DNA of 64,000 nucleotides from Escherichia coli (GTDB lineage Bacteria; Pseudomonadota; Gammaproteobacteria; Enterobacterales; Enterobacteriaceae). The notes beneath the pieces are model-generated. The model saw only the letters and a program-made list of their open reading frames with translations. It had not been told where the DNA came from and did no database searches. Shown here piece after piece: positions 1 through 64,000 of the stretch. A program made the position numbers and the translations under genes. Each line of letters begins with the position of its first letter. Positions within the stretch are counted from its first letter, which is position 1. Location of the stretch: assembly GCF_044324785.1 (NCBI RefSeq), contig NZ_CP172127.1. One strand, written 5' to 3'.

Positions 1-545
1 GCACTGTTACCACGGGCATTTGCCATCAGCACGGCAATTGAGTACTGATGTGAAAAAAATTGTAAGCGGCGGGTAGATGCCAGTAGGTCGGGTTCCCCCA
101 GACATTGCCCTGTCGTAAACAGTGAACAGGTCGGGTCCATATCCATACCTTGCGGTTGTTCATCGACCACCGTGATGGTTCTGGAACGACGGCCCAGACA
201 TGCACCATGACTCTGATGGTAGATCCCTGGCGTTTTTCGCCACGGTGCGAACACCGCAATTCCACGAATAAAGCGATCGTTATATTCAACGGGAAGGCCG
301 GCAATGATGGTCATTCGCCAGGTCGTTGCAGCATAACAAAGCGGGTCTAACAGCGAGAGATCGGGTGGGGCAGGAAGGGCACGTCGCGAATAATCACACC
401 CCAGTAAAGAAAGCGATGGAAAAACTAACAGCTGACATTGTTGCCTGGCGGCGGCCCTCACAAACTCCAGATGATGAGCTACCTGTTCGGTGAGTGAGGT
501 TTTACGAGGCTCATATTGCGCTGCTGCAACTTTCCAGAACGACAT
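1..545 (-). CDS. yobB: Carbon-nitrogen hydrolase family protein YobB, 3' end cut by window edge
   Basis: Open minus-strand frame from ATG at 543-545 to window start (no stop in frame, checked by hand); translation begins MSFWKVAAAQYEPRKTSLTEQVAHHLEF; sits downstream of holE as in K-12. Not listed in ORF track because it runs off the edge. Confidence 0.75.
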   Translation of the reverse strand, partial: MSFWKVAAAQYEPRKTSLTEQVAHHLEFVRAAARQQCQLLVFPSLSLLGCDYSRRALPAPPDLSLLDPLCYAATTWRMTIIAGLPVEYNDRFIRGIAVFAPWRKTPGIYHQSHGACLGRRSRTITVVDEQPQGMDMDPTCSLFTTGQCLGEPDLLASTRRLQFFSHQYSIAVLMANARGNS

Positions 546-646
546 AATGACTTCCTTTTCAAAATGACTGCAAATTATGGGGGCGGTTTAGAAAATACTC
601 ATAATTTAGCAGGCGTTATGTAAGAAAGTGTAACTCTGTATAAGTT

Positions 647-877
647 TTATTTAAGTTTGGGCTCGTAAGGTAAACGTGACAGATTGACCGAAGCCAAACG
701 GTGGGCGATAAGCCGCTCGCGAAACCAGCTGCGCAAATGTTCAGGCTGTTCACGTTCAACTGCTTCAGCGATCACCGGCATATTGTAGCGTTCTTTAAAT
801 GCCACCCCGGCCGCAGCCAAATCGACATTCACTTTATCCATTTCTGTTTGATCCAGTTTAGCCAGATTCTTCAGCAT
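647..877 (-). CDS. holE: DNA polymerase III theta subunit
   Basis: Track ORF 647..964 trimmed to internal Met; 76-aa product [76 protein letters not shown] recognised as HolE. Confidence 0.9.
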
Positions 878-1015
878 TCTTAATCTCCTCATCATTCGCG
901 GGCAAAAGTTACTAAGAGTGAGCCTGGATGGCAAGCCGGAATTGATGATCCTCGACTCAGACATTAGACAGGGTTATGCTCTGTAAAAAAGTTATTACAA
1001 AAAGGAATAGATAAT

Positions 1016-1390
1016 ATGACTTCAACTGCACGCACCCTTCGCTACGCGCTGGCAATCCTGACCACTTCGTTGGTGACACCTTCCGTCTGGGCACATGCGC
1101 ATTTAACGCATCAGTATCCTGCGGCAAACGCGCAAGTGACAGCTGCCCCGCAGGCAATTACTTTAAACTTCTCGGAAGGCGTTGAAACAGGATTCAGTGG
1201 TGCAAAAATCACGGGGCCAAAAAACGAAAATATTAAAACATTACCGGCGAAGCGGAATGAGCAGGACCAAAAGCAACTGATTGTTCCACTGGCCGATTCG
1301 CTGAAACCCGGAACCTACACCGTTGACTGGCATGTTGTTTCGGTGGACGGGCATAAAACGAAAGGACACTACACCTTTAGCGTGAAATAA
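1016..1390 (+). CDS. yobA: CopC-family periplasmic protein YobA
   Basis: 124-aa ORF with N-terminal signal peptide and AAGGAA Shine-Dalgarno upstream; recognised as YobA; 3 nt before yebZ. Confidence 0.9.
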   Translation: MTSTARTLRYALAILTTSLVTPSVWAHAHLTHQYPAANAQVTAAPQAITLNFSEGVETGFSGAKITGPKNENIKTLPAKRNEQDQKQLIVPLADSLKPGTYTVDWHVVSVDGHKTKGHYTFSVK

Positions 1391-1393
1391 ATC

Positions 1394-2266
1394 ATGCTGG
1401 CGTTTACCTGGATCGCGCTGCGATTTATCCATTTCACCTCGCTGATGCTGGTTTTTGGCTTCGCAATGTACGGTGCCTGGCTGGCCCCCTTAACGATTCG
1501 TCGCTTGCTGACGAAGCGTTTTCTGCGTTTACAACAGCACGCTGCCGTCTGGAGTTTGCTCAGTGCCACTGCAATGCTCGCCGTTCAGGGCGGGTTGATG
1601 GGAACGGGATGGACAGATGTATTTTCGCCAAACATTTGGCAGGCTGTTTTGCAAACGCAGTTTGGTGGCGTCTGGTTATGGCAAATTGTTCTCGCCCTCG
1701 TAACGTTGATCGTCGCCCTTATGCAACCGCGGAATATGCCACGTTTGCTGTTTATGCTCACTACCGCGCAATTTATTCTGCTGGCGGGAGTCGGGCATGC
1801 GACGCTGAATGAAGGGGTAACGGCGAAAATCCATCAGACTAATCACGCGATTCACCTGATTTGTGCGGCGGCGTGGTTTGGGGGATTACTGCCGGTGCTC
1901 TGGTGTATGCAACTCATCAAAGGCCGTTGGCGACACCAGGCTATTCAGGCGCTGATGCGTTTTTCCTGGTGCGGGCATTTTGCGGTGATCGGCGTACTGG
2001 CAAGCGGCGTTCTTAATGCATTGTTGATTACCGGATTTCCCCCCACGCTTACGACTTACTGGGGCCAACTCTTATTGCTCAAAGCTATCCTGGTGATGAT
2101 TATGGTGGTCATCGCGCTGGCTAATCGTTATGTTCTTGTACCGCGCATGAGGCAGGATGAAGATCGTGCGGCTCCCTGGTTTGTGTGGATGACTAAACTC
2201 GAATGGGCGATAGGTGCGGTAGTGCTGGTGATCATCAGCCTGCTTGCGACTCTCGAACCTTTTTGA
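1394..2266 (+). CDS. yebZ: CopD-family inner membrane protein YebZ
   Basis: 290-aa polytopic hydrophobic ORF immediately after yobA; length and sequence match YebZ. Confidence 0.9.
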   Translation: MLAFTWIALRFIHFTSLMLVFGFAMYGAWLAPLTIRRLLTKRFLRLQQHAAVWSLLSATAMLAVQGGLMGTGWTDVFSPNIWQAVLQTQFGGVWLWQIVLALVTLIVALMQPRNMPRLLFMLTTAQFILLAGVGHATLNEGVTAKIHQTNHAIHLICAAAWFGGLLPVLWCMQLIKGRWRHQAIQALMRFSWCGHFAVIGVLASGVLNALLITGFPPTLTTYWGQLLLLKAILVMIMVVIALANRYVLVPRMRQDEDRAAPWFVWMTKLEWAIGAVVLVIISLLATLEPF

Positions 2267-2278
2267 TGGATTACGAAA

Positions 2279-2620
2279 ATGATGAAAAAAAGTATTCTGG
2301 CGTTTCTGTTACTCACCAGTTCTGCAGCGGCGCTGGCTGCACCGCAGGTGATTACCGTCAGCCGTTTTGAAGTGGGTAAAGACAAATGGGCGTTTAATCG
2401 CGAAGAGGTGATGCTGACTTGCCGACCGGGTAATGCTTTGTATGTCATTAACCCAAGTACCCTCGTGCAGTATCCGTTAAACGATATTGCACAAAAGGAA
2501 GTCGCCAGCGGGAAGACTAAAGCCCAGCCCATTTCGGTGATTCAGATTGATGATCCTAACAATCCCGGCGAAAAAATGAGTCTGGCACCGTTTATAGAGC
2601 GAGCTGAAAAACTCTGTTAA
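2279..2620 (+). CDS. yebY: DUF2511 secreted protein YebY
   Basis: 113-aa [23 protein letters not shown]... with signal peptide; third gene of yobA-yebZ-yebY. Confidence 0.85.
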
Positions 2621-2650
2621 TTACCTAAAATAGCCTTTTGATTTCCAATA

Positions 2651-2690
2651 AAAAACCGCCTCAGCTCTTTCACCAGAACGGGCGGTTTTT
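2651..2690. terminator. Bidirectional intrinsic terminator (yebY on +, RyeA on -)
   Basis: aaaaaccgcc...ggcggttttt: GC stem flanked by A-tract upstream and T-tract downstream, so a U-run follows the hairpin on either strand. Confidence 0.5.
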
Positions 2691-2763
2691 AACATTTAAG
2701 CTGATGACCACCGCGCTTTTTATTGACCATTTTGCACGCAAACTGGAAAACCTGGCGTCGTCA

Positions 2764-2774
2764 TCTATTCTTAA
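2764..2774 (+). promoter_or_regulatory. Sigma-S type extended -10 element for sdsR
   Basis: TCTATTCTTAA matches the RpoS extended -10 consensus (TCTATACTTAA) at 10 of 11 positions, placed to start transcription at about 2778. Confidence 0.5.
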
Positions 2775-2777
2775 AGG

Positions 2778-2881
2778 GCAAGGCAACTAAGCCTGCATTA
2801 ATGCCAACTTTTAGCGCACGGCTCTCTCCCAAGAGCCATTTCCCTGGACCGAATACAGGAATCGTGTTCGGTCTCTTTTTA
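2778..2881 (+). ncRNA. sdsR: sRNA SdsR (RyeB), RpoS-dependent
   Basis: Sequence GCAAGGCAACTAAGCCTGCATTAATGCCAACTTTTAGCGCACGGCTCTCTCCCAAGAGCCATTTCCCTGGACCGAATACAGGAATCGTGTTCGGTCTCTTTTT recognised as SdsR; ends in hairpin CCGAA..TTCGG plus T-run; about 104 nt. Confidence 0.7.
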
Positions 2882-3014
2882 TCTGTTAAAAGCCAGAAGC
2901 ATTCCCTTCGCTGACTTTATAGTCAACCATAACACACACTCTACTGTCTGAGTCCAGCGTTTTTTAACATTCTTGTTAAGATTATGTGATCTTTAGCGCG
3001 GGAGGAAAATATTG

Positions 3015-3671
3015 ATGAAACAGCCTGCGCCCGTTTATCAGAGAATTGCGGGTCATCAATGGCGACATATCTGGCTTTCAGGCGATATACACGGTTGTCT
3101 TGAGCAGTTGCGCCGCAAATTATGGCATTGTCGTTTTGATCCGTGGCGAGATTTACTTATCTCAGTGGGAGATGTTATCGATCGTGGGCCGCAAAGTTTA
3201 CGTTGTCTGCAGTTACTGGAACAACATTGGGTTTGTGCGGTAAGAGGCAATCATGAACAGATGGCGATGGATGCGCTGACATCTCAGCAGATGTCTTTGT
3301 GGTTGATGAATGGCGGCGACTGGTTTATTGCGCTGGCAGATAATCAACAGAAACAAGCGAAAACGGCGCTGGAAAAATGTCAGCATTTGCCCTTTATTCT
3401 TGAAGTACACAGTCGCACCGGCAAACATGTTATTGCTCATGCCGATTATCCAGATGATGTTTATGAATGGCAAAAGGACGTTGATTTGCATCAGGTCTTG
3501 TGGAGCCGCTCGCGATTAGGTGAACGCCCAAAAGGGCAGGGAATTAAAGGTGCTGATCATTTCTGGTTTGGTCATACACCGTTGCGACATCGCGTGGATA
3601 TTGGCAACCTGCATTATATTGATACCGGTGCTGTCTTTGGGGGCGAACTGACTCTTGTGCAATTGCAATAA
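3015..3671 (+). CDS. pphA: Serine/threonine protein phosphatase 1 (PrpA)
   Basis: Track ORF 3012..3671 (219 aa) with the second Met giving 218 aa, MKQPAPVYQRIAGHQWRHIWLSGDIHG; calcineurin-like phosphoesterase signature GDxxDRG present (GDVIDRG). Confidence 0.9.
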   Translation: MKQPAPVYQRIAGHQWRHIWLSGDIHGCLEQLRRKLWHCRFDPWRDLLISVGDVIDRGPQSLRCLQLLEQHWVCAVRGNHEQMAMDALTSQQMSLWLMNGGDWFIALADNQQKQAKTALEKCQHLPFILEVHSRTGKHVIAHADYPDDVYEWQKDVDLHQVLWSRSRLGERPKGQGIKGADHFWFGHTPLRHRVDIGNLHYIDTGAVFGGELTLVQLQ

Positions 3672-3863
3672 TTAAAAATCACCGTACTCCTGTGCTGGTC
3701 GCCAGAAACCATCAATAAAATCCTCGATTGGAAAACAACCGCCATGGCGGATCCGTTGATCGCTCATAGAATAAAGACACTGCTGTTCCGTGTTGTAGAC
3801 ATCCACAACAATATCTTCACAACCGCCATCCAGGTAGCAAACAAAAAGTACCAGCGCGAACAT
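3672..3863 (-). CDS. yebW: Small protein YebW (63 aa)
   Basis: Track ORF 3672..3947 trimmed to internal Met: MFALVLFVCYLDGGCEDIVVDVYNTEQQCLYSMSDQRIRHGGCFPIEDFIDGFWRPAQEYGDF. Confidence 0.8.
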   Translation of the reverse strand: MFALVLFVCYLDGGCEDIVVDVYNTEQQCLYSMSDQRIRHGGCFPIEDFIDGFWRPAQEYGDF

Positions 3864-3967
3864 TTCATCCCCGAAGTGTGGTGCCGTACCGTTAAGTTTA
3901 GGAGAGATTTTACAACGGGGGAATAACCAGGACAAATAACCCGCCATGCCGACGGGTTCTTTTTGGA

Positions 3968-4204
3968 TCAGGCAAGACGCATAATCCAGGCATCAGATTG
4001 TTGATCGTAACGGGTACGGTAAAGGACAGAGTGTTCGCCATTTAGCAGGGCAGGAATACTGGTTTCAGCATCCCAGGCATCCAGTTGCATACATAAATCG
4101 GGGTCTGATTTACAAGGAATGGTTAACGTTCGATCACCCGGCGATTCACCGTGTAATTCGCCGTCGTCGATTTCAAAAGCGCCTATGCGCACACTGGTTT
4201 TCAT
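3968..4204 (-). CDS. yebV: Small protein YebV (78 aa)
   Basis: Track ORF 3968..4219 trimmed to Met6: MKTSVRIGAFEIDDGELHGESPGDRTLTIPCKSDPDLCMQLDAWDAETSIPALLNGEHSVLYRTRYDQQSDAWIMRLA. Confidence 0.8.
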   Translation of the reverse strand: MKTSVRIGAFEIDDGELHGESPGDRTLTIPCKSDPDLCMQLDAWDAETSIPALLNGEHSVLYRTRYDQQSDAWIMRLA

Positions 4205-4321
4205 CTTCGTGCTCTCCATTTAGCTGCCGATTGTGGTACGACCAGTCCGATCGCACCATTTTTCAGCCTAGTTGAGGCAGCCGAATGTGCCAGTCAAAAA
4301 GTGCGCTTTTTTTGTGCGCTG

Positions 4322-5761
4322 TCAGGCGTTACCGGTAAAAAGTTTCCCATCTCGCACCAGTTCACGCGGGTAGCTGTTTTTCAGTCGCGAACCAATTCGT
4401 TTGGCTAAACCAATCGGCTGATGCTGGAAAGTAACTAATACATCATCCGCTACTGGCGCGGCTTGCGGGTAAACATCGCGCCCGCGATACCACTCTTCCG
4501 CTTCCTGCGGTGTCAGTTCAAAAGCGTTCACATTGTCGGGGGAGGCAAGGGCAATAACCGCTTCATGCTGCCAGCGATAACCTTTATTATGCGTTTCGGC
4601 AAGTTTAATCCCCAACCGAGAAAATCGGACTTTACCGATCAGGGCTTCAATGCCTACCGGGAACAACCACAGTTCTTTGTCGCGTTGCCAGAGTCGCAGG
4701 TTTCCATCCCAGTTTAAGCCAACACTTGCAGCCGCCTGACGAATTTGTCCGGCTTCGCGATCTTTTACCGGGCTAAACGGAAAATTGCCCACTTTGTATT
4801 TTGGGGCGGGTAACGCAGGAATCGCCTTGGTTTTACGCAGACGAGCAACGAAGAAGCCTTCGCAGTCGTAAATTTGTGGGAAAACATGCAAAAAACCTTC
4901 TTCGGTCAACGCCTTGTTTGCACCAGGGAAGAGATCGCCAAGCGGTAAAAACTCTACTGCGTCGGGGTAAGTCTCTTTCAGCCACAGGCAAACAGCTTCG
5001 TTTTCTTCCTTGTTTAAGGTACAGGTTGAGTAGACCAGCGTACCGCCAGTACGTAAAGCGTGAAAGGCACTGTCGATCAGTTCTCGCTGGGTCGCCGCAA
5101 TTTCCTGATTGCTTTCCGGTGACCAGTTTTTCAGTGCGTCGGGATCTTTGCGCACTACGCCTTCGCCAGAGCAGGGGGCGTCCAGCAGAATGGCATCGAA
5201 CATTTCTGGTAACGCCGCACCAAAGACGCGACCATCAAAATGAGTCAGAGAGACGTTACGGATACCGCAGCGACTGATATTGGCATGTAACACTTTTACC
5301 CGGCTGGCAGAAAACTCATTGGCAAGGATCGCCCCTTCGTTATTCATCCTCGCGGCAATTTGCGTCGTTTTTGAGCCTGGCGCGGCAGCGACATCCATCA
5401 CCCGCTGTGGTGCATTACCGTCAGCAAACAAGGCGGCGACGGGCAACATTGAACTGGCTTCCTGAATATAAAACAGGCCACTTAAATGCTCGGCGGTACT
5501 ACCCAATGGCAAGGCATCTTCATCGTCGCGTTCAATCCAGAAACCTTCTTCACACCACGGAATTGGCGTAAGCGTCCAGCCATAAGGGGCGGTTAATTGC
5601 AGGAAATCAGCAACGGAGATTTTCAGCGTATTAACGCGAATACTGCGGCGCAACGGGCGCTGACAGGCGGCAAGAAAATCATCAAATGAGAGCGTCGAAG
5701 GCATCGCTTCGCGCATTTGTGTCAGAAAGGCGTCCGGGAAATAAACGGTGTGTTGGGCCAC
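4322..5761 (-). CDS. rsmF: 16S rRNA m5C1407 methyltransferase RsmF
   Basis: 481-aa track ORF; annotated product is 479 aa, so probable GTG start two codons in; SAM-methyltransferase motifs ([20 protein letters not shown]) visible. Confidence 0.9.
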
Positions 5762-5840
5762 GAGCATGTACCACTGGCAAAAAAACAGGCGCGCAGTTTA
5801 GCATAAACGCTCCGGCGCAGGCACGCCGGAGCAGTGAGCA

Positions 5841-8474
5841 TTATTTGGGAAGCGCTGTTCCCCATTCACGCCACTCTTTCGGTTCACTTTCCTGCAACAG
5901 GAAGTGCTTGCCTTCCTGAGCTTTCGGTGCCAGCGGCGTACCCGGAGGCGTAGCGAAGGCGATGCCGCCACGGATAAACTGGTTAAAGGTGCCGGTTTTT
6001 ACTACGCCGCCCGTCAGACCAAAGTCCAGACTGTAACCCGATGCCAACCAGAAGACGGAATTGTTACGCACCAGGTGTTGATAGCGTTTACTGATGCGCA
6101 TCGCAATCATCACGCGATCTGACAATGTCCCCAGCGTCATTCCGGTAACCGTACCGACTTCCAGACCACGGAACAGCACAGGTGTACCGATACCTAACGA
6201 ACCGGCTTCCGGCGCTTCAACAATAATGCTTAAGCCATCCAGGTAACGCGAATCAGTTATGGTGGCCTCTTGTAATTCAAAGTCGCGGCGAGGATTGCCC
6301 CGGCCTGGTTCGACGTTGATATACGGCTGGAGGATAGTATCAAGATGCTCAACGCCAGCTGCCGAAATTTGCGGTGTGACCACTGAGAAGCGCGTACCAC
6401 CGCGAGCAAAGGTCTGGACATATTCCGGATAGAGCACCGCCTTTGCCTGTACTTCATTGCGCGCGGTAATCAGATCCAGCGTCTGGATTTGCCCGATATC
6501 AATACCGAGATAGCGAATTGGCATCCCGACCGCCAGTTTTCCGGCATCGAAAGCGTGAAGCGTAATCTGCCCGCCAACCGCACGGGCTGCTGTTTCGGAA
6601 GCATACAGAATACGCTTATCGCCTTTACGCTGACTGGCGCTGGCACCGCTGAGGTTATCGAAGCTAATGGCTCCCTTTAATGCTCTGGAGAGCGGGGATG
6701 CCTGTACGGTCAGGCCACTACCATTCAGCTGAACTTTCGCCCCGCCTTCTGCCCAGAACACGCTATTGCTGGTCAGAAGGTTGCGATACTCCGGCTTAAT
6801 ATGCAGATCGATATCAAACGCGTTAGCTCGCGGACGCACAGTAATAACTTCACCAACTTCAAATTTACGGTACAGCACTACCGATCCTGCCTGCACATCC
6901 GGCAGTGTCTCTGCACTCAAACTTACGGTTGTGGTGGGTAAATCGCTAAGGCTGTTCTCCAGCGCTTTTTCCAGATTGGCATACAGTGGATAGCTGGCTT
7001 TCATCTCGCCTTTATCGCCCGGCAGAATACGTATCCCGCCGTTAATCCATTCTGAGGCGCTGGCACCGAGAAACTCAACGCCATCCAGCCCCACCTTCAC
7101 GTCGACACGGCTGTTGACGACAAATTTGCTATCGCCTTTTACCAGTTCGCGATGCTGAGGCTCGATGGCGACGGTAAAGGTGACGCCTTTGCTGGTGAGT
7201 TTACGATCAATAACCTGGCCTACCTGCACGCCGTGAAGAATGAGCGGCTGACCAGCATCAATGCCGTAACTTTCTGGTGCTGTCAGGGTCAGTGTCAGAA
7301 CATCCGGCTCTTGTAGCAGGGCTTTTTCACCTGGCACAACAACGAACTCTTTGCGTGGCTCGCCATCGCCGGGCACCAACTCAAAGGTTTTTCCGGTCAG
7401 CAGGGCGCTGAGATTGGCATCGCTAAGGGATAATTTCGGATTACGTAATTCGATGCGGGTATTTTCACGAAGCAGGGTGACGACGCTGGGATCAACGGTC
7501 ATTTCTCCGGTGACTTTACCACCAGGATTTAAATCCAGTTTAGTCAGCTGTCCGACTTCCAGCCCCTGATACATTAACGGCGTCGAGTCGGCGGTTAATC
7601 CGGCCCCACTCGGCAGTTCCAGTTTTATTATTACGCCACGCTGGCTGTGGGCGAGATCTTCATACAGACCAAAGGTATCTTCCGCCTCGGCAGGTTTCGA
7701 CTCTTCAGGTGAATCGAAGGCAATCGCACCGTTAACCAGTGCCGCCAGACTTTCCAGTTTCACCTTCGCGCCACTGATACTGACGTTGGCATCAACGCCG
7801 GAAACGTTCCAGAAACGGCTACCTTTTTTCACCAGGTCGGTAAAACGCCGCTCGATCAGGACATCAATCACCACACCTTGCTTGTTGGGATTGATGGCAT
7901 AGTCGTAGACTTTTCCGACCGGGATCTTGCGGAAATAGACCAATGAACCGCTGTTCAGCGAACCGAGATCGGGGGCTTGCAGGTGGATCATCAAATCGCC
8001 ATTGTCCAGCCGATATTTCGGTTGGGTATCGAGTGCGACAAAGTGATCCTGCTCTTTACCTTTACCTGGCATCATGCCGATATAGTTACCACCGACGAGG
8101 GCGTCCAGCCCGGAGACACCTGCCAGCGAGGCCTTTGGCGTCACCAGCCAGAACTGTGTCTCTTCGCGCAGCGCATCTTTCATATCGGACTTGATGCTGA
8201 CCTTGACTTCAATCTTACGAAGATCGTCGCTCAGGCTGATATCCTGCACAGTTCCGACTTCAACGCCCTGATAACGAACAGGCGTACGGCCTGGAACAAT
8301 ACCATCCGCCGACATAAAGTCGATGGTGACGGTATTGCCCCGGTCCTGATAACTGTCCCAAATCAGCCAACCAGCAATCATTAGCGCGATGAACGGCAGC
8401 AGCCAGAAAGGTGAGATACGGCGTTTGTTTTTAATCTGCGCTTCAGTCGTCGAAGCGGGCGTTTCCTGACTCAT
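5841..8474 (-). CDS. letB: Lipophilic envelope-spanning tunnel protein LetB (YebT), multi-MCE domain
   Basis: Track ORF 5841..8516 (891 aa) trimmed to Met15 (MSQETPAST...) gives 877 aa; repeated MCE-like segments; overlaps letA by 32 nt. Confidence 0.9.
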
Positions 8475-9726
8475 GTGCATCCCAAAGTAAGCGGCTGTCC
8501 AGCCATTCCACAGCAAGAATAGTCAAAATTACCGCTGCGCCGAAATAAAACGCAGCCGGTCCCATAGTAAAAGCGAGGATCTGATCGCGATTAATCAGCG
8601 ACATGGTTAAAGATATGACAAACAGGTCGAGCATCGACCAGCGACCAATCCAGGTCACCATCCGCAGTAACAGAATGCGTGTGCGTAAACCTTGCTGGCA
8701 TTTAAAATGAATACTCAACAGTAAAGTGAACATGACGATCACTTTAGTAAACGGTACCAGAATACTGGCGATAAACACGATTCCCGCAACGGCAATGTTG
8801 CTACTTGCCAGCGACATAATTCCGGAAAGAATTGTATCTTCCTGCCGTCCTCCGTTCAGATAAATGATAGAAATAGGCAACAGGTTGGCAGGTAACAACA
8901 AAACGATTGACGCTAACAGCGCCGCCCAGCATTTTTGCAGACTATGACGGCGACGCAGGCGTAGCGGGATATGGCAACGCGGGCAGCGACCACGCTGATC
9001 AGGATAGCCGGTAAAATGGCACCCAAGACAGACACGGAGTTTCTCGTCCCTACGCGTAGCGGGGCGCTGCGGATAAAATCGCTCCCACAGTTCTTCGACA
9101 TTGAGATGTGACAACGTCACCGTCGTTAAAATCACCAACGCCACAAAAGAGAACAAGCCGACACCCGCCTGGATATGGGCATAATCCTGCACCTTTATAG
9201 AAGCAACGCCAATGCCGACCAGGTAGATATCGAGCATTACCCACTCTTTCAGTCGTTCAAGCATCAGCAGTACCGGACGTAAATTCATTCCCAGTCGGTT
9301 ACCAAACCATAAATAAGCTATGGAGGTCACCAGAATGAGGGGGGCACCGATAACGCAGAAAAAGACCATCGACCCCGTTATCGCATCGCCCTGTTTGGTC
9401 ATTTGCCAGATGCCTTGCATAACGTTGGCGTCAATACGAATGCCTAACAGCCAGATATGCAACAGCGGTTCGCCCCAGGCAAACGGCATAAGCAACAGCA
9501 TGGTGAAGGCCATTGCCGCCAGGCGCGTTAGCGACCAGTCGCGCCCGTCACGAATTTTTGCCTGACAGCGCGGACAATAGGCACTTTGATGAGAATTTAT
9601 CTCGGGCAGGCTAAACAGCATGTCACATTGCGGGCAACGTTGGTAATCACCACGCGGCAGTTCCTCACCGATAGCCCTCACTGTTATCTTTTTTGTCGGC
9701 GTAATTTGTGGTGTGTTAAGAGCCAT
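8443..9726 (-). CDS. letA: Inner membrane protein LetA (YebS), PqiA family
   Basis: 427-aa ORF with two CxxC...CxxC zinc-ribbon-like motifs each followed by hydrophobic segments; immediately upstream of and overlapping letB. Confidence 0.9.
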
Positions 9727-9855
9727 GACGTGCCAAATGTAATAAGAATTAACATTAATCTTAACCCATGATGGGAATGATCTTGAGCATTAACGCATTT
9801 AATGCTTATTTTAATAGGCTGGCAGTTCCTGGTAAGACAACCAAGTGATTATATA

Positions 9856-10353
9856 ATGAACAAAACAGAATTTTACGCGGATTTAAATCGCGACTTTAAC
9901 GCGCTGATGGCAGGAGAAACCAGTTTTCTGGCAACGCTTGCGAACACCAGTGCGTTGTTATATGAGCGTCTCACTGACGTAAACTGGGCAGGTTTTTATT
10001 TGCTTGAGGACGATACACTGGTGCTCGGACCATTTCAGGGCAAAATTGCCTGTGTCCGGATACCCGTCGGGCGCGGCGTGTGCGGTACTGCGGTTGCCCG
10101 CAATCAAGTGCAGCGTATCGAGGATGTTCATGCGTTTGACGGGCATATTGCCTGTGATGCGACGAGTAATTCTGAAATTGTTCTGCCGCTGGTGGTGAAA
10201 AATCAGATTATTGGTGTTCTCGACATCGATAGTACCGTCTTCGGTCGCTTTACAGACGAGGACGAGCAAGGCTTACGTCAGCTTGTGGCACAGCTTGAAA
10301 AGGTGCTTGCAACGACGGATTACAAAAAATTCTTTGCGAGCGTCGCAGGATAA
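9856..10353 (+). CDS. msrC: Free methionine-(R)-sulfoxide reductase MsrC (GAF domain)
   Basis: Track ORF 9802..10353 trimmed to MNKTEFYADLNRDFNALMAGETSF... (165 aa). Confidence 0.85.
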   Translation: MNKTEFYADLNRDFNALMAGETSFLATLANTSALLYERLTDVNWAGFYLLEDDTLVLGPFQGKIACVRIPVGRGVCGTAVARNQVQRIEDVHAFDGHIACDATSNSEIVLPLVVKNQIIGVLDIDSTVFGRFTDEDEQGLRQLVAQLEKVLATTDYKKFFASVAG

Positions 10354-10449
10354 TCAACGGATAACGTAGCATTTACTGATAGCGTCATTATAATGACGCC
10401 TGTTCATGCCTGCGCTTGTTGGCTACGTCCGTTGTAATCAGGAAATTTC

Positions 10450-11148
10450 ATGGAAAATCAACCTAAGTTGAATAGCAGTAAAGAAGTAATCGCGTTTCTG
10501 GCCGAACGTTTTCCCCACTGTTTCAGTGCGGAAGGTGAAGCGCGTCCGCTGAAAATCGGTATTTTTCAGGATTTGGTCGATCGTGTTGCCGGGGAAATGA
10601 ACCTGAGCAAAACGCAATTGCGATCCGCTTTACGTCTCTACACTTCGAGCTGGCGTTACCTTTACGGTGTTAAACCCGGCGCAACGCGTGTCGATCTTGA
10701 CGGCAACCCATGCGGTGAGCTGGACGAGCAACATGTAGAGCATGCTCGCAAGCAGCTTGAAGAAGCGAAAGCGCGTGTTCAGGCACAGCGTGCTGAACAG
10801 CAAGCGAAAAAACGCGAAGCTGCCGCAGCTGCTGGTGAGAAAGAAGACGCACCGCGCCGTGAACGCAAGCCACGTCCGACCACGCCACGCCGCAAAGAAG
10901 GCGCTGAACGTAAACCTCGTGCGCAAAAGCCGGTAGAGAAAGCGCCAAAAACAGTAAAAGCACCTCGCGAAGAACAGCACACCCCGGTTTCTGACATTTC
11001 AGCTCTGACTGTCGGACAAGCCCTGAAGGTGAAAGCGGGTCAAAACGCGATGGATGCCACCGTATTAGAAATCACCAAAGACGGCGTCCGCGTCCAGCTG
11101 AATTCGGGTATGTCTTTGATTGTGCGCGCAGAACACCTGGTGTTCTGA
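10450..11148 (+). CDS. proQ: RNA chaperone ProQ
   Basis: 232-aa [28 protein letters not shown]... with basic Ala/Lys/Arg/Glu-rich linker then C-terminal domain. Confidence 0.9.
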
Positions 11149-11167
11149 AACGGAGGCCGGGCCAGGC

Positions 11168-13216
11168 ATGAACATGTTTTTTAGGCTTACCGCGTTAGCT
11201 GGCCTGCTTGCAATAGCAGGCCAGACCTTCGCTGTAGAAGATATCACGCGTGCTGATCAAATTCCGGTATTAAAGGAAGAGACGCAGCATGCGACGGTGA
11301 GTGAGCGCGTAACGTCGCGCTTCACCCGTTCTCATTATCGCCAGTTCGACCTCGATCAGGCATTTTCGGCCAAAATCTTTGACCGCTACCTGAATCTGCT
11401 CGATTACAGCCACAACGTGCTGCTGGCAAGCGATGTTGAACAGTTCGCGAAAAAGAAAACCGAGTTAGGCGATGAACTGCGTTCAGGAAAACTCGACGTT
11501 TTCTACGATCTCTACAATCTGGCGCAAAAGCGCCGTTTTGAGCGTTACCAGTACGCTTTGTCGGTACTGGAAAAGCCGATGGATTTTACCGGCAACGACA
11601 CTTATAACCTTGACCGCAGCGAAGCGCCATGGCCGAAAAACGAGGCTGAGTTGAACGCGCTGTGGGACAGTAAAGTCAAATTCGACGAGTTAAGCCTGAA
11701 GCTGACAGGAAAAACGGATAAAGAAATTCGTGAAACCCTGACTCGCCGCTACAAATTTGCCATTCGTCGTCTGGCGCAAACCAACAGCGAAGATGTTTTC
11801 TCGCTGGCAATGACGGCGTTTGCACGTGAAATCGACCCGCATACCAACTATCTTTCCCCGCGTAATACCGAACAGTTCAACACTGAAATGAGTTTGTCGC
11901 TGGAAGGTATTGGCGCAGTGCTGCAAATGGATGATGACTACACCGTTATCAATTCGATGGTGGCAGGTGGCCCGGCAGCGAAGAGTAAAGCTATCAGCGT
12001 TGGTGACAAAATTGTCGGTGTTGGTCAAACAGGCAAGCCGATGGTTGACGTGATTGGCTGGCGTCTTGATGATGTGGTTGCCTTAATTAAAGGGCCGAAG
12101 GGCAGTAAAGTTCGTCTGGAAATTTTACCTGCTGGTAAAGGGACCAAGACCCGTACTGTAACGTTGACCCGTGAACGTATTCGCCTCGAAGACCGTGCGG
12201 TTAAAATGTCGGTGAAGACCGTCGGTAAAGAGAAAGTCGGCGTTCTGGATATTCCAGGTTTCTATGTGGGTTTGACAGACGATGTCAAAGTGCAGTTGCA
12301 GAAACTGGAAAAACAGAATGTCAGCAGTGTCATCATCGACCTGCGTAGCAATGGCGGTGGGGCGTTGACTGAAGCGGTATCGCTCTCCGGTCTGTTCATT
12401 CCATCCGGTCCGATTGTTCAGGTCCGTGATAACAACGGTAAAGTTCGTGAAGACAGCGATACCGATGGGCAGGTTTTCTATAAAGGCCCGCTGGTGGTGC
12501 TGGTTGACCGCTTCAGTGCTTCGGCTTCAGAAATCTTTGCCGCGGCAATGCAGGATTACGGTCGTGCGCTGGTTGTGGGTGAACCGACGTTTGGTAAAGG
12601 CACCGTTCAGCAATACCGTTCATTGAACCGTATTTACGATCAGATGTTACGTCCTGAATGGCCAGCACTGGGTTCTGTGCAGTACACGATCCAGAAATTC
12701 TATCGCGTTAACGGCGGCAGTACGCAACGTAAAGGCGTAACGCCAGACATCATCATGCCGACGGGTAATGAAGAAACGGAAACGGGTGAGAAATTCGAAG
12801 ATAACGCGCTGCCGTGGGATAGCATCGATGCCGCGACCTATGTGAAATCGGGAGATTTGACGGCCTTTGGACCGGAGCTGCTGAAGGAACATAATGCGCG
12901 TATCGCGAAAGATCCAGAGTTCCAGAACATCATGAAGGATATCGCGCGCTTCAACGCTATGAAGGACAAGCGCAATATCGTTTCTCTGAATTACGCTGTG
13001 CGTGAGAAAGAGAATAATGAAGATGATGCGACGCGTCTGGCGCGTTTGAACGAACGCTTTAAGCGCGAAGGTAAACCGGAGTTGAAGAAACTGGATGATC
13101 TACCGAAAGATTACCAGGAGCCGGATCCTTATCTGGATGAGACGGTGAATATCGCACTCGATCTGGCAAAGCTTGAAAAAGCCAGACCCGCGGAACAACC
13201 CGCTCCCGTCAAGTAA
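11168..13216 (+). CDS. prc: Tail-specific protease Prc (Tsp)
   Basis: Track ORF 11120..13216 trimmed to MNMFFRLTALAGLLAIAGQTFA (signal peptide), 682 aa; 19 nt after the proQ stop. Confidence 0.9.
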   Translation: MNMFFRLTALAGLLAIAGQTFAVEDITRADQIPVLKEETQHATVSERVTSRFTRSHYRQFDLDQAFSAKIFDRYLNLLDYSHNVLLASDVEQFAKKKTELGDELRSGKLDVFYDLYNLAQKRRFERYQYALSVLEKPMDFTGNDTYNLDRSEAPWPKNEAELNALWDSKVKFDELSLKLTGKTDKEIRETLTRRYKFAIRRLAQTNSEDVFSLAMTAFAREIDPHTNYLSPRNTEQFNTEMSLSLEGIGAVLQMDDDYTVINSMVAGGPAAKSKAISVGDKIVGVGQTGKPMVDVIGWRLDDVVALIKGPKGSKVRLEILPAGKGTKTRTVTLTRERIRLEDRAVKMSVKTVGKEKVGVLDIPGFYVGLTDDVKVQLQKLEKQNVSSVIIDLRSNGGGALTEAVSLSGLFIPSGPIVQVRDNNGKVREDSDTDGQVFYKGPLVVLVDRFSASASEIFAAAMQDYGRALVVGEPTFGKGTVQQYRSLNRIYDQMLRPEWPALGSVQYTIQKFYRVNGGSTQRKGVTPDIIMPTGNEETETGEKFEDNALPWDSIDAATYVKSGDLTAFGPELLKEHNARIAKDPEFQNIMKDIARFNAMKDKRNIVSLNYAVREKENNEDDATRLARLNERFKREGKPELKKLDDLPKDYQEPDPYLDETVNIALDLAKLEKARPAEQPAPVK

Positions 13217-13221
13217 TATCA

Positions 13222-13252
13222 ATCAGGCACAAGAAATTGTGCCTGATTTTTT
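13222..13252 (+). terminator. Intrinsic terminator after prc
   Basis: atcaggcacaa-gaaa-ttgtgcctgat hairpin followed by TTTTTT. Confidence 0.8.
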
Positions 13253-13407
13253 AACAGCGGCAAGATGCTGTAAATCAGATGCTACAAAATGTAAAGTTGT
13301 GTCTTTCTGGTGACTTACGCACTATCCAGACTTGAAAATAGTCGCGTAACCCATACGATGTGGGTATCGCATATTGCGTTTTGTTAAACTGAGGTAAAAA
13401 GAAAATT

Positions 13408-14289
13408 ATGATGCGAATCGCGCTCTTCCTGCTAACGAACCTGGCCGTAATGGTCGTTTTCGGGCTGGTACTGAGCCTGACAGGGATACAGTCGAGCAGC
13501 GTTCAGGGGCTGATGATCATGGCCTTGCTGTTCGGTTTTGGTGGTTCCTTCGTTTCGCTTCTGATGTCCAAATGGATGGCATTACGATCTGTTGGCGGGG
13601 AAGTGATCGAGCAACCGCGTAACGAAAGGGAACGTTGGCTGGTCAATACTGTAGCAACCCAGGCTCGTCAGGCGGGGATCGCTATGCCGCAAGTGGCTAT
13701 CTACCATGCGCCGGACATCAACGCTTTTGCAACCGGTGCGCGCCGTGATGCCTCTCTGGTTGCTGTCAGCACCGGTTTGCTGCAGAACATGAGCCCGGAT
13801 GAAGCCGAGGCGGTAATTGCTCATGAAATCAGCCACATCGCCAATGGTGATATGGTCACCATGACGCTGATTCAGGGCGTGGTGAACACCTTCGTTATCT
13901 TTATTTCCCGTATTCTGGCGCAGCTTGCCGCGGGTTTTATGGGCGGAAATCGTGATGAAGGTGAAGAGAGCAACGGCAACCCGCTGATCTACTTTGCGGT
14001 TGCAACGGTTCTGGAACTGGTGTTTGGTATTCTGGCGAGCATTATCACCATGTGGTTCTCGCGTCATCGTGAATTCCACGCTGATGCGGGTTCAGCAAAA
14101 CTGGTTGGTCGCGAGAAAATGATTGCTGCATTGCAGCGCCTGAAAACCAGCTATGAACCGCAAGAAGCAACCAGCATGATGGCTTTCTGCATTAACGGTA
14201 AGTCGAAATCGCTCAGTGAGTTGTTCATGACTCACCCGCCGCTGGATAAACGTATTGAAGCTCTGCGTACGGGTGAATACCTGAAGTAA
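13408..14289 (+). CDS. htpX: Membrane zinc metalloprotease HtpX
   Basis: 293-aa ORF with HEISH zinc-binding motif ([11 protein letters not shown]) and transmembrane segments. Confidence 0.9.
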
Positions 14290-14308
14290 TATGAAGTAAA
14301 TACTAAAA

Positions 14309-14337
14309 AGCGCGTCCTGATCGACGCGCTTTTTTTA
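14309..14337. terminator. Intrinsic terminator after htpX, overlapping the yebQ stop codon
   Basis: agcgcgtc-ctgatc-gacgcgct hairpin with A-run before and T-run after; the T-run contains the minus-strand yebQ stop codon. Confidence 0.75.
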
Positions 14338-15708
14338 TGCCCTGGCTCGTGGCTGAGTGATACGTAAACCACTGACACAGGCAGCAATCACTGCCAGAAT
14401 AGCCGCAGCCATCAGCGAGACGTGCGTACCATTATCACCAAACTGATTTAGCATTAGCGCCACCAGCGCCGCGCCGCTACTCTGACCCAGTAGACGAGCC
14501 GTCCCTAACATGCCACTGGCTCCACCGCTACGTTCACGAGGAGCAGAGGTAATAATGGTGTGGTTATTGGGTGACTGGAATAAGCCAAATCCAGCACCAC
14601 ATAAGATCATCGGCCAGATAATATTGATATCCGCAGGTGACGCGGGTAGTAGAACCAGGGAAAAAAGCCCCGCAGCCATGATTAACAATCCTAAAGCACC
14701 CAGCAATCCTGCATGTACGCGTTCAATCAAATAGCCTGCCAGCGGAGCCATCACCATTGTTGCTAACGGCCACGGTGTCAGAAGTAAACCTGTTTCGACT
14801 TCACTACGCCCGAGCACGGTTTGCAGGTAAAAGGGCAGGGAAACCATTGCCAGCATTTGTGCGCAGAAAGAGCAAACAGATGTGCAAATAGAAAGTGTAA
14901 ACAGCGGGATACGCAGTAAATCCACCGGTAGCAGCGGTACGGGAAGAGAAAGCTGGCGGCGAATAAAGAAAATACCAACGACAACCATTACCACCAGTTC
15001 CGCACCAATCAATGTCAGCGATTGCCCCTGAGCGAAACCACTCAACGCAGTGATAAGCAGGCCGAAGGTTAACGCGTTCATCACGGCGCTGGGCAGGTCG
15101 AAACGGGGTTTACTGGCGCGAGAACCATTGGGTGGCAGAAAACGCATTGCCAGAAGCAGGGCGATAATTCCCAACGGTACGTTGATTAAAAATAACCATT
15201 TCCAGGATGCGATGGAGAGGATTGCTGCAGCAATTGTCGGCCCGGCAGCAGAAGAGACGGCAACAATAAACGAGTTTATGCCCATCCCTCTACCCAGAAA
15301 ACGTTGTGGATAGATCAGGCGGATAAGTGCGGTATTAACGCTCATCAAAGCTGCACCGCCGAAACCTTGTATGACACGCGCAAGGGTGAGCATTTGCAGC
15401 GAATCAGAAAGGGCGCAGAACAGTGAAGACAACAGAAAAACGACCAGACCGCATTTATAAACACGTCGATAGCCAAACATATCCCCCAGAAACGAAAACG
15501 AGAGCAGGGAGATGACAATGGCGATTTGATAGGCGTTCACTACCCAGATGGAACTGGCCGGTGTGGCATGAAGGTCTGTGGCGATTGTTGGCAAGGCGAC
15601 GTTGGCGATTGCACCGTCAAGCACAGCCATCGAAATACCAATCACAATGGTTAATATCGCACCGTATCGCTGGGGCAACGGCAGGCCGTCGGCCTGAACT
15701 TTTGGCAT
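14335..15708 (-). CDS. yebQ: MFS-family efflux transporter YebQ
   Basis: Track ORF 14335..15819 trimmed to MPKVQADGLPLPQRYGAILTIV... (457 aa); 14-TMS-like hydrophobic profile. Confidence 0.85.
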   Translation of the reverse strand: MPKVQADGLPLPQRYGAILTIVIGISMAVLDGAIANVALPTIATDLHATPASSIWVVNAYQIAIVISLLSFSFLGDMFGYRRVYKCGLVVFLLSSLFCALSDSLQMLTLARVIQGFGGAALMSVNTALIRLIYPQRFLGRGMGINSFIVAVSSAAGPTIAAAILSIASWKWLFLINVPLGIIALLLAMRFLPPNGSRASKPRFDLPSAVMNALTFGLLITALSGFAQGQSLTLIGAELVVMVVVGIFFIRRQLSLPVPLLPVDLLRIPLFTLSICTSVCSFCAQMLAMVSLPFYLQTVLGRSEVETGLLLTPWPLATMVMAPLAGYLIERVHAGLLGALGLLIMAAGLFSLVLLPASPADINIIWPMILCGAGFGLFQSPNNHTIITSAPRERSGGASGMLGTARLLGQSSGAALVALMLNQFGDNGTHVSLMAAAILAVIAACVSGLRITQPRARA

Positions 15709-15884
15709 AGGAATTTTATATCTTTGGTGAATAATCAACAGGGGTAAGATTCTAGCACTGATATTCACGGTGGATGTCGCAGAATTGTAACTAACCGGCA
15801 AAAGATGGATTGCGACCACCCAGGTGCGAAATTATAATAAAAAACAGTTCTGATTTTTATAAAACACTCGCAATGAGGTGATAA

Positions 15885-16676
15885 ATGGCTAACGCAGATC
15901 TGGATAAACAGCCTGATTCTGTATCTTCCGTGCTAAAAGTTTTTGGCATTTTGCAGGCGCTGGGTGAAGAGCGCGAAATAGGGATAACCGAGCTGTCGCA
16001 ACGCGTCATGATGTCAAAAAGCACCGTTTATCGCTTTTTACAGACCATGAAAACCCTGGGTTATGTGGCGCAGGAAGGGGAGTCGGAGAAATATTCCCTG
16101 ACCCTGAAATTGTTTGAACTGGGCGCTCGCGCGTTACAAAACGTCGATTTAATTCGTAGCGCAGATATCCAGATGCGTGAGATCTCCCGCCTGACGAAAG
16201 AAACTATCCACCTCGGCGCACTGGACGAAGACAGTATTGTTTACATTCACAAAATTGACTCTATGTACAATTTGCGCATGTATTCACGGATTGGGCGTCG
16301 TAATCCGCTGTACAGCACCGCGATTGGTAAGGTACTGCTGGCATGGCGCGATCGCGATGAAGTGAAGCAAATTCTTGAGGGCGTGGAGTATAAACGCAGT
16401 ACCGAGCGGACCATCACCAGTACAGAAGCGTTATTACCCGTTCTGGACCAGGTGCGCGAGCAGGGGTATGGCGAAGATAACGAAGAGCAGGAAGAAGGGC
16501 TGCGATGCATTGCGGTACCGGTATTTGATCGCTTTGGCGTGGTCATTGCCGGTTTGAGCATCTCCTTCCCGACGTTGCGTTTCTCTGAAGAGCGTTTAAA
16601 GGAATATGTCGCAATGTTGCATACCGCAGCGCGCAAAATTTCTGCCCAAATGGGTTATCACGACTATCCATTCTGA
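15885..16676 (+). CDS. kdgR: IclR-family transcriptional regulator KdgR
   Basis: 263-aa ORF with N-terminal helix-turn-helix and IclR effector domain; recognised as KdgR. Confidence 0.9.
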   Translation: MANADLDKQPDSVSSVLKVFGILQALGEEREIGITELSQRVMMSKSTVYRFLQTMKTLGYVAQEGESEKYSLTLKLFELGARALQNVDLIRSADIQMREISRLTKETIHLGALDEDSIVYIHKIDSMYNLRMYSRIGRRNPLYSTAIGKVLLAWRDRDEVKQILEGVEYKRSTERTITSTEALLPVLDQVREQGYGEDNEEQEEGLRCIAVPVFDRFGVVIAGLSISFPTLRFSEERLKEYVAMLHTAARKISAQMGYHDYPF

Positions 16677-16683
16677 TGAGAGT

Positions 16684-16724
16684 AAGAACCTGTCTGAATA
16701 TCAAACAGACAGGTTCTTTATTTA
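16684..16724 (+). terminator. Intrinsic terminator after kdgR
   Basis: aagaacctgtctg-aatatcaaa-cagacaggttctt perfect 13-bp stem followed by TTTATTT. Confidence 0.8.
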
Positions 16725-16819
16725 GCATGAGAAAAATAAAGTTGAAGGTGGCGTTATATTAAACGCACTTCCGATAAGAATATTTTACTCATGAGTGAGA
16801 ATCTGGTTATTTATTACCC

Positions 16820-17059
16820 TTAACCATTATCGACCACAATATTGCTTTTACGTAACAACGGGCAATCTGTTATCCCCAGAAAACCACTTTTAGTGTGCAG
16901 GTATTGTACCGTGCTGGTGCCTCTGGCGGTCAGATAGGTACATTGCAAACCTAATCCCGCGGCATTCTCTTTGCTTCCAATCAAAACGCCATATCCGCTG
17001 AGTAATAATCCTATCCATACCAGTGCTATCAGCATAACTGTGCGAATGATGAATCGCAT
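16820..17059 (-). CDS. yobH: Small membrane protein YobH
   Basis: 79-aa ORF MRFIIRTVMLIALVWIGLLLSGYGVLIGSKENAAGLGLQCTYLTARGTSTVQYLHTKSGF... Confidence 0.8.
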   Translation of the reverse strand: MRFIIRTVMLIALVWIGLLLSGYGVLIGSKENAAGLGLQCTYLTARGTSTVQYLHTKSGFLGITDCPLLRKSNIVVDNG

Positions 17060-17161
17060 TACAACCTCTTCTCTTTTTATGTTCGCTTAATCGTAGCGGC
17101 AATATGCGCTGAAGCAAGCGACTCATTCTGAAAAAGCACGAATATCGACATAGTTAGGCGC

Positions 17162-17187
17162 TGTTTAACTAACGCATGCTAGTTTAA
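17162..17187 (+). promoter_or_regulatory. Candidate PhoP-box-like direct repeat upstream of mgrB
   Basis: TGTTTAA ... AGTTTAA direct repeat about 30-55 nt upstream of the mgrB start; mgrB is a known PhoPQ target, but the half-site spacing here does not match the 5-nt-spacer consensus, so this is tentative. Confidence 0.3.
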
Positions 17188-17217
17188 TGACATAAGGTAG
17201 GTGAAACGGAGATTGGA

Positions 17218-17361
17218 GTGAAAAAGTTTCGATGGGTCGTTCTGGTTGTCGTGGTGTTGGCTTGCTTGCTGCTTTGGGCGCAGGTATTCAACATGATGTG
17301 CGATCAGGATGTACAATTTTTCAGCGGAATTTGTGCCATTAACCAGTTTATCCCGTGGTGA
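17218..17361 (+). CDS. mgrB: PhoQ-inhibiting small membrane protein MgrB (47 aa, GTG start)
   Basis: Hand translation from GTG: (M)[46 protein letters not shown]; ACGGAG Shine-Dalgarno 7 nt upstream; missed by the track (below 60 aa, non-ATG). Confidence 0.85.
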
Positions 17362-17435
17362 TATCATTTTTTCAGCACTAGATTTTCTTCCTCTCCAGCA
17401 GTGGTAGAATAGCGCCTCTACTCAGAGGTGGTGAA

Positions 17436-17723
17436 ATGAACGAAGTTGTAAATTCAGGCGTGATGAACATTGCGTCTTTGGTTGTATCGGTGGTGGTTCT
17501 TCTTATCGGGCTCATCTTGTGGTTTTTTATCAATCGTGCCAGTTCACGGACTAACGAACAGATTGAACTGCTTGAGGCGTTGCTGGATCAGCAAAAACGT
17601 CAAAATGCACTGTTACGTCGTTTGTGCGAAGCAAACGAACCAGAGAAAGCAGATAAAAAGACCGTTGAGAGTCAAAAATCGGTTGAAGACGAAGATATTA
17701 TTCGTCTGGTCGCCGAACGATAA
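17436..17723 (+). CDS. yebO: Small membrane protein YebO
   Basis: 95-aa ORF MNEVVNSGVMNIASLVVSVVVLLIGLILWFFINRASSRTNEQIELLEALLDQQKRQNALLRRL... Confidence 0.8.
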   Translation: MNEVVNSGVMNIASLVVSVVVLLIGLILWFFINRASSRTNEQIELLEALLDQQKRQNALLRRLCEANEPEKADKKTVESQKSVEDEDIIRLVAER

Positions 17724-18392
17724 TCCTTCCTCAATCTTGAGTAACCCCGTCGTTGAAGGGTTACTCAATTCATCCTGATTATACGCACTGCCATGGTGCA
17801 ACTGCTTCAAATTAAAACTCTGGTCTGACTTCAAATAATTATCATATTATTTATTTGCGTAACGGGATATCAGAAAAAGATATTTAGCCCATTAATTTAT
17901 TAGGATGTTTACATCGGATTTGTGATTAAGTGTGGTATTATTTATTAGCGAAACGTTTCTCTCTTGATTTTTTTGCGCATTCATCAATTTTTCTTATTTT
18001 AAATTTACAATACCTTTGGCGATTGACTTCTCTTTGGGGTGATTGATAGCCGTTAACTGACTGTTTTATGAGAAAAAGTGATATAACTTTTTATTCATTG
18101 CATAGCAGAAAATGTGATATTGCACGCACTATGTAATAACTTCTCCCATTGGCCTGGAACAACTGAACTTATTGAACTATGTTAGAAAATACGTCAGTTT
18201 AAGTATCTGCCTGAACTGGCAAGGTTAAGCACAATGATATATCGGCGCGTATTCCGTTGCATAAGTGTGCAAAAAAAGTGGAAGACGTATCGAGATTTGT
18301 GCGTCTGATCGAGACATGTTTAAAAATGGCTTGCCATAATTAACGTTGTATGTGATAACAGATTTCGGGTTAAACGAGGTACAGTTCTGTTT

Positions 18393-18536
18393 ATGTGTGG
18401 CATTTTCAGTAAAGAAGTCCTGAGTAAACACGTTGACGTTGAATACCGCTTCTCTGCCGAGCCTTATATTGGTGCCTCATGCAGTAATGTGTCAGTTTTA
18501 TCTATGTTATGCCTGCGGGCGAAGAAAACAATCTAA
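18393..18536 (+). CDS. yobF: Small protein YobF (47 aa), co-transcribed with cspC
   Basis: Hand translation [47 protein letters not shown]; stop 12 nt before the cspC start. Confidence 0.8.
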
Positions 18537-18548
18537 GGAATTTTTCAA

Positions 18549-18758
18549 ATGGCAAAGATTAAAGGTCAGGTTAAGTGGTTCAACGAGTCTAAAGGTTTTG
18601 GCTTCATTACTCCGGCTGATGGCAGCAAAGACGTGTTCGTACACTTCTCTGCTATCCAGGGTAATGGTTTCAAAACTCTGGCTGAAGGTCAGAACGTTGA
18701 GTTCGAAATTCAGGACGGTCAGAAAGGTCCGGCAGCTGTTAACGTAACAGCTATCTGA
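18549..18758 (+). CDS. cspC: Cold-shock-family protein CspC
   Basis: 69-aa [72 protein letters not shown] with RNP1/RNP2 motifs. Confidence 0.95.
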
Positions 18759-18803
18759 TCGAATCCACTGATCTGAAGTGTGAATACGCTTCAATCTCGC
18801 TAT

Positions 18804-18830
18804 AAAGCCTCGTCGAATGCGAGGCTTTTT
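18804..18830 (+). terminator. Intrinsic terminator after cspC
   Basis: aaagcctcg-tcgaatg-cgaggctttttt hairpin plus T-run. Confidence 0.8.
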
Positions 18831-18923
18831 ACTTTGCTTTCTCTTCGCTCCAGTCGTTCGGATATTTGCCCGCCGCGTGATTCGCGTTACACTTGCGGCC
18901 TTTAGTATCCTGCCGGAGTTGTC

Positions 18924-19733
18924 ATGTCGTTTTCCTGTCCACTTTGCCATCAGCCTCTTTCGCGTGAAAAAAACAGCTATATCTGTCCCCAGCGACATCA
19001 GTTTGATATGGCGAAAGAAGGGTATGTCAATCTGCTGCCCGTTCAGCATAAACGGTCTCGTGATCCGGGCGACAGCGCGGAAATGATGCAAGCACGCCGC
19101 GCATTCTTAGATGCCGGACATTATCAGCCGCTGCGTGATGCAATTGTCGCTCAACTGCGGGAACGGCTTGATGAAAAGGCCACAGCGGTGCTGGATATTG
19201 GCTGTGGTGAAGGGTATTACACACACGCATTTGCCGATGCGCTGCCCGAAATCACCACGTTTGGCCTGGATGTCTCGAAGGTAGCGATAAAAGCGGCGGC
19301 GAAACGCTATCCGCAGGTCACTTTTTGTGTTGCTTCCAGCCACCGTTTGCCGTTTTCCGATACCAGTATGGACGCCATAATACGTATTTACGCGCCGTGT
19401 AAAGCAGAAGAATTAGCGCGAGTAGTGAAGCCTGGCGGTTGGGTCATTACTGCCACGCCGGGACCGCGACATTTGATGGAGCTGAAGGGGCTGATTTACA
19501 ATGAAGTACATCTTCATGCACCACATGCAGAACAACTGGAAGGTTTTACATTACAGCAGAGTGGTGAGTTGTGTTATCCGATGCGTCTTCGCGGTGACGA
19601 AGCCGTCGCATTATTGCAGATGACGCCGTTTGCCTGGCGTGCGAAGTCAGAAGTCTGGCAAACACTGGCAGCAAAAGAAGTGTTCGACTGCCAGACGGAC
19701 TTTAATATTCACCTCTGGCAGCGTTCTTATTAA
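18924..19733 (+). CDS. rlmA: 23S rRNA m1G745 methyltransferase RlmA
   Basis: 269-aa ORF with N-terminal Cys4 zinc motif (CPLCHQ...CPQRH) and SAM-binding DIGCGEG motif. Confidence 0.9.
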
Positions 19734-20296
19734 CCGTGGAAGTGCGTCCAGAGGATCTGGACGCCGATGCCGATCAGTACCAGCCCACCGAGAATTTCCG
19801 CTTTTTTCCCAATAATTGAGCCGATAAAGCGACCAACCATCATCCCTAATGTCGACATAATCAAGGTTGCACAACCAATGGCCAATGCGGTCGCGATAAT
19901 GTTGACCTGCAGAAAGGCGAGACCAACACCCACAGCCATGGCATCCAGGCTGGTGGCAATCGCGGTGGTTACCAGTAGCCAGAAACCGTGTCGACGGCGC
20001 GGTTCTTGATCTTCATCATCTGCGCCACGAAAACCCTCAATAATCATTCGCCCGCCGAGGAATATCAGCAGCACAAACGCAATCCAGTGGTTCCATTCAA
20101 GGACAAACCGGCTGGCTAACATGCCCATTCCCCAGCCGATCAGCGGCGTCAGGGTTTCGACGGCACCAAAAATAAGGCCGGTTCGCAACGCTTCAGAAAA
20201 TTTCGGTTTATGGAGGGTGGCACCTTTACCGATTGATGCAGCAAATGCATCCATCGACATACCAAACGCAAGAAGAACAGTAGCAGTGATATTCAT
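19730..20296 (-). CDS. mntP: Manganese efflux pump MntP
   Basis: Track ORF 19730..20350 trimmed to [25 protein letters not shown]... (188 aa); stop codon overlaps the rlmA stop in a TTAA tetranucleotide. Confidence 0.85.
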
Positions 20297-20525
20297 GACA
20301 ACGTCCTGACCGGGGTATCCATAAAACACATCATCGCCCCCAGCAAACATGCATACATGAACGACAAACCGCGATGGTTTTCGCGTTCATGCAGGCATAG
20401 CGATTGATGTGCATATGGTCTCGCCTGACTGAAAGTGTTCAGTCCGTACGTGCCACGTTTTGCAACGAGTATGTTGACACGTACATTTCCGGAATCTGGA
20501 AATCGGCTACTCCCCAAATGAGGGC
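20297..20525 (-). ncRNA. mntP 5' leader containing yybP-ykoY-type Mn2+ riboswitch
   Basis: Minus-strand leader contains the hallmark motif TTGGGGAGTAGCC (plus-strand 20507-20519 region) and an ...AGACCATATGCACATC... segment; known long Mn-responsive mntP leader. Confidence 0.6.
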
Positions 20526-20661
20526 GCAACCTTAACATATTTTGAGAATATAAAACAACTGTTGGAATATATTATTTCATTGCTTTATTGATAACGATTT
20601 TCATTTAGATTTATATATCAATGAAACGTTAAAATAAATAACAAATAAGGGAAGGGGTAAT

Positions 20662-20718
20662 ATAGCCTAAGCTATGTCTGATTATTAAAAATACACTAAA
20701 CATAGCTTTGGCTAAATT
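20662..20718. promoter_or_regulatory. Two MntR-box-like palindromes upstream of the mntP leader
   Basis: ATAGCCTAAGCTAT (perfect 5-bp arms) at 20662-20675 and AAACATAGCTTTGGCTAAATT at about 20698-20718, resembling the AAACATAGC..GCTATGTTT MntR operator. Confidence 0.45.
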
Positions 20719-20724
20719 GATAAC

Positions 20725-21183
20725 TTATTGAGTTGAAACGAGAAGCTTATAAATTTTTTCCAGATCGTCGATATTTCGAACGCGGATTAACAGCCGACGC
20801 TGTTCTAATTGCATCACCAACACGCCATCTTCCGACAAGTTCATCGCTTTGATTCGGCTATATTCAATCCAGACATTGGCGAAGAAAAAACCTTTTTGTT
20901 TAAAGATGATCTTCGGAACGCGGATCCAGAATATATAAAAACCCATCAGAGCCAGTGCACTTAATAACCATGTTGTTATTAGCGCGCCATGATTCGTGAC
21001 GTTGTTATAGATAAGAATGACAATCAATCCGACGAAGATAACGCTATCGATGCGACCACGCCGGAGCAAAGGAATTGCCAGCAGAGTGGGGCCGTTACGG
21101 CGGGGCATGATGAACTGATCGTAGATCGCGAAGGCCAGGAGTGCGGCGATGAAAAGAATCAGTACCAGGTCCGTGATTGTCAT
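20725..21183 (-). CDS. yobD: Inner membrane protein YobD (UPF0266)
   Basis: 152-aa hydrophobic [43 protein letters not shown]... Confidence 0.85.
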
Positions 21184-21195
21184 TAATCCTCCAGA

Positions 21196-21222
21196 TAAAA
21201 AAACGGGGCCAAAAGGCCCCGG
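21196..21222 (-). terminator. Intrinsic terminator after manZ
   Basis: Minus strand reads ccggggcc-tttt-ggccccg followed by TTTTTTT. Confidence 0.8.
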
Positions 21223-21237
21223 TAGTGTACAACAGTC

Positions 21238-22098
21238 TTACAGTCCCAGCAGGCCGCAAGCGTAACCAGCGATACCGATGACGAAGAAGCCAACGATGAT
21301 CCACAGCGGGTTAACTTTTTTGCGTAGTAGCCACATACAGGCAAAGGTCAGCAGCAGTGGTACCAGGCCTGGCATTAACTGGTCCAGAATAGTCTGAACA
21401 GTGGTAACGTGTTCTTTGCCCGTCTGGTCAGTAATGCGAGAGACAACCAGCGGGATGTTGACATGCGTCCACTTGTTAACTAATGCCCCCATGACAAACA
21501 GGCCGAGGATAGACGCCCCTTCCGTCAGTTTTTGCAGGAAACCACCACCCATATCTTTAACGATATCGATACCTTTGGAGTAACCATACGCTACGCCGTA
21601 GTAACGGGTTGCCAGACGCACCAGGTTAAACAAGATGAAGAACAGCAGCGGACCTAACAGGCTGCCGCTCATTGCGATACCGGCACCAAGCGCTGCAAAT
21701 ACCGGACGTACGGTTCCCCAGAAGATCGGGTCGCCTACACCAGCCAGCGGCCCCATCAAACCGACTTTGATACCGTTGATAGCACCGTCATCGATCTCTG
21801 CGCCATTAGCACGCTGTTCTTCCAGCGCCAGGGTTACGCCGAGAATCGGCGCAGCCACGAACGGCTGGGTGTTAAAGAACTCCAGGTGACGGCGAATAGC
21901 TTGTTTACGAGCTTCGTTGTTCTCAGGGTAGAGGCGACGAATTGCCGGTACCATAGAGAAGCAGAAACCCAGTGCCTGCATACGTTCGAAGTTCCATGAA
22001 CCCTGGAAGAGGTTAGAACGCAGGAAGACGCCACGAATATCACTTTGAGTGAGTTTTTTCTCGGTGGTAGTTTGAGTTGTATCAACCATTTCGCTCAC
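21238..22098 (-). CDS. manZ: PTS mannose-specific EIID component
   Basis: 286-aa ORF MSEMVDTTQTTTEKKLTQSDIRGVFLRSNLFQGSWNFERMQALGF...; last gene of manXYZ. Confidence 0.9.
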   Translation of the reverse strand: MSEMVDTTQTTTEKKLTQSDIRGVFLRSNLFQGSWNFERMQALGFCFSMVPAIRRLYPENNEARKQAIRRHLEFFNTQPFVAAPILGVTLALEEQRANGAEIDDGAINGIKVGLMGPLAGVGDPIFWGTVRPVFAALGAGIAMSGSLLGPLLFFILFNLVRLATRYYGVAYGYSKGIDIVKDMGGGFLQKLTEGASILGLFVMGALVNKWTHVNIPLVVSRITDQTGKEHVTTVQTILDQLMPGLVPLLLTFACMWLLRKKVNPLWIIVGFFVIGIAGYACGLLGL

Positions 22099-22101
22099 CT
22101 G

Positions 22102-22902
22102 TTAGTCCAGTTCGTTATCGAGATCGTTGTTACCAGCAGCCTGAGCAGGCGCACCGGCTACGCGGTTGTATTTCGGGCTAAGTTGGATGTAGAGCACTGC
22201 CATAACAGTACCAATCACACCCAGAGCAACCAGGTTAAAGTTGGTGAATGCTGCGGTTACGAAGCCGAGGTAGAAGAACGGCATCAGGTAGCCAGCACGC
22301 ATCATGTTGATAACCATCGCATAACCAACCACCACGATCATGCCACCGGCGATATTCAGACCATTGGTCACCACTTCCGGAATCGCATTCAGCATGTTCT
22401 GTACTTCGCTGGTACCAACAGACAACGCAACGATGACGGCCGGAATAGCCACACGCATTGCTTGCAGGAACAGAGAAGAAACGTGGATCCAGGAAATCGC
22501 TGTCAGGTTGCCGTTATCAGCAGCCTTATCCGCAGCGTGCTGGAAAGCAACGGTAATAGTACGAACGATGATGGTCAGTACCTGGCCCGCAGCGGCCAGA
22601 GGGATTGCCAGTGCGATACCTGCACCAATGCTCTGATGACCTGCGATAACCAGAATAGTAGAAATGATGGAAGCCAGAGCGGCGTCAGGCGCAACTGCAG
22701 CACCGATGTTCATCCAGCCCAGCGCGATCATTTCCAGCGTACCACCGATAATAATACCGGTTTTCATATCGCCAAGAACGATACCCACCAGGGTACACGC
22801 GATTAGCGGACGGTGAAACTGAAATTCATCGAGGATTGATCCCATACCTGCGATACAGGCTACGATAAATACCAGCACAATTTGAAGAGTGGTAATCTCC
22901 AT
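22102..22902 (-). CDS. manY: PTS mannose-specific EIIC component
   Basis: 266-aa polytopic ORF; stop of manY is 3 nt before the manZ start. Confidence 0.9.
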   Translation of the reverse strand: MEITTLQIVLVFIVACIAGMGSILDEFQFHRPLIACTLVGIVLGDMKTGIIIGGTLEMIALGWMNIGAAVAPDAALASIISTILVIAGHQSIGAGIALAIPLAAAGQVLTIIVRTITVAFQHAADKAADNGNLTAISWIHVSSLFLQAMRVAIPAVIVALSVGTSEVQNMLNAIPEVVTNGLNIAGGMIVVVGYAMVINMMRAGYLMPFFYLGFVTAAFTNFNLVALGVIGTVMAVLYIQLSPKYNRVAGAPAQAAGNNDLDNELD

Positions 22903-22964
22903 TGTACTTCTCCTGTTTACGTAAGACTAAAGTGTGAAAACTGAGTGATAATCAACACAATACG

Positions 22965-23936
22965 TTACTTATCGATTTTGCTGATCAGATCCATCATTTT
23001 CAGTTTCGGATCGGTGGAAACCTTACGGACTTCCAGCTCAATACCGCGCGCATTCAGTTTCTTGAACGCCTCGATATCTTTTTCATCAACCGAAACCGCG
23101 TTATTCACCTGGGTTTTACCCTGACGGAATGCCATACCACCGACGTTAACAGAGGTGATTTTCACGCCGCCTTCAACGAGACGCTCTACATCTGTTGGGT
23201 TGGTAAATAACAGCATTACACGTTCGCCAGCATATTTCGGGTTGTTGTAGACGCGAATCATTTTGGCAACATCAACTACGTGTGCTGTTACGCCCGGAGG
23301 TGCAACCTGGGTGAGCAGTGTCTTACGAACGGTATCCGCAGCCACTTCATCACTAACAACAATAATACGGGAGACATTGGTTTCTTTGGTCCAGCGGGTG
23401 GCGACCTGACCGTGAATCAGACGGTCGTCGATACGCGCAAGGCCAATAACCATGTAGTCGTTTGGCCCCATTGGTTTTGCCGGAGTTGGAGCCGCTTTTG
23501 GTGCTGCGGCAGCGGGTGCTGGCGCAGCTTTTTCAACCGGTTTGGCTTTCAGTGCTTTCACGCCTTCACGGCCTGTTTCTACTGCCAGCGCAACCAGTTC
23601 ATCAAAGCTTGGGTCATCATCACGGGCCATTAACGTTTCCACGAGCATTGGAATGTTAACGCCTGCAATGACTTCATAATGCTCTTTGTCGACGACAATG
23701 CGGCTGGCAGCATTGAACGGGCTGCCTCCCCATGTATCAACGAGAAACAGCACGCCTTTAGTGGTGTCGAGTTTTGCCAACTGAGCGTTGTACTTTTCAA
23801 TCAGCGTTTCGGCATTTTCACCTGGAACGAAATCGATCCAGCCGACGTTTTCCTGCTCGCCTAACAGCATTTCTGCCGTTTTAAGCAACTGCTCTGCAGC
23901 CCAACCATGTGTGCCTATAACAATAGCAATGGTCAC
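22965..23936 (-). CDS. manX: PTS mannose-specific EIIAB component
   Basis: 323-aa ORF MTIAIVIGTHGWAAEQLLKTAEMLLGEQENVGWIDF... with Ala/Pro-rich hinge (KAAPAPAAAAPKAAPTPAKP) between the IIA and IIB domains. Confidence 0.9.
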   Translation of the reverse strand: MTIAIVIGTHGWAAEQLLKTAEMLLGEQENVGWIDFVPGENAETLIEKYNAQLAKLDTTKGVLFLVDTWGGSPFNAASRIVVDKEHYEVIAGVNIPMLVETLMARDDDPSFDELVALAVETGREGVKALKAKPVEKAAPAPAAAAPKAAPTPAKPMGPNDYMVIGLARIDDRLIHGQVATRWTKETNVSRIIVVSDEVAADTVRKTLLTQVAPPGVTAHVVDVAKMIRVYNNPKYAGERVMLLFTNPTDVERLVEGGVKITSVNVGGMAFRQGKTQVNNAVSVDEKDIEAFKKLNARGIELEVRKVSTDPKLKMMDLISKIDK

Positions 23937-24050
23937 TTGCTACCTCCTTTATTATCGTTAACACCTCAACGTGCCAGATGTATTTTTGAATCGTCGTCCA
24001 CAATCGAATCGATTCAGATAAGGGCTACAACCAAAAACCCCTGCGTTTCG

Positions 24051-24101
24051 CGATTTATTTTAGATATCGAAAAAATTATTTTATGTGATGAAGATCCGTA
24101 A
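24051..24101. promoter_or_regulatory. Candidate Mlc/NagC-type operator and CRP-like half-site in the manX-yoaE divergent region
   Basis: TTATTTTAGATATCGAAAAAATTATTTTA (A/T arms around a central CG) followed by TGTGATGAAGATCCGTA; manX is a known Mlc/CRP target. Pattern-based only. Confidence 0.3.
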
Positions 24102-24398
24102 TTTAACTTTCGATTAGCAGAAATTTCGAAAGGTAAAATATCCTTGTCACATTCGTTTGCAAAGGAAGGTAAATCTTTGCCAAATCAGAGGCGTCTCTGA
24201 TATGTTTAACTCCCGTTTAACAACCATGGAGTATAGGGCAGTAGCCCGCAGTATGGATCGTCACCGACGTCATTTCAGCATCAGGCCTTTTAACGCCTGC
24301 CTTTCTGGCACTCTATGCCGCACCTTTCGTTTGCATTTTGTCGTTACGCCTGCATTATTTCTGGCGTCGAATAGCTATTCCTTAAGCAGGAGCTTGTC

Positions 24399-25955
24399 AT
24401 GGAATTCTTAATGGACCCCTCAATTTGGGCGGGGCTACTCACGCTTGTTGTTCTCGAAATTGTGCTGGGTATCGATAACCTGGTCTTCATCGCCATTCTT
24501 GCTGACAAACTGCCGCCAAAACAACGCGATAAAGCGCGTTTGCTGGGATTATCACTGGCGCTGATTATGCGTCTGGGGCTGCTGTCGCTGATTTCATGGA
24601 TGGTCACGCTGACCAAACCGCTATTTACCGTCATGGATTTCTCCTTCTCCGGACGTGACCTGATTATGTTGTTCGGGGGAATATTCTTGCTGTTCAAAGC
24701 AACAACCGAACTGCATGAACGGCTGGAAAACCGCGATCATGATTCCGGTCACGGTAAAGGCTACGCCAGTTTCTGGGTGGTCGTCACACAGATCGTCATC
24801 CTTGACGCCGTCTTCTCGTTGGATGCGGTAATTACGGCAGTAGGGATGGTTAACCATCTGCCAGTGATGATGGCGGCGGTAGTGATTGCGATGGCGGTTA
24901 TGCTGCTGGCATCGAAACCGCTGACGCGATTTGTTAACCAGCATCCAACGGTGGTGGTGCTCTGTCTGAGCTTCCTGTTAATGATTGGTCTGAGTCTGGT
25001 GGCAGAAGGTTTCGGTTTCCACATTCCGAAAGGTTACCTGTATGCCGCGATTGGCTTCTCGATCATCATCGAAGTGTTTAACCAGATTGCGCGTCGCAAC
25101 TTTATTCGTCACCAGTCGACTTTGCCGCTGCGAGCGCGTACTGCCGATGCCATCCTGCGTTTGATGGGCGGGAAACGTCAGGCCAATGTTCAGCACGATG
25201 CCGATAACCCGATGCCGATGCCGATCCCGGAAGGTGCATTTGCCGAAGAAGAACGTTACATGATTAACGGCGTACTCACGCTGGCGTCGCGTTCTCTGCG
25301 CGGGATCATGACGCCGCGCGGTGAAATAAGCTGGGTTGACGCTAATCTCGGGGTCGATGAAATCCGCGAGCAGCTGCTCTCCTCACCGCACAGCCTGTTC
25401 CCGGTATGTCGCGGTGAACTGGATGAAATCATCGGAATCGTACGTGCTAAAGAACTGCTGGTGGCGCTGGAAGAGGGCGTTGATGTGGCGGCGATTGCTT
25501 CGGCGTCTCCGGCGATTATCGTCCCTGAAACCCTCGATCCGATCAACCTGCTGGGCGTGCTGCGTCGTGCTCGCGGGAGCTTTGTTATCGTGACCAACGA
25601 GTTTGGTGTGGTACAAGGCTTGGTCACGCCGCTGGATGTGCTGGAAGCCATTGCGGGTGAATTCCCGGACGCTGACGAAACGCCGGAAATCATTACTGAT
25701 GGTGACGGCTGGCTGGTAAAAGGCGGTACAGATTTGCATGCCTTGCAGCAGGCGCTTGATGTTGAGCACCTTGCCGATGACGATGATATCGCGACGGTCG
25801 CGGGCCTCGTGATCTCGGCAAATGGTCACATTCCCCGTGTGGGCGATGTGATTGATGTAGGTCCACTGCATATCACCATCATTGAAGCCAATGATTATCG
25901 TGTTGATCTGGTTCGCATTGTTAAAGAGCAACCGGCGCACGATGAAGATGAGTAA
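24399..25955 (+). CDS. yoaE: TerC-family membrane protein with CBS/CorC C-terminal domains, YoaE
   Basis: 518-aa ORF: N-terminal polytopic TerC-like half, C-terminal soluble CBS-pair and transporter-associated region. Confidence 0.9.
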
Positions 25956-25958
25956 GCG

Positions 25959-27557
25959 TTAACGTAACGGCATAACGGGCGTGATATGTCCATTATGCCG
26001 GGCGGGCGGCGGTTGGCTGCCCGCCAGCCATTTGGGAAAATCACGTAGCGGCATCGGCTGTGCGTACAAATACCCTTGCAAAATATGCACGCCATGACGG
26101 CGCAAATACTTCGCCTGTTCTTGCGTTTCCACGCCCTCCGCCACCAGTTCAATATTCAGTCTTTGCCCCAGCGCGATGATGATATCGGTCACCGTCGAGT
26201 TAACCGCGTCAGAACCTATAGCTGCGGTAAATGACTTATCAATTTTCAGCACGTCAGGACGTAATGTTTCAAGCCAGGAAAACGAGCTGTTGCCGGTGCC
26301 GAAGTCATCAATCGCCAGTTTGACGTTTTTACGATGCAGCTCGCGGGCAATCCGATAATCCACATCCAGTAAGGCATCGCGTTCGGTGATTTCGAGGATC
26401 AGTTGCTGAATCGGGTGAGCGCTAAACCAGTACTGATTGAGATCTTTTATCAGCACACCACGGCGAAAATGGCTGGGTGCGACGTTAATGCCAACATGAA
26501 ACTGACTACTCATAGGGAAAACATGGCGCTGACGAATGGTTTCTGCCATCACATAGCGGGTCAGTGGCACAATTAAATGATGTTCTTCCGCGATAGGAAT
26601 AAACACATCCGGTGAAATCCAGCCCTGACGCGGATTGTTCCAGCGCAGCAAAATCTCTACACCAATACATTGCTGGCTGCGCGCATTAAGCAAAGGCTGA
26701 CAGAACAATTCGAACTCATGTTGCGCCAGGCCCAGATTGATTTCACGGGAAAAACTCATCCGGTAAGCGGTCGCCAGCCAGGCGATATAGCCCACAAGTA
26801 AACTTAGAAGCACCGCCAGCGGTAATTGTGTTGGAAGATAGTGCCATGCCAGCGCCGTAGCCCCCGGACCATTAACGTTAATGGTAAAAGGAAAGCGTTG
26901 CGAAGAAACCTGATAGTTTTCATTGTCTTCAGGTTGCGGAAGGGTATCTACCAGCCCATTACCATAGAGCAAATGCCGATTGTCCACCGTCAGGCTGGCG
27001 CTACTGATTTGCGGCAGTTGTGGCTCAAGCAGCATTGCCGCCAGTAAGTCGATGTTAATCATCTCCATGACCCCAGCATTGCTACTGCCCGCTGCTGGCG
27101 TCCATTGAATCAAAACCGGACTGCCTTTAATCAGGGCACGGTCGATCGTCAGGCGTAAAAGTGGTTGCGGTGCAGGAAGTTCAGCCAGAATGTCCACGAC
27201 GGGCACATTGCGATAACCAAAAATGCTGGAGCAATAAAGTGTGCCGTCTTGCACCAGGCCAATGGATCGCACAGTTTGGAGTTTTGCCGCCTGTTTACGT
27301 AATGGCAAATGGGCGACAGAGCAGGGCAGACCAATTAGCGGAAGTAAGACTTCGCTACCTGCCTGTAGGGGAAGCAGTACTTTATCTAATTCCTCTACAG
27401 CGTGATTGGCGAATTGTACTACCCGTTGTTGATTTAAGTTACGCTGTGAAATAAATCGCACGCTCAGGGTCGAAGCGAGCGTAACGAGTGCGCAAATCGT
27501 ACAAACAATCATTCGATTACGGCGATAGGTTTTAATGATCCGTTGTGCTTTTTGCAT
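25959..27557 (-). CDS. pdeD: c-di-GMP phosphodiesterase PdeD (YoaD), CSS-motif sensor plus EAL domain
   Basis: Track ORF 25959..27587 trimmed to MQKAQRIIKTYRRNRMIVCTI... (532 aa); EAL-domain motifs EITER, DDFGTG and QGYLY visible. Confidence 0.85.
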   Translation of the reverse strand: MQKAQRIIKTYRRNRMIVCTICALVTLASTLSVRFISQRNLNQQRVVQFANHAVEELDKVLLPLQAGSEVLLPLIGLPCSVAHLPLRKQAAKLQTVRSIGLVQDGTLYCSSIFGYRNVPVVDILAELPAPQPLLRLTIDRALIKGSPVLIQWTPAAGSSNAGVMEMINIDLLAAMLLEPQLPQISSASLTVDNRHLLYGNGLVDTLPQPEDNENYQVSSQRFPFTINVNGPGATALAWHYLPTQLPLAVLLSLLVGYIAWLATAYRMSFSREINLGLAQHEFELFCQPLLNARSQQCIGVEILLRWNNPRQGWISPDVFIPIAEEHHLIVPLTRYVMAETIRQRHVFPMSSQFHVGINVAPSHFRRGVLIKDLNQYWFSAHPIQQLILEITERDALLDVDYRIARELHRKNVKLAIDDFGTGNSSFSWLETLRPDVLKIDKSFTAAIGSDAVNSTVTDIIIALGQRLNIELVAEGVETQEQAKYLRRHGVHILQGYLYAQPMPLRDFPKWLAGSQPPPARHNGHITPVMPLR

Positions 27558-27687
27558 GCGGGCCACCCTGTAAGCGTATGGCGACAAACGCCTGACGCAA
27601 CAGTGGAAGTGTAGTGGGGAAAATTACAGCAGACGAGAAAGCGGGGATAAATTCGCCCATCCGTTGCAGATGGGCGAGAAAGAAGTA

Positions 27688-29052
27688 TTAGTCACACTGG
27701 ACTTTGATTGCCAGACCACCGCGTGAGGTTTCGCGGTATTTGGCGTTCATGTCCTTACCGGTTTCGTACATCGTTTCGATAACCTTATCTAGCGAGACGC
27801 GCGGTGCGCTGGTGCGGCGCAGAGCCATCCGTGCGGCGTTAATCGCCTTCACAGAGGCAATAGCATTACGCTCAATGCACGGCACCTGAACCTGCCCTGC
27901 AACAGGGTCACAGGTCAGACCGAGGTTGTGCTCCATGCCAATTTCCGCCGCCACACAAACCTGTTCCGGGCTACCGCCCAACAGCTCGGCAAGGCCCGCA
28001 GCAGCCATTGAACAGGCAACACCCACTTCGCCCTGGCAACCAACTTCCGCACCGGAAATAGAGGCGTTCATTTTATACAATGCACCAATCGCGCCCGCTG
28101 CCATAAAGTAACGGGTATAGATGTCCGGGCTGACCGATTCAATAAAGTGGTCATAGTAAGCCAGCACTGCCGGAACGATACCGCAGGCACCGTTGGTTGG
28201 CGCAGTTACCACACGACCACCGGCGGCGTTTTCTTCGTTAACTGCCAGCGCAAACATGTTTACCCAGTCAATGACATTCATCGGATCGTTAGACAGTTTA
28301 TCGCTGGAAACCAGCATCCGGCGCAGGGCAGACGCACGACGCGGCACGCGCAGCGGGCCTGGCAGTACGCCTTCGGTGTTCATCCCGCGATCGATACATG
28401 CCTGCATGGTTTGCCAGACATGCGCGAAATACTCGTCGATCTCTTTCTTGCTGTGCAGCGCCAGTTCATTCTGCATAGCGAGACCAGACAGCGAATAGCC
28501 GGTTTCGTTACAGTACGCGAGCAGTTCGGTGGCAGATTTGAACGGATACGGCACGCTCACTTCGTTGGCGGCATCCTGACCAAAGTGTTCTTCATCGACG
28601 ATAAAACCGCCGCCGATGGAATAATAAGTTTTGCTGTAGACGACTTCATCGCCATTATAGGCGTGGATTTGCATACCGTTTTCATGCAGCGGCAGGTTAC
28701 CGTTATGAAAACGCATCCCGTTGTCGCGCGGGAAATCCACTTCATGCCGTCCCTGTGCCAGCAGCAGACGTTCGCGCTCTTCTACGTCGCGAATAAAACC
28801 GGGAATACTGTCGATATCCACGGTGGCAGGTTCGTTACCTGCAAGACCCATAATAATGGCGATATCGGTGTGGTGGCCTTTACCCGTCAGCGACAGTGAA
28901 CCATAAACGTCCACGGCAACGCGAGTAACGCTATCCAGTAAGCCTTTTTCGACCAGATCATCGACGAACTGTTTACCCGCCTTCATAGGCCCTACGGTAT
29001 GGGAAGATGAGGGACCAATCCCCACCTTAAACATGTCGAATAGACTAATCAC
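27688..29052 (-). CDS. sdaA: L-serine dehydratase 1
   Basis: 454-aa [32 protein letters not shown]... recognised as SdaA. Confidence 0.9.
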
Positions 29053-29235
29053 GATAATACTCCTGACAAGGTGACTGGACTTCCAGTAACGAACTAATAA
29101 CAGCGCATAGTGTAAGAGGGAACGCGGCGACTGGCTTAACTATTCACATGAATTAAACTAATCAAAAACCGCGATTTAACTAATATTGCGATGATTGTCT
29201 CAAGTAGTGTTTTGTAGATGTAAAGATAAGTATAG

Positions 29236-29814
29236 TCAGGGTTTCACACCAATTTGCAGCGCCAGTTCACGAATTATGCCTGCGGTCATTCCCCATACAA
29301 AATACTGTTCGTACCAGGACAGCCATACCCGATGTGAATCGCCACGGCGGTAGATATCTAAAGGGTGATAACGACCCAGATGTAATGCCTGGGCGAGCGG
29401 CATTTCAAACACCGCCGAGACTTCATCTTCACTGGCGCGATACGGCAGATCGGGCGGGATAATGCCGACCACCGGGGTTACCTGGTAGCCAGTTACGCTA
29501 TCGACGGGCGGCAGCACGCCGATAACTTCAACGGCGGAAGGCGGTATAGCGACCTCTTCTTCAGCTTCGCGCAGCGCGGCGGCGATAACTGATGTGTCCG
29601 TGTCATCGACTGCACCTCCAGGGAATGCCACTTGTCCGGCGTGTTTACGCAGATGAATCGAACGCTGAGTCAGCAATAACCCCGGTTGCGGTCGACGGAC
29701 GATGGGGATTAACACGGCAGCCTGACGATGATTTAGGGTTTCCCGGTTAATTTGCGGGCGCAAAAGTTGAAAGCGCGATAAAAAATCATCAAGCGTCAGG
29801 CTACGGTATTCCAC
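29236..29814 (-). CDS. nudL: Nudix CoA pyrophosphohydrolase NudL
   Basis: 192-aa ORF with Nudix box ([23 protein letters not shown]); start 3 nt after the pabB stop. Confidence 0.85.
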
Positions 29815-29817
29815 GTC

Positions 29818-31179
29818 TTACTTCTCCAGTTGGCGTAATATCTTATTAACTTTATCAAAAGTTTCCTGATATTCCGCTTCTTCCTGGCTATCGGCGACAA
29901 TTCCACCGCCCGCAGAGCAGTAAATTTGTCCGTTAATGGCAGTCAGCGTGCGGATAGTAATGCTGGTGTCCATGTTGCCGCAAAAGCTCAAATAGCCAAT
30001 GCTGCCGCACCAGGCATTGCGTCGGTGCGGTTCCAGTTCGTCGATAATTTCCATAGCCCGTACTTTCGGAGCCCCAGTTATTGAGCCACCAGGAAAAGCT
30101 GCGCGCAGCAGATCGCTGGCGTGTAACTGTTCTGGTAGCCGCGCCGTTATGGTGCTGACCAGATGATGCACGGCAGGGAAGGGTTCGACCACGAACAGCT
30201 CTGGTACTTTTACCGAACCAGCTACGGCAACGCGACCGATATCATTACGCATTAAATCAACAATCATCAGATTTTCAGCGCGATCTTTCGCTGAGTTCGC
30301 CAGTTTTTCTGCTTGTTTGCTATCTTCCTGAGGATCGGGCAGGCGTGGTAGCGTGCCTTTAATCGGGCGGGTCTGGATTTCACTATTATCACAAAGGATA
30401 AACCGCTCTGGCGAAAGGCTTAAAATCGCACCCTGTTCAAGACGTAAAAAAGCGCTAAACGGCGCGCGGTTGGCCTGATTAAGCTGAAGGAATGCCTGCC
30501 ATTCATCGCCAGAATAGGTCGTATGAAAACGCTGGGCGAGATTCACCTGATAGCAATCACCACTGTGCAGATATTCCTGTACCTGGCGAAATTTTTCGCC
30601 GTACTGCTCGCGGGTCATATTGGATTGCCAGTCGGAAGTGAGCGTGAAATCTTCCTGCGGCGAGAATTGCTGGCTTTCCAGCCAGGCCCGACGAGCATTG
30701 ACATCATTATGACTCAGCAAAGAAACTGTTTGACGCTGGTGGTCAACAACCAGCGCCCAGTCGTAGATACCCACTACCATATCAGGCAGAACGATATCTT
30801 GCTGCGCAATTTCTGGCAGTGACTCAAAACGGCGGCCCAGATCGTAGCCAAACAACCCCAGCGCGCCGCCCTGAAATGGCAAATCTTCGTTATGCGCTGG
30901 GCGAATGTCTGCGCGATCCAGCACCTGCTGGAGCACCTGTAGCGGGTCATCAGTGGTCGTTGTGCGTTTTTCGCTTTCACTAACAACGGTTTCTTTACCG
31001 AAAGTGGTTAAAGTGCAAATCGGCTCGGCGACCACAATATCAAAGCGGCTATACGGATGATCGGCATAGCCGGAGTGTAAAAGCATCGCCCACGGCAGGT
31101 GGCTTAAGCGGGAGAAATAAAATTCAGCGGCGTCCTGACGCCAGGGTAAAGTAATCACAGCGGGAGATAACGTCTTCAT
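29818..31179 (-). CDS. pabB: Aminodeoxychorismate synthase component 1
   Basis: 453-aa chorismate-binding enzyme ORF; recognised as PabB. Confidence 0.9.
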   Translation of the reverse strand: MKTLSPAVITLPWRQDAAEFYFSRLSHLPWAMLLHSGYADHPYSRFDIVVAEPICTLTTFGKETVVSESEKRTTTTDDPLQVLQQVLDRADIRPAHNEDLPFQGGALGLFGYDLGRRFESLPEIAQQDIVLPDMVVGIYDWALVVDHQRQTVSLLSHNDVNARRAWLESQQFSPQEDFTLTSDWQSNMTREQYGEKFRQVQEYLHSGDCYQVNLAQRFHTTYSGDEWQAFLQLNQANRAPFSAFLRLEQGAILSLSPERFILCDNSEIQTRPIKGTLPRLPDPQEDSKQAEKLANSAKDRAENLMIVDLMRNDIGRVAVAGSVKVPELFVVEPFPAVHHLVSTITARLPEQLHASDLLRAAFPGGSITGAPKVRAMEIIDELEPHRRNAWCGSIGYLSFCGNMDTSITIRTLTAINGQIYCSAGGGIVADSQEEAEYQETFDKVNKILRQLEK

Positions 31180-31252
31180 CAGTCCTGACTCTACTGGCTA
31201 TGTGCCGGGTAGCATGAAATAATTAGCGCCAACAATTTAGCAGGAGTTAACA

Positions 31253-31432
31253 ATGTTTGCAGGTTTACCTTCACTCACCCATGAACAGCAGCAAAAAGCC
31301 GTCGAGCGGATCCAGGAACTGATGGCACAAGGGATGAGCAGCGGCCAGGCAATCGCGCTGGTGGCAGAAGAGCTGCGTGCCAACCATTCCGGCGAGCGAA
31401 TCGTGGCGCGTTTTGAGGATGAAGACGAGTAA
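31253..31432 (+). CDS. yoaH: UPF0181 small protein YoaH (59 aa)
   Basis: Hand translation [59 protein letters not shown] with CAGGAG Shine-Dalgarno; track shows only the antisense ORF. Confidence 0.8.
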
Positions 31433-31486
31433 CACACTTATCCGTATCGTTTTCGTTATAGAAGCCGATGGTTATTTGATTGTGAG

Positions 31487-31527
31487 AAAAAGGACGCTTT
31501 TCATATGTGATTAAAAGCGTCCTGACC
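31487..31527. terminator. Hairpin terminator between convergent yoaH and yoaC
   Basis: aggacgctttt-catatgtgatt-aaaagcgtcct 11-bp stem; on the minus strand it is followed by a T-run, so it is best supported as the yoaC terminator. Confidence 0.65.
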
Positions 31528-31551
31528 CATTTATGCTGATGTAAATTTAAC

Positions 31552-31851
31552 TTAGACCAGTGCTTTTAGTTCTTCCTGCATATATGTTGAAAAGTATTCA
31601 GGATTTTTAATCACAGAGCGTTCACCTGTCTCCATTTTTTTTGCCCATCCAACCATTTTTTCCGTGAACCCAGGGTTCCAGCCTTCCTGGTCAGCTCGCG
31701 CCGTAATATCAGCGGCACTCGCGGGTACTCCCAGTTCTTTTAAATATTTAAAGATTCCCTTCGCCGTGCTTTCATTCATCGAACTTGGTGTTGGCGCTGA
31801 TACATCCATGGCACCAATGAAATCCAGGGCTTTATCTATTACAGCAGGCAT
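31552..31851 (-). CDS. yoaC: DUF1889 protein YoaC
   Basis: Track ORF 31552..31911 trimmed to MPAVIDKALDFIGAMDVSAPTPSS... (99 aa). Confidence 0.8.
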   Translation of the reverse strand: MPAVIDKALDFIGAMDVSAPTPSSMNESTAKGIFKYLKELGVPASAADITARADQEGWNPGFTEKMVGWAKKMETGERSVIKNPEYFSTYMQEELKALV

Positions 31852-32272
31852 ATTCTTATCCTTAAAATTAACCATGTTATCGATAAGGCTATATATGACC
31901 TTAATTTGCATCTAATATCAAAGGGATTATAACGATATGGCACGAGTTAACCTGTTGACATTCAGGTGTTTTAAAGGTAGCAGCTCATGGTGTGTTATCC
32001 AGTAAGAGGGAGAAAATTAACGGTCAGTCCGCACGCTATAACCAAATTGTTCAGCTAAGAAAGAAAACCAGAGATGCTAATCGAAGGGTGAACACAACGG
32101 CATTGTTATGTTTATTTATATAGTTAGTTTTATAGCTAAAATTGAAATTATAAAAATAAATAATGAATTAGCAGGAGCATCAACAGTAATATCTTAATCT
32201 CTGGTCGATTTATGTAAAACCGACCAGTATTATCGATAAATTATCGTCTGACTTATTTTGCTTCGATAAAGC

Positions 32273-32617
32273 TTACACCGCAGCCACAATCTTAATTTCA
32301 ACTTTATACTTCGGGTTCATCAAACCCGCTTGTACCGTGCAGCGCACCGGCGCATGACCCGCGACAACCCAGGCATCCCACGCTTTATTCATCGCCGCGA
32401 AGTCGTTTTTATCGGCCAGGAAAATGGTGGCATCCAGAATGCTCGATTTATTGCTGCCCTGTTTTTCCAGCACGGCGTCAATCTGCGCCAGCGTGTTGGC
32501 GGTTTGCTCAAAGGCATCGGCGTCGAGGTTTTCCGGTACACCAGTGTAGTAGAGCGTGTTGTTGTGGATTACTACATCAGACCAGCGGGCTTCAGCATCG
32601 ATACGAACGATAGTCAT
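32273..32617 (-). CDS. yoaB: RidA/YjgF-family protein YoaB
   Basis: Track ORF 32273..32665 trimmed to MTIVRIDAEARWSDVVIHNNTLYYTGVPENLDADAFEQT... (114 aa). Confidence 0.8.
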   Translation of the reverse strand: MTIVRIDAEARWSDVVIHNNTLYYTGVPENLDADAFEQTANTLAQIDAVLEKQGSNKSSILDATIFLADKNDFAAMNKAWDAWVVAGHAPVRCTVQAGLMNPKYKVEIKIVAAV

Positions 32618-32748
32618 CATTTTGTCCTCATTATACTTCCATTTTCGTGCTGCAAAGACTGCCACAATGTGAGGTCGCCGTCACCACTTCAACTGGCGAA
32701 AGCGCCCTCATCCTGACATAATCCCTGTTCAAATCAACAGGGGGTAGT

Positions 32749-34659
32749 GTGACGGACGATTTTGCACCAGACGGTCAGCTGGCGAAAGCGATACCAGGCT
32801 TTAAGCCGCGAGAACCACAGCGACAGATGGCGGTAGCCGTCACCCAGGCGATAGAAAAAGGCCAGCCGCTGGTGGTGGAAGCAGGAACCGGTACGGGCAA
32901 AACCTACGCTTACCTGGCCCCTGCGCTGCGGGCGAAAAAGAAAGTCATTATCTCGACCGGCTCAAAAGCGTTGCAGGATCAGCTCTACAGCCGCGATTTG
33001 CCAACAGTCTCAAAGGCGTTGAAATATACGGGCAACGTGGCGTTGCTGAAAGGGCGCTCAAACTACCTCTGCCTCGAACGTCTCGAACAGCAGGCGCTGG
33101 CGGGCGGCGATCTGCCGGTACAAATCTTAAGCGATGTGATCCTGCTGCGCTCCTGGTCTAATCAAACAGTCGATGGTGATATCAGCACCTGCGTCAGCGT
33201 GGCGGAAGATTCACAGGCGTGGCCGCTGGTCACCAGCACCAACGACAACTGTCTTGGCAGCGACTGCCCGATGTATAAAGATTGCTTTGTGGTCAAAGCA
33301 CGTAAAAAAGCGATGGACGCCGATGTGGTGGTGGTAAACCATCATCTCTTTCTGGCGGATATGGTGGTTAAAGAGAGTGGATTTGGCGAGTTGATCCCGG
33401 AAGCGGACGTCATGATCTTCGACGAAGCCCATCAGCTACCGGACATTGCCAGCCAGTATTTTGGTCAGTCACTCTCCAGTCGACAACTGCTCGACCTGGC
33501 AAAAGACATCACCATCGCCTACCGCACCGAATTAAAAGACACCCAGCAGTTACAAAAGTGCGCTGATCGTCTTGCCCAGAGTGCGCAGGATTTTCGTCTG
33601 CAACTCGGTGAGCCAGGTTATCGCGGTAACCTGCGTGAGCTGTTAGCTAATCCGCAAATTCAGCGGGCATTTTTACTGCTCGATGACACCCTGGAACTTT
33701 GTTATGACGTGGCGAAACTGTCACTGGGGCGTTCCGCCTTGCTGGATGCGGCATTTGAGCGCGCCACGTTGTATCGCACACGGCTGAAGCGGCTAAAAGA
33801 GATCAATCAGCCGGGCTACAGCTACTGGTACGAATGCACTTCGCGCCATTTTACTCTGGCTCTCACGCCGCTCAGCGTGGCGGATAAATTCAAAGAGTTA
33901 ATGGCGCAAAAGCCCGGTAGCTGGATCTTCACCTCAGCAACGCTGTCGGTGAACGACGATCTGCATCATTTCACCTCGCGGCTTGGGATAGAACAGGCGG
34001 AGTCGTTGCTATTGCCAAGCCCGTTTGATTACAGCCGCCAGGCGTTACTCTGTGTGCCGCGCAACCTGCCGCAAACCAATCAACCGGGCTCCGCACGGCA
34101 ACTGGCGGCAATGTTGCGACCGATCATCGAAGCTAACAACGGTCGTTGTTTTATGCTTTGTACCTCGCACGCCATGATGCGCGATCTGGCCGAGCAGTTC
34201 CGCGCTACCATGACGCTTCCCGTTTTGTTGCAGGGGGAAACCAGCAAAGGGCAACTGTTGCAGCAATTTGTCAGTGCCGGTAATGCGCTTCTTGTGGCAA
34301 CCAGTAGTTTCTGGGAAGGGGTGGACGTGCGTGGCGATACATTGTCATTGGTAATTATCGACAAATTGCCGTTTACCTCGCCGGATGATCCACTGTTAAA
34401 AGCGCGCATGGAAGATTGTCGTTTGCGCGGTGGCGACCCGTTCGATGAAGTACAACTGCCGGATGCGGTGATTACTCTCAAGCAGGGAGTAGGGCGACTG
34501 ATTCGCGACGCCGACGATCGCGGCGTGCTGGTGATTTGCGATAATCGGCTGGTGATGCGCCCTTACGGCGCGACGTTTCTCGCCAGTCTGCCGCCCGCGC
34601 CGCGCACCCGTGACATTGCCCGTGCGGTTCGCTTCCTTGCGATACCATCCTCCAGGTAA
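32749..34659 (+). CDS. yoaA: DinG-family ATP-dependent DNA helicase YoaA
   Basis: 636-aa ORF with Walker A (GTGKT), DEAH box (DEAH) and an Fe-S-type Cys cluster region; recognised as YoaA. Confidence 0.9.
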   Translation: MTDDFAPDGQLAKAIPGFKPREPQRQMAVAVTQAIEKGQPLVVEAGTGTGKTYAYLAPALRAKKKVIISTGSKALQDQLYSRDLPTVSKALKYTGNVALLKGRSNYLCLERLEQQALAGGDLPVQILSDVILLRSWSNQTVDGDISTCVSVAEDSQAWPLVTSTNDNCLGSDCPMYKDCFVVKARKKAMDADVVVVNHHLFLADMVVKESGFGELIPEADVMIFDEAHQLPDIASQYFGQSLSSRQLLDLAKDITIAYRTELKDTQQLQKCADRLAQSAQDFRLQLGEPGYRGNLRELLANPQIQRAFLLLDDTLELCYDVAKLSLGRSALLDAAFERATLYRTRLKRLKEINQPGYSYWYECTSRHFTLALTPLSVADKFKELMAQKPGSWIFTSATLSVNDDLHHFTSRLGIEQAESLLLPSPFDYSRQALLCVPRNLPQTNQPGSARQLAAMLRPIIEANNGRCFMLCTSHAMMRDLAEQFRATMTLPVLLQGETSKGQLLQQFVSAGNALLVATSSFWEGVDVRGDTLSLVIIDKLPFTSPDDPLLKARMEDCRLRGGDPFDEVQLPDAVITLKQGVGRLIRDADDRGVLVICDNRLVMRPYGATFLASLPPAPRTRDIARAVRFLAIPSSR

Positions 34660-34716
34660 TTTGTTACGGAGTATGGTATGATGCGCGCCTTTTTATTGAT
34701 CTAAGCACGAAGACCC

Positions 34717-35412
34717 ATGCGAATTCTGGCTATCGATACCGCGACAGAGGCCTGCTCTGTCGCTCTGTGGAACGACGGCACTGTCAACGCTCATTTTGAG
34801 CTTTGCCCTCGTGAACATACTCAACGAATTTTACCGATGGTGCAGGATATCCTGACCACCAGCGGAACTTCCCTGACTGACATTAACGCTCTGGCTTACG
34901 GGCGCGGCCCCGGTAGCTTTACTGGCGTGCGCATTGGTATTGGCATCGCGCAAGGGCTGGCACTTGGCGCAGAGCTGCCGATGATTGGCGTCTCCACGCT
35001 AATGACGATGGCGCAAGGGGCGTGGCGCAAAAACGGCGCAACACGCGTGCTGGCAGCCATTGACGCGCGAATGGGCGAAGTTTACTGGGCCGAATATCAG
35101 CGTGATGAAAACGGTATCTGGCACGGTGAAGAAACCGAAGCCGTACTCAAACCTGAACTCGTTCATGAACGGATGCAACAGCTTTCCGGGGAATGGGTGA
35201 CGGTAGGTACAGGCTGGCAAGCCTGGCCGGATCTCGGTAAAGAGAGCGGGCTGGTTTTGCGCTACGGAGAAGTTTTACTGCCAGCGGCGGAAGATATGCT
35301 GCCGATTGCTTGTCAGATGTTTGCCGAGGGTAAAACGGTGGCGGTGGAACATGCCGAACCGGTTTATTTACGTAACAACGTCGCATGGAAGAAACTTCCG
35401 GGCAAAGAATGA
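34717..35412 (+). CDS. tsaB: tRNA t6A37 biosynthesis protein TsaB (YeaZ)
   Basis: 231-aa [21 protein letters not shown]... (inactive Kae1/TsaD paralogue fold). Confidence 0.9.
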
Positions 35413-35450
35413 ATCTTAAGAGTATGCCCTGAGAAAAAAGGAGTCGCATC

Positions 35451-36032
35451 ATGGCGGTTCAAAAGAATGTTATCAAAGGCATACTGGCAGGTACGTTTGC
35501 GCTAATGCTGAGCGGTTGTGTCACTGTGCCGGACGCCATTAAAGGCAGCAGTCCCACGCCGCAACAAGATTTAGTTCGGGTGATGAGTGCGCCGCAGCTG
35601 TACGTTGGTCAGGAGGCTCGCTTTGGCGGCAAAGTGGTTGCGGTACAAAACCAGCAAGGGAAAACCCGCCTGGAAATTGCTACCGTACCGCTGGACAGCG
35701 GTGCCAGACCGACGCTGGGAGAACCTTCTCGCGGGCGCATTTATGCCGATGTGAATGGTTTTCTTGATCCGGTCGATTTCCGTGGGCAGCTGGTGACAGT
35801 TGTCGGGCCAATCACCGGTACGGTTGACGGAAAAATCGGCAACACGCCCTATAAATTTATGGTGATGCAGGCAACAGGTTACAAACGTTGGCATTTAACC
35901 CAGCAGGTGATTATGCCGCCTCAGCCGATTGATCCATGGTTTTATGGCGGTCGTGGCTGGCCCTATGGCTACGGCGGATGGGGCTGGTATAATCCCGGCC
36001 CTGCGAGAGTACAAACAGTTGTAACTGAATAA
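35451..36032 (+). CDS. yeaY: Slp-family outer membrane lipoprotein YeaY
   Basis: 193-aa ORF with lipobox (LSGC) and Gly/Trp/Tyr-rich C-terminus. Confidence 0.85.
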
Positions 36033-36053
36033 TTGCTTGTTTTTAAAGAAAAA

Positions 36054-36087
36054 GAAACAGCGGCTGGTCCGCTGTTTCTGCATTCTT
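36054..36087 (+). terminator. Hairpin after yeaY
   Basis: gaaacagcgg-ctggt-ccgctgtttc perfect 10-bp stem followed by a T-rich tract (tgcattctt). Confidence 0.5.
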
Positions 36088-36146
36088 ACGGTAAAGATAA
36101 AAATAAATAGTGACGCGCTTCGCAACCTTTTCGTTGGGTAATTATC

Positions 36147-36164
36147 AAGCTGGTATGATGAGTT
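36147..36164 (+). promoter_or_regulatory. Candidate FadR operator upstream of fadD
   Basis: AAGCTGGTATGATGAGTT matches the FadR consensus AACTGGTCNGACCNGTT at about 11 of 16 informative positions; about 75-90 nt upstream of the fadD TTG start. Confidence 0.45.
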
Positions 36165-36236
36165 AATATTATGTTAACGGCATGTATATCATTTGGGGTT
36201 GCGATGACGACGAACACGCATTTTAGAGGTGAAGAA

Positions 36237-37922
36237 TTGAAGAAGGTTTGGCTTAACCGTTATCCCGCGGACGTTCCGACGGAGATCAACCCTGACCGTT
36301 ATCAATCTCTGGTAGATATGTTTGAGCAGTCGGTCGCGCGCTACGCCGATCAACCCGCGTTTGTGAATATGGGGGAGGTGATGACCTTCCGCAAACTGGA
36401 AGAACGCAGTCGCGCGTTTGCCGCTTATTTGCAACAAGGGTTGGGACTGAAGAAAGGCGATCGCGTTGCGTTGATGATGCCTAATTTATTGCAATATCCG
36501 GTGGCGCTGTTTGGCATTTTGCGTGCCGGGATGATTGTCGTAAACGTTAACCCGTTGTATACCCCGCGTGAACTTGAGCATCAGCTTAACGATAGCGGCG
36601 CATCGGCGATTGTTATCGTGTCTAACTTTGCCCACACTCTGGAAAAAGTGGTTGATAAAACCGCCGTTCAGCACGTAATTCTGACCCGTATGGGCGATCA
36701 GCTATCTACGGCAAAAGGCACGGTAGTCAATTTCGTTGTTAAATACATCAAGCGTCTGGTGCCGAAATACCATCTGCCAGATGCCATTTCATTTCGTAGC
36801 GCCCTGCACAACGGCTACCGGATGCAGTACGTCAAACCCGAACTGGTGCCGGAAGATTTAGCTTTCCTGCAATACACCGGCGGTACCACTGGTGTGGCGA
36901 AAGGCGCGATGCTGACTCACCGCAATATGCTGGCGAACCTGGAACAGGTTAACGCGACCTATGGTCCGCTGTTGCATCCGGGCAAAGAGCTGGTGGTGAC
37001 GGCGCTGCCGCTGTATCACATTTTTGCACTGACCATTAACTGCCTGCTGTTTATCGAACTGGGTGGGCAGAACCTGCTTATCACTAATCCGCGCGATATT
37101 CCAGGGTTGGTAAAAGAGTTAGCGAAATATCCGTTTACCGCTATCACTGGCGTTAACACCTTGTTCAATGCGTTGCTGAACAATAAAGAGTTCCAGCAGC
37201 TGGATTTCTCCAGTCTGCATCTTTCCGCAGGCGGAGGGATGCCTGTTCAGCAAGTGGTGGCAGAACGTTGGGTGAAACTGACTGGACAGTATCTGCTGGA
37301 AGGTTATGGCCTGACCGAGTGTGCGCCGCTGGTCAGCGTTAACCCGTATGATATTGATTATCATAGTGGTAGCATCGGTTTGCCGGTGCCATCGACGGAA
37401 GCCAAACTGGTGGATGACGACGACAACGAAGTACCACCGGGTCAACCGGGTGAGCTTTGTGTCAAAGGACCGCAGGTGATGCTGGGTTACTGGCAGCGTC
37501 CGGATGCTACCGATGAAATCATCAAAAATGGCTGGTTACACACCGGCGACATCGCGGTGATGGATGAAGAAGGATTCCTGCGCATTGTCGATCGTAAAAA
37601 AGACATGATTCTGGTTTCCGGTTTTAACGTCTATCCCAACGAGATTGAAGATGTCGTCATGCAGCATCCTGGCGTACAGGAAGTCGCGGCTGTTGGCGTA
37701 CCTTCCGGCTCCAGTGGTGAAGCGGTGAAAATCTTCGTAGTGAAAAAAGATCCATCGCTTACCGAAGAGTCACTGGTGACTTTTTGCCGCCGTCAGCTCA
37801 CGGGCTACAAAGTACCGAAGCTGGTGGAGTTTCGTGATGAGTTACCGAAATCTAACGTCGGAAAAATTTTGCGACGAGAATTACGTGACGAAGCGCGCGG
37901 CAAAGTGGACAATAAAGCCTGA
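36237..37922 (+). CDS. fadD: Long-chain fatty acid-CoA ligase FadD (TTG start)
   Basis: Track ORF 36171..37922 trimmed to TTG-initiated (M)[25 protein letters not shown]... (561 aa); AMP-binding motif [11 protein letters not shown] present. Confidence 0.9.
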
Positions 37923-37940
37923 GCGTTAAGTCAGTCGTCA

Positions 37941-37967
37941 GACGCCGGTTAATCCGGCGTTTTTTTT
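37941..37967 (+). terminator. Intrinsic terminator after fadD
   Basis: acgccgg-ttaat-ccggcgt hairpin followed by TTTTTTT. Confidence 0.85.
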
Positions 37968-37991
37968 GACGCCCACTAAAGAGAATACAAT

Positions 37992-39119
37992 TTGAATTAC
38001 CAAATGATTACCACGGACGATGCGCTGGCTTCTTTGTGTGAAGCCGTCCGTGCCTTTCCGGCGATAGCCCTGGATACTGAATTTGTTCGTACGCGCACCT
38101 ATTACCCGCAACTGGGTCTAATTCAACTTTTTGATGGTGAGCATCTGGCGCTAATTGATCCTCTCGGGATCTCCGACTGGTCACCGCTGAAAGCGATCCT
38201 GCGCGATCCGTCCATCACAAAATTTCTCCATGCGGGCAGTGAAGATCTGGAAGTGTTCCTCAATGTCTTTGGCGAATTACCACAACCCTTGATTGACACG
38301 CAAATCCTTGCTGCCTTCTGCGGACGCCCGATGTCATGGGGTTTCGCTTCCATGGTGGAAGAGTATTCCGGCGTTACGCTGGACAAGAGTGAATCGCGCA
38401 CCGACTGGCTGGCCAGACCGCTGACCGAACGTCAGTGTGAATACGCAGCGGCGGATGTCTGGTATCTGTTACCGATCACCGCAAAGCTTATGGTAGAAAC
38501 GGAGGCCTCCGGCTGGCTACCTGCGGCGCTGGATGAATGCCGCCTGATGCAAATGCGTCGTCAGGAAGTCGTTGCACCGGAAGATGCCTGGCGTGATATT
38601 ACCAATGCCTGGCAGTTACGCACACGCCAACTGGCCTGTCTGCAACTGTTAGCCGACTGGCGACTGCGCAAGGCGCGGGAGCGCGATCTGGCGGTGAACT
38701 TTGTCGTGCGTGAAGAGCATTTGTGGTCGGTAGCGCGTTATATGCCGGGAAGTTTAGGCGAACTGGACAGCCTGGGCTTATCCGGTAGCGAAATCCGCTT
38801 TCACGGTAAAACGCTGCTGGCGCTGGTGGAAAAAGCGCAGACATTGCCGGAAGAGGCCTTACCGCAGCCGATGCTTAACCTGATGGACATGCCGGGTTAT
38901 CGTAAAGCGTTTAAAGCGATTAAGTCGTTGATTACTGACGTGAGCGAAACGCACAAGATCAGCGCCGAATTGCTGGCATCGCGTCGGCAAATCAACCAAC
39001 TGCTGAACTGGCACTGGAAACTGAAACCGCAGAACAATTTGCCGGAGCTGATTTCCGGCTGGCGTGGTGAGCTGATGGCGGAAGCATTACACAATTTATT
39101 GCAGGAATATCCGCAGTAA
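37992..39119 (+). CDS. rnd: Ribonuclease D
   Basis: 375-aa ORF with DEDDy 3'-5' exonuclease and HRDC regions; recognised as Rnd. Confidence 0.9.
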   Translation: MNYQMITTDDALASLCEAVRAFPAIALDTEFVRTRTYYPQLGLIQLFDGEHLALIDPLGISDWSPLKAILRDPSITKFLHAGSEDLEVFLNVFGELPQPLIDTQILAAFCGRPMSWGFASMVEEYSGVTLDKSESRTDWLARPLTERQCEYAAADVWYLLPITAKLMVETEASGWLPAALDECRLMQMRRQEVVAPEDAWRDITNAWQLRTRQLACLQLLADWRLRKARERDLAVNFVVREEHLWSVARYMPGSLGELDSLGLSGSEIRFHGKTLLALVEKAQTLPEEALPQPMLNLMDMPGYRKAFKAIKSLITDVSETHKISAELLASRRQINQLLNWHWKLKPQNNLPELISGWRGELMAEALHNLLQEYPQ

Positions 39120-39125
39120 AATCTT

Positions 39126-39168
39126 CCGAAGCCGGACTGGGCGCGCTCAGCGCCACATCCGGCTTCGG
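39126..39168. repeat. REP-like palindromic element between convergent rnd and yeaX
   Basis: ccgaagccgg ... ccggcttcgg 10-bp inverted repeat enclosing a GC-rich core; contains the CCGGATG-type REP signature (catccggc). Confidence 0.45.
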
Positions 39169-39172
39169 CAAA

Positions 39173-40138
39173 CTACAAATCCAACACCAGGCGTTTACCC
39201 TTCGCGCGCGAACAACAGATCAACATACTTTGCTGGCTGGCACGCTCTTCATCGCTAAAATACTGATCCCGATGGTCAGCTTCACCTTCCAGTATTGCCG
39301 TTTCGCAGGTTCCGCATACCCCTTCACGACATAAACATTCCACTTTCGCTGCTTTATTATTTTCAATAACCTGCAAAATAGTCATCTCTTCCGGCACCAC
39401 ATACTCTTTACCGGAACGGGCAAGCACCAGGGTAAATGCATCGCCGGTTTTGTCTTCAATCGCAAATTGTTCAAAGTGCAGCGTATCGGCGGCGATGTCC
39501 AGACGCGCAGCTTCACTTCTTACCGCCTCATTTAGCGCTTCGGGGCCACAGGTATAAACATGTGTGCCAGGTTCGATATCCGCCAATAATCGCGCTAATT
39601 CCAGTCGTGTTCCGGTTGATGAATGATGCAAATGGACTTTCTCAGCCTGCGGATGCTGGACTAGCTCATCACGAAATGCGCAACTTTCTGGATTTCGTGA
39701 GCAGTAATGTAACTGCCAGTCGACGTCGCTGTATTGCATCTCTGCCAGGTGCGACAGGAAAGGGGTGATACCAATGCCTCCCGCGATAAACAGATGCTTT
39801 CTGGCCGAGGGAATTAGCGCAAACAGGTTATTAGGCGTTGAAATCGTTAACCGATCGCCCACTTTTACCTGCTGATGCAAAAAGCGGGAACCGCCGCGCG
39901 AGTTTTCCTCCAGCCGAACGGCAATCTGATAACAAGAGGTGTCATGCGGCGAACTCAGTAGTGAATACGCATTGCTGTACTCGTTATCACCATCGCTCAT
40001 CTGCACAATGACGTGACTTCCTCCGGTAAACGCAGGTAATGGTTTGCCATCGGTTGCCACCAGCGTGAAGCGTTTCACCTGTTCGGTAAGCGGTTCAATT
40101 TGGCTCACCTGTACTTCAAACATTTGATAGTCTGACAT
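39173..40138 (-). CDS. yeaX: Carnitine monooxygenase reductase subunit YeaX (CntB); FNR-like reductase with C-terminal 2Fe-2S ferredoxin
   Basis: 321-aa ORF with C-terminal Cys cluster (CREGVCGTCE) typical of plant-type ferredoxin domains. Confidence 0.85.
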   Translation of the reverse strand: MSDYQMFEVQVSQIEPLTEQVKRFTLVATDGKPLPAFTGGSHVIVQMSDGDNEYSNAYSLLSSPHDTSCYQIAVRLEENSRGGSRFLHQQVKVGDRLTISTPNNLFALIPSARKHLFIAGGIGITPFLSHLAEMQYSDVDWQLHYCSRNPESCAFRDELVQHPQAEKVHLHHSSTGTRLELARLLADIEPGTHVYTCGPEALNEAVRSEAARLDIAADTLHFEQFAIEDKTGDAFTLVLARSGKEYVVPEEMTILQVIENNKAAKVECLCREGVCGTCETAILEGEADHRDQYFSDEERASQQSMLICCSRAKGKRLVLDL

Positions 40139-40193
40139 TGCTGTACTCCATCAAAAATCAGCCCAGCGGCGGAAAATACCGCCGCCGATGTCA

Positions 40194-41318
40194 TTAGTCC
40201 TTAAACACCTGCGCCAGCAGATTATGGAAATGGGCGATACCATGTTCGGAAATTCCGCTACCGCTACTGTCGGCCATGATGCGCCCCTGACCACGATAGC
40301 CACGCGATTTCAGCCCTTTCTGTACGCTTTCAACCAGACGTAAATCTTCCGGACGGAACACATCGCGATACCACTCAATCAGCGATTTTTGCTCGTCGGT
40401 TAACTCTTCATTGGTGAAGTAAATATCGTAGTTTTGCAGGGTAGTTTCAGAATCCACCGGGAATTCATAAATGACCGTCATCATCCCTTTGATCGGGGTG
40501 ACGTTCAGCATCGTGCACGGCCACAGCCAGAAACCGTGGAATGCCGCATCCGTGCCCTCTTCGAATTTGAAAGACTGTTCGGACGGTTTGGCGAAACCGT
40601 ACTGCAGCGTCCAGTTACCGTGCATGGTGTGCCAGTAACGATCAACCTGAACGGAGTCGGAGAAACCTGGATGCGCCGGACCACAGTGATAGCACTCGAG
40701 ATAGTTATCGACAATGTTCTTCCAGTTGGCAGGCGTGCGGGTGGTAAAGCGGGCCGCCAGTTTCAGGTCGTGGACTTCCGGGCAGGCTTCCAGCACTTTC
40801 GCGCCCAGACCGGGTAACTGATCTTCTACGCTGGTGGCGTTGGGGTCCATGTTGATGAAGACGAATCCGGCATATTCTTCCAGACGCACCGGAACCAGTT
40901 GCGCTTTGTCGCTATCGAAATTGGCGACGTTTTCGCAGTTACGTGCATGGGCCAGATTGCCATCGAGTTTGAATGCCCATGCGTGATACGGGCAGGTAAT
41001 CACATTTTTTGCTTTTCCTTCACCGCTCAACAACTGATGACCACGGTGCGGACACACGTTATAGAACGCGCGCAAAACCTTATCACGACCGCGTACCAGC
41101 ACGATGCTTTCGCCAATGATCTCACGCGTCACATAATCATTGGCATTAGCCAGTTCGCTGCTGTGAGCGACGCAAATCCAGCTTTTGGCGAAGACGTTCT
41201 CTTTTTCGTGTTCAAAGGCGTTCTGATCGGTATAAAAACGGGCAGGAATGGTCCACGCCTCTTGCGGGTTAGCGCAAAAATTTTCGGGTAGTACAAAGTC
41301 AGGGCTCAGATTGCTCAT
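40194..41318 (-). CDS. yeaW: Carnitine monooxygenase oxygenase subunit YeaW (CntA), Rieske-type
   Basis: Track ORF 40194..41438 trimmed to MSNLSPDFVLPENF... (374 aa); Rieske motif CPHRGHQ...CPYHAW present. Confidence 0.85.
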   Translation of the reverse strand: MSNLSPDFVLPENFCANPQEAWTIPARFYTDQNAFEHEKENVFAKSWICVAHSSELANANDYVTREIIGESIVLVRGRDKVLRAFYNVCPHRGHQLLSGEGKAKNVITCPYHAWAFKLDGNLAHARNCENVANFDSDKAQLVPVRLEEYAGFVFINMDPNATSVEDQLPGLGAKVLEACPEVHDLKLAARFTTRTPANWKNIVDNYLECYHCGPAHPGFSDSVQVDRYWHTMHGNWTLQYGFAKPSEQSFKFEEGTDAAFHGFWLWPCTMLNVTPIKGMMTVIYEFPVDSETTLQNYDIYFTNEELTDEQKSLIEWYRDVFRPEDLRLVESVQKGLKSRGYRGQGRIMADSSGSGISEHGIAHFHNLLAQVFKD

Positions 41319-41349
41319 AGGGTTACCTTTATCGTTAGGATGATGGCGC

Positions 41350-42960
41350 TCAGTTGTCGCCTTTGAATACGGTTCCCGCAGGGAGCACTGGTGTTTTTTC
41401 CAGGGCTTCAACCGGTGTCTGCGGGAGATAATGTTCAACTTGATGAGCCGGAATGTCGGCGTAATCCTGTTTCAGCCAGCGAATAAATCCGCCGACTTTC
41501 ACCAGTAAAATGACGAGGAAGGGAAGGGCTGTGAGCACGACGGTGGTTTTCATCGTTTCCAGCGAAGCACCGGTAAACAAGATGGAAAGCGGGATCAGAG
41601 TGATCACCACGCACCAGAAAAGACGCAGCCCACGGTCAGGATCTTCACCTTCCTGGAGATTACGCGTACTGGTCGCCGCCATGGTGTAGGCCACCGCATC
41701 CATATGCGAGGCAAGGAAAATAATCATCACGCCCAGGTATGCGGCGAGGAACAATTTACCGGCTGGCAACGACATCAGAACTTGCTGCACAGCTGTTTCA
41801 CCGCCCAGTGTTTCCAGCACCTGTGGGACGTTGATTACGCCATTGATAAACTGATGAATGGCATAGCTTTCCATTACGCCGAAGAAGAACCAGCAACCGA
41901 CGGTGCTGCCGAGGATCAGTCCCCAGATAACTTCTTTAATCTTATGACCGCGGGAAACGCGGGTGACAAACATTGCTACGCCAGGCGTGTATGAGATCCA
42001 CCACAGCCAGTAGAAAACGGTCCAGTTGCGGGTAAATGAACCATCGCCAAGCGGATCGGTGAATAAGCTCATTTGCAGGAAGTTTTGCGTGGTCAGGCCG
42101 ATGGCATTGATGATGCTGTTGGTAATAAATTCGGTTGGACCGACAATCAGCACCAGTAATGGCAGCAGGAACGCGCCCCAGCCAACCATTTTGCTCAGAC
42201 GTTGCAAACCGTTGTTGATACCAATCCATGAGCTTAGGCAAAAAATGCCGCCGGAAAGCAGGATCACAAATGCCTGCACGGTGAAGTTATCGGGTAAACC
42301 GGTCAGTGCGGAAAGTCCACGAGTAAAGGTTGCTGCGGTGACAACAAGGGAAATAGTCAGTGCGCCGACAGTGGCGATCAGGAACATCAAATCAACCAGT
42401 TTTCCCCATGGGCCTTGCGGGCGAACGCCGGTAATCGCGGCAATAATGCCGGAAAGACTCAGACCTTTGTTTTTCCGCACATGAAAGTGATAAGCCATGA
42501 TTAATGAGGCCAGCGTATAAGTTGCCCAGGCGCTGATGCCCCAGTGGAAGAAGGAGTAAGGGACGCTAAATTCGAGTGCCTGTTGTGAACGCGGTGCGAT
42601 ATTTAATCCAGGCGTTTGATAATAATAGGCCCATTCAGCAACCCCCCAATAAAGCGTAGAAGAACCTAAACCGGCACAAATAAACATAAACAGCCAGGAG
42701 AGCGTGCTGTATTCCGGTTTTCCTTCGCCAAGACGAATATTGCCGTATTTACTGGTGGCTAAATAAATCACCAGTCCCATTGCCAGCAAAACCAATACCT
42801 GTACGGCGGAACCTAACGTACGCGTAACAAAAGTGTATATTGCGTTGGCCGCGTCGGCCGATTGTTGTGGGAAAAGGCTTAATGCAGCTGCGATGAAAAG
42901 AATGGCCACCAGGCTGATGCTTATCAGCGGCACATCTTTTTTCTTAACATTGCTCATCAT
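41350..42960 (-). CDS. yeaV: BCCT-family transporter YeaV (probable carnitine/betaine-type carrier)
   Basis: 536-aa polytopic ORF; N-terminal region resembles CaiT/BetT-type BCCT carriers from the first Met, so the full ORF is kept; exact start uncertain. Confidence 0.8.
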
Positions 42961-43210
42961 GAGTCATCTCCTGGGCATAAAAGCCCGTCTCTGGCTTTTG
43001 CCAGTTGTAATTATTTGCAGGGTAATGAGTTGTATGTTGTGTTTAACAAATTGATTATTTGCATGTTACATAAATTAAACAATTAAGAATACGGAAAGCC
43101 ATAAAACACGAAACGGAAACAATAAAAGGTGAAATGACGCAGGTTATTAACTGCAAAGAACGAATAAAAAAACCGCGTCAGTGACGCGGTTCAAATAAAC
43201 TGGTTTGACC

Positions 43211-44296
43211 TTAACGCAAAATAATTTTGCAAATCGCGTCGGCAACCTGTGGCGTGGTGGCACTGCCTTTCATATCCGGTGTTTTCGGCCCGTGAGCAAT
43301 CACTTCTTCAATCGCTGCCAGAATACCGTTATGCGCTTGCTGGAAACGCTCATCGCCATTGCCGAGAAAATCGAGCATCATTGCACCGGCCCAAATTGTG
43401 GCAATAGGGTTAGCAATATTTTTCCCGTAGATATCCGGCGCGGAACCGTGAACAGGCTCGAAGAGCGACGGGAAAGTGCGTTCCGGATTCAGGTTGGCGG
43501 ATGGGGCAATGCCAATGGTGCCGGTGCAGGCCGGGCCAAGATCGGAAAGGATATCGCCAAACAAATTGGACGCCACCACCACATCGAAGCGTTCCGGCTG
43601 CATCACAAAACGCGCGCAGAGAATATCAATATGCTGCTTGTCCCAGCGGATCTCCGGGTAATTCTCGGCCATTGCTTCCACTCGCTCATCCCAGTACGGC
43701 ATGCTGATGGCTAAACCGTTTGATTTAGTGGCAGAGGTTAGCGTCTTACGTGGGCGGCTTTGCGCAAGTTCGAAGGCATAACGCAAAATGCGATCGACAC
43801 CACGACGCGTAAATACCGATTCCTGAATGACGACTTCATGCTCTGTACCTTCATTCACTCTACCGCCGAGCGAGGAATATTCGCCTTCGGTGTTTTCCCT
43901 GACCACGTAAAAATCGATGTCGCCAGGCTGTTTTCCCGCCAGCGGGCAGGGAACGCCAGGAAAGAGACGAACCGGGCGCAGGTTGACGTACTGGTCGAAT
44001 TCACGACGAAATTTCAGCAGCGAACCCCACAACGAAATATGGTCCGGAACGGTGTCCGGCCAGCCGACGGCACCAAAATAGATGGCGTCGAAACGGCTAA
44101 GTTGCTCATGCCAGTCGTCCGGCATCATTTTACCGTGATGGCTGTAATACTCGCAGCTCGCCCACTCCATTTGCTCAAAACTCAAGGCGAAGCCCCAGCG
44201 CTCAGCGGCAGCCTGTAACACGCGAATCCCTTCAGGAAGGACTTCTTTGCCAATCCCGTCTCCCGGGATCGCAGCAATACGCATCGTTTTCATCAT
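43211..44296 (-). CDS. dmlA: D-malate dehydrogenase (decarboxylating) DmlA
   Basis: 361-aa isocitrate/isopropylmalate dehydrogenase-family ORF MMKTMRIAAIPGDGIGKEV... Confidence 0.9.
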   Translation of the reverse strand: MMKTMRIAAIPGDGIGKEVLPEGIRVLQAAAERWGFALSFEQMEWASCEYYSHHGKMMPDDWHEQLSRFDAIYFGAVGWPDTVPDHISLWGSLLKFRREFDQYVNLRPVRLFPGVPCPLAGKQPGDIDFYVVRENTEGEYSSLGGRVNEGTEHEVVIQESVFTRRGVDRILRYAFELAQSRPRKTLTSATKSNGLAISMPYWDERVEAMAENYPEIRWDKQHIDILCARFVMQPERFDVVVASNLFGDILSDLGPACTGTIGIAPSANLNPERTFPSLFEPVHGSAPDIYGKNIANPIATIWAGAMMLDFLGNGDERFQQAHNGILAAIEEVIAHGPKTPDMKGSATTPQVADAICKIILR

Positions 44297-44398
44297 TGGG
44301 TTCTCACTTCCTGACCATCAAAATTGACAACATCACCATCCTATAATTGACTGAAAAGGAATTAATCCCCGTAACTGGTGAAACATAAAACACGAATC

Positions 44399-45322
44399 AT
44401 GAATAATTTACCGCTGCTGAACGATTTGCGCGTCTTTATGCTGGTGGCTCGCCGGGCTGGTTTTGCCGCCGTGGCGGAAGAACTGGGCGTTTCACCGGCG
44501 TTCGTCAGCAAGCGCATCGCCTTGCTGGAGCAAACGCTAAACGTGGTGTTGTTACACCGCACCACCCGCCGCGTCACCATTACCGAAGAAGGAGAGCGGA
44601 TTTATGAATGGGCGCAGCGGATTTTGCAGGATGTCGGTCAGATGATGGACGAACTTTCTGACGTGCGTCAGGTGCCACAGGGGATGCTGCGTATTATCAG
44701 CAGCTTTGGTTTTGGACGACAGGTGGTGGCTCCGGCGTTATCAGCGCTGGCGAAGGCGTATCCGCAACTGGAATTACGTTTTGATGTGGAAGACCGGCTG
44801 GTCGATTTGGTCAATGAAGGTGTCGATCTCGATATTCGCATTGGCGATGACATCGCCCCTAATTTAATCGCCCGCAAACTGGCGACCAATTACCGCATTC
44901 TCTGCGCGTCGCCGGAATTTATTGCGCAACATGGCACGCCGAAACATTTAACCGATCTTTCTGCATTGCCGTGCCTGGTCATTAAAGAGCGCGATCATCC
45001 TTTTGGTGTCTGGCAATTACGCAATAAAGAAGGCCACCATGCGATTAAAGTCACCGGCCCACTGTCGTCTAATCATGGAGAAATTGTCCATCAGTGGTGT
45101 CTCGATGGGCAGGGGATTGCTCTGCGTTCCTGGTGGGATGTTAGCGAAAACATTGCCAGTGGTCATTTAGTGCAAGTGCTACCGGAATATTACCAGCCAG
45201 CGAACGTCTGGGCCGTTTATGTTTCAAGGCTGGCGACGTCAGCGAAAGTGCGGATAACGGTAGAATTTTTACGCCAGTATTTTGCCGAGCACTACCCGAA
45301 TTTTTCACTGGAGCATGCCTGA
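44399..45322 (+). CDS. dmlR: LysR-type transcriptional regulator DmlR
   Basis: Track ORF 44378..45322 trimmed to MNNLPLLNDLRVFMLVARRAGFAAVAEELGVSPAFVSKRI... (307 aa); divergent from dmlA. Confidence 0.85.
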   Translation: MNNLPLLNDLRVFMLVARRAGFAAVAEELGVSPAFVSKRIALLEQTLNVVLLHRTTRRVTITEEGERIYEWAQRILQDVGQMMDELSDVRQVPQGMLRIISSFGFGRQVVAPALSALAKAYPQLELRFDVEDRLVDLVNEGVDLDIRIGDDIAPNLIARKLATNYRILCASPEFIAQHGTPKHLTDLSALPCLVIKERDHPFGVWQLRNKEGHHAIKVTGPLSSNHGEIVHQWCLDGQGIALRSWWDVSENIASGHLVQVLPEYYQPANVWAVYVSRLATSAKVRITVEFLRQYFAEHYPNFSLEHA

Positions 45323-45379
45323 TTAATGATTCAATTATCGGGTTGATATCGGGTTAAAACCTGATTTTCTCCTTTCTAA

Positions 45380-46087
<708 letters not shown>

Positions 46088-46170
46088 TACTTTCAGCCCG
46101 CGTTGTCGCGGGCTTCCCATCTGTAATCCTCCCTGATTCTTCTCTGATATGGTGCTAAAAAGTAACCAAT

Positions 46171-46193
46171 AAATGGTATTTAAAATGCAAATT
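46171..46193 (+). promoter_or_regulatory. Candidate NsrR operator upstream of yeaR
   Basis: AAATGGTATTTAAAATGCAAATT resembles the NsrR inverted repeat (AANATGCATTT-N-AAATGCATNTT); about 70-90 nt upstream of yeaR, a known NsrR target. Confidence 0.4.
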
Positions 46194-46259
46194 ATCAGGC
46201 GTACCCTGAAACGGCTGGAATAAACCATTTTCAGCGCATTCACCGAAGGAGGGAAAAGG

Positions 46260-46619
46260 ATGCTGCAAATCCCACAGAATTATATTCATACGCGCTCAAC
46301 GCCTTTCTGGAATAAACAAACTGCGCCTGCCGGAATATTCGAACGTCATCTTGATAAAGGAACGCGCCCGGGAGTTTACCCACGCCTTTCCGTTATGCAT
46401 GGGGCGGTCAAATATCTCGGCTACCCTGATGAACACAGTGCAGAGCCTGATCAAGTGATCCTTATCGAAGCGGGGCAGTTTGCGGTGTTCCCTCCAGAAA
46501 AGTGGCACAACATTGAAGCCATGACTGACGATACTTATTTCAACATTGACTTCTTCGTTGCCCCTGAAGTCCTGATGGAAGGTGCGCAACAACGGAAAGT
46601 CATTCATAACGGGAAATGA
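46260..46619 (+). CDS. yeaR: DUF1971 protein YeaR
   Basis: 119-aa ORF MLQIPQNYIHTRSTPFWNKQTAPAGIFERHLDKGTRPGVYPRLSVMHG... Confidence 0.85.
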   Translation: MLQIPQNYIHTRSTPFWNKQTAPAGIFERHLDKGTRPGVYPRLSVMHGAVKYLGYPDEHSAEPDQVILIEAGQFAVFPPEKWHNIEAMTDDTYFNIDFFVAPEVLMEGAQQRKVIHNGK

Positions 46620-46622
46620 ATC

Positions 46623-46805
46623 ATGGGCAAAGCAACGTATACCGTGACCGTCACCAATAACAGCAATGGCGTTTCTGTCGATTATGAAACAGAGACGCCG
46701 ATGACTTTGCTGGTGCCAGAAGTGGCGGCTGAAGTGATAAAAGATCTGGTGAATACCGTGCGTTCTTATGACACGGAAAACGAACATGATGTTTGTGGTT
46801 GGTAA
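46623..46805 (+). CDS. yoaG: Small protein YoaG (60 aa)
   Basis: 60-aa ORF MGKATYTVTVTNNSNGVSVDYETETPMTLLVPEVAAEVIKDLVNTVRSYDTENEHDVCGW; 3 nt after the yeaR stop. Confidence 0.8.
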   Translation: MGKATYTVTVTNNSNGVSVDYETETPMTLLVPEVAAEVIKDLVNTVRSYDTENEHDVCGW

Positions 46806-46952
46806 TTATCTCTGATCGTTGATGGCGCAATTTCTGCGCCATCGCAAAAAAATCCTCCGTGATGCTCGTCACAAATTTTGCCCTCCCGATGTTGTGCTAT
46901 GCTTTTTATCAGCGACTAACCCGCTAATGCAAAACAGATAAGTGAGGAAACA

Positions 46953-47201
46953 ATGGGCATTCTGTCATGGATTATTTTTGGGCTTATTGCCGGTATTCTG
47001 GCGAAGTGGATCATGCCAGGTAAAGATGGTGGTGGATTCTTTATGACTATCCTGCTGGGGATAGTCGGTGCCGTAGTCGGCGGATGGATCAGCACGCTGT
47101 TTGGCTTTGGTAAAGTCGATGGCTTCAATTTTGGCAGCTTCGTGGTTGCCGTTATTGGCGCGATTGTCGTGCTGTTTATCTACAGAAAGATTAAAAGTTA
47201 A
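46953..47201 (+). CDS. yeaQ: GlsB/YeaQ/YmgE-family small membrane protein YeaQ
   Basis: 82-aa ORF MGILSWIIFGLIAGILAKWIMPGKDGGGFFMTILLGIVGAVVGGWISTLFGF... Confidence 0.85.
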   Translation: MGILSWIIFGLIAGILAKWIMPGKDGGGFFMTILLGIVGAVVGGWISTLFGFGKVDGFNFGSFVVAVIGAIVVLFIYRKIKS

Positions 47202-47214
47202 CGTTTAAATTGCA

Positions 47215-47248
47215 CAAAGGCTGCACACAGGCAGCCTTTGCTATTTTC
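47215..47248 (+). terminator. Intrinsic terminator after yeaQ
   Basis: caaaggctgc-acacag-gcagcctttg hairpin followed by ctattttc. Confidence 0.7.
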
Positions 47249-47259
47249 TAGATGTGACG

Positions 47260-47334
47260 TTACCACCATCCCAGCTCAGTGCCGAGTACGACAATAATCG
47301 CCACACCCATCATAATAATCGTTGTTTTTTTCAT
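47260..47334 (-). CDS. yoaJ: Tiny hydrophobic protein YoaJ (24 aa)
   Basis: Hand translation of minus strand MKKTTIIMMGVAIIVVLGTELGWW; start 2 nt after the yoaK stop. Confidence 0.7.
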   Translation of the reverse strand: MKKTTIIMMGVAIIVVLGTELGWW

Positions 47335-47336
47335 CT

Positions 47337-47435
47337 TTATGCTCCCGGGGCAGCATAGCCGCCAATAAAAAACCATGCTAAAAATACGACCGCTGTAATA
47401 AAGATTACAACCGGAAAAATAATACCGATTCGCAT
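47337..47435 (-). CDS. yoaK: Tiny hydrophobic protein YoaK (32 aa)
   Basis: Hand translation of minus strand MRIGIIFPVVIFITAVVFLAWFFIGGYAAPGA; sits between dgcP and yoaJ on the same strand. Confidence 0.7.
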   Translation of the reverse strand: MRIGIIFPVVIFITAVVFLAWFFIGGYAAPGA

Positions 47436-47467
47436 GTTATCACCAATCAAAAGGATGTGAATACGCC

Positions 47468-48493
47468 TCAGGAATGTAGCGCTGGATGCGCGACAAAAGG
47501 GGTTTTCTGTTTGTGTTTTTTCTCCTGATACATCGCGATATCGGCAGCATGCAGGGCACTGTCTGCATCGGTCGTTTCAGGATCGACTTCTACTATGCCA
47601 AGACTGGCACCGGGATAATACAAATCAACATCACCTAAGTGATATTCTCCACGTATTTGCTGTTGAATACGTTCTCGCAGCGACGAAATATCCGCATTCT
47701 CGTTGTTCAGTGAAACAACCAAAAACTCATCACCGCCGAGACGACCAATAACTTCGCCATTTTGCTGGAGCGTATTAAGGCGCTCGCCAACCTGAATGAG
47801 GAACAAATCACCACTATTATGACCAAAACGATCGTTGATTAATTTGAAGTTATCCAGATCGATAAACGCGATCATTATCTTATGGTTAAGATGTCGGGCG
47901 AGAGAAAACAGCGTCGTCAGGTTTTCAAAAATCGCCCGCCGATTCGGTAGCCCGGTTAACGAGTCGGTATACGATTGCGCAATCAGCGCAGCATTGGCTT
48001 CGCGCAGCTGTTCTACCAGCGCCTCTTTTTGAATATATTGTGCAATCAGTCCGGCGAATAACTGCAAAACCTGTTCCGCGCGTTCACTCCACTGGCGCTT
48101 CTCACTACTGGCGGCGCAAAGCGTGCCATAGAATGATCCATCCGGTAAGTGAATTGGCGTGCTCAGAAATGTGGTGATGCCAAGATTGCGTGCCGCAATA
48201 CAGTCGCCCCAACGGTCAGGGACTTCATCGCTGAAAAAGCAGTTTTCATCAATGGCGCGTTTGCATAACGAGTAATCCCACGAGACGGTAAAATTCTCCG
48301 GGATGTGCATTTTCTGGCTGTTACGGGCAAACATAATATGCTGCAGGCGCGCTTCGACATCCACTTTGGTCAGGTAGGTTGATTCCATATCAGTGACCAT
48401 TTCCAGCATCTCCAGAAGCTGTCGGACCAGGCTTTCCAGTGACTGTTCTTTGGCAAGGGATTGCGAGACGCGGGCGATAATCTGATCTGACAC
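47468..48493 (-). CDS. dgcP: Diguanylate cyclase DgcP (YeaP), GAF-GGDEF; GTG start
   Basis: Track ORF 47468..48622 trimmed to GTG-initiated (M)SDQIIARVSQSLAKEQSLESLVRQLLEML... (341 aa); GGDEF active-site motif RLGGDEF present. Confidence 0.85.
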   Translation of the reverse strand: MSDQIIARVSQSLAKEQSLESLVRQLLEMLEMVTDMESTYLTKVDVEARLQHIMFARNSQKMHIPENFTVSWDYSLCKRAIDENCFFSDEVPDRWGDCIAARNLGITTFLSTPIHLPDGSFYGTLCAASSEKRQWSERAEQVLQLFAGLIAQYIQKEALVEQLREANAALIAQSYTDSLTGLPNRRAIFENLTTLFSLARHLNHKIMIAFIDLDNFKLINDRFGHNSGDLFLIQVGERLNTLQQNGEVIGRLGGDEFLVVSLNNENADISSLRERIQQQIRGEYHLGDVDLYYPGASLGIVEVDPETTDADSALHAADIAMYQEKKHKQKTPFVAHPALHS

Positions 48494-48675
48494 GAAACAA
48501 CTCCAGGATACGGCGGGTAAATGCTGATTATTTAATCTTTGCAGGCATGATAAAACATCATCAACAAAGATGAAACAAGGCGTAATATGATTTGAGTGAA
48601 TGTAATAAAAATAGTGCTGCAAAACAAAACGATACCGCGATACTCTAAGCCTGGATAAATATGTGAGATCAATAA

Positions 48676-48930
48676 ATGAAAATTATCAGTTTTGTTCTGC
48701 CTTGCTTGCTGGTTCTGGCTGGTTGTTCAACCTCTTCTCAGCCAGAAGCACCTAAACCGCCGCAGATTGGTATGGCAAATCCGGCGTCGGTCTATTGCCA
48801 GCAGAAGGGCGGGACGCTCATTCCAGTGCAGACAGCGCAAGGGGTCAGCAACAATTGCAAATTACCGGGCGGTGAAACGATTGATGAATGGGCATTGTGG
48901 CGACGGGACCATCCGGCTGGTGAAAAATAA
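48676..48930 (+). CDS. yoaF: DUF333 lipoprotein YoaF
   Basis: 84-aa ORF with lipobox (LAGC) MKIISFVLPCLLVLAGCSTSSQPEAPKPPQIGMANPASVYCQQKGG... Confidence 0.8.
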   Translation: MKIISFVLPCLLVLAGCSTSSQPEAPKPPQIGMANPASVYCQQKGGTLIPVQTAQGVSNNCKLPGGETIDEWALWRRDHPAGEK

Positions 48931-48951
48931 CCGCCGGATGCTGTACTAAAA

Positions 48952-49299
48952 TCACAAGCTACGTAGCCAGTCGGCCAGCACCAGCGCATGGTTCTGCGTG
49001 GTGTTTTTTGCTGAGTAGAGCAGGGTCAGCGGCTGTTTTTTGGCGATGTCCGCCAGCCGCTTTCCTTCTTGCTCGTGTTGCGCCAGTTCTGCAAGATATT
49101 GCTCGCGAAAGGTTGCAAAATCGACGACTTCGCCGTGAAAGGCTTTGCGCAGTTCCGTTGACGGCGTGATTTCTTTATCCCACTCATCAAGGGCTAAATC
49201 GGTTTTTTTGATACCACGCGGCCAGAGGCGGTCGACCAGTACGCGATAACCATCGCTCTGTTCTGCCGGATCATAAACGCGTTTGCACTGAATATTCAT
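48952..49299 (-). CDS. yeaO: DUF488 protein YeaO
   Basis: Track ORF 48952..49320 trimmed to MNIQCKRVYDPAEQSDGYRVLVDRLWPRGIKK... (115 aa). Confidence 0.8.
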   Translation of the reverse strand: MNIQCKRVYDPAEQSDGYRVLVDRLWPRGIKKTDLALDEWDKEITPSTELRKAFHGEVVDFATFREQYLAELAQHEQEGKRLADIAKKQPLTLLYSAKNTTQNHALVLADWLRSL

Positions 49300-49353
49300 C
49301 GTGTTTGTTCTCCCTTCCACGCATGATTGGTCACGTCACTATAGCACCGGATA

Positions 49354-50535
49354 TTAGCGAATTTCTTTGTCTCTCCCGGCGCAAAGTCCGAAAATCGCCA
49401 TCAGTAGTGAAAGTATGGCAACACCCATCAATGGTATGGACCAGTCACCGTTAGTATCGTGTATTTTACCCATCAGCGGCGGCCCACAGGCTGCCAGCAA
49501 ATACCCGACGGATTGTGCCATCCCCGAGAGTGCCGCCGCCTGATGCGCAGAACTTGCCCGAAGACCAATGAACGTCAACCCTAGTATCATTGTTGCGCCG
49601 GAACCAAAACCGAAAAGCAGAGTCCAGGTGATCGCGTGCGCTGGCATAAAGCAGAGCCCAACCGCGCCCACTGCGCACATCAAGGCAACGAACGCTGCAA
49701 TACCACGCTGATCTTTCACATGATGTAAGAAAAGTGGGATCAGCAAACCGGGAGCTGCTGTGGCTAGTTGCAGCAAACCATGCAGTGAACCCGCCTGTGC
49801 TTCGCTATAGCCGTGACTGATGAGGATCGCCGGAAGCCAGCCAATAATCACGTAATAGATCAGTGAGTTGATCCCAAGAAACAATGTTACCTGCCAGGCA
49901 AGCGGCGAACGCCAGATACCCCGAGTATGTAAGGCGCGTGAGGTACTCAAATTTGCATGTTGTTGACTTCGCCACTGTGGCAGCCATAAAAAAAGAGCCA
50001 GCAGAGGAAAACACATCAGCATGAGCAACGCGCCTTGCCAGCCAAAACCGTTCAAAGCCAGCGGCACGACCATAGCCGATCCCAGTGCCGCTGCAGCTCC
50101 CATTGTCAGGGAATATGCGCCGGTAAGTCTGGCGACGGAATGAGGGAAATCGCGTTTAATTAATCCTGGCAGTAAGACATTGCCTAATGCAATCCCACCG
50201 CCAATGACCGCTGTACCGCCAAATAATAAGTAAGGCGAAGGGAGAGAGCGAATTGCGATACCAGCACAGATCAAAAGTAACGCGGCAAACAGGCTACGCT
50301 CCATACCAAAACGTCGCGCCACCGGGGCAGCCAGCGGTGAGATTAGCGCAAAGGCTAATAATGGCAGGGTGGTCAATAAGCCGGTTTGCGCCGTCGTCAG
50401 CGAGTAAGCGAAACGAATCGTATCCAGTAACGGTGCTGCGCCGGTAAAGGTGACGCGTAATGTTGTGGCAATCATTAGAATGCCAGCGATAAGGACAATC
50501 CTGTTTTTGCCGCTTAATGAAGTTGAACAGGTCAT
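49354..50535 (-). CDS. yeaN: MFS transporter YeaN (cyanate-transporter-like family)
   Basis: 393-aa 12-TMS-like ORF; divergent from nimR. Confidence 0.85.
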   Translation of the reverse strand: MTCSTSLSGKNRIVLIAGILMIATTLRVTFTGAAPLLDTIRFAYSLTTAQTGLLTTLPLLAFALISPLAAPVARRFGMERSLFAALLLICAGIAIRSLPSPYLLFGGTAVIGGGIALGNVLLPGLIKRDFPHSVARLTGAYSLTMGAAAALGSAMVVPLALNGFGWQGALLMLMCFPLLALFLWLPQWRSQQHANLSTSRALHTRGIWRSPLAWQVTLFLGINSLIYYVIIGWLPAILISHGYSEAQAGSLHGLLQLATAAPGLLIPLFLHHVKDQRGIAAFVALMCAVGAVGLCFMPAHAITWTLLFGFGSGATMILGLTFIGLRASSAHQAAALSGMAQSVGYLLAACGPPLMGKIHDTNGDWSIPLMGVAILSLLMAIFGLCAGRDKEIR

Positions 50536-50631
50536 ATGCTTCTCATTGTTACAAACGAGGCTGTACCTTACCGTTTTTATTGTTATGTTGAATCAAGCTA
50601 AAATGACAAATTATCGCTAAATTCGGACAAA

Positions 50632-51453
50632 ATGATGCATAGGTTGAATCTCAATGGCTATGAACCCGACCGACACCATGAAGCCGCGGTCGCATTTTGT
50701 ATTCACGCCGGAACGGATGAGTTAACCAGTCCTGTACATCAGCACCGCAAAGGGCAGCTGATACTGGCGCTACATGGTGCAATTACCTGTACGGTGGAAA
50801 ATGCTTTGTGGATGGTGCCGCCGCAATATGCGGTTTGGATACCGGGAGGGGTGGAACATAGCAATCAAGTGACAGCTAACGCTGAACTCTGTTTTCTGTT
50901 TATCGAACCCAGCGCAGTGACAATGCCGACAACCTGTTGCACATTGAAAATATCGCCCTTATGCCGGGAATTAATTTTAACCCTGGCAAACAGGACGACG
51001 ACTCAGCGTGCTGAGCCGATGACCCGCAGATTAATTCAGGTCCTGTTTGATGAACTCCCTCAGCAGCCACAACAACAGCTGCACCTACCCGTTTCTTCTC
51101 ATCCTAAAATTCGCGCGATGGTGGAGATGATGGCGAAAGAGCCCGTCGAGTGGGGGTCATTGGGGCAATGGGCTCGCTTTTTTGCGATGAGTGAACGCAA
51201 TCTTGCCCGACTGATAGTGAAAGAGACGGGGTTGAGTTTTCGCCAGTGGCGTCAGCAGTTACAGCTGATTATGGCGCTTCAGGGATTAGTGAAAGGCGAT
51301 ACTGTACAGAAAGTTGCTCATACGCTGGGGTATGATTCAACAACGGCCTTTATTACTATGTTTAAGAAAGGCCTGGGGCAAACGCCAGGCCGATATATTG
51401 CGGGATTAACTACTGTTTCCCCACAATCAGCGAAACCAGACCCGCGGCAATAA
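50632..51453 (+). CDS. nimR: AraC-family transcriptional regulator NimR (YeaM)
   Basis: 273-aa ORF with N-terminal cupin-like domain and C-terminal AraC helix-turn-helix; 3' end overlaps yeaL by 44 nt. Confidence 0.85.
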
Positions 51454-51856
51454 GCGGGCCAACCGGTACGCCGCGAAACAGCGCCACGCCCAAAACAGTG
51501 CCCACCAGCAGCCCGGCGACCAGTTGCGGCTGGCTGCCCATTAACGTCACGCCGCGCCCACCTAGCCAGGAGACAATAACGCCTACTGCAATTGCCACCA
51601 GCGATTTCCAGTTCAGAAACGAGTGAATCAGGGTTGAGGGCGGTAGCGTCCCGCTGGCGATGGGGGCCATAACGCCAATCGTCAGAATGATTATCCCGAT
51701 ACTTAGCCCCTGTTTTTCAATCCACGGGAAAAAGGTGCTTAACGGTGTGACGCGGACAATGATTAACACCAGAATTGAAACGGCGACAGTGGTGTTATGA
51801 CTGATAAAGCCCAGCGCAGCTAACCCGAGCAGGATCAGCAAAGTGACATCAAACAT
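51410..51856 (-). CDS. yeaL: UPF0756 membrane protein YeaL
   Basis: 148-aa hydrophobic [42 protein letters not shown]... Confidence 0.8.
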
Positions 51857-52025
51857 CGTGGTTTCCTTGCCAAAGAATAATAAGCCTGCTTACTTTACGC
51901 TTGCTGCAGGAAGGAAGTAGAAAATCTTTACGTTTTTTGCATAAAAAATCAGGCGAACTGTCATCAAACTGCCATTTGCGCACGCTAACAATAACGTGAA
52001 AACAGCTATCTCCCGGGGGCATACT

Positions 52026-52130
52026 ATGAACGATCAAATGTTCGTCGAGACTCTGATTATCACGTCATCGTTTTTTGCCATTGCTGTTGTGCTGGTTTTG
52101 TCCGTTCTTCTTATCGAACGGACAGGCTAG
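52026..52130 (+). CDS. yoaI: Small membrane protein YoaI (34 aa)
   Basis: Hand translation [34 protein letters not shown]; its stop abuts the yeaK stop on the opposite strand. Confidence 0.7.
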
Positions 52131-52634
52131 TTACGCAGTGCGGCGGAAATTGACCAGTTCTGGTTGCGCAATGCGCAAATAATCCGCGGTTTTCAAAATA
52201 ACGGATTTATCCAGCATGCCTGCATTGAAGGCGATTTCATCAAATCGTTCGAAGAGTAGGGGATCGGCAACCAGTTTGAGTTTTGGATGGAAGCTGAAAG
52301 GGGGGATCGCGCCGAAGACACAGCCTGTGAGTTCATCGACTTCCGCCGGGCTGGCCAACGAAGCGCGTAATCCGCCTATATGGCTGGCGAGTTGGCTCAG
52401 ATCGGCCTGTTGATCGGCAGCGAGGATCGCCAGAACATGTTGATTTACACCATTGCCTTTGACTTTACATACCAGTGCCTTAGCCCCCTGGCCTAAAGCG
52501 GTGCCACGAATTTCTGACACCGCTTCACATTTACCTACCGCTTCATGGGTAACGACGCGGAAGTCAGCACCTTCTTGTGATAATAAAGCGATTAACCGCT
52601 GATGCGTCACGCTTCCTTTAGCCATTTCAGTCAT
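52131..52634 (-). CDS. yeaK: YbaK/ProX-family aminoacyl-tRNA deacylase YeaK
   Basis: 167-aa ORF MTEMAKGSVTHQRLIALLSQEGADFRVVTHEAVGKCEAVSEIRGTALGQGAKALVCK... Confidence 0.85.
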   Translation of the reverse strand: MTEMAKGSVTHQRLIALLSQEGADFRVVTHEAVGKCEAVSEIRGTALGQGAKALVCKVKGNGVNQHVLAILAADQQADLSQLASHIGGLRASLASPAEVDELTGCVFGAIPPFSFHPKLKLVADPLLFERFDEIAFNAGMLDKSVILKTADYLRIAQPELVNFRRTA

Positions 52635-52676
52635 TTCATGCTCCTGAGATTACAAGCAAACAACCACAGAAGGTTA

Positions 52677-54167
52677 TCATGAACGGCTGTTTTTGTTCTG
52701 CTTATTGACATATAAACGCTCATCGGAAGCTTTATACGCATCATGTAACGTATCGTTTTCTTTCATCGCGTAAATACCGGAAGAGAAGCCGATCTCTTTC
52801 TGCGGCGCGATATGTTGCAGACGTTTTTCGATACGTTCAGGCAGTTGTGCTGCAATTTGCGGCGTTGAATCGACAAGAATGATGCAGAATTCATCGCCAC
52901 CGAGTCGGATGGCATAATCACTTTTACGAATCGACTGTTTAATCGCCTGCGCTAATAACGTAATCGCTAAATCCCCCTCCTGATGACCGAGGGTGTCATT
53001 TATTTGCTTTAACTTGTCCATGTCAATTGCAATAAACATCACCGAAGAACCGGATTGCACCAGTTTCTGCAACCGCTGCTCCAGTTCAGGGGTTAAAATT
53101 TTGCGATTATACAGTCCAGTCATCGCATCACTAATATTTTCTCGCGACACATTTTGGTATAAACGGAAGTGCATCCGGACCATATTCAACAAAATTAATG
53201 CCGTCAAAATCCAGAACAGAACGCTTTTCCACGAAGACGTGATAAAGTAAAGAATATCAATGGATAACGAGACACGAATGCCGCCCGGTAAGTCATGGAC
53301 GTAACTGACATACTGGAACAGATTATCTTCGCTCTGGTTGATGATAATGTCGCGCCCCGAATCGGTATCGGTTAGCGTGACATTGAGAAAACGCCAGAGG
53401 AGAGGGCGGTCATGAGTGTAAAAGATATTCCGCAGATTGTTTTTGTTAATATCCAGCAGCACAATCCCTTTTAGCTGCCCTGCGACATATACCGGCGTCA
53501 GCAAACTCATCACGTTCTGTTTAGTACGCTGATCCTGGTAAATGCTCGATAATACGGTACGCCCGGTAAATACCTTTTCAATATCTTTGCGATCGATGCC
53601 AATACTTCCTGACTGCAGGAAAGACCAGTTATTCATCGCAAAGTACTCAACATTAACCGGCTCATAAAAATAGACATAGCGGTCATTGAGATCGAGATAA
53701 TAGTGAAATTTCTCTTCGGCCATCCCAAGACCTGAACCGTAATCATCCTGGTGGCGGTTGCCTTCCACTGCCTGATCAAAAGCGGGTAATAGTGCAGCAG
53801 CTTCCACAATTGTGTCGCAGTCAGTGGATGCGGTTTGTAGTGTGCCGCGTAAGCCCGGGTATTTATGGGCAGTCAGGTTTAAGCCATGGGTATTATTGGC
53901 AGACTCAAAAGCCTCGCAGATGGCGCGCCGCTGTTCTGGCGACACTTCCGACTGCTCAGCAGCGAGAGCGCGCATCACATGCGCGGCAATACTCTGATTC
54001 TGATACTTATCATAAAGAAAGGAGGAGTCTGCTCTCTGCACGATATAGCGCAGATAGGCACTCATTGCTCTGTCGCTGGCGACAAGTTCAAAAATAAGGA
54101 AGGAAGATGTCAGCACAATGACACTTGCGGCGATAAAATGCCGGAGCATTCTATGGTGCAATTTCAT
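52677..54167 (-). CDS. dgcJ: Diguanylate cyclase DgcJ (YeaJ), membrane sensor plus GGDEF
   Basis: Track ORF 52677..54347 trimmed to MKLHHRMLRHFIAASVIVLTSSF... (496 aa); GGDEF motif RLGGDEF present. Confidence 0.85.
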   Translation of the reverse strand: MKLHHRMLRHFIAASVIVLTSSFLIFELVASDRAMSAYLRYIVQRADSSFLYDKYQNQSIAAHVMRALAAEQSEVSPEQRRAICEAFESANNTHGLNLTAHKYPGLRGTLQTASTDCDTIVEAAALLPAFDQAVEGNRHQDDYGSGLGMAEEKFHYYLDLNDRYVYFYEPVNVEYFAMNNWSFLQSGSIGIDRKDIEKVFTGRTVLSSIYQDQRTKQNVMSLLTPVYVAGQLKGIVLLDINKNNLRNIFYTHDRPLLWRFLNVTLTDTDSGRDIIINQSEDNLFQYVSYVHDLPGGIRVSLSIDILYFITSSWKSVLFWILTALILLNMVRMHFRLYQNVSRENISDAMTGLYNRKILTPELEQRLQKLVQSGSSVMFIAIDMDKLKQINDTLGHQEGDLAITLLAQAIKQSIRKSDYAIRLGGDEFCIILVDSTPQIAAQLPERIEKRLQHIAPQKEIGFSSGIYAMKENDTLHDAYKASDERLYVNKQNKNSRS

Positions 54168-54347
54168 GATAAATGGCACTCCTTCGGTTAGTGAAACGAG
54201 AAAACCAGTTAAAGTTCGATTGCGGCCTGGCACAGGGGCGCTAATTATACTCATCTCTGCGCCGCTGGGGAGGGGAAATTTAGGGGTAATAGTAATAAAT
54301 TGTATGCAAAAGCCACGCAAAAAGCATGGCTCTGAATATTTTTGCAC

Positions 54348-55823
54348 TTAAATATGATGAATAATCACTTTGTTGCCCCCATCGCTTTTCGCTTCGCGTA
54401 AGGCTTTATCTGCTTCCGTCATGACAAGCGAGATATTACGTGTGTCACCCGTTGAAAAAACCGTGCCAATACTGATGGTCATTTGCTCAGGAACATCATA
54501 TCTGTTACTAAAGCCGGTCAGGAGTTCGACATTTTTACGCATACGATCCGCAATGATTTTTGCCTGGGCACTATTGAGTTCGGTAAATAGCAAGCCAAAC
54601 ACCTCACCCTCCAGTCGCGCTAAAATATCATCGGGGCGGATGCTTTGCTGGATAATATCGACAATTGAAACCAGCACTTTATCACCCACACGATGTCCCC
54701 ATTGGGCATTGATGCGTTTGAACTGATTAATATCAACCAGCATGACACAGAAGTCCTTAACAACAGGTCGCGACAATAATGACTCTACGCTGTTGAAAAA
54801 GTAGCGCCGATTATAAATATTGGTCAGCACATCATGAACTGCCAGTTTGCTGGAGAGTTGCAGTTCCTGAAAAATGTTATAAATCAGAAAAGACACAACA
54901 AACAGTTTACTGGAGACTTCAATCCCGCGACTGATATACCAGATGGTATAATTATACTCATCCAGAGTCAGTAGAAGTAAGTTGCAGCATAGCGATGCCA
55001 GACATAATAATGCTATTAACGGCCATAGTTCGCTGGCTAATCGTGTACGCATGATAATAAAGAACAGTAAAAATGCCCACAGACAAACCAATATTTTTGT
55101 ATAGTTGATTCCCCAGGTCGCAGTATGGTTGTCCGGACAGTAATCGACGACATACAAAGAATAGTCAGCGTTATAACTGCTCAGATTGTGTGCCAGAAGG
55201 GGAAAAACTAAAAAAGGAATCAGCGCCAGCAACAGGATCCCCGTTTTTTTCTTATTGTTGTCAAGGATGTTGTCTTTACCATAACAAAAGAGCGCCAGCG
55301 AGGTTAAACAAATAAAACTGAGTTGGCGGAAAATATAGAAAATAGAAACATCATTCGACTTTGTCTGGATCAGTGTGCTGTCGTTGATTGGTTTATGGAT
55401 AATTACAATGGTTTCAACTAAATAGATAAGGCCACTTAAAAATGCAAGGCTTAAAATGAGTGTTGGTAAAATTTGTTTGTTAGTGAAATATTTCATTAAC
55501 ATGAAAAGAAAAATGACGGCGTTAAGGAAAAACAAAGCCACAACAACCATCAGGTAATTCATCTGTGGGATGAGTTTTACATTCGTGTTTTCGTTATATA
55601 AGGTAGTAATGCAAAATAAAATTAACGTCAGCAATAAACTGAAAATAAAAAAGCCTTGAGCTTTTAATTTTTGTGTACCCATAGAAACCATAAAAAGGAG
55701 AGCAATGTGAGTGCTGGATTTTATTGATGGCAGAGATATATAGTTTTGACCAGGATCAATTTTCGTTAACGATAAAAAATATTTAAAGAATAACCCCAGG
55801 GAAACACGTGTTGACCGAATCAT
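54348..55823 (-). CDS. dgcI: GGDEF-domain membrane protein DgcI (YeaI), MASE-type N-terminal domain
   Basis: 491-aa ORF: long polytopic N-terminus plus C-terminal GGDEF domain with variant motif (RLEGEVF in place of GGDEF). Confidence 0.85.
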   Translation of the reverse strand: MIRSTRVSLGLFFKYFLSLTKIDPGQNYISLPSIKSSTHIALLFMVSMGTQKLKAQGFFIFSLLLTLILFCITTLYNENTNVKLIPQMNYLMVVVALFFLNAVIFLFMLMKYFTNKQILPTLILSLAFLSGLIYLVETIVIIHKPINDSTLIQTKSNDVSIFYIFRQLSFICLTSLALFCYGKDNILDNNKKKTGILLLALIPFLVFPLLAHNLSSYNADYSLYVVDYCPDNHTATWGINYTKILVCLWAFLLFFIIMRTRLASELWPLIALLCLASLCCNLLLLTLDEYNYTIWYISRGIEVSSKLFVVSFLIYNIFQELQLSSKLAVHDVLTNIYNRRYFFNSVESLLSRPVVKDFCVMLVDINQFKRINAQWGHRVGDKVLVSIVDIIQQSIRPDDILARLEGEVFGLLFTELNSAQAKIIADRMRKNVELLTGFSNRYDVPEQMTISIGTVFSTGDTRNISLVMTEADKALREAKSDGGNKVIIHHI

Positions 55824-55969
55824 TTTTCCGAATGATTGTTTTCTGGAACTAAATTGTGTAAAGGTTATGCTGTCATATTTAAAGCGATTGTAAGCTAATG
55901 TATGTAATAAATGAGATAATTTACAGTGAGCTAAAAATCAGCCAGGCGATAATGACCCGGCTGATAGTT

Positions 55970-57265
<1,296 letters not shown>

Positions 57266-57365
57266 CTACATTTGCCAACTGTATGCTACGCCTGTGTTGC
57301 CGCTTCTCTGGCCCACGGTTCGCTGTCGTTGTAGGCCCGGTAGCATGTGTACCGGGCCAGGGTTG

Positions 57366-59300
57366 TTAAGACGATTTACGTACGCGCAAATACCATTCGC
57401 ACAGTAAACGCACCTGTTTACGGGTGTAGCCTTTTTCCATCATACGGTCGACAAAGTCGTCATGTTTCTTCTGCTCGTCGGTTGACGTTTTGGCGTTAAA
57501 CGAAATAACCGGCAACAGCTCCTCGGTATTGGAGAACATTTTCTTCTCAATAACCGTGCGCAGTTTTTCATAGCTGGTCCAGTTCGGATTGCGTCCGCTG
57601 TTATTCGCTCTGGCGCGCAGTACGAAGTTAACAATCTCGTTGCGGAAATCTTTTGGATTACTGATCCCCGCCGGTTTCTCGATTTTCTCCAGCTCGGCGT
57701 TAAGAGACTCGCGGTCAAACAACTGCCCGGTATCCGGATCGCGATACTCCTGATCCTGAATCCAGAAATCCGCGTAGGTAACATAACGGTCGAAAATGTT
57801 TTGCCCATATTCGGAATAGGATTCAAGGTAGGCCGTCTGGATCTCTTTGCCGATAAACTCGGCATATTTCGGGATCAGATAACCTTTCAGGAACTCCAGA
57901 TAGCGTTCTGCCTGCTCTTGCGGGAACTGCTCGCGCTCGATCTGCTGTTCCAGGACGTAGAACAGATGGACCGGGTTTGCCGCCACTTCTACATGATCGA
58001 AGTTGAACACGCGGGAGAGGATCTTAAACGCAAAACGCGTCGACAGACCGTTCATCCCTTCATCGACACCGGCATAGTCACGATATTCCTGATACGACTT
58101 GGCTTTGGGATCGGTGTCTTTCAGACTTTCGCCATCATAAACCCGCATCTTTGAATAAATGCTGGAGTTTTCTGGCTCTTTCAGGCGCGAAAGAATGGAG
58201 AAACGTGACAGTGTTTCCAGCGTGCCAGGGGCGCAGGGGGCGTGAGTCAATTCACTGTGATTAAGCAATTTCTCGTAGATTTTGATCTCTTCGGAAATGC
58301 GCAAGCAATACGGCACCTTCACGATGTAAACACGATCGAGGAAGGCTTCGTTGTTTTTGTTATTACGGAAAGTGACCCATTCGGATTCGTTCGAGTGGGC
58401 GAGAATAATCCCGTTGAACGGCAGGGCGGAGATACCTTCCGTCCCGTTGTAGTTACCTTCCTGAGTGGCGGTTAGCAAGGGATGCAGCACTTTTATCGGT
58501 GCTTTAAACATCTCGACAAATTCCATGATCCCCTGATTGGCGCGGCACAGCGCACCGGAATAGCCGTAGGCGTCCGGGTCATTCTGCGCGTAGTGTTCGA
58601 GTTTACGAATATCGACTTTCCCAACCAGCGCGGAGATGTCCTGGTTGTTCTCATCACCGGGTTCCGTTTTGGCGATAGCAATTTGTTGCAGAATTGACGG
58701 CCAGACCTTCACTACCCGGAACTTAGTGATATCGCCACCAAATTCATGCAGGCGTTTTGCCGCCCACGGCGACATGATGGTGCCGAGATAACGGCGAGGA
58801 ATGCCATACTCTTTTTCCAGAATCTGCGCATCTTCCTGCGGATTGAAAAGACAGAACGGATGATCGTTGACCGGGCTACGCTCACCGTTGGCGCTCAATA
58901 CATAAATCGGTACGAGCTGCATTAATGATTTCAGTCGCTCAGCAAGCGATGATTTACCCCCACCCACAGGCCCCAGCAGATACAGGATTTGTTTCTTCTC
59001 TTCCAGCCCCTGAGCCGCGTGTTTCAGATAAGAGACAATCTGTTCAATCGCGTCTTCCATGCCGTAAAACTCTTCAAACGCCGGATAACGTGCAATGACC
59101 CGGTTAGAAAAGAGTCGAGAAAGTCTGGGTTCCTGGGCTGTATCGACCATGACAGGCTCACCGATAGCCATCAATAGCCGCTCAGCCGCGTTGGCATAAG
59201 CACTGCGATCTTGCCGACAAGTGGTAAGAAACTCCTGCAGTGTGAACTCTTCGTCCTTGGCAGCTTCATATCGCTGGCGATAGTGATCGAATATATTCAT
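57366..59300 (-). CDS. yeaG: PrkA-family serine protein kinase YeaG
   Basis: 644-aa ORF; Walker A P-loop (LLGPVGGGKSSL) near the N-terminus; recognised as YeaG. Confidence 0.9.
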   Translation of the reverse strand: MNIFDHYRQRYEAAKDEEFTLQEFLTTCRQDRSAYANAAERLLMAIGEPVMVDTAQEPRLSRLFSNRVIARYPAFEEFYGMEDAIEQIVSYLKHAAQGLEEKKQILYLLGPVGGGKSSLAERLKSLMQLVPIYVLSANGERSPVNDHPFCLFNPQEDAQILEKEYGIPRRYLGTIMSPWAAKRLHEFGGDITKFRVVKVWPSILQQIAIAKTEPGDENNQDISALVGKVDIRKLEHYAQNDPDAYGYSGALCRANQGIMEFVEMFKAPIKVLHPLLTATQEGNYNGTEGISALPFNGIILAHSNESEWVTFRNNKNNEAFLDRVYIVKVPYCLRISEEIKIYEKLLNHSELTHAPCAPGTLETLSRFSILSRLKEPENSSIYSKMRVYDGESLKDTDPKAKSYQEYRDYAGVDEGMNGLSTRFAFKILSRVFNFDHVEVAANPVHLFYVLEQQIEREQFPQEQAERYLEFLKGYLIPKYAEFIGKEIQTAYLESYSEYGQNIFDRYVTYADFWIQDQEYRDPDTGQLFDRESLNAELEKIEKPAGISNPKDFRNEIVNFVLRARANNSGRNPNWTSYEKLRTVIEKKMFSNTEELLPVISFNAKTSTDEQKKHDDFVDRMMEKGYTRKQVRLLCEWYLRVRKSS

Positions 59301-59735
59301 GGTATGCCGTCCTTTCGTTTTTTAGCACAGGTTAAGAGCCGTTCATATGAATAGTAGAGGCTCCCGGAAGAGGTAAACTGAACGACGTCTCTTGCTAAAA
59401 CACAGCAACTCTCATGCCATTTTATCGACGATGAGAACAACGTGCCCGGTGATACACCTTCAAAATTAAGCGTAGATGGCAAATGGAAAACTTGCCTACA
59501 CGGCTTTCTTAATTTCAATGGCATATCAACAACTCATCCATAAATTTTGCATAATTAATGTAAAGACCAGGGTCGCCAGTAACGCTAAATTCATTTGGCT
59601 GTAAGCGCGATGTCATCCGCGTCAGGAAAATTAAACAGTTACTTTAAAAAATGAAAACGTAAAAAGGTTGGGTTTCGATGTATTGACGGGTAAACTTTGT
59701 CGCCCGCTAAACATTTGTTTAAGGAATGATTAATT

Positions 59736-60482
59736 GTGACCAAACTCAAACTTCTGGCACTTGGAGTGCTTATCGCAACGTCTGCAGGCGTAGCGCACGC
59801 TGAAGGTAAATTTTCCCTGGGCGCAGGCGTAGGTGTCGTTGAACACCCATATAAAGATTACGATACCGATGTTTACCCAGTACCGGTAATCAACTATGAA
59901 GGCGATAACTTCTGGTTCCGTGGCTTAGGTGGTGGTTACTACCTGTGGAATGACGCAACGGACAAACTTTCAATTACCGCTTATTGGTCGCCGCTTTACT
60001 TCAAAGCGAAAGACAGTGGCGATCACCAAATGCGTCACCTGGATGACCGTAAGAGCACCATGATGGCTGGTCTGTCTTATGCTCACTTTACCCAGTACGG
60101 TTACCTGCGTACCACCCTGGCTGGCGATACCCTGGATAACAGCAACGGCATCGTCTGGGATATGGCCTGGTTGTATCGTTACACCAACGGTGGCCTGACC
60201 GTGACTCCGGGTATTGGTGTGCAGTGGAACAGCGAAAACCAGAACGAATACTATTATGGCGTATCGCGCAAAGAGTCTGCTCGCAGCGGTCTGCGTGGCT
60301 ATAACCCGAACGACAGCTGGAGCCCTTACCTGGAGCTGAGCGCCAGCTACAACTTCCTCGGCGACTGGAGTGTTTACGGTACCGCGCGCTACACCCGTCT
60401 GTCTGATGAAGTTACTGACAGCCCAATGGTGGATAAATCCTGGACTGGCCTGATTTCTACCGGGATCACCTACAAATTCTGA
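59736..60482 (+). CDS. mipA: MltA-interacting outer membrane protein MipA
   Basis: 248-aa ORF with signal peptide and beta-barrel-like C-terminus ending in the aromatic ...TYKF. Confidence 0.9.
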   Translation: MTKLKLLALGVLIATSAGVAHAEGKFSLGAGVGVVEHPYKDYDTDVYPVPVINYEGDNFWFRGLGGGYYLWNDATDKLSITAYWSPLYFKAKDSGDHQMRHLDDRKSTMMAGLSYAHFTQYGYLRTTLAGDTLDNSNGIVWDMAWLYRYTNGGLTVTPGIGVQWNSENQNEYYYGVSRKESARSGLRGYNPNDSWSPYLELSASYNFLGDWSVYGTARYTRLSDEVTDSPMVDKSWTGLISTGITYKF

Positions 60483-60571
60483 TAATGCATCTTTCCAGGG
60501 CATTTTGTGCATAAAAACAGGGCGTAATGCCCTGTTTTGCATTACGGTGGTGCAATACCTGGGAGGAAACA

Positions 60572-61426
60572 ATGCAACAAAAAATGATTCAATTTAGTGG
60601 CGATCTCTCACTGCCAGCCATAGGGCAGGGAACATGGTATATGGGCGAAGATGCCAGTCAGCGTAAAACAGAAGTTGCTGCACTACGCGCGGGCATTGAG
60701 CTCGGTTTAACCCTCATTGATACCGCCGAAATGTATGCTGATGGCGGTGCCGAAATGGTGGTTGGGGAAGCATTAACCGGCCTGCGTGAGAACGTCTTTC
60801 TCGTCTCTAAAGTCTATCCGTGGAATGCTGGCGGGCAAAAAGCGATAAATGCATGCGAAGCCAGTTTACGCCGTCTCAATACTGATTATCTCGATCTCTA
60901 CTTATTACACTGGTCTGGCAGTTTCGCTTTTGAAGAGACTGTCGCAGCGATGGAAAAATTGATTGCCCAGGGAAAAATCCGCCGCTGGGGCGTTTCTAAC
61001 CTTGATTATGCCGATATGCAGGAACTCTGGCAGCTGCCGGGGGGAAATCAGTGTGCCACTAATCAGGTGCTTTACCATCTCGGTTCACGAGGGATTGAGT
61101 ACGATCTACTCCCCTGGTGCCAGCAACAGAAGATACCGGTGATGGCTTACAGTCCGTTAGCTCAGGCCGGGCGGTTGCGCAATGGGCTGCTAAAAAACGC
61201 AGTAGTCAACGAAATTGCACATGCTCACAATATCAGCGCGGCACAAGTATTGTTAGCGTGGGTAATCAGCCATCAGGGGGTGATGGCGATTCCAAAAGCG
61301 GCCACGATAGCCCATGTCCAACAAAATGCGGCTGTGCTTGAGGTTGAACTTTCGTCAGCGGAATTAGCTATGCTGGATAAGGCATATCCGGCACCAAAAG
61401 GTAAAACTGCGCTGGATATGGTGTGA
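60572..61426 (+). CDS. yeaE: Aldo-keto reductase YeaE
   Basis: Track ORF 60527..61426 trimmed to MQQKMIQFSGDLSLPAIGQGTWYMGED... (284 aa). Confidence 0.85.
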   Translation: MQQKMIQFSGDLSLPAIGQGTWYMGEDASQRKTEVAALRAGIELGLTLIDTAEMYADGGAEMVVGEALTGLRENVFLVSKVYPWNAGGQKAINACEASLRRLNTDYLDLYLLHWSGSFAFEETVAAMEKLIAQGKIRRWGVSNLDYADMQELWQLPGGNQCATNQVLYHLGSRGIEYDLLPWCQQQKIPVMAYSPLAQAGRLRNGLLKNAVVNEIAHAHNISAAQVLLAWVISHQGVMAIPKAATIAHVQQNAAVLEVELSSAELAMLDKAYPAPKGKTALDMV

Positions 61427-61468
61427 TGTTGATACGTGCCGGATGCATCGCACCCGGCACACAACATT
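61426..61468. repeat. REP-like palindrome between convergent yeaE and yeaD
   Basis: gatgttg-atac-gtgccggatgcatcgcacccggcac-acaacatt: nested inverted repeats with GCCGGATG core. Confidence 0.45.
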
Positions 61469-61476
61469 AACGCAAA

Positions 61477-62361
61477 TTAACGTTTGGCAACGCGAATGGA
61501 TTGCGCCAGATGTGCAGGTTTTTCTTTGGTGACTTTTTGCGTTTCTGAAGCGTAAGCCGTTTCTACACAAACAAAGGTCTTGTAGCCATCGTCCGGCATG
61601 TCGCCCATGCTAACTGAAAGCGCCGGTCCCGGATTCCAGCCTACAACGTTCAGATGATGCTGGTGACCTACGGCGATAATACGATTCAGCGCTTCATCAT
61701 TAATCACGCTGCAATCTTGCGGATTCAGATACACGCGATCGGTACGGTCAGGGAAGGTCTGAATACCGTCGGTCAGTACATCTTCTTTCGCGTCATTCAC
61801 TTTATCAATGAAGCGATCGCCCAGCCCACTGACGCTTACCTTAGCGATATCACCCACGTTAAAGTAGGTATGCAGGGCAGAGGTGGTTTCAAATTCGCCA
61901 TGTGATTCAAGATCGATTTCACAGGTTTTACCCACGCGGAAATGCGCTAACAGCGTAAAGTCGTGCGGCCAGAATTTTTTCGTCTCTTCGCTTTGCGTCA
62001 ATTCAAAAGTCAGCGCTACGCCATCAGCATCTTCATGATGTGATTTCAGCGTCCACGGCAGGTTGCGGGCAAAACCGTGCGCAGGCAGGCCTTGTTGTGC
62101 AGCCGGACCAAACCACGGCCAGCAAACCGGTACGCCACCGCGAATAGCGACGCCATTTTTGAACGGTGTGTTATTGCTCAACCACAGAACTTCTTCTTCA
62201 CCCGCAGGTTTCCATGAGAGAAGGTGTGCGCCCTGTAATGCAAAAGAGGCTTTTACCTGGGGATGATCGACCACAATGAGGTCCAGTTCATCCAGTTTAC
62301 GACGGGAGAGGACAGGGGAGATTTGTTCGATGACCGGAAGGGCAAAAATTTTCTTAATCAT
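61477..62361 (-). CDS. yeaD: Putative glucose-6-phosphate 1-epimerase YeaD (aldose-1-epimerase family)
   Basis: Track ORF 61477..62382 trimmed to MIKKIFALPVIEQISPVLSRRKLDELD... (294 aa). Confidence 0.85.
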   Translation of the reverse strand: MIKKIFALPVIEQISPVLSRRKLDELDLIVVDHPQVKASFALQGAHLLSWKPAGEEEVLWLSNNTPFKNGVAIRGGVPVCWPWFGPAAQQGLPAHGFARNLPWTLKSHHEDADGVALTFELTQSEETKKFWPHDFTLLAHFRVGKTCEIDLESHGEFETTSALHTYFNVGDIAKVSVSGLGDRFIDKVNDAKEDVLTDGIQTFPDRTDRVYLNPQDCSVINDEALNRIIAVGHQHHLNVVGWNPGPALSVSMGDMPDDGYKTFVCVETAYASETQKVTKEKPAHLAQSIRVAKR

Positions 62362-62392
62362 GACGCAGTCCTTTAACTTCATTTTATCAGGT

Positions 62393-62423
62393 AAAAAAAA
62401 GAGCGACCGAAGTCGCTCTTTTT
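62393..62423 (-). terminator. Intrinsic terminator after gapA
   Basis: aaaaaaaa-gagcgac-cgaa-gtcgctc-ttttt: symmetric hairpin with U-run on the minus strand downstream of the gapA stop. Confidence 0.8.
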
Positions 62424-62444
62424 AGATCACAGTGTCATCTCAAC

Positions 62445-63452
<1,008 letters not shown>

Positions 63453-63781
63453 CTATTTGTTAGTGAATAAAAGGTTGCCTGTAAAATTACAAAAACCTTA
63501 CGCAGCGTCAAGCGGAATCGTGTCAATCATTGCGACAAATCAATCCTGTGCCTAAGCATTACGCGACTGACTCGCCTCACTCTTCCTTTGGGCTTGAGAC
63601 CACATGGGGTCGGCGTCCCGAATTTTAAAGGGCAATTACGATAAAAATGTGATTTTCATCACGATTTAGGTGCAGCCATTTCGTCGAGATCAAGTTTAGG
63701 ACAAATTTTTGCCAGTTGGTGTTAATGTTTTGTTAGAATCAGTCGCGTAATGTGAGCACGATTAAAGTGAGATGTGAGCAA

Positions 63782-64000
63782 ATGGCTAATAAACCTTCGG
63801 CAGAAGAACTGAAAAAAAATTTGTCCGAGATGCAGTTCTACGTGACGCAGAATCATGGGACAGAGCCGCCATTTACGGGTCGTTTACTGCATAACAAGCG
63901 TGACGGCGTATATCACTGTTTGATCTGCGATGCCCCGCTGTTTCATTCCCAAACCAAGTATGATTCCGGCTGTGGCTGGCCCAGTTTCTACGAACCGGTG
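63782..64000 (+). CDS. msrB: Peptide methionine sulfoxide reductase MsrB, 3' end cut by window edge
   Basis: ATG at 63782; [73 protein letters not shown] with CxxC zinc motif; divergent from gapA. Confidence 0.9.

Follow-up and report, generated by a model that had tools for sequence, protein, structure and literature searches.

The 44-nucleotide convergent overlap of nimR and yeaL in Escherichia coli is very probably an incidental 3′ extension of nimR

The nimR and yeaL genes and their shared 3′ ends

The nimR gene (also named yeaM) and the yeaL gene of Escherichia coli are oriented tail to tail, and their coding regions run into each other at the 3′ ends. Table 1 lists the features of the locus as found in the window, by which we mean the entire stretch of 64,000 nucleotides of E. 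coli DNA (contig NZ_CP172127.1) that was analysed. The shared 44 nt hold 14 sense codons plus the stop codon of each gene. On the plus strand nimR ends with CGG CAA TAA (51445-51453), while the yeaL stop codon TAG appears as CTA at 51410-51412. The two reading frames are in a phase where position 3 of the yeaL codons faces position 2 of the nimR codons. YeaL is an uncharacterised membrane protein of the DUF441 family (UPF0756, located in the inner membrane), and the Pfam match to DUF441 covers residues 7-145 of its 148 residues. In NimR the HTH_18 domain at the C-terminal side is preceded by an AraC_binding/Cupin_2 match at residues 22-148. NimR is characterised as a single-target repressor of the divergent nimT gene and is recorded as a protein of 273 amino acids (PMC5934670). 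No functional link between NimR and YeaL was found in this analysis.

Table 1 Features of the nimR-yeaL locus, with positions numbered from the first nucleotide of the window.
Feature	Position	Strand	Extent or relation	Basis
nimR (yeaM) coding sequence	50632..51453	+	273 aa	ORF list, Pfam, RefSeq
Coding region of the NimR HTH_18 DNA-binding domain	51169..51396	+	residues 180-255	Pfam
Candidate yeaL intrinsic terminator	51360..51391	-	within nimR codons F244-R254	terminator scan
yeaL coding sequence	51410..51856	-	148 aa	ORF list, Pfam DUF441, RefSeq
Convergent coding overlap	51410..51453	both	44 nt; NimR codons 260-273 + stop, YeaL codons 135-148 + stop	
nimR codon 265, CAA (Gln), probable former stop site	51424..51426	+		anchored alignment, codon tables
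Present nimR stop codon, TAA	51451..51453	+	opposite YeaL Ile136 position 1 and Leu135 (CTT) positions 3 and 2	
C-rich, G-poor stretch of the nimR transcript, antisense to yeaL	51454..51611	+		composition

The initial annotation of this DNA had given the identities of the two genes, their coordinates, their convergent orientation and the overlap length, and all of these were correct when compared with the open reading frames, Pfam and RefSeq. It had also called the overlap the largest convergent one in the window, and this is borne out by the RefSeq annotation across the entire window, where the other tight convergent pairs are rlmA/mntP with an overlap of 4 nt, pphA/yebW and yoaI/yeaK, which abut (0 nt), and yoaE/pdeD, which are separated by a 3-nt gap. 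The RefSeq/PGAP annotation has the identical pair of coding sequences and the 44-nt overlap in an E. coli genome that is 99.8% identical and in a second strain as well, and the same overlap is found in the annotation of K-12 MG1655 (yeaL at 1874352..1874798 and nimR at 1874755..1875576). The locus was matched at 95-100% identity in 5411 of 5426 complete E. coli genomes. The overlap is genuine, and the standard annotation of E. coli, K-12 included, already has it.

Many long convergent overlaps in the databases stem from errors at the 3′ end of a gene or from frameshifts (PMC2478687), and one could therefore suspect that one of the two coding sequences ends at a wrong position and that no overlap exists. 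We consider such an annotation artefact next to impossible and have rejected it, because the 3′ ends of both coding sequences are fixed by stop codons and not by the gene caller. Both frames are intact, all strains examined are annotated with identical ends, and the locus is present in the 5411 complete genomes mentioned above. Furthermore, both proteins align with their homologues up to the overlap, and the 44-nt overlap occurs in 12 independent assemblies of the Citrobacter type.

Overlap length among relatives and the position of the nimR stop codon

The overlap was compared between species using one genome per species, which gave 80 loci with NimR relatives at 61-89% identity, and its length was determined from the first in-frame nimR stop codon relative to the yeaL stop codon. 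yeaL was not found nearby in 16 of the 80 loci and was more than 100 nt away in another 4, which left 60 loci where the two genes are convergent and adjacent. The most frequent overlap among these 60 loci is 17 nt, found in 31 of them (Klebsiella, Raoultella, Enterobacter, Lelliottia, Leclercia, Pluralibacter, a divergent Escherichia lineage and one C. youngae), followed by 44 nt in 12 loci, which are sequences of the Citrobacter freundii-complex type. Overlaps of 20-29 nt are present in four loci (C. amalonaticus, twice, S. enterica subsp. diarizonae and a Klebsiella MAG) and overlaps of 0-6 nt in five (S. enterica subsp. arizonae, Enterobacter sp. BIGb0383, Buttiauxella agrestis, Siccibacter and Trabulsiella), and in the remaining eight the genes are separated by a gap of 3-8 nt (Buttiauxella, Atlantibacter, Franconibacter and C. 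werkmanii). An overlap longer than 44 nt was seen in none of the 60 Enterobacteriaceae loci with an adjacent convergent yeaL.

According to the initial annotation, an earlier stop codon in most relatives would speak against the overlap as a constrained feature, and its conservation across the Enterobacteriaceae was proposed as a check. It is clear from the comparison that the 44-nt overlap is limited to a minority of the loci and that NimR does stop earlier in most relatives, as the protein has a length of 256-266 amino acids in 48 of the 60 loci. Where yeaL is not the neighbour NimR has 262-272 residues, mostly 262-266. The protein clusters of NimR give the same result: the E. coli protein has 273 residues, a divergent clade named “E. 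coli” with 91% identity has 264, Salmonella has 264 or 257, Klebsiella and Raoultella have 264, and most others have 262-264. The junction itself is more uniform than the stop position. The codon for L259, the last conserved residue in NimR, ends 1 nt ahead of the yeaL stop codon, so that there is no spacer between the genes. No indels disturb this zero-spacer junction in Escherichia, Citrobacter, Klebsiella and Enterobacter, where the offset is constant at 17 nt.

The dependence of the nimR stop codon on the yeaL sequence was read from an alignment of 63 sequences (the window and 62 loci) anchored at the yeaL stop codon. Position 1 of each nimR codon pairs with position 1 of a yeaL codon, and nimR positions 2 and 3 face the third and second bases of the yeaL codon that precedes this one. 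The nimR stop codons TAA, TGA and TAG are consequently the reverse complements of NTT A, NTC A and NCT A, respectively, read across a yeaL codon boundary. In the 17-nt group YeaL ends with SL(F/I)IGK(S/Q), and codons 144 and 145 are TTT or ATY followed by ATY. With Phe or Ile at residue 144 and Ile at residue 145, codon 265 in nimR is necessarily TAA or TGA, which results in a NimR protein of 264 residues and an overlap of 17 nt. In the 44-nt group, consisting of E. coli and Citrobacter, YeaL ends with SLIVGKQ and the corresponding codons are ATY and GTK. Because the first base of Val145 is G and not A, nimR codon 265 becomes CAA or CGA and translation continues to the next stop at codon 274, which is created by Leu135 (CTT or CTC) together with Ile136. 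In the window the first base of codon 265 (51424) is opposite position 1 of Val145, and the other two are opposite positions 3 and 2 of Ile144. The longer NimR gains the nine residues QSAKPDPRQ.

Stops that give overlaps of 20 nt or 26 nt are possible only with particular synonymous codons in yeaL. One such case is C. amalonaticus, where a synonymous CTT codon for Leu143 produces a nimR stop codon and thereby the 20-nt overlap. The change between the 17-nt and the 44-nt state can be followed within a single species, as one of two C. youngae genomes has a YeaL with LIIGKQ and a 17-nt overlap and the other has LIVGKQ and a 44-nt overlap. A single Ile/Val change in YeaL thus switches NimR between 264 and 273 residues.

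The 17-nt overlap is probably older than the 44-nt overlap, since most genera have it, the divergent Escherichia lineage among them. This suggests the following course of events. With the two genes placed tail to tail without a spacer, NimR ends at the first stop triplet that occurs antisense to yeaL. A change of Ile145 to Val in YeaL, on the branch towards E. coli and the Citrobacter freundii complex, would remove the older nimR stop codon, and NimR would then be read through nine additional codons to the stop at Leu135-Ile136, giving the 44-nt overlap. The added NimR tail drifts with the synonymous changes in yeaL, and the last transmembrane segment of YeaL evolves under its own purifying selection. 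We consider it very probable that the 44-nt overlap, although genuine, came about as a side effect, as a 3′ extension of nimR that reaches into the end of yeaL.

Convergent overlaps are a minority among the overlaps of prokaryotic genes, and their origin has been ascribed to the loss of a stop codon and a subsequent 3′ extension to the next stop (PMC2478687); the formation of convergent pairs by stop codon loss is attributed to Rogozin et al. 2002 in the citation given by Palleja et al. 2008 (PMC2478687). Real convergent overlaps were found to be mostly limited to close relatives (PMC2478687). The nimR/yeaL pair resembles the overlaps described by Palleja et al. in that both genes are well supported, nimR extends past the yeaL stop codon, the extension is limited to close relatives and the causal substitution can be identified. 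It differs from their “long” overlaps by its length, 44 nt being below the threshold of 60 nt, and it differs from a mutation that is neutral to the partner gene in that the nimR stop codon was probably lost through a non-synonymous change in yeaL (Ile145 to Val). What defines a 3′ extension is found here: two real genes with homologues, orthologues that end earlier, and an identifiable change at the ancestral stop. The overlap is a known kind of feature that fits extension by stop loss in every respect tested.

Sequence variation in the shared codons

The initial annotation stated that the overlap must constrain both C-termini, and it proposed to examine the synonymous rates of the overlapping codons. 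We measured the variation in the sequences with a 44-nt overlap, 14 distinct ones that form a small sample and are phylogenetically related. The third positions of yeaL were variable in 11 of 14 codons in the overlap (79%) compared to 105 of 134 elsewhere in the gene (78%), and the mean pairwise difference at these positions was 0.315 in the overlap and 0.368 elsewhere. None of the 14 YeaL residues encoded in the overlap varied, compared to 9 of 134 in the rest of the protein. On the opposite strand, 11 of the 14 residues in the NimR tail were variable against 17 of 78 in the HTH domain, with mean pairwise differences of 0.327 and 0.084, respectively. At one Val codon in YeaL all four bases were seen in the wobble position, placing a K, R, T or I in NimR opposite to it. 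Synonymous variation in the overlapped yeaL codons was thus not reduced among the 14 sequences, and of the two encoded peptides only that of YeaL was conserved. The equal wobble variation together with the variable NimR tail implies that yeaL evolves as an ordinary gene and that the NimR tail follows passively.

The YeaL part of the overlap (residues 135-148) falls within the DUF441 match and belongs to the conserved last membrane segment of the protein. YeaL has 148 residues in the loci where it adjoins nimR, and nearly all of its homologues have the same length (1874 YeaL and 1389 NimR homologues were found). Its C-terminus is conserved where yeaL is the neighbour of nimR, ending with (I/F)(V/I)GK(Q/S). 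The NimR part (residues 260-273) begins past the end of the HTH_18 domain at residue 255. In an alignment of 27 homologues Y255 is the last column without any variation, and the last nearly invariant residue is L259. Structure prediction with AlphaFold2 on this 27-sequence alignment gave a mean pLDDT of 82.8 and a final predicted helix at residues 252-260, and residues 262-273 did not reach a pLDDT of 50. As far as the model goes, the part of NimR encoded in the overlap is accordingly a predicted disordered tail outside the folded HTH domain.

We infer from these data that NimR residues 265-273 have no function. The 44-nt state is steady across E. coli, where two protein clusters with 3722 and 3116 members both have 273 residues, and across about a dozen Citrobacter species, and on account of this stability a small function of the NimR tail may exist.

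It could be argued that the 44 nt are selected for dual coding, so that they encode functionally important C-termini of both proteins and place a mutual constraint on the sequence. In favour of this, the overlap is found and annotated all over E. coli, and in the phase described above any synonymous change in yeaL alters NimR; moreover, only CTY codons are used for Leu135 in the 44-nt group. The NimR tail is, however, missing in most relatives, lies outside the Pfam domain, is predicted to be disordered and varies in most of its residues, and the wobble positions of yeaL are equally free inside and outside the overlap. For the same reasons the claim that both C-termini must be constrained is unsupported, and we regard selected dual coding as most improbable.

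The length of the overlap was compared with a null model where the YeaL protein and the gene spacing were kept fixed, while the synonymous codons of yeaL were redrawn from the local codon usage. Measured to the first stop in the nimR frame, the model gave a median overlap of 44 nt, and the probability of an overlap of at least 44 nt was 0.62. With the null median equal to the observed value, the length of the overlap needs no special explanation, which is a further point against dual coding.

A possible exception to the free variation of yeaL is the wobble position of Leu135, on which the present nimR stop codon depends. All 14 sequences with the 44-nt overlap encode Leu135 by CTT or CTC, although CTG accounts for 60% of the remaining Leu codons in these sequences, and in the 17-nt group, where the site is irrelevant to nimR, Leu135 is CTG in 23 of 31 sequences. 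Loss of the stop at codon 274 would add 42 codons to nimR, as the next in-frame stop is at 51577, and such a 42-codon longer extension was seen in no species sampled. These observations suggest, but only suggest, that weak selection keeps the codon-274 stop as a backup; the sequences compared are related, and the 44-nt group is itself defined by having that very stop.

Transcript ends and the meaning of the overlap

With overlapping coding regions, the nimR and yeaL mRNAs must overlap at their 3′ ends, too. A terminator scan pointed to a candidate intrinsic terminator for yeaL located about 20-50 nt inside the coding sequence of nimR (Table 1). It has the form expected for such an element, with a G+C-rich stem-loop followed by a U-rich tract on the 3′ side of the stop codon. 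The hairpin GGCCUGG-N8-CCAGGCC (51391..51370 on the minus strand) begins 18 nt past the yeaL stop codon and has a 7-bp stem with 6 G-C pairs and an 8-nt loop, and it is directly followed by the U-rich tract UUUCUUAAAC at 51369..51360. The hairpin is encoded by the nimR codons G247-G253 (GLGQTPG) and the U-tract by those of K246, K245 and F244. The calculated fold energy is -14.1 kcal/mol, which makes the hairpin more stable than 97% of the synonymous recodings of the same peptide. Among 21 sequences from Escherichia, Citrobacter and Salmonella, 20-21 share the same base at each of the four wobble positions in the stem (in GGC, CTG, CCA and GGC), and between two and four different bases are seen at each of the three wobble positions in the loop.

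When 47 sequences from more genera were analysed with RNAalifold no consensus structure was obtained for the hairpin, and when the E. coli register was imposed on these sequences only 80% of the cells were paired, with one covarying pair. We therefore make no claim of a hairpin conserved throughout the family; its conservation is limited to Escherichia, Citrobacter and Salmonella. Terminator-like sites are not in excess in the region, with 2 found compared to 1.9 expected from shuffled sequences, and the supplements of TERMITe and of Adams et al. 2021 contained no RNA 3′ ends for yeaL or nimR. The candidate is like other intrinsic terminators located within the coding sequence of a convergent neighbour in having a G+C-rich hairpin, encoded by conserved codons of that neighbour, and a U-tract; it is unlike them in being predicted only, in having a stem of just 7 bp with its 8-nt loop, and in being conserved in one clade only. 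Judged from its sequence the hairpin is a plausible yeaL terminator embedded in nimR, and our opinion on this is evenly divided. If yeaL transcription ends at the hairpin, the transcripts of nimR and yeaL would have a complementary stretch of at least about 90 nt.

The candidate yeaL terminator inside the nimR coding sequence is also the only item in this study that we rated worth an experiment.

For nimR the scan found no intrinsic terminator on the plus strand downstream of the stop codon, and the fold of the segment 51440-51540 was no better than that of shuffled sequences (z = +0.30). The sequence beyond the nimR stop codon is rich in C and poor in G: in 78-nt windows across 51454..51611 the fraction of C is 0.38-0.41 and that of G 0.19-0.29, giving C/G ratios of 1.4-2.0 over approximately 160 nt. 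From its composition this stretch could serve as a loading region for Rho. A simple scan for sigma-70-like promoters in 50400..52200 gave none. A search of Rfam in 50300..52300 at E ≤ 1 gave only two sub-threshold matches, a JUMPstart match with 21.5 bits compared to a gathering score of 35 and a permuted-tmRNA match with 17.4 compared to 47, both of which we dismissed as chance.

The transcript ends bear on another explanation, namely that the tail-to-tail layout, and perhaps the coding overlap as such, is kept as a regulatory excludon, where the two genes interfere with each other through collision of RNA polymerases or through cleavage of an RNA duplex by RNase III. The yeaL-nimR pair is included in the ExcludonFinder list for MG1655, where it is one of 165 convergent excludons found in at least 50% of 58 RNA-seq data sets (PMC12288877). 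The same list contains four more pairs from this window: yeaK-yoaI, yeaO-yoaF, pdeD-yoaE and yebW-pphA (PMC12288877). The candidate yeaL terminator within nimR, the lack of an intrinsic terminator for nimR and a zero-spacer junction kept free of indels from Escherichia to Enterobacter are also consistent with an excludon. The call as such is, however, uninformative on function, as overlapping coding sequences make it automatic, and nimR/yeaL differs from most pairs in the list, where only the untranslated regions overlap, in having overlapping coding regions; its regulatory effect is putative. In 20 of the 80 species nimR does not adjoin yeaL, the 9-codon extension is not needed for the transcripts to overlap, and the extent of the coding overlap varies freely. 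In addition, only one target, nimT/nimR, has been reported for NimR (PMC5934670). We find it quite unlikely that the arrangement is maintained for mutual interference.

There is a variant of this explanation where the coding overlap is incidental, as we prefer, but where the zero-spacer junction is functional: the hairpin, kept by selection on synonymous sites in the sequence encoding the HTH domain, would terminate yeaL, and the complementary 3′ ends resulting from this would turn nimR and yeaL into a true excludon. This we consider unlikely, if a little less so than maintenance of the layout for interference. If it were true, the excludon would link the expression of nimR, a regulator of the nitroimidazole response, to that of a DUF441 membrane protein.

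The preferred reading of the overlap as an incidental 3′ extension matters little for biology at large, as the overlap is present in the K-12 annotation and a published list of convergent excludons already includes the pair. What the present check offers is mostly a negative result, in that the overlap is no evidence of a dual coding constraint or of a functional NimR tail, and it is advisable to regard NimR residues 265-273 as a neutral extension in annotation and in work on evolutionary rates. The pair nevertheless offers a clear, small example of how a convergent overlap originates and drifts, where the stop codon of one gene is set by the residues and the codon choice of the other, and where the exchange of a single residue in one protein (I145V in YeaL) would have directly rewritten the C-terminus of its neighbour.

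NimR variants and the antisense frames of yeaL

Two frameshifted variants of NimR, the Salmonella-like P0141 (305 aa) and the Klebsiella-like P0239 (336 aa), extend across the strand opposite yeaL for 40-80 codons before a stop codon ends them, showing that the antisense frames of this gene are very open. In the window, one plus-strand frame across yeaL, a G+C-rich membrane gene, contains only 2 stops in 447 nt. The E. coli variant P0121 (292 aa) carries a 19-residue internal tandem duplication in the cupin domain and has an unchanged C-terminal tail.

Table. Features at the convergent nimR/yeaL pair and elsewhere in the window.
Feature	Coordinates	Strand	Details
Terminator-like hairpin and U-tract for yeaL	51360..51391	-	inside nimR codons F244-R254
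C-rich, G-poor RNA 3' of the nimR stop	51454..51611	+	C 0.38-0.41, G 0.19-0.29
Rfam JUMPstart match, sub-threshold	51621..51650	+	21.5 bits (gathering score 35), E = 0.11
dgcJ, mechanical ORF	52677..54347	-	GTG start, 556 aa
dgcJ, RefSeq	52677..54167	-	496 aa
yoaI/yeaK	52026..52130/52131..52634	+/-	stops abut, 0 nt between
pphA/yebW	3011..3667/3668..3859	+/-	stops abut, 0 nt between
rlmA/mntP	18922..19731/19728..20294	+/-	4-nt overlap

Other convergent pairs, neighbouring annotation and a doubtful label

In the same window the convergent pairs yoaI/yeaK, pphA/yebW and rlmA/mntP lie just as close together as nimR/yeaL, and the published excludon list (PMC12288877) also includes yeaK-yoaI, yebW-pphA, yeaO-yoaF and pdeD-yoaE. 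The two lengths of dgcJ reflect an ordinary difference in start codon. The JUMPstart match, which scores under the gathering threshold, lies within yeaL on the antisense strand and is probably due to chance.

In the one-genome-per-species comparison, locus L015 comes from a metagenome-assembled genome labelled 'uncultured Raoultella sp.', yet its nimR-yeaL junction matches the one in Citrobacter braakii (L016) almost exactly and differs from the true Raoultella loci (L025, L026 and L030), which suggests that the contig is mis-binned or mislabelled.

Candidate transcript ends on the two strands

On the yeaL strand, the candidate terminator lies within the nimR coding region. Across Escherichia, Citrobacter and Salmonella the wobble bases of its stem are fixed while those of the loop are variable, and the stability of the hairpin exceeds that of 97% of synonymous recodings. 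On the nimR strand, no intrinsic terminator for nimR was found in the C-rich, G-poor stretch following its stop codon, and Rho may load at this stretch on transcripts that read through from nimR and run antisense to yeaL.

Follow-up and report, generated by a model that had tools for sequence, protein, structure and literature searches.

Small membrane proteins acting on two-component systems

MgrB, SafA and PmrR are single-pass membrane proteins of fewer than 70 residues that are induced by two-component systems and that modulate a membrane sensor or enzyme. The 34-residue protein YoaI of Escherichia coli K-12 (b1788) is like them in these respects; what they act on, and in which direction, is not the same. 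MgrB exerts feedback inhibition on PhoQ, whereas YoaI activates a kinase other than the one that induces it. Compared with the MgrB/SafA class, YoaI is also distinguished by its minimal size, by the proposed contact through a tail of four residues, and by the linking of PhoRB to EnvZ-OmpR.

A second point of comparison is MzrA, a 127-aa inner-membrane activator of EnvZ that is about four times as long as YoaI. The periplasmic domain of MzrA contacts the periplasmic part of EnvZ, and the other two-component system that MzrA connects to EnvZ is CpxAR. Like MzrA, YoaI is a membrane protein that binds EnvZ, raises OmpR-dependent output and links another two-component system to it (bioRxiv 10.1101/2024.09.13.612970). 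In contrast to MzrA, hardly any of YoaI lies outside the membrane, and its action is proposed to go through Glu31 in a cytoplasmic tail of four residues (bioRxiv 10.1101/2024.09.13.612970).

At the level of gene arrangement, the relevant comparison is with convergent excludons, tail-to-tail genes whose transcripts overlap at the 3' ends and which typically have a short intergenic distance; yeaK-yoaI has been listed in the E. coli 'excludome' (PMC12288877).

Published function of YoaI in K-12

The protein data on YoaI come from Vellappan et al. (bioRxiv 10.1101/2024.09.13.612970), who studied the K-12 protein, identical to the one encoded here; according to the reference list of a review, it has since appeared in Sci Signal 2025. 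A Ribo-RET initiation peak was found at the annotated yoaI ATG, and the reads rose about 12-fold in low Mg2+ (bioRxiv 10.1101/2024.09.13.612970). YoaI-SPA expressed from the chromosome was recovered in membrane fractions, in larger amounts as Mg2+ fell, and this rise took place without added transcription and without PhoQ (bioRxiv 10.1101/2024.09.13.612970). The sequence-only reading of this locus had proposed ribosome profiling, tagging and membrane localisation as checks on the gene, and these experiments had thus already been published. The absence of translation under all conditions, which the same reading named as the outcome that would speak against a gene, is likewise contradicted by the published translation of yoaI.

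In two-hybrid experiments YoaI interacted with EnvZ, and not with PhoQ or PhoR (bioRxiv 10.1101/2024.09.13.612970). Deletion of yoaI lowered an omrB reporter only 1.4- to 2-fold, while overexpression of YoaI raised omrB-lacZ more than 7-fold, only in the presence of envZ, and shifted ompC and ompF reciprocally (bioRxiv 10.1101/2024.09.13.612970). The E31A and E31Q variants were stable and located in the membrane, and both had lost interaction with EnvZ as well as its activation (bioRxiv 10.1101/2024.09.13.612970). The YoaI-EnvZ contact rests on bacterial two-hybrid data and not on purified components, and the stronger effects on the regulon come from overexpression. Overexpression also caused a growth lag that was independent of EnvZ and of Glu31 and that needed PhoQ (bioRxiv 10.1101/2024.09.13.612970). 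This pattern makes a second target of YoaI likely, and EnvZ may thus not be the sole one.

The yoaI gene of the window and its identity with K-12 yoaI

The whole stretch of E. coli DNA that was analysed, called the window here, is 64 kb long. Direct reading of the sequence places the ATG start codon of yoaI at 52026-52028 on the plus strand, followed by 34 sense codons and a TAG stop codon at 52128-52130. The coding sequence (52026-52130, +) is supported by the open reading frame, by the NCBIfam model NF041475, by identity with K-12, by RefSeq, by selection and by published detection of the protein. Converging on it from the minus strand is yeaK (52131-52634; 167 aa), which is supported by its ORF, by Pfam and by RefSeq. 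YeaK is a YbaK/ProX-type mischarged aminoacyl-tRNA deacylase (Pfam tRNA_edit PF04073, 95.5 bits). The TAA stop codon of yeaK reads TTA on the plus strand and occupies 52131-52133. The coding ranges of yoaI and yeaK abut with 0 bases between them, and the range 52026-52133 under which the feature had been recorded comprises yoaI plus the stop codon of yeaK. Divergent from yoaI lies yeaL (51410-51856, -), which encodes a DUF441 membrane protein (Pfam DUF441, 151 bits; also annotated in RefSeq). The spacer between yeaK and yeaL measures 274 bp and holds yoaI and its promoter on the opposite strand.

The protein encoded in the window is 100% identical to K-12 YoaI. Four nucleotide differences separate the two genes (gene positions 18, 27, 66 and 99), all of them in third codon positions and synonymous. 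In the 169-bp spacer upstream, three substitutions were found relative to K-12 (51875, 51979 and 52023), none of them inside the Pho box. On the K-12 MG1655 chromosome, yeaK (b1787) occupies 1873574-1874077 and yoaI (b1788) 1874078-1874182 on the other strand. K-12 thus shares with the window the same protein, the same neighbours (yeaK converging and yeaL diverging), the same zero-base junction and the 18-mer of the Pho box, and the stop-to-stop arrangement that had been read from the sequence, with the ORF ending at 52130 and the yeaK stop codon beginning at 52131, is present in both.

The NCBIfam equivalog model NF041475, 'small membrane protein YoaI', matched the protein with 79.8 bits (E 1.1e-22), residues 1-34 aligning with positions 1-34 of the 34 in the model; the curated cutoff is 45 bits. 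A Pfam search with the YoaI protein returned no model. RefSeq places 'yoaI: small membrane protein YoaI' (WP_000999630.1) exactly here, between yeaL and yeaK, and the order nimR / yeaL / yoaI / yeaK / dgcJ is shared by the window, strain VCSW7 and K-12. The statement in the sequence-only reading that the track misses the gene can thus refer only to the track which that reading was given, as public annotation includes yoaI. Among 5426 complete E. coli genomes, 5411 matched the surrounding 1.3-kb region and 5410 matched a 201-bp query that covered promoter and gene. Among 25 records sampled evenly from the best to the worst match, yoaI was annotated in all 25. The name yoaI and the length of 34 aa given in the sequence-only reading are accordingly correct, on the strength of the K-12 identity and the full-length match to NF041475. 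The same reading had described the protein as a single helix, and hydropathy agrees with this: the best 19-residue Kyte-Doolittle window of YoaI scores 2.72, and a single transmembrane helix is predicted to make up most of the protein. Ser26, Val27 and Glu31 are all present in the window protein.

The best explanation, which is held with high confidence and which extends to the mechanism, is that the 34-codon ORF is E. coli yoaI (b1788), a gene already annotated and studied experimentally. There is nothing new in the finding, which is real, correctly named and already known. The functional behaviour of the window strain is probably K-12-like, as judged from the identical protein and the identical Pho box. 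The present analysis itself established the ORF and its identity, how far it is conserved, its Pho box and the junction; that yoaI depends on PhoB, is translated, and yields a membrane protein that activates EnvZ was taken from published K-12 experiments.

Length by itself says little about this gene. The ORF list of the 64-kb window contains dozens of ORFs of the size of yoaI, and a 34-codon ORF by itself does not stand out from chance in a stretch of this length, so that the case for a gene must rest on other evidence. What goes beyond chance is the homology, the purifying selection, the conservation of a Pho box and the translation data in the literature.

Several further features of the surroundings were recorded. 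A 62-codon ORF initiated by TTG runs antisense to the promoter and start of yoaI (51849-52037, -); no support for it was found, it is unannotated in the RefSeq records viewed, and it was treated as a chance frame. The genes nimR (+, end 51453) and yeaL (-, end 51410) overlap by 44 bp tail to tail, and the yeaL-nimR pair also appears in the published list of E. coli excludons (PMC12288877). A scan of the whole window at the Rfam gathering thresholds found no known RNA family near 52 kb. Elsewhere it matched the sRNAs SraC/RyeA and SdsR/RyeB, which form a pair on opposite strands, as well as a thermoregulator leader of the cspA type and sroD (2740-2884, 18373-18833 and 37881-37966), which are ordinary E. 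coli features unrelated to yoaI.

Promoter, Pho box and start codon

Upstream of yoaI, the window contains the Pho box TGTCATCAAACTGCCATT at 51959-51976 (+), a PhoB site that is assigned to the yoaI promoter by conservation and by an exact match to K-12 ChIP-seq data, in which TGTCATCAAACTGCCATT is the PhoB site for yoaI/yeaL (Fitzgerald et al., PMC10294691). This 18-mer is unique in the window. Boxes were scored against the consensus TGTCA-N6-TGTCA, that is, two direct repeats 11 bp apart, with a maximum score of 10. A box scoring at least 8/10 was found 42-60 nt upstream of the start codon in 39 of 39 loci with yoaI. When the upstream 130 nt were shuffled, only 48 of 20000 shuffles reached at least 9/10, and in the spacers without yoaI the best score was 7/10 or less.

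Pho boxes replace the -35 element and lie about 10 bp upstream of the -10 element. A putative -10 hexamer, AACAAT, is located at 51987-51992 (+), 10 nt past the Pho box, and the aligned position in other genera reads TATCAAT / TAAAAA. From this arrangement, transcription would start near 51999-52001 and leave a leader of about 25 nt. A generic sigma-70 scan returned no -35/-10 pair at yoaI, as is expected for an activator-dependent promoter. A Shine-Dalgarno-like GGGGG is read at 52015-52019 (+), 6 nt before the ATG, and a purine-rich GGGG, GGAG or GAGG occupies the same place in most orthologues.

These elements also bear on the choice of start codon. The mechanical ORF list opens the yoaI frame at GTG 51996 and gives a product of 44 aa, because the lister takes the first start codon after a stop. 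It is very improbable that this 44-residue form is the product. The GTG is indeed in frame with yoaI with no stop codon between, and Salmonella has an in-frame upstream GTG as well. However, the Shine-Dalgarno-like GGGGG stands before the ATG and not before GTG 51996, which sits 4 nt past the inferred -10 hexamer and hence at or before the likely start of transcription. The NF041475 model has 34 positions and is matched from 1 to 34 throughout, and the published Ribo-RET peak lies at the annotated ATG (bioRxiv 10.1101/2024.09.13.612970). The 10-residue extension peptide is not conserved either: that of E. coli differs from MNRHCCLPEDTI, as read from the Salmonella sequence, and in Enterobacter a TAA closes the frame 12 codons upstream, and no start codon follows it there. 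The model match of 34/34, the Ribo-RET peak, the place of the Shine-Dalgarno-like element and the unconserved extension all led to rejection of the longer form, and the 34-residue product from ATG 52026 is retained.

Published expression data from K-12 describe strong dependence on PhoB. In low phosphate, RNA-seq values for yoaI were about 12,266 in the wild type vs 28 in a phoB deletion, a difference of about 400-440-fold, and occupancy of RNA polymerase and sigma-70 at yoaI was higher with PhoB present (PMC10294691). A reporter for the K-12 yoaI promoter was PhoB-dependent and PhoQ-independent (bioRxiv 10.1101/2024.09.13.612970). Induction of yoaI on phosphate starvation has also been published for O157:H7. 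Expression under phosphate stress, another check proposed from the sequence, is thus covered by the published PhoB-dependent induction.

Distribution and conservation among Enterobacteriaceae

YeaK was used as the anchor for a comparison of 80 loci (L002-L081), one genome per species. A yoaI-like ORF lies opposite yeaK, tail to tail, in 39 of these 80 Enterobacteriaceae yeaK loci. The carriers include all Escherichia species, Salmonella, C. koseri, C. amalonaticus, Enterobacter and Lelliottia, and further Trabulsiella, Yokenella, Kosakonia, Pluralibacter and Cedecea. The orthologues are 31-35 codons long, begin with ATG or GTG and have a purine-rich element just 5' of the start. In the 39 loci, the distance between the stop codons of yoaI and yeaK ranges from -4 to +30 nt. 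Among the yeaK loci sampled, all Escherichia genomes and Cedecea have a distance of 0; the two genes overlap by 4 nt in Salmonella, Trabulsiella, Yokenella and Pluralibacter, and a gap of ~20 nt is found in most Enterobacter. The zero-base junction of yoaI and yeaK is the normal state in the genus Escherichia.

The yoaI gene is under purifying selection. The mean pN/pS among orthologues is 0.35, and omega relative to the window gene is 0.07-0.39 for 11 of the 14 orthologues tested, dS being saturated in the other 3. Variability is 0.39 at third codon positions vs 0.09 at second positions. Across 38 sequences, Ser26 is invariant; at least 80% of them retain Val27, and at least 80% Glu31. Where the listed orthologues deviate, the replacement is conservative (Ile27 in L080, Asp31 in L050). 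This agrees with the published alignment, in which Ser26, Val27 and Glu31 are invariant in 57 orthologues (Vellappan et al., bioRxiv 10.1101/2024.09.13.612970).

These data leave next to no probability for the reading that yoaI is no gene at all but a frame that happens to be open between yeaK and yeaL. Such a reading could draw on the commonness of chance ORFs of this length and on earlier tagging studies which, as reported by Vellappan et al., did not detect YoaI either in rich medium or during envelope, acid or heat stress (bioRxiv 10.1101/2024.09.13.612970). It is opposed by the synonymous nature of all four differences from K-12 (4/4), by a cross-genus omega of 0.07-0.39 together with a steady length of 31-35 codons, by the conservation of a Pho box and a Shine-Dalgarno-like element upstream, and by the detection of YoaI by western blot and through its translation-initiation peak (bioRxiv 10.1101/2024.09.13.612970). 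The synonymous-only divergence from K-12, the purifying selection across genera and the published detection of the protein refute a chance ORF.

About half of the yeaK loci sampled are without yoaI, including those of Klebsiella, Raoultella, the C. freundii group, Atlantibacter and Pseudocitrobacter, and the gene is therefore dispensable in many relatives. The yeaK-yeaL spacer measures 249-328 bp where yoaI is present vs mostly 60-150 bp where it is not, and yoaI and its Pho-box promoter therefore behave as a small presence/absence cassette. In the 41 loci without a tblastn match, a motif scan found no YoaI-like ORF apart from a C-terminal remnant in L052.

Some loci departed from this general picture. 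In L052 (Enterobacter quasihormaechei), only the C-terminal end of a YoaI-like sequence (…ASVLLLENG*) is found just downstream of yeaK, and yeaL is absent from the 1.5-kb flank, which suggests that a rearrangement or insertion disrupted yoaI. Seven loci of Kluyvera and the K. oxytoca/michiganensis group (L034, L040, L053, L071, L074, L076 and L079) have no yoaI, yet their spacers measure 200-324 bp; neither a YoaI-like ORF nor a Pho box was found in them (best score 7/10). A record titled Chryseobacterium sp. 18061 (L036) carries an Enterobacter-like yeaK-yoaI locus with a YeaK 80% identical to that of E. coli. Since such a locus is implausible for a member of the Bacteroidota, contamination or a mislabelled assembly is likely.

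The junction with yeaK

A terminator scan predicted no intrinsic terminator near the junction on either strand. The zero-base junction leaves no room for a terminator, and the mRNAs of yoaI and yeaK may thus overlap at their 3' ends. A hairpin that covers the 3' end of yoaI and the junction (52091-52131) is predicted on both strands. In its inner stem, GTCCGTTC at 52100-52107 pairs with GAACGGAC at 52116-52123 around an 8-nt loop, and in the outer stem 52091-52098 pairs with 52124-52131; codons 26-28 and 31-33 of yoaI make up the structure together with the junction. Its predicted stability is -19.0 kcal/mol vs -8.7 +/- 3.1 kcal/mol for synonymous recodings, of which 0.3% are as stable. The hairpin was considered as an intrinsic terminator and rejected in this role, as the terminator scan was negative and no U-run follows 52091-52131 on either strand.

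Excess stability of the hairpin was tested against synonymous recodings in 25 orthologues. Recodings that matched the observed stability made up 2% in E. albertii, 4% in E. whittamii, 3% in Cedecea, 2% in the mislabelled L036 and a borderline 6% in Pseudenterobacter, and no excess over synonymous recodings was found in Salmonella, Citrobacter or Enterobacter. The hairpin was accordingly rejected as a conserved RNA element of the family; the excess is clear in Escherichia and weak in two or three other loci. A putative role of the predicted structure would be to set the 3' end of the yoaI or the yeaK mRNA, or to make that end more stable.

The layout of the two genes raises the question of coupling at the RNA level. 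ExcludonFinder placed yeaK-yoaI among 165 convergent excludons, with overlapping transcripts in at least 50% of 58 MG1655 transcriptomes (PMC12288877). In low-phosphate RNA-seq, the yeaK values were 389/413 in the wild type vs 709/655 in the phoB deletion (log2 -0.8, q 0.0115) (PMC10294691). The locus could then have an RNA-level role, either as its main function or as an additional one, in which PhoB-induced yoaI transcription runs antisense into yeaK and lowers YeaK in phosphate starvation; the proposed route is that of a convergent excludon, through colliding polymerases or through cleavage by RNase III where the 3' ends pair. Such a role is considered possible and rather unlikely. It is consistent with the 0-nt gap, with the lack of a predicted intrinsic terminator on either strand, with the entry in the ExcludonFinder list, and with a tail-to-tail spacing that stays between -4 and +30 nt in 39 of 39 yoaI loci. 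The direction of change also fits read-through interference, as yeaK is 1.7-fold lower where yoaI is induced (~12,000 vs ~28 in wild type and phoB deletion). However, this change is small, and many unrelated genes, ribosomal protein genes for example, shift as much in the phoB mutant; with regard to the reciprocal regulation of excludons, yeaK-yoaI thus offers a weak and non-specific hint. Furthermore, the YoaI peptide is under purifying selection and has a Glu31-dependent activity at the protein level, so that a role of the RNA could only be additional to that of the peptide and never a replacement for it.

A functional junction, at which PhoB-driven read-through from yoaI and the Escherichia-specific hairpin together would set the 3' ends and stability of both mRNAs and lower YeaK, is more doubtful still. 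If true, the locus would gain an RNA-level output on translational proofreading besides the YoaI peptide. A link between yeaK expression and the Pho response that arises from the abutting genes would be modest in scope.

Proposed mechanism and significance

The preferred reading remains that of yoaI as the gene of a small membrane protein with the function published for K-12. Under phosphate limitation, phospho-PhoB would bind the Pho box at 51959-51976 and recruit RNA polymerase. The resulting mRNA, probably with a short leader, would be translated from ATG 52026 into the 34-residue YoaI, which is predicted to consist mostly of one transmembrane helix with residues 31-34 (ERTG) as a short cytoplasmic tail. 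Magnesium limitation would also raise the abundance of YoaI, by a post-transcriptional route without PhoQ. In the inner membrane, YoaI would contact EnvZ via the conserved Glu31 and increase the output of EnvZ-OmpR, with omrB and ompC going up and ompF going down. YoaI would in this way link phosphate and magnesium stress signals to the osmotic/envelope regulon.

The K-12 reference annotation includes yoaI, NCBI has a naming model specific to it, and a functional study has been devoted to it; finding it here adds nothing to the biology. If the track given to the sequence-only reading truly is without yoaI, curated small-protein models, for instance those of NCBIfam, should be added to it. The lesson is that a 105-nt gene skipped by a gene caller can be real, conserved and regulated.

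Follow-up and report, generated by a model that had tools for sequence, protein, structure and literature searches.

The palindromes at the convergent yeaE/yeaD and rnd/yeaX junctions of E. coli (hereafter junctions 1 and 2) are not members of the REP family but locus-specific, essentially single-copy hairpins. Each is probably a GC-rich stem-loop, lodged in the 3' UTR spacer that two facing genes share, that sets and protects mRNA 3' ends and does not act as a functional REP. Both are ordinary U-less 3'-end stem-loops of an already known class. The analysis concerned a 64-kb window (the whole stretch of DNA considered here, 64,000 nt), which over the yeaE/yeaD region is 99.9% identical to E. 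coli N3 and ~96.6% identical to K-12 derivatives, and which runs in the orientation opposite to that of the K-12 map.

Stem-loops in the two convergent spacers

Junction 1 is formed by the yeaE ORF (methylglyoxal reductase, 60527-61426, plus strand) and the yeaD ORF (hexose-6-phosphate mutarotase, 61477-62382, minus strand), whose stop codons are separated by a spacer of 50 nt; yeaD lies behind gapA on the same strand. The core stem-loop spans 61436-61460 and consists of the arms GTGCCGGATGC (61436-61446) and GCACCCGGCAC (61450-61460), each 11 nt long with one mismatch between them, closed by the 3-nt loop atc. The mismatch is A.C in yeaE-sense RNA and becomes a G.U pair in yeaD-sense RNA. The yeaE stop codon stands 9 nt ahead of the core stem and the yeaD stop codon (61477-61479) 16 nt from it. 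The core is flanked by ATAC and ACAA, and an outer TGTTG at 61427-61431 pairs with CAACA at 61462-61466 to give an extended hairpin at 61427-61466. The K-12 allele (hairpin at 1864781-1864745) is 3 nt shorter (ATAC replaced by T), and this indel in the outer stem turns the whole into an 18-bp near-perfect stem that begins right after the yeaE stop codon.

At junction 2 the rnd ORF (RNase D, 37992-39119, plus strand) faces the yeaX ORF (carnitine monooxygenase reductase, 39173-40138, minus strand) across a 53-nt spacer. The stem-loop is a 43-nt palindrome at 39126-39168 (K-12 position 1886815-1886857), with arms at 39126-39144 and 39150-39168, and reads CCGAAGCCGGA-ctg-GGCGC-gctca-GCGCC-aca-TCCGGCTTCGG. 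A 3x3 internal loop (CTG/ACA) separates the outer stem of 11 bp from the inner stem of 5 bp, and 5 nt form the terminal loop. It is flanked by TTCCGAA and CAAA, and the stem lies 6 nt past the stop codon of rnd and 4 nt from that of yeaX (39173-39175).

RNA folding compared with dinucleotide shuffles gave z-scores of -4.5 (plus strand) and -4.0 (minus strand) for junction 1 and of -7.1 and -6.6 for junction 2, where the MFE of the 53-nt spacer is -34.4 kcal/mol (plus) and -35.5 kcal/mol (minus); at the two junctions only 0-1 of 200 shuffles equalled the native fold. A preliminary description of this DNA had reported GC-rich inverted repeats at both convergent junctions, and these are indeed present at the coordinates it gave, between the stop codons and folding beyond what shuffled sequence achieves. 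It had further held that they are not simple terminators, which the sequence past the stems bears out: the tails are ACAACATT and GTATCAAC at junction 1 and CAAACTAC and AAGATTTTAC at junction 2, no T-run follows either hairpin on either strand, and a terminator scan calls neither. Intrinsic (Rho-independent) termination, for which a GC-rich hairpin is followed by a U-rich tract of 7-8 nt, was considered for each hairpin and rejected. The two E. coli hairpins share with classical bidirectional intrinsic terminators their position and type of stem, but have neither an A-tract nor a T-tract.

The hairpins are retained in 5,423 to 5,425 of 5,426 complete E. coli genomes. A 1,101-nt query for junction 1 matched 5,423 of the 5,426 genomes at 95-99% identity, as a single piece of 1,098-1,101 nt among the matches listed. 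At junction 2 colinearity extends over 601 nt in 4,375 genomes, and the remainder are shortened by deletion, none being expanded; it is lost ~25 nt past the hairpin in ~1,050 genomes, always with the hairpin kept together with rnd. In the one deletion example that was inspected, the region from yeaX to dmlA is mostly gone. Apart from this deletion, with its edge ~25 nt past the rnd hairpin, the only variants at the junctions are small hairpin alleles. The long junction 2 allele is that of the window, K-12 and O157. A short allele, shorter by 7 nt and a perfect palindrome, is carried by ~1,350 genomes (the 80-90% identity band), and its centre occurs in both orientations, CTGGGCGCGCTCAG and CTGAGCGCGCCCAG, as though the middle of the palindrome had been inverted. 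Each of the three junction 2 alleles folds into a very stable stem. The core of junction 1 is identical in seven Escherichia sequences, with GCCGGATGCA..GCA(C/T)CCGGCAC as its conserved form, while the flanks vary.

It is scarcely credible that such elements are chance or neutral palindromes without function. Some genera have no yeaD/yeaE spacer whatever, and the core pairs of junction 1 are invariant across Escherichia and hence offer no covariation evidence for the structure, two observations that a neutral palindrome would accommodate. However, fold z-scores of -4 to -7, exact placement between stop codons, conservation in >5,420 E. coli genomes and between Escherichia species despite varying flanks, the stable stem common to the junction 2 alleles and the strong mRNA 3' end mapped at junction 1 (described below) all speak against it.

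Tests of REP family membership

In the RefSeq record of K-12 (NC_000913.3) IS elements are annotated, but REPs are not entered as repeat_region features (even the known pair at 5565-5669 is missing), so REP membership was tested directly. For copy number, queries of 50 nt (junction 1) and 56 nt (junction 2) were searched with blastn at E <= 10 against the 5,426 complete genomes. The median number of places per genome was 3 for junction 1 and 1 for junction 2, whereas a 50-nt canonical y REP taken from the K-12 yaaX/yaaA spacer as a control found at least 40 places in every genome under the same settings. The one secondary place of junction 1 that was inspected is a hairpin at the convergent higA/fadH junction, GCCGGATGCgtcGCATCCGGC. 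When the consensus sequences of y, z1 and z2 REPs were searched with blastn-short, 200 kb of K-12 yielded ~30 REPs of full length and the 64-kb window none, only a chance 11-mer being matched there.

A REP covariance model built from 24 K-12 REPs was run along the whole window, all filters being disabled. Junction 1 reached 7.6 bits (E 4.7) and junction 2 12.1 bits (E 0.19), the latter through a local alignment to model positions 5-36 from which the GTAG is omitted. These are scores in the range of noise: the top score of the window, 14.4 bits, belongs to a stretch within the yeaE CDS, while an independent control region of strain N3, 50 kb long, gave four REPs at 25-43 bits and noise of at most 9.8 bits. 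The short junction 2 allele gave no match to the model at the hairpin at E <= 10. Neither the consensus search nor the covariance model found a canonical REP anywhere in the window, and Rfam at gathering thresholds returned nothing at junction 1 or 2. The preliminary description, which had read the palindromes as REP-like, had proposed a formal search against REP consensus sets and had named a lack of similarity to REP families as what would tell against this reading; with no consensus match by blastn-short and weak covariance scores, this is essentially what was obtained. It had also suggested that strains be compared for variation in REP number, and in the ~5,400 E. coli genomes we saw no such variation at either junction.

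The hairpins themselves were also inspected for REP features. GTAG or CTAC adjacent to the hairpin is absent on both strands at both junctions, whereas 22 of the 24 K-12 REPs used for training carry GTAG. This tetranucleotide is conserved in >90% of members in most GTAG repeat families (PMC3733652), and binding and cleavage by TnpA_REP need both GTAG and the stem mismatch (PMC3333891). As to the two-base stem mismatch of REPs (AA/GC), junction 1 has a single A.C elsewhere in the stem, the long junction 2 allele has a 3x3 loop and the short allele, a perfect palindrome, has no internal loop at all. The conserved asymmetric interior of y-type REPs, GATAAG/CGCATC, is missing. With respect to BIMEs, each junction holds one palindrome with no partner iREP and no linker, and its copy number is constant in E. 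coli.

We therefore consider it highly improbable that the hairpins are bona fide y, z1 or z2 REPs, that is, substrates of the RAYT TnpA_REP that could expand into BIMEs. There are genuine points of resemblance. The GCCGGATG/CATCCGGC outer stem (GCCGGAT...ATCCGGC) is common to these hairpins and y-type REPs (the GTAG-3 family); junction 2 has a REP-like architecture, in which a GCCGGA/TCCGGC outer stem is followed by an internal loop and then by an inner stem rich in GC; both hairpins are extragenic and sit at gene ends, within spacers that separate convergent stop codons; and stabilisation of upstream mRNA, proposed here for the hairpins, is a property of REPs. Against these stand the number of places per genome, the missing GTAG, the noise-level covariance scores, the empty consensus search, the lack of an iREP partner and the perfect palindrome of the short junction 2 allele.

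The core motif on which the preliminary description had leaned as typical of REPs, GCCGGATG, is present at both junctions, at 61438-61445 (+) in junction 1 and at 39156-39163 (-) in junction 2, but it does not diagnose a REP. The window contains nine copies of it against 2.45 expected, and it was rejected as REP evidence because five of the nine lie in sequence that reads as coding. Taken alone, GCCGGATG is a poor guide to REPs; coding sequence and non-REP hairpins contain it too. A search of the window for GTAGGCCNGATAAG with 2 mismatches allowed gave 2 matches against 0.89 expected, which is the level of chance.

For annotation, both junctions should be recorded as U-less 3'-end stem-loops and not as REPs. 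As they are not REPs, there is no expectation of RAYT mobility, BIME expansion, IS targeting or use in rep-PCR typing.

mRNA 3' ends and Rho regions at the junctions

The expression data available for these loci are all from K-12, which differs from the window by the 3-nt outer-stem indel at junction 1, and we infer that they carry over to the window strain. Term-seq of K-12 lists two 'primary' 3' ends for yeaE, one at 1864740(-) that scores 126,600 and one at 1864735(-) that scores 150,248 (PMC7815308, supplementary file 1). These fall 5 and 10 nt beyond the K-12 stem, in UUAAC/GUAAA with no U-tract, and their equivalents in the window, transferred from K-12 by alignment, lie at 61471-61476 on the plus strand. 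The stabilisation of upstream mRNA that the preliminary description had attributed to the palindromes is consistent with such strong ends a few nucleotides past the hairpin. For yeaD, rnd and yeaX, the same dataset lists no Term-seq 3' end at the hairpins (PMC7815308), and the TERMITe supplements contain no entries for yeaE, yeaD, rnd or yeaX.

Two BCM-sensitive Rho regions are reported here (PMC7815308). One, at 1865455(+) (Rho score 4.7), lies antisense to yeaE; the other, at 1886672(-) (Rho score 5.0), is antisense to yeaX and ~143 nt past the rnd hairpin. The same table, in which each 800-nt window is represented only by its best-scoring position, has no entry downstream of yeaE on the yeaE strand (PMC7815308). 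Since Rho regions lie past both hairpins, RNA polymerase travelling in the yeaD or rnd direction appears to run through the hairpin and to be stopped by Rho further on. Part of the signal past the hairpins could stem from antisense promoters instead of read-through.

Rho-dependent transcripts of E. coli end right after stable stem-loops that lack a U-tract (Dar and Sorek, PMC6061677). Such stem-loops guard against PNPase and RNase II and have rut sites just downstream, and annotated REPs make up only 24% of them (PMC6061677). A stem without a T-run, yeaE ends just past that stem and Rho regions further on fit this known class. Like its members, which are mostly non-REP, the hairpins described here are GC-rich stem-loops just past a stop codon with neither U-tract nor A-tract, with a 3' end a few nucleotides past the stem (seen for yeaE) and with Rho regions downstream (seen on the yeaD and rnd strands). 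They differ in that a single hairpin here serves two convergent genes.

We propose that a transcript of either strand would form a stable RNA hairpin without a U-tract, that RNA polymerase would mostly read through this hairpin, and that termination would occur further on, antisense within the facing gene and at least partly via Rho. PNPase and RNase II, which are 3'-to-5' exonucleases, would then trim the transcript to a few nucleotides past the stem, and the hairpin would thereby fix and shield the steady-state mRNA 3' end. Exonuclease trimming of this kind presumably takes place at both the yeaE/yeaD and the rnd/yeaX loci, and the yeaD, rnd and yeaX transcripts would be served in the same way as that of yeaE; at junction 2 the 3'-end role is put forward by analogy.

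Convergent genes also permit a different mechanism, in which the hairpins are collision-type bidirectional terminators: the hairpin pauses polymerases coming from both sides, and their head-on and trailing collisions stop transcription where the two genes meet, without Rho or a U-tract. Stem-loops between convergent genes that do not resemble intrinsic terminators form the class that SEnd-seq and single-molecule experiments have brought to light (bioRxiv 10.1101/2022.10.23.513370), and a lone, non-intrinsic-looking hairpin where convergent units overlap is what our junctions have in common with the bidirectional terminators of Ju et al. 2019 and Wang et al. 2022 (preprint). In favour of such a mechanism, yeaE has strong and precise 3' ends, an own-strand Rho region downstream of yeaE is absent from the list, and the position of yeaD behind gapA on the same strand means that converging traffic could be heavy. 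However, the BCM-sensitive regions past the hairpins on the yeaD- and rnd-sense strands indicate that transcription in those directions is not halted at the hairpin, and at each junction speak against efficient blocking of transcription from at least one side. In addition, rnd and yeaX have no Term-seq 3' end at the hairpin, and the model applies best to highly expressed pairs (bioRxiv 10.1101/2022.10.23.513370). We regard the collision mechanism as an unlikely principal function of the hairpins, but it is a live alternative or complement to 3'-end protection.

The closeness of the stems to stop codons raises the question of a mainly translational effect, whereby a hairpin within ~15 nt of the stop codon would hinder the terminating ribosome and cut upstream output via trans-translation. 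The stems start 9 nt from the stop codon of yeaE, 6 nt from that of rnd and 4 nt from that of yeaX, and in K-12 the extended stem adjoins the yeaE stop codon directly. Liang, Rudd and Deutscher reportedly found in 2015 that REPs near stop codons lower the output of the upstream gene through trans-translation. The yeaD stop codon, however, is 16 nt away from the core stem, and an effect on translation would add to the protection of the 3' end and not replace it. As the main role of the hairpins we find it very doubtful.

The spacers in other genera and a possible REP ancestry

A YeaD-anchored scan gave 80 Enterobacteriaceae loci, and what occupies the yeaD/yeaE spacer differs greatly between lineages. 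Canonical REPs, scoring 25-45 bits, occupy this spacer in Citrobacter, Salmonella arizonae, the Klebsiella oxytoca group, Pseudocitrobacter and a Raoultella MAG. REP-bearing genera usually have one or two at the junction, and C. portucalensis has ~14 in a spacer of 654 nt. Variation in REP number at yeaD/yeaE, absent within E. coli, is thus found across genera. Kosakonia, Atlantibacter and others carry CCCTCTCCC/GGGAGAGGG hairpins instead, and K. pneumoniae has a classical bidirectional terminator composed of an A-tract, a hairpin and a T-tract. In two cryptic-clade Escherichia the hairpin is CAAGGCCGGAT-6 nt-ATCCGGCA, which scores 18.4 bits and has the orientation of the Citrobacter REP nearest yeaD. 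That many other genera fill the same spacer with different hairpins suggests that a stable stem is favoured there and not a particular sequence. In Buttiauxella, Pluralibacter gergoviae and one Enterobacter sp. (L090), the spacer is 0-1 nt long or the stop codons overlap, and there is no hairpin, so the element is dispensable in some lineages.

REPs at orthologous junctions, together with the 18-bit hairpins of the cryptic clade, make it plausible that junction 1 originated from a decayed REP. Tentatively, and from comparison of sequences, the hairpin at yeaE/yeaD may be the domesticated relic of an ancestral REP or BIME, which in Escherichia would have lost the GTAG and the interior, and with them its mobility, and kept the GCCGGAT/ATCCGGC outer stem as a protector of the 3' end; we hold this to be somewhat short of an even chance. 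Homology of the spacer flanks between Escherichia and Citrobacter, compared by eye, is too weak to settle ancestry. On such a history the cryptic-clade Escherichia hairpin would preserve the relic intermediate. The GCCGGATGC-N3-GCATCCGGC mini-hairpins at yeaE/yeaD and higA/fadH, together with a looser GCCGGATG-type stem at yoaF/yeaO, could form a small class of fossil REPs. The term 'REP-like', as used in the preliminary description, is therefore wrong as a statement of family membership, and possibly apt as one of ancestry for the yeaD/yeaE hairpin only. Were this derivation true, one and the same junction would show the full series from an active BIME array through a lone REP and a perfected palindrome to a short hairpin, and selfish palindromes would have been retained as ordinary mRNA-end structures.

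The spacer downstream of rnd has a different composition in other genera. No REP was found there among the four species sampled; classical bidirectional terminators are present in Salmonella and C. freundii, and C. amalonaticus has a different GCCGGATG hairpin.

Sequence around the yeaE/yeaD hairpin

The highest score given anywhere in the window by the REP covariance model, built from 24 K-12 REPs, was 14.4 bits (E 0.036), within the yeaE coding sequence at CTATGCTGGATAAGGCATATCCGGCA (61368-61393, + strand); K-12 shows the same match. Within the coding sequence, ATCCGGCAC (61386-61394) is a perfect complement of GTGCCGGAT (61436-61444) in the hairpin of the convergent yeaE/yeaD junction, and an alternative pairing is therefore on offer for this hairpin. 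A terminator-like site in the yeaE sense (+ strand), comprising TTGCGCCAGATGTGCAG and then GTTTTTCTTT, lies at 61501-61517, just inside the yeaD coding region at its 3' end. This site has a weak stem of 6 pairs (3 GC), and chance alone would be expected to yield 0.4 sites of this kind in the region. The 50-nt junction query matches approximately two additional places per genome, one of which is a near-twin of the hairpin, GCCGGATGCgtcGCATCCGGC, at the convergent higA/fadH junction of E. coli CNR20180903 (locus L012, 405-425).

The yeaD/yeaE spacer in other species

The yeaD/yeaE spacer of Citrobacter portucalensis A60 (locus L038, 2398-3051) is 654 nt long and is a BIME array, made up of approximately 14 alternating REPs, most of which score 20 to 45 bits by the E. 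coli REP model. Compared with the 50-nt, single-hairpin junction of E. coli, this is an extreme expansion in copy number. In many genera outside Escherichia, a different hairpin, CCCTCTCC(N3-5)GGAGAGGG (loci L037, L042, L044, L054, L058-L060, L062, L074, L078, L083 and L085), recurs in this spacer; it may itself be a member of a repeat family. For Escherichia albertii NBRC 107761 (locus L017), no yeaE homologue was found in the 1.5 kb downstream of yeaD, and yeaD is followed by a classical terminator, AAAACAGGGCGTGACGCCCTGTTTTTT.

Allelic variation at the rnd/yeaX junction

Approximately one-quarter of E. coli genomes carry a perfectly palindromic allele of the rnd/yeaX hairpin (39126-39168) that is 7 nt shorter. 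The center of this short allele is found both ways round, as CTGGGCGCGCTCAG versus CTGAGCGCGCCCAG (loci L004 and L005, 601-649), a pattern suggestive of template switching or of flipping of the palindrome. Roughly 25 nt past the hairpin (window about 39191-39196), colinearity is lost in ∼1,050 of 5,425 E. coli genomes. In strain FDAARGOS_1304 (L004, 650-1016) the yeaX-yeaW-yeaV-dmlA block is mostly missing, and leftover fragments of tartrate dehydrogenase and of a LysR regulator precede leuE.

A third hairpin and RNA families in the window

A further convergent junction carries a third hairpin of the GCCGGATG type, CATCCGGCtGGTgaaaaataACCgCCGGATG, which is absent from the preliminary description; it is located at 48910-48940, with a minimum free energy of -21.2 kcal/mol on the + strand and -18.8 kcal/mol on the - strand. 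Its loop holds the stop codon of an 84-aa lipoprotein-like ORF (48676-48930, + strand), which we take to be yoaF, and a 122-aa ORF (48952-49320, - strand), presumably yeaO, lies in convergent orientation 21 nt away. Rfam matches at the gathering score identified SraC/RyeA and, antisense to it, SdsR/RyeB (2740-2884), the cspA thermoregulator (18373-18833), and the sRNA sroD just upstream of rnd (37881-37966).
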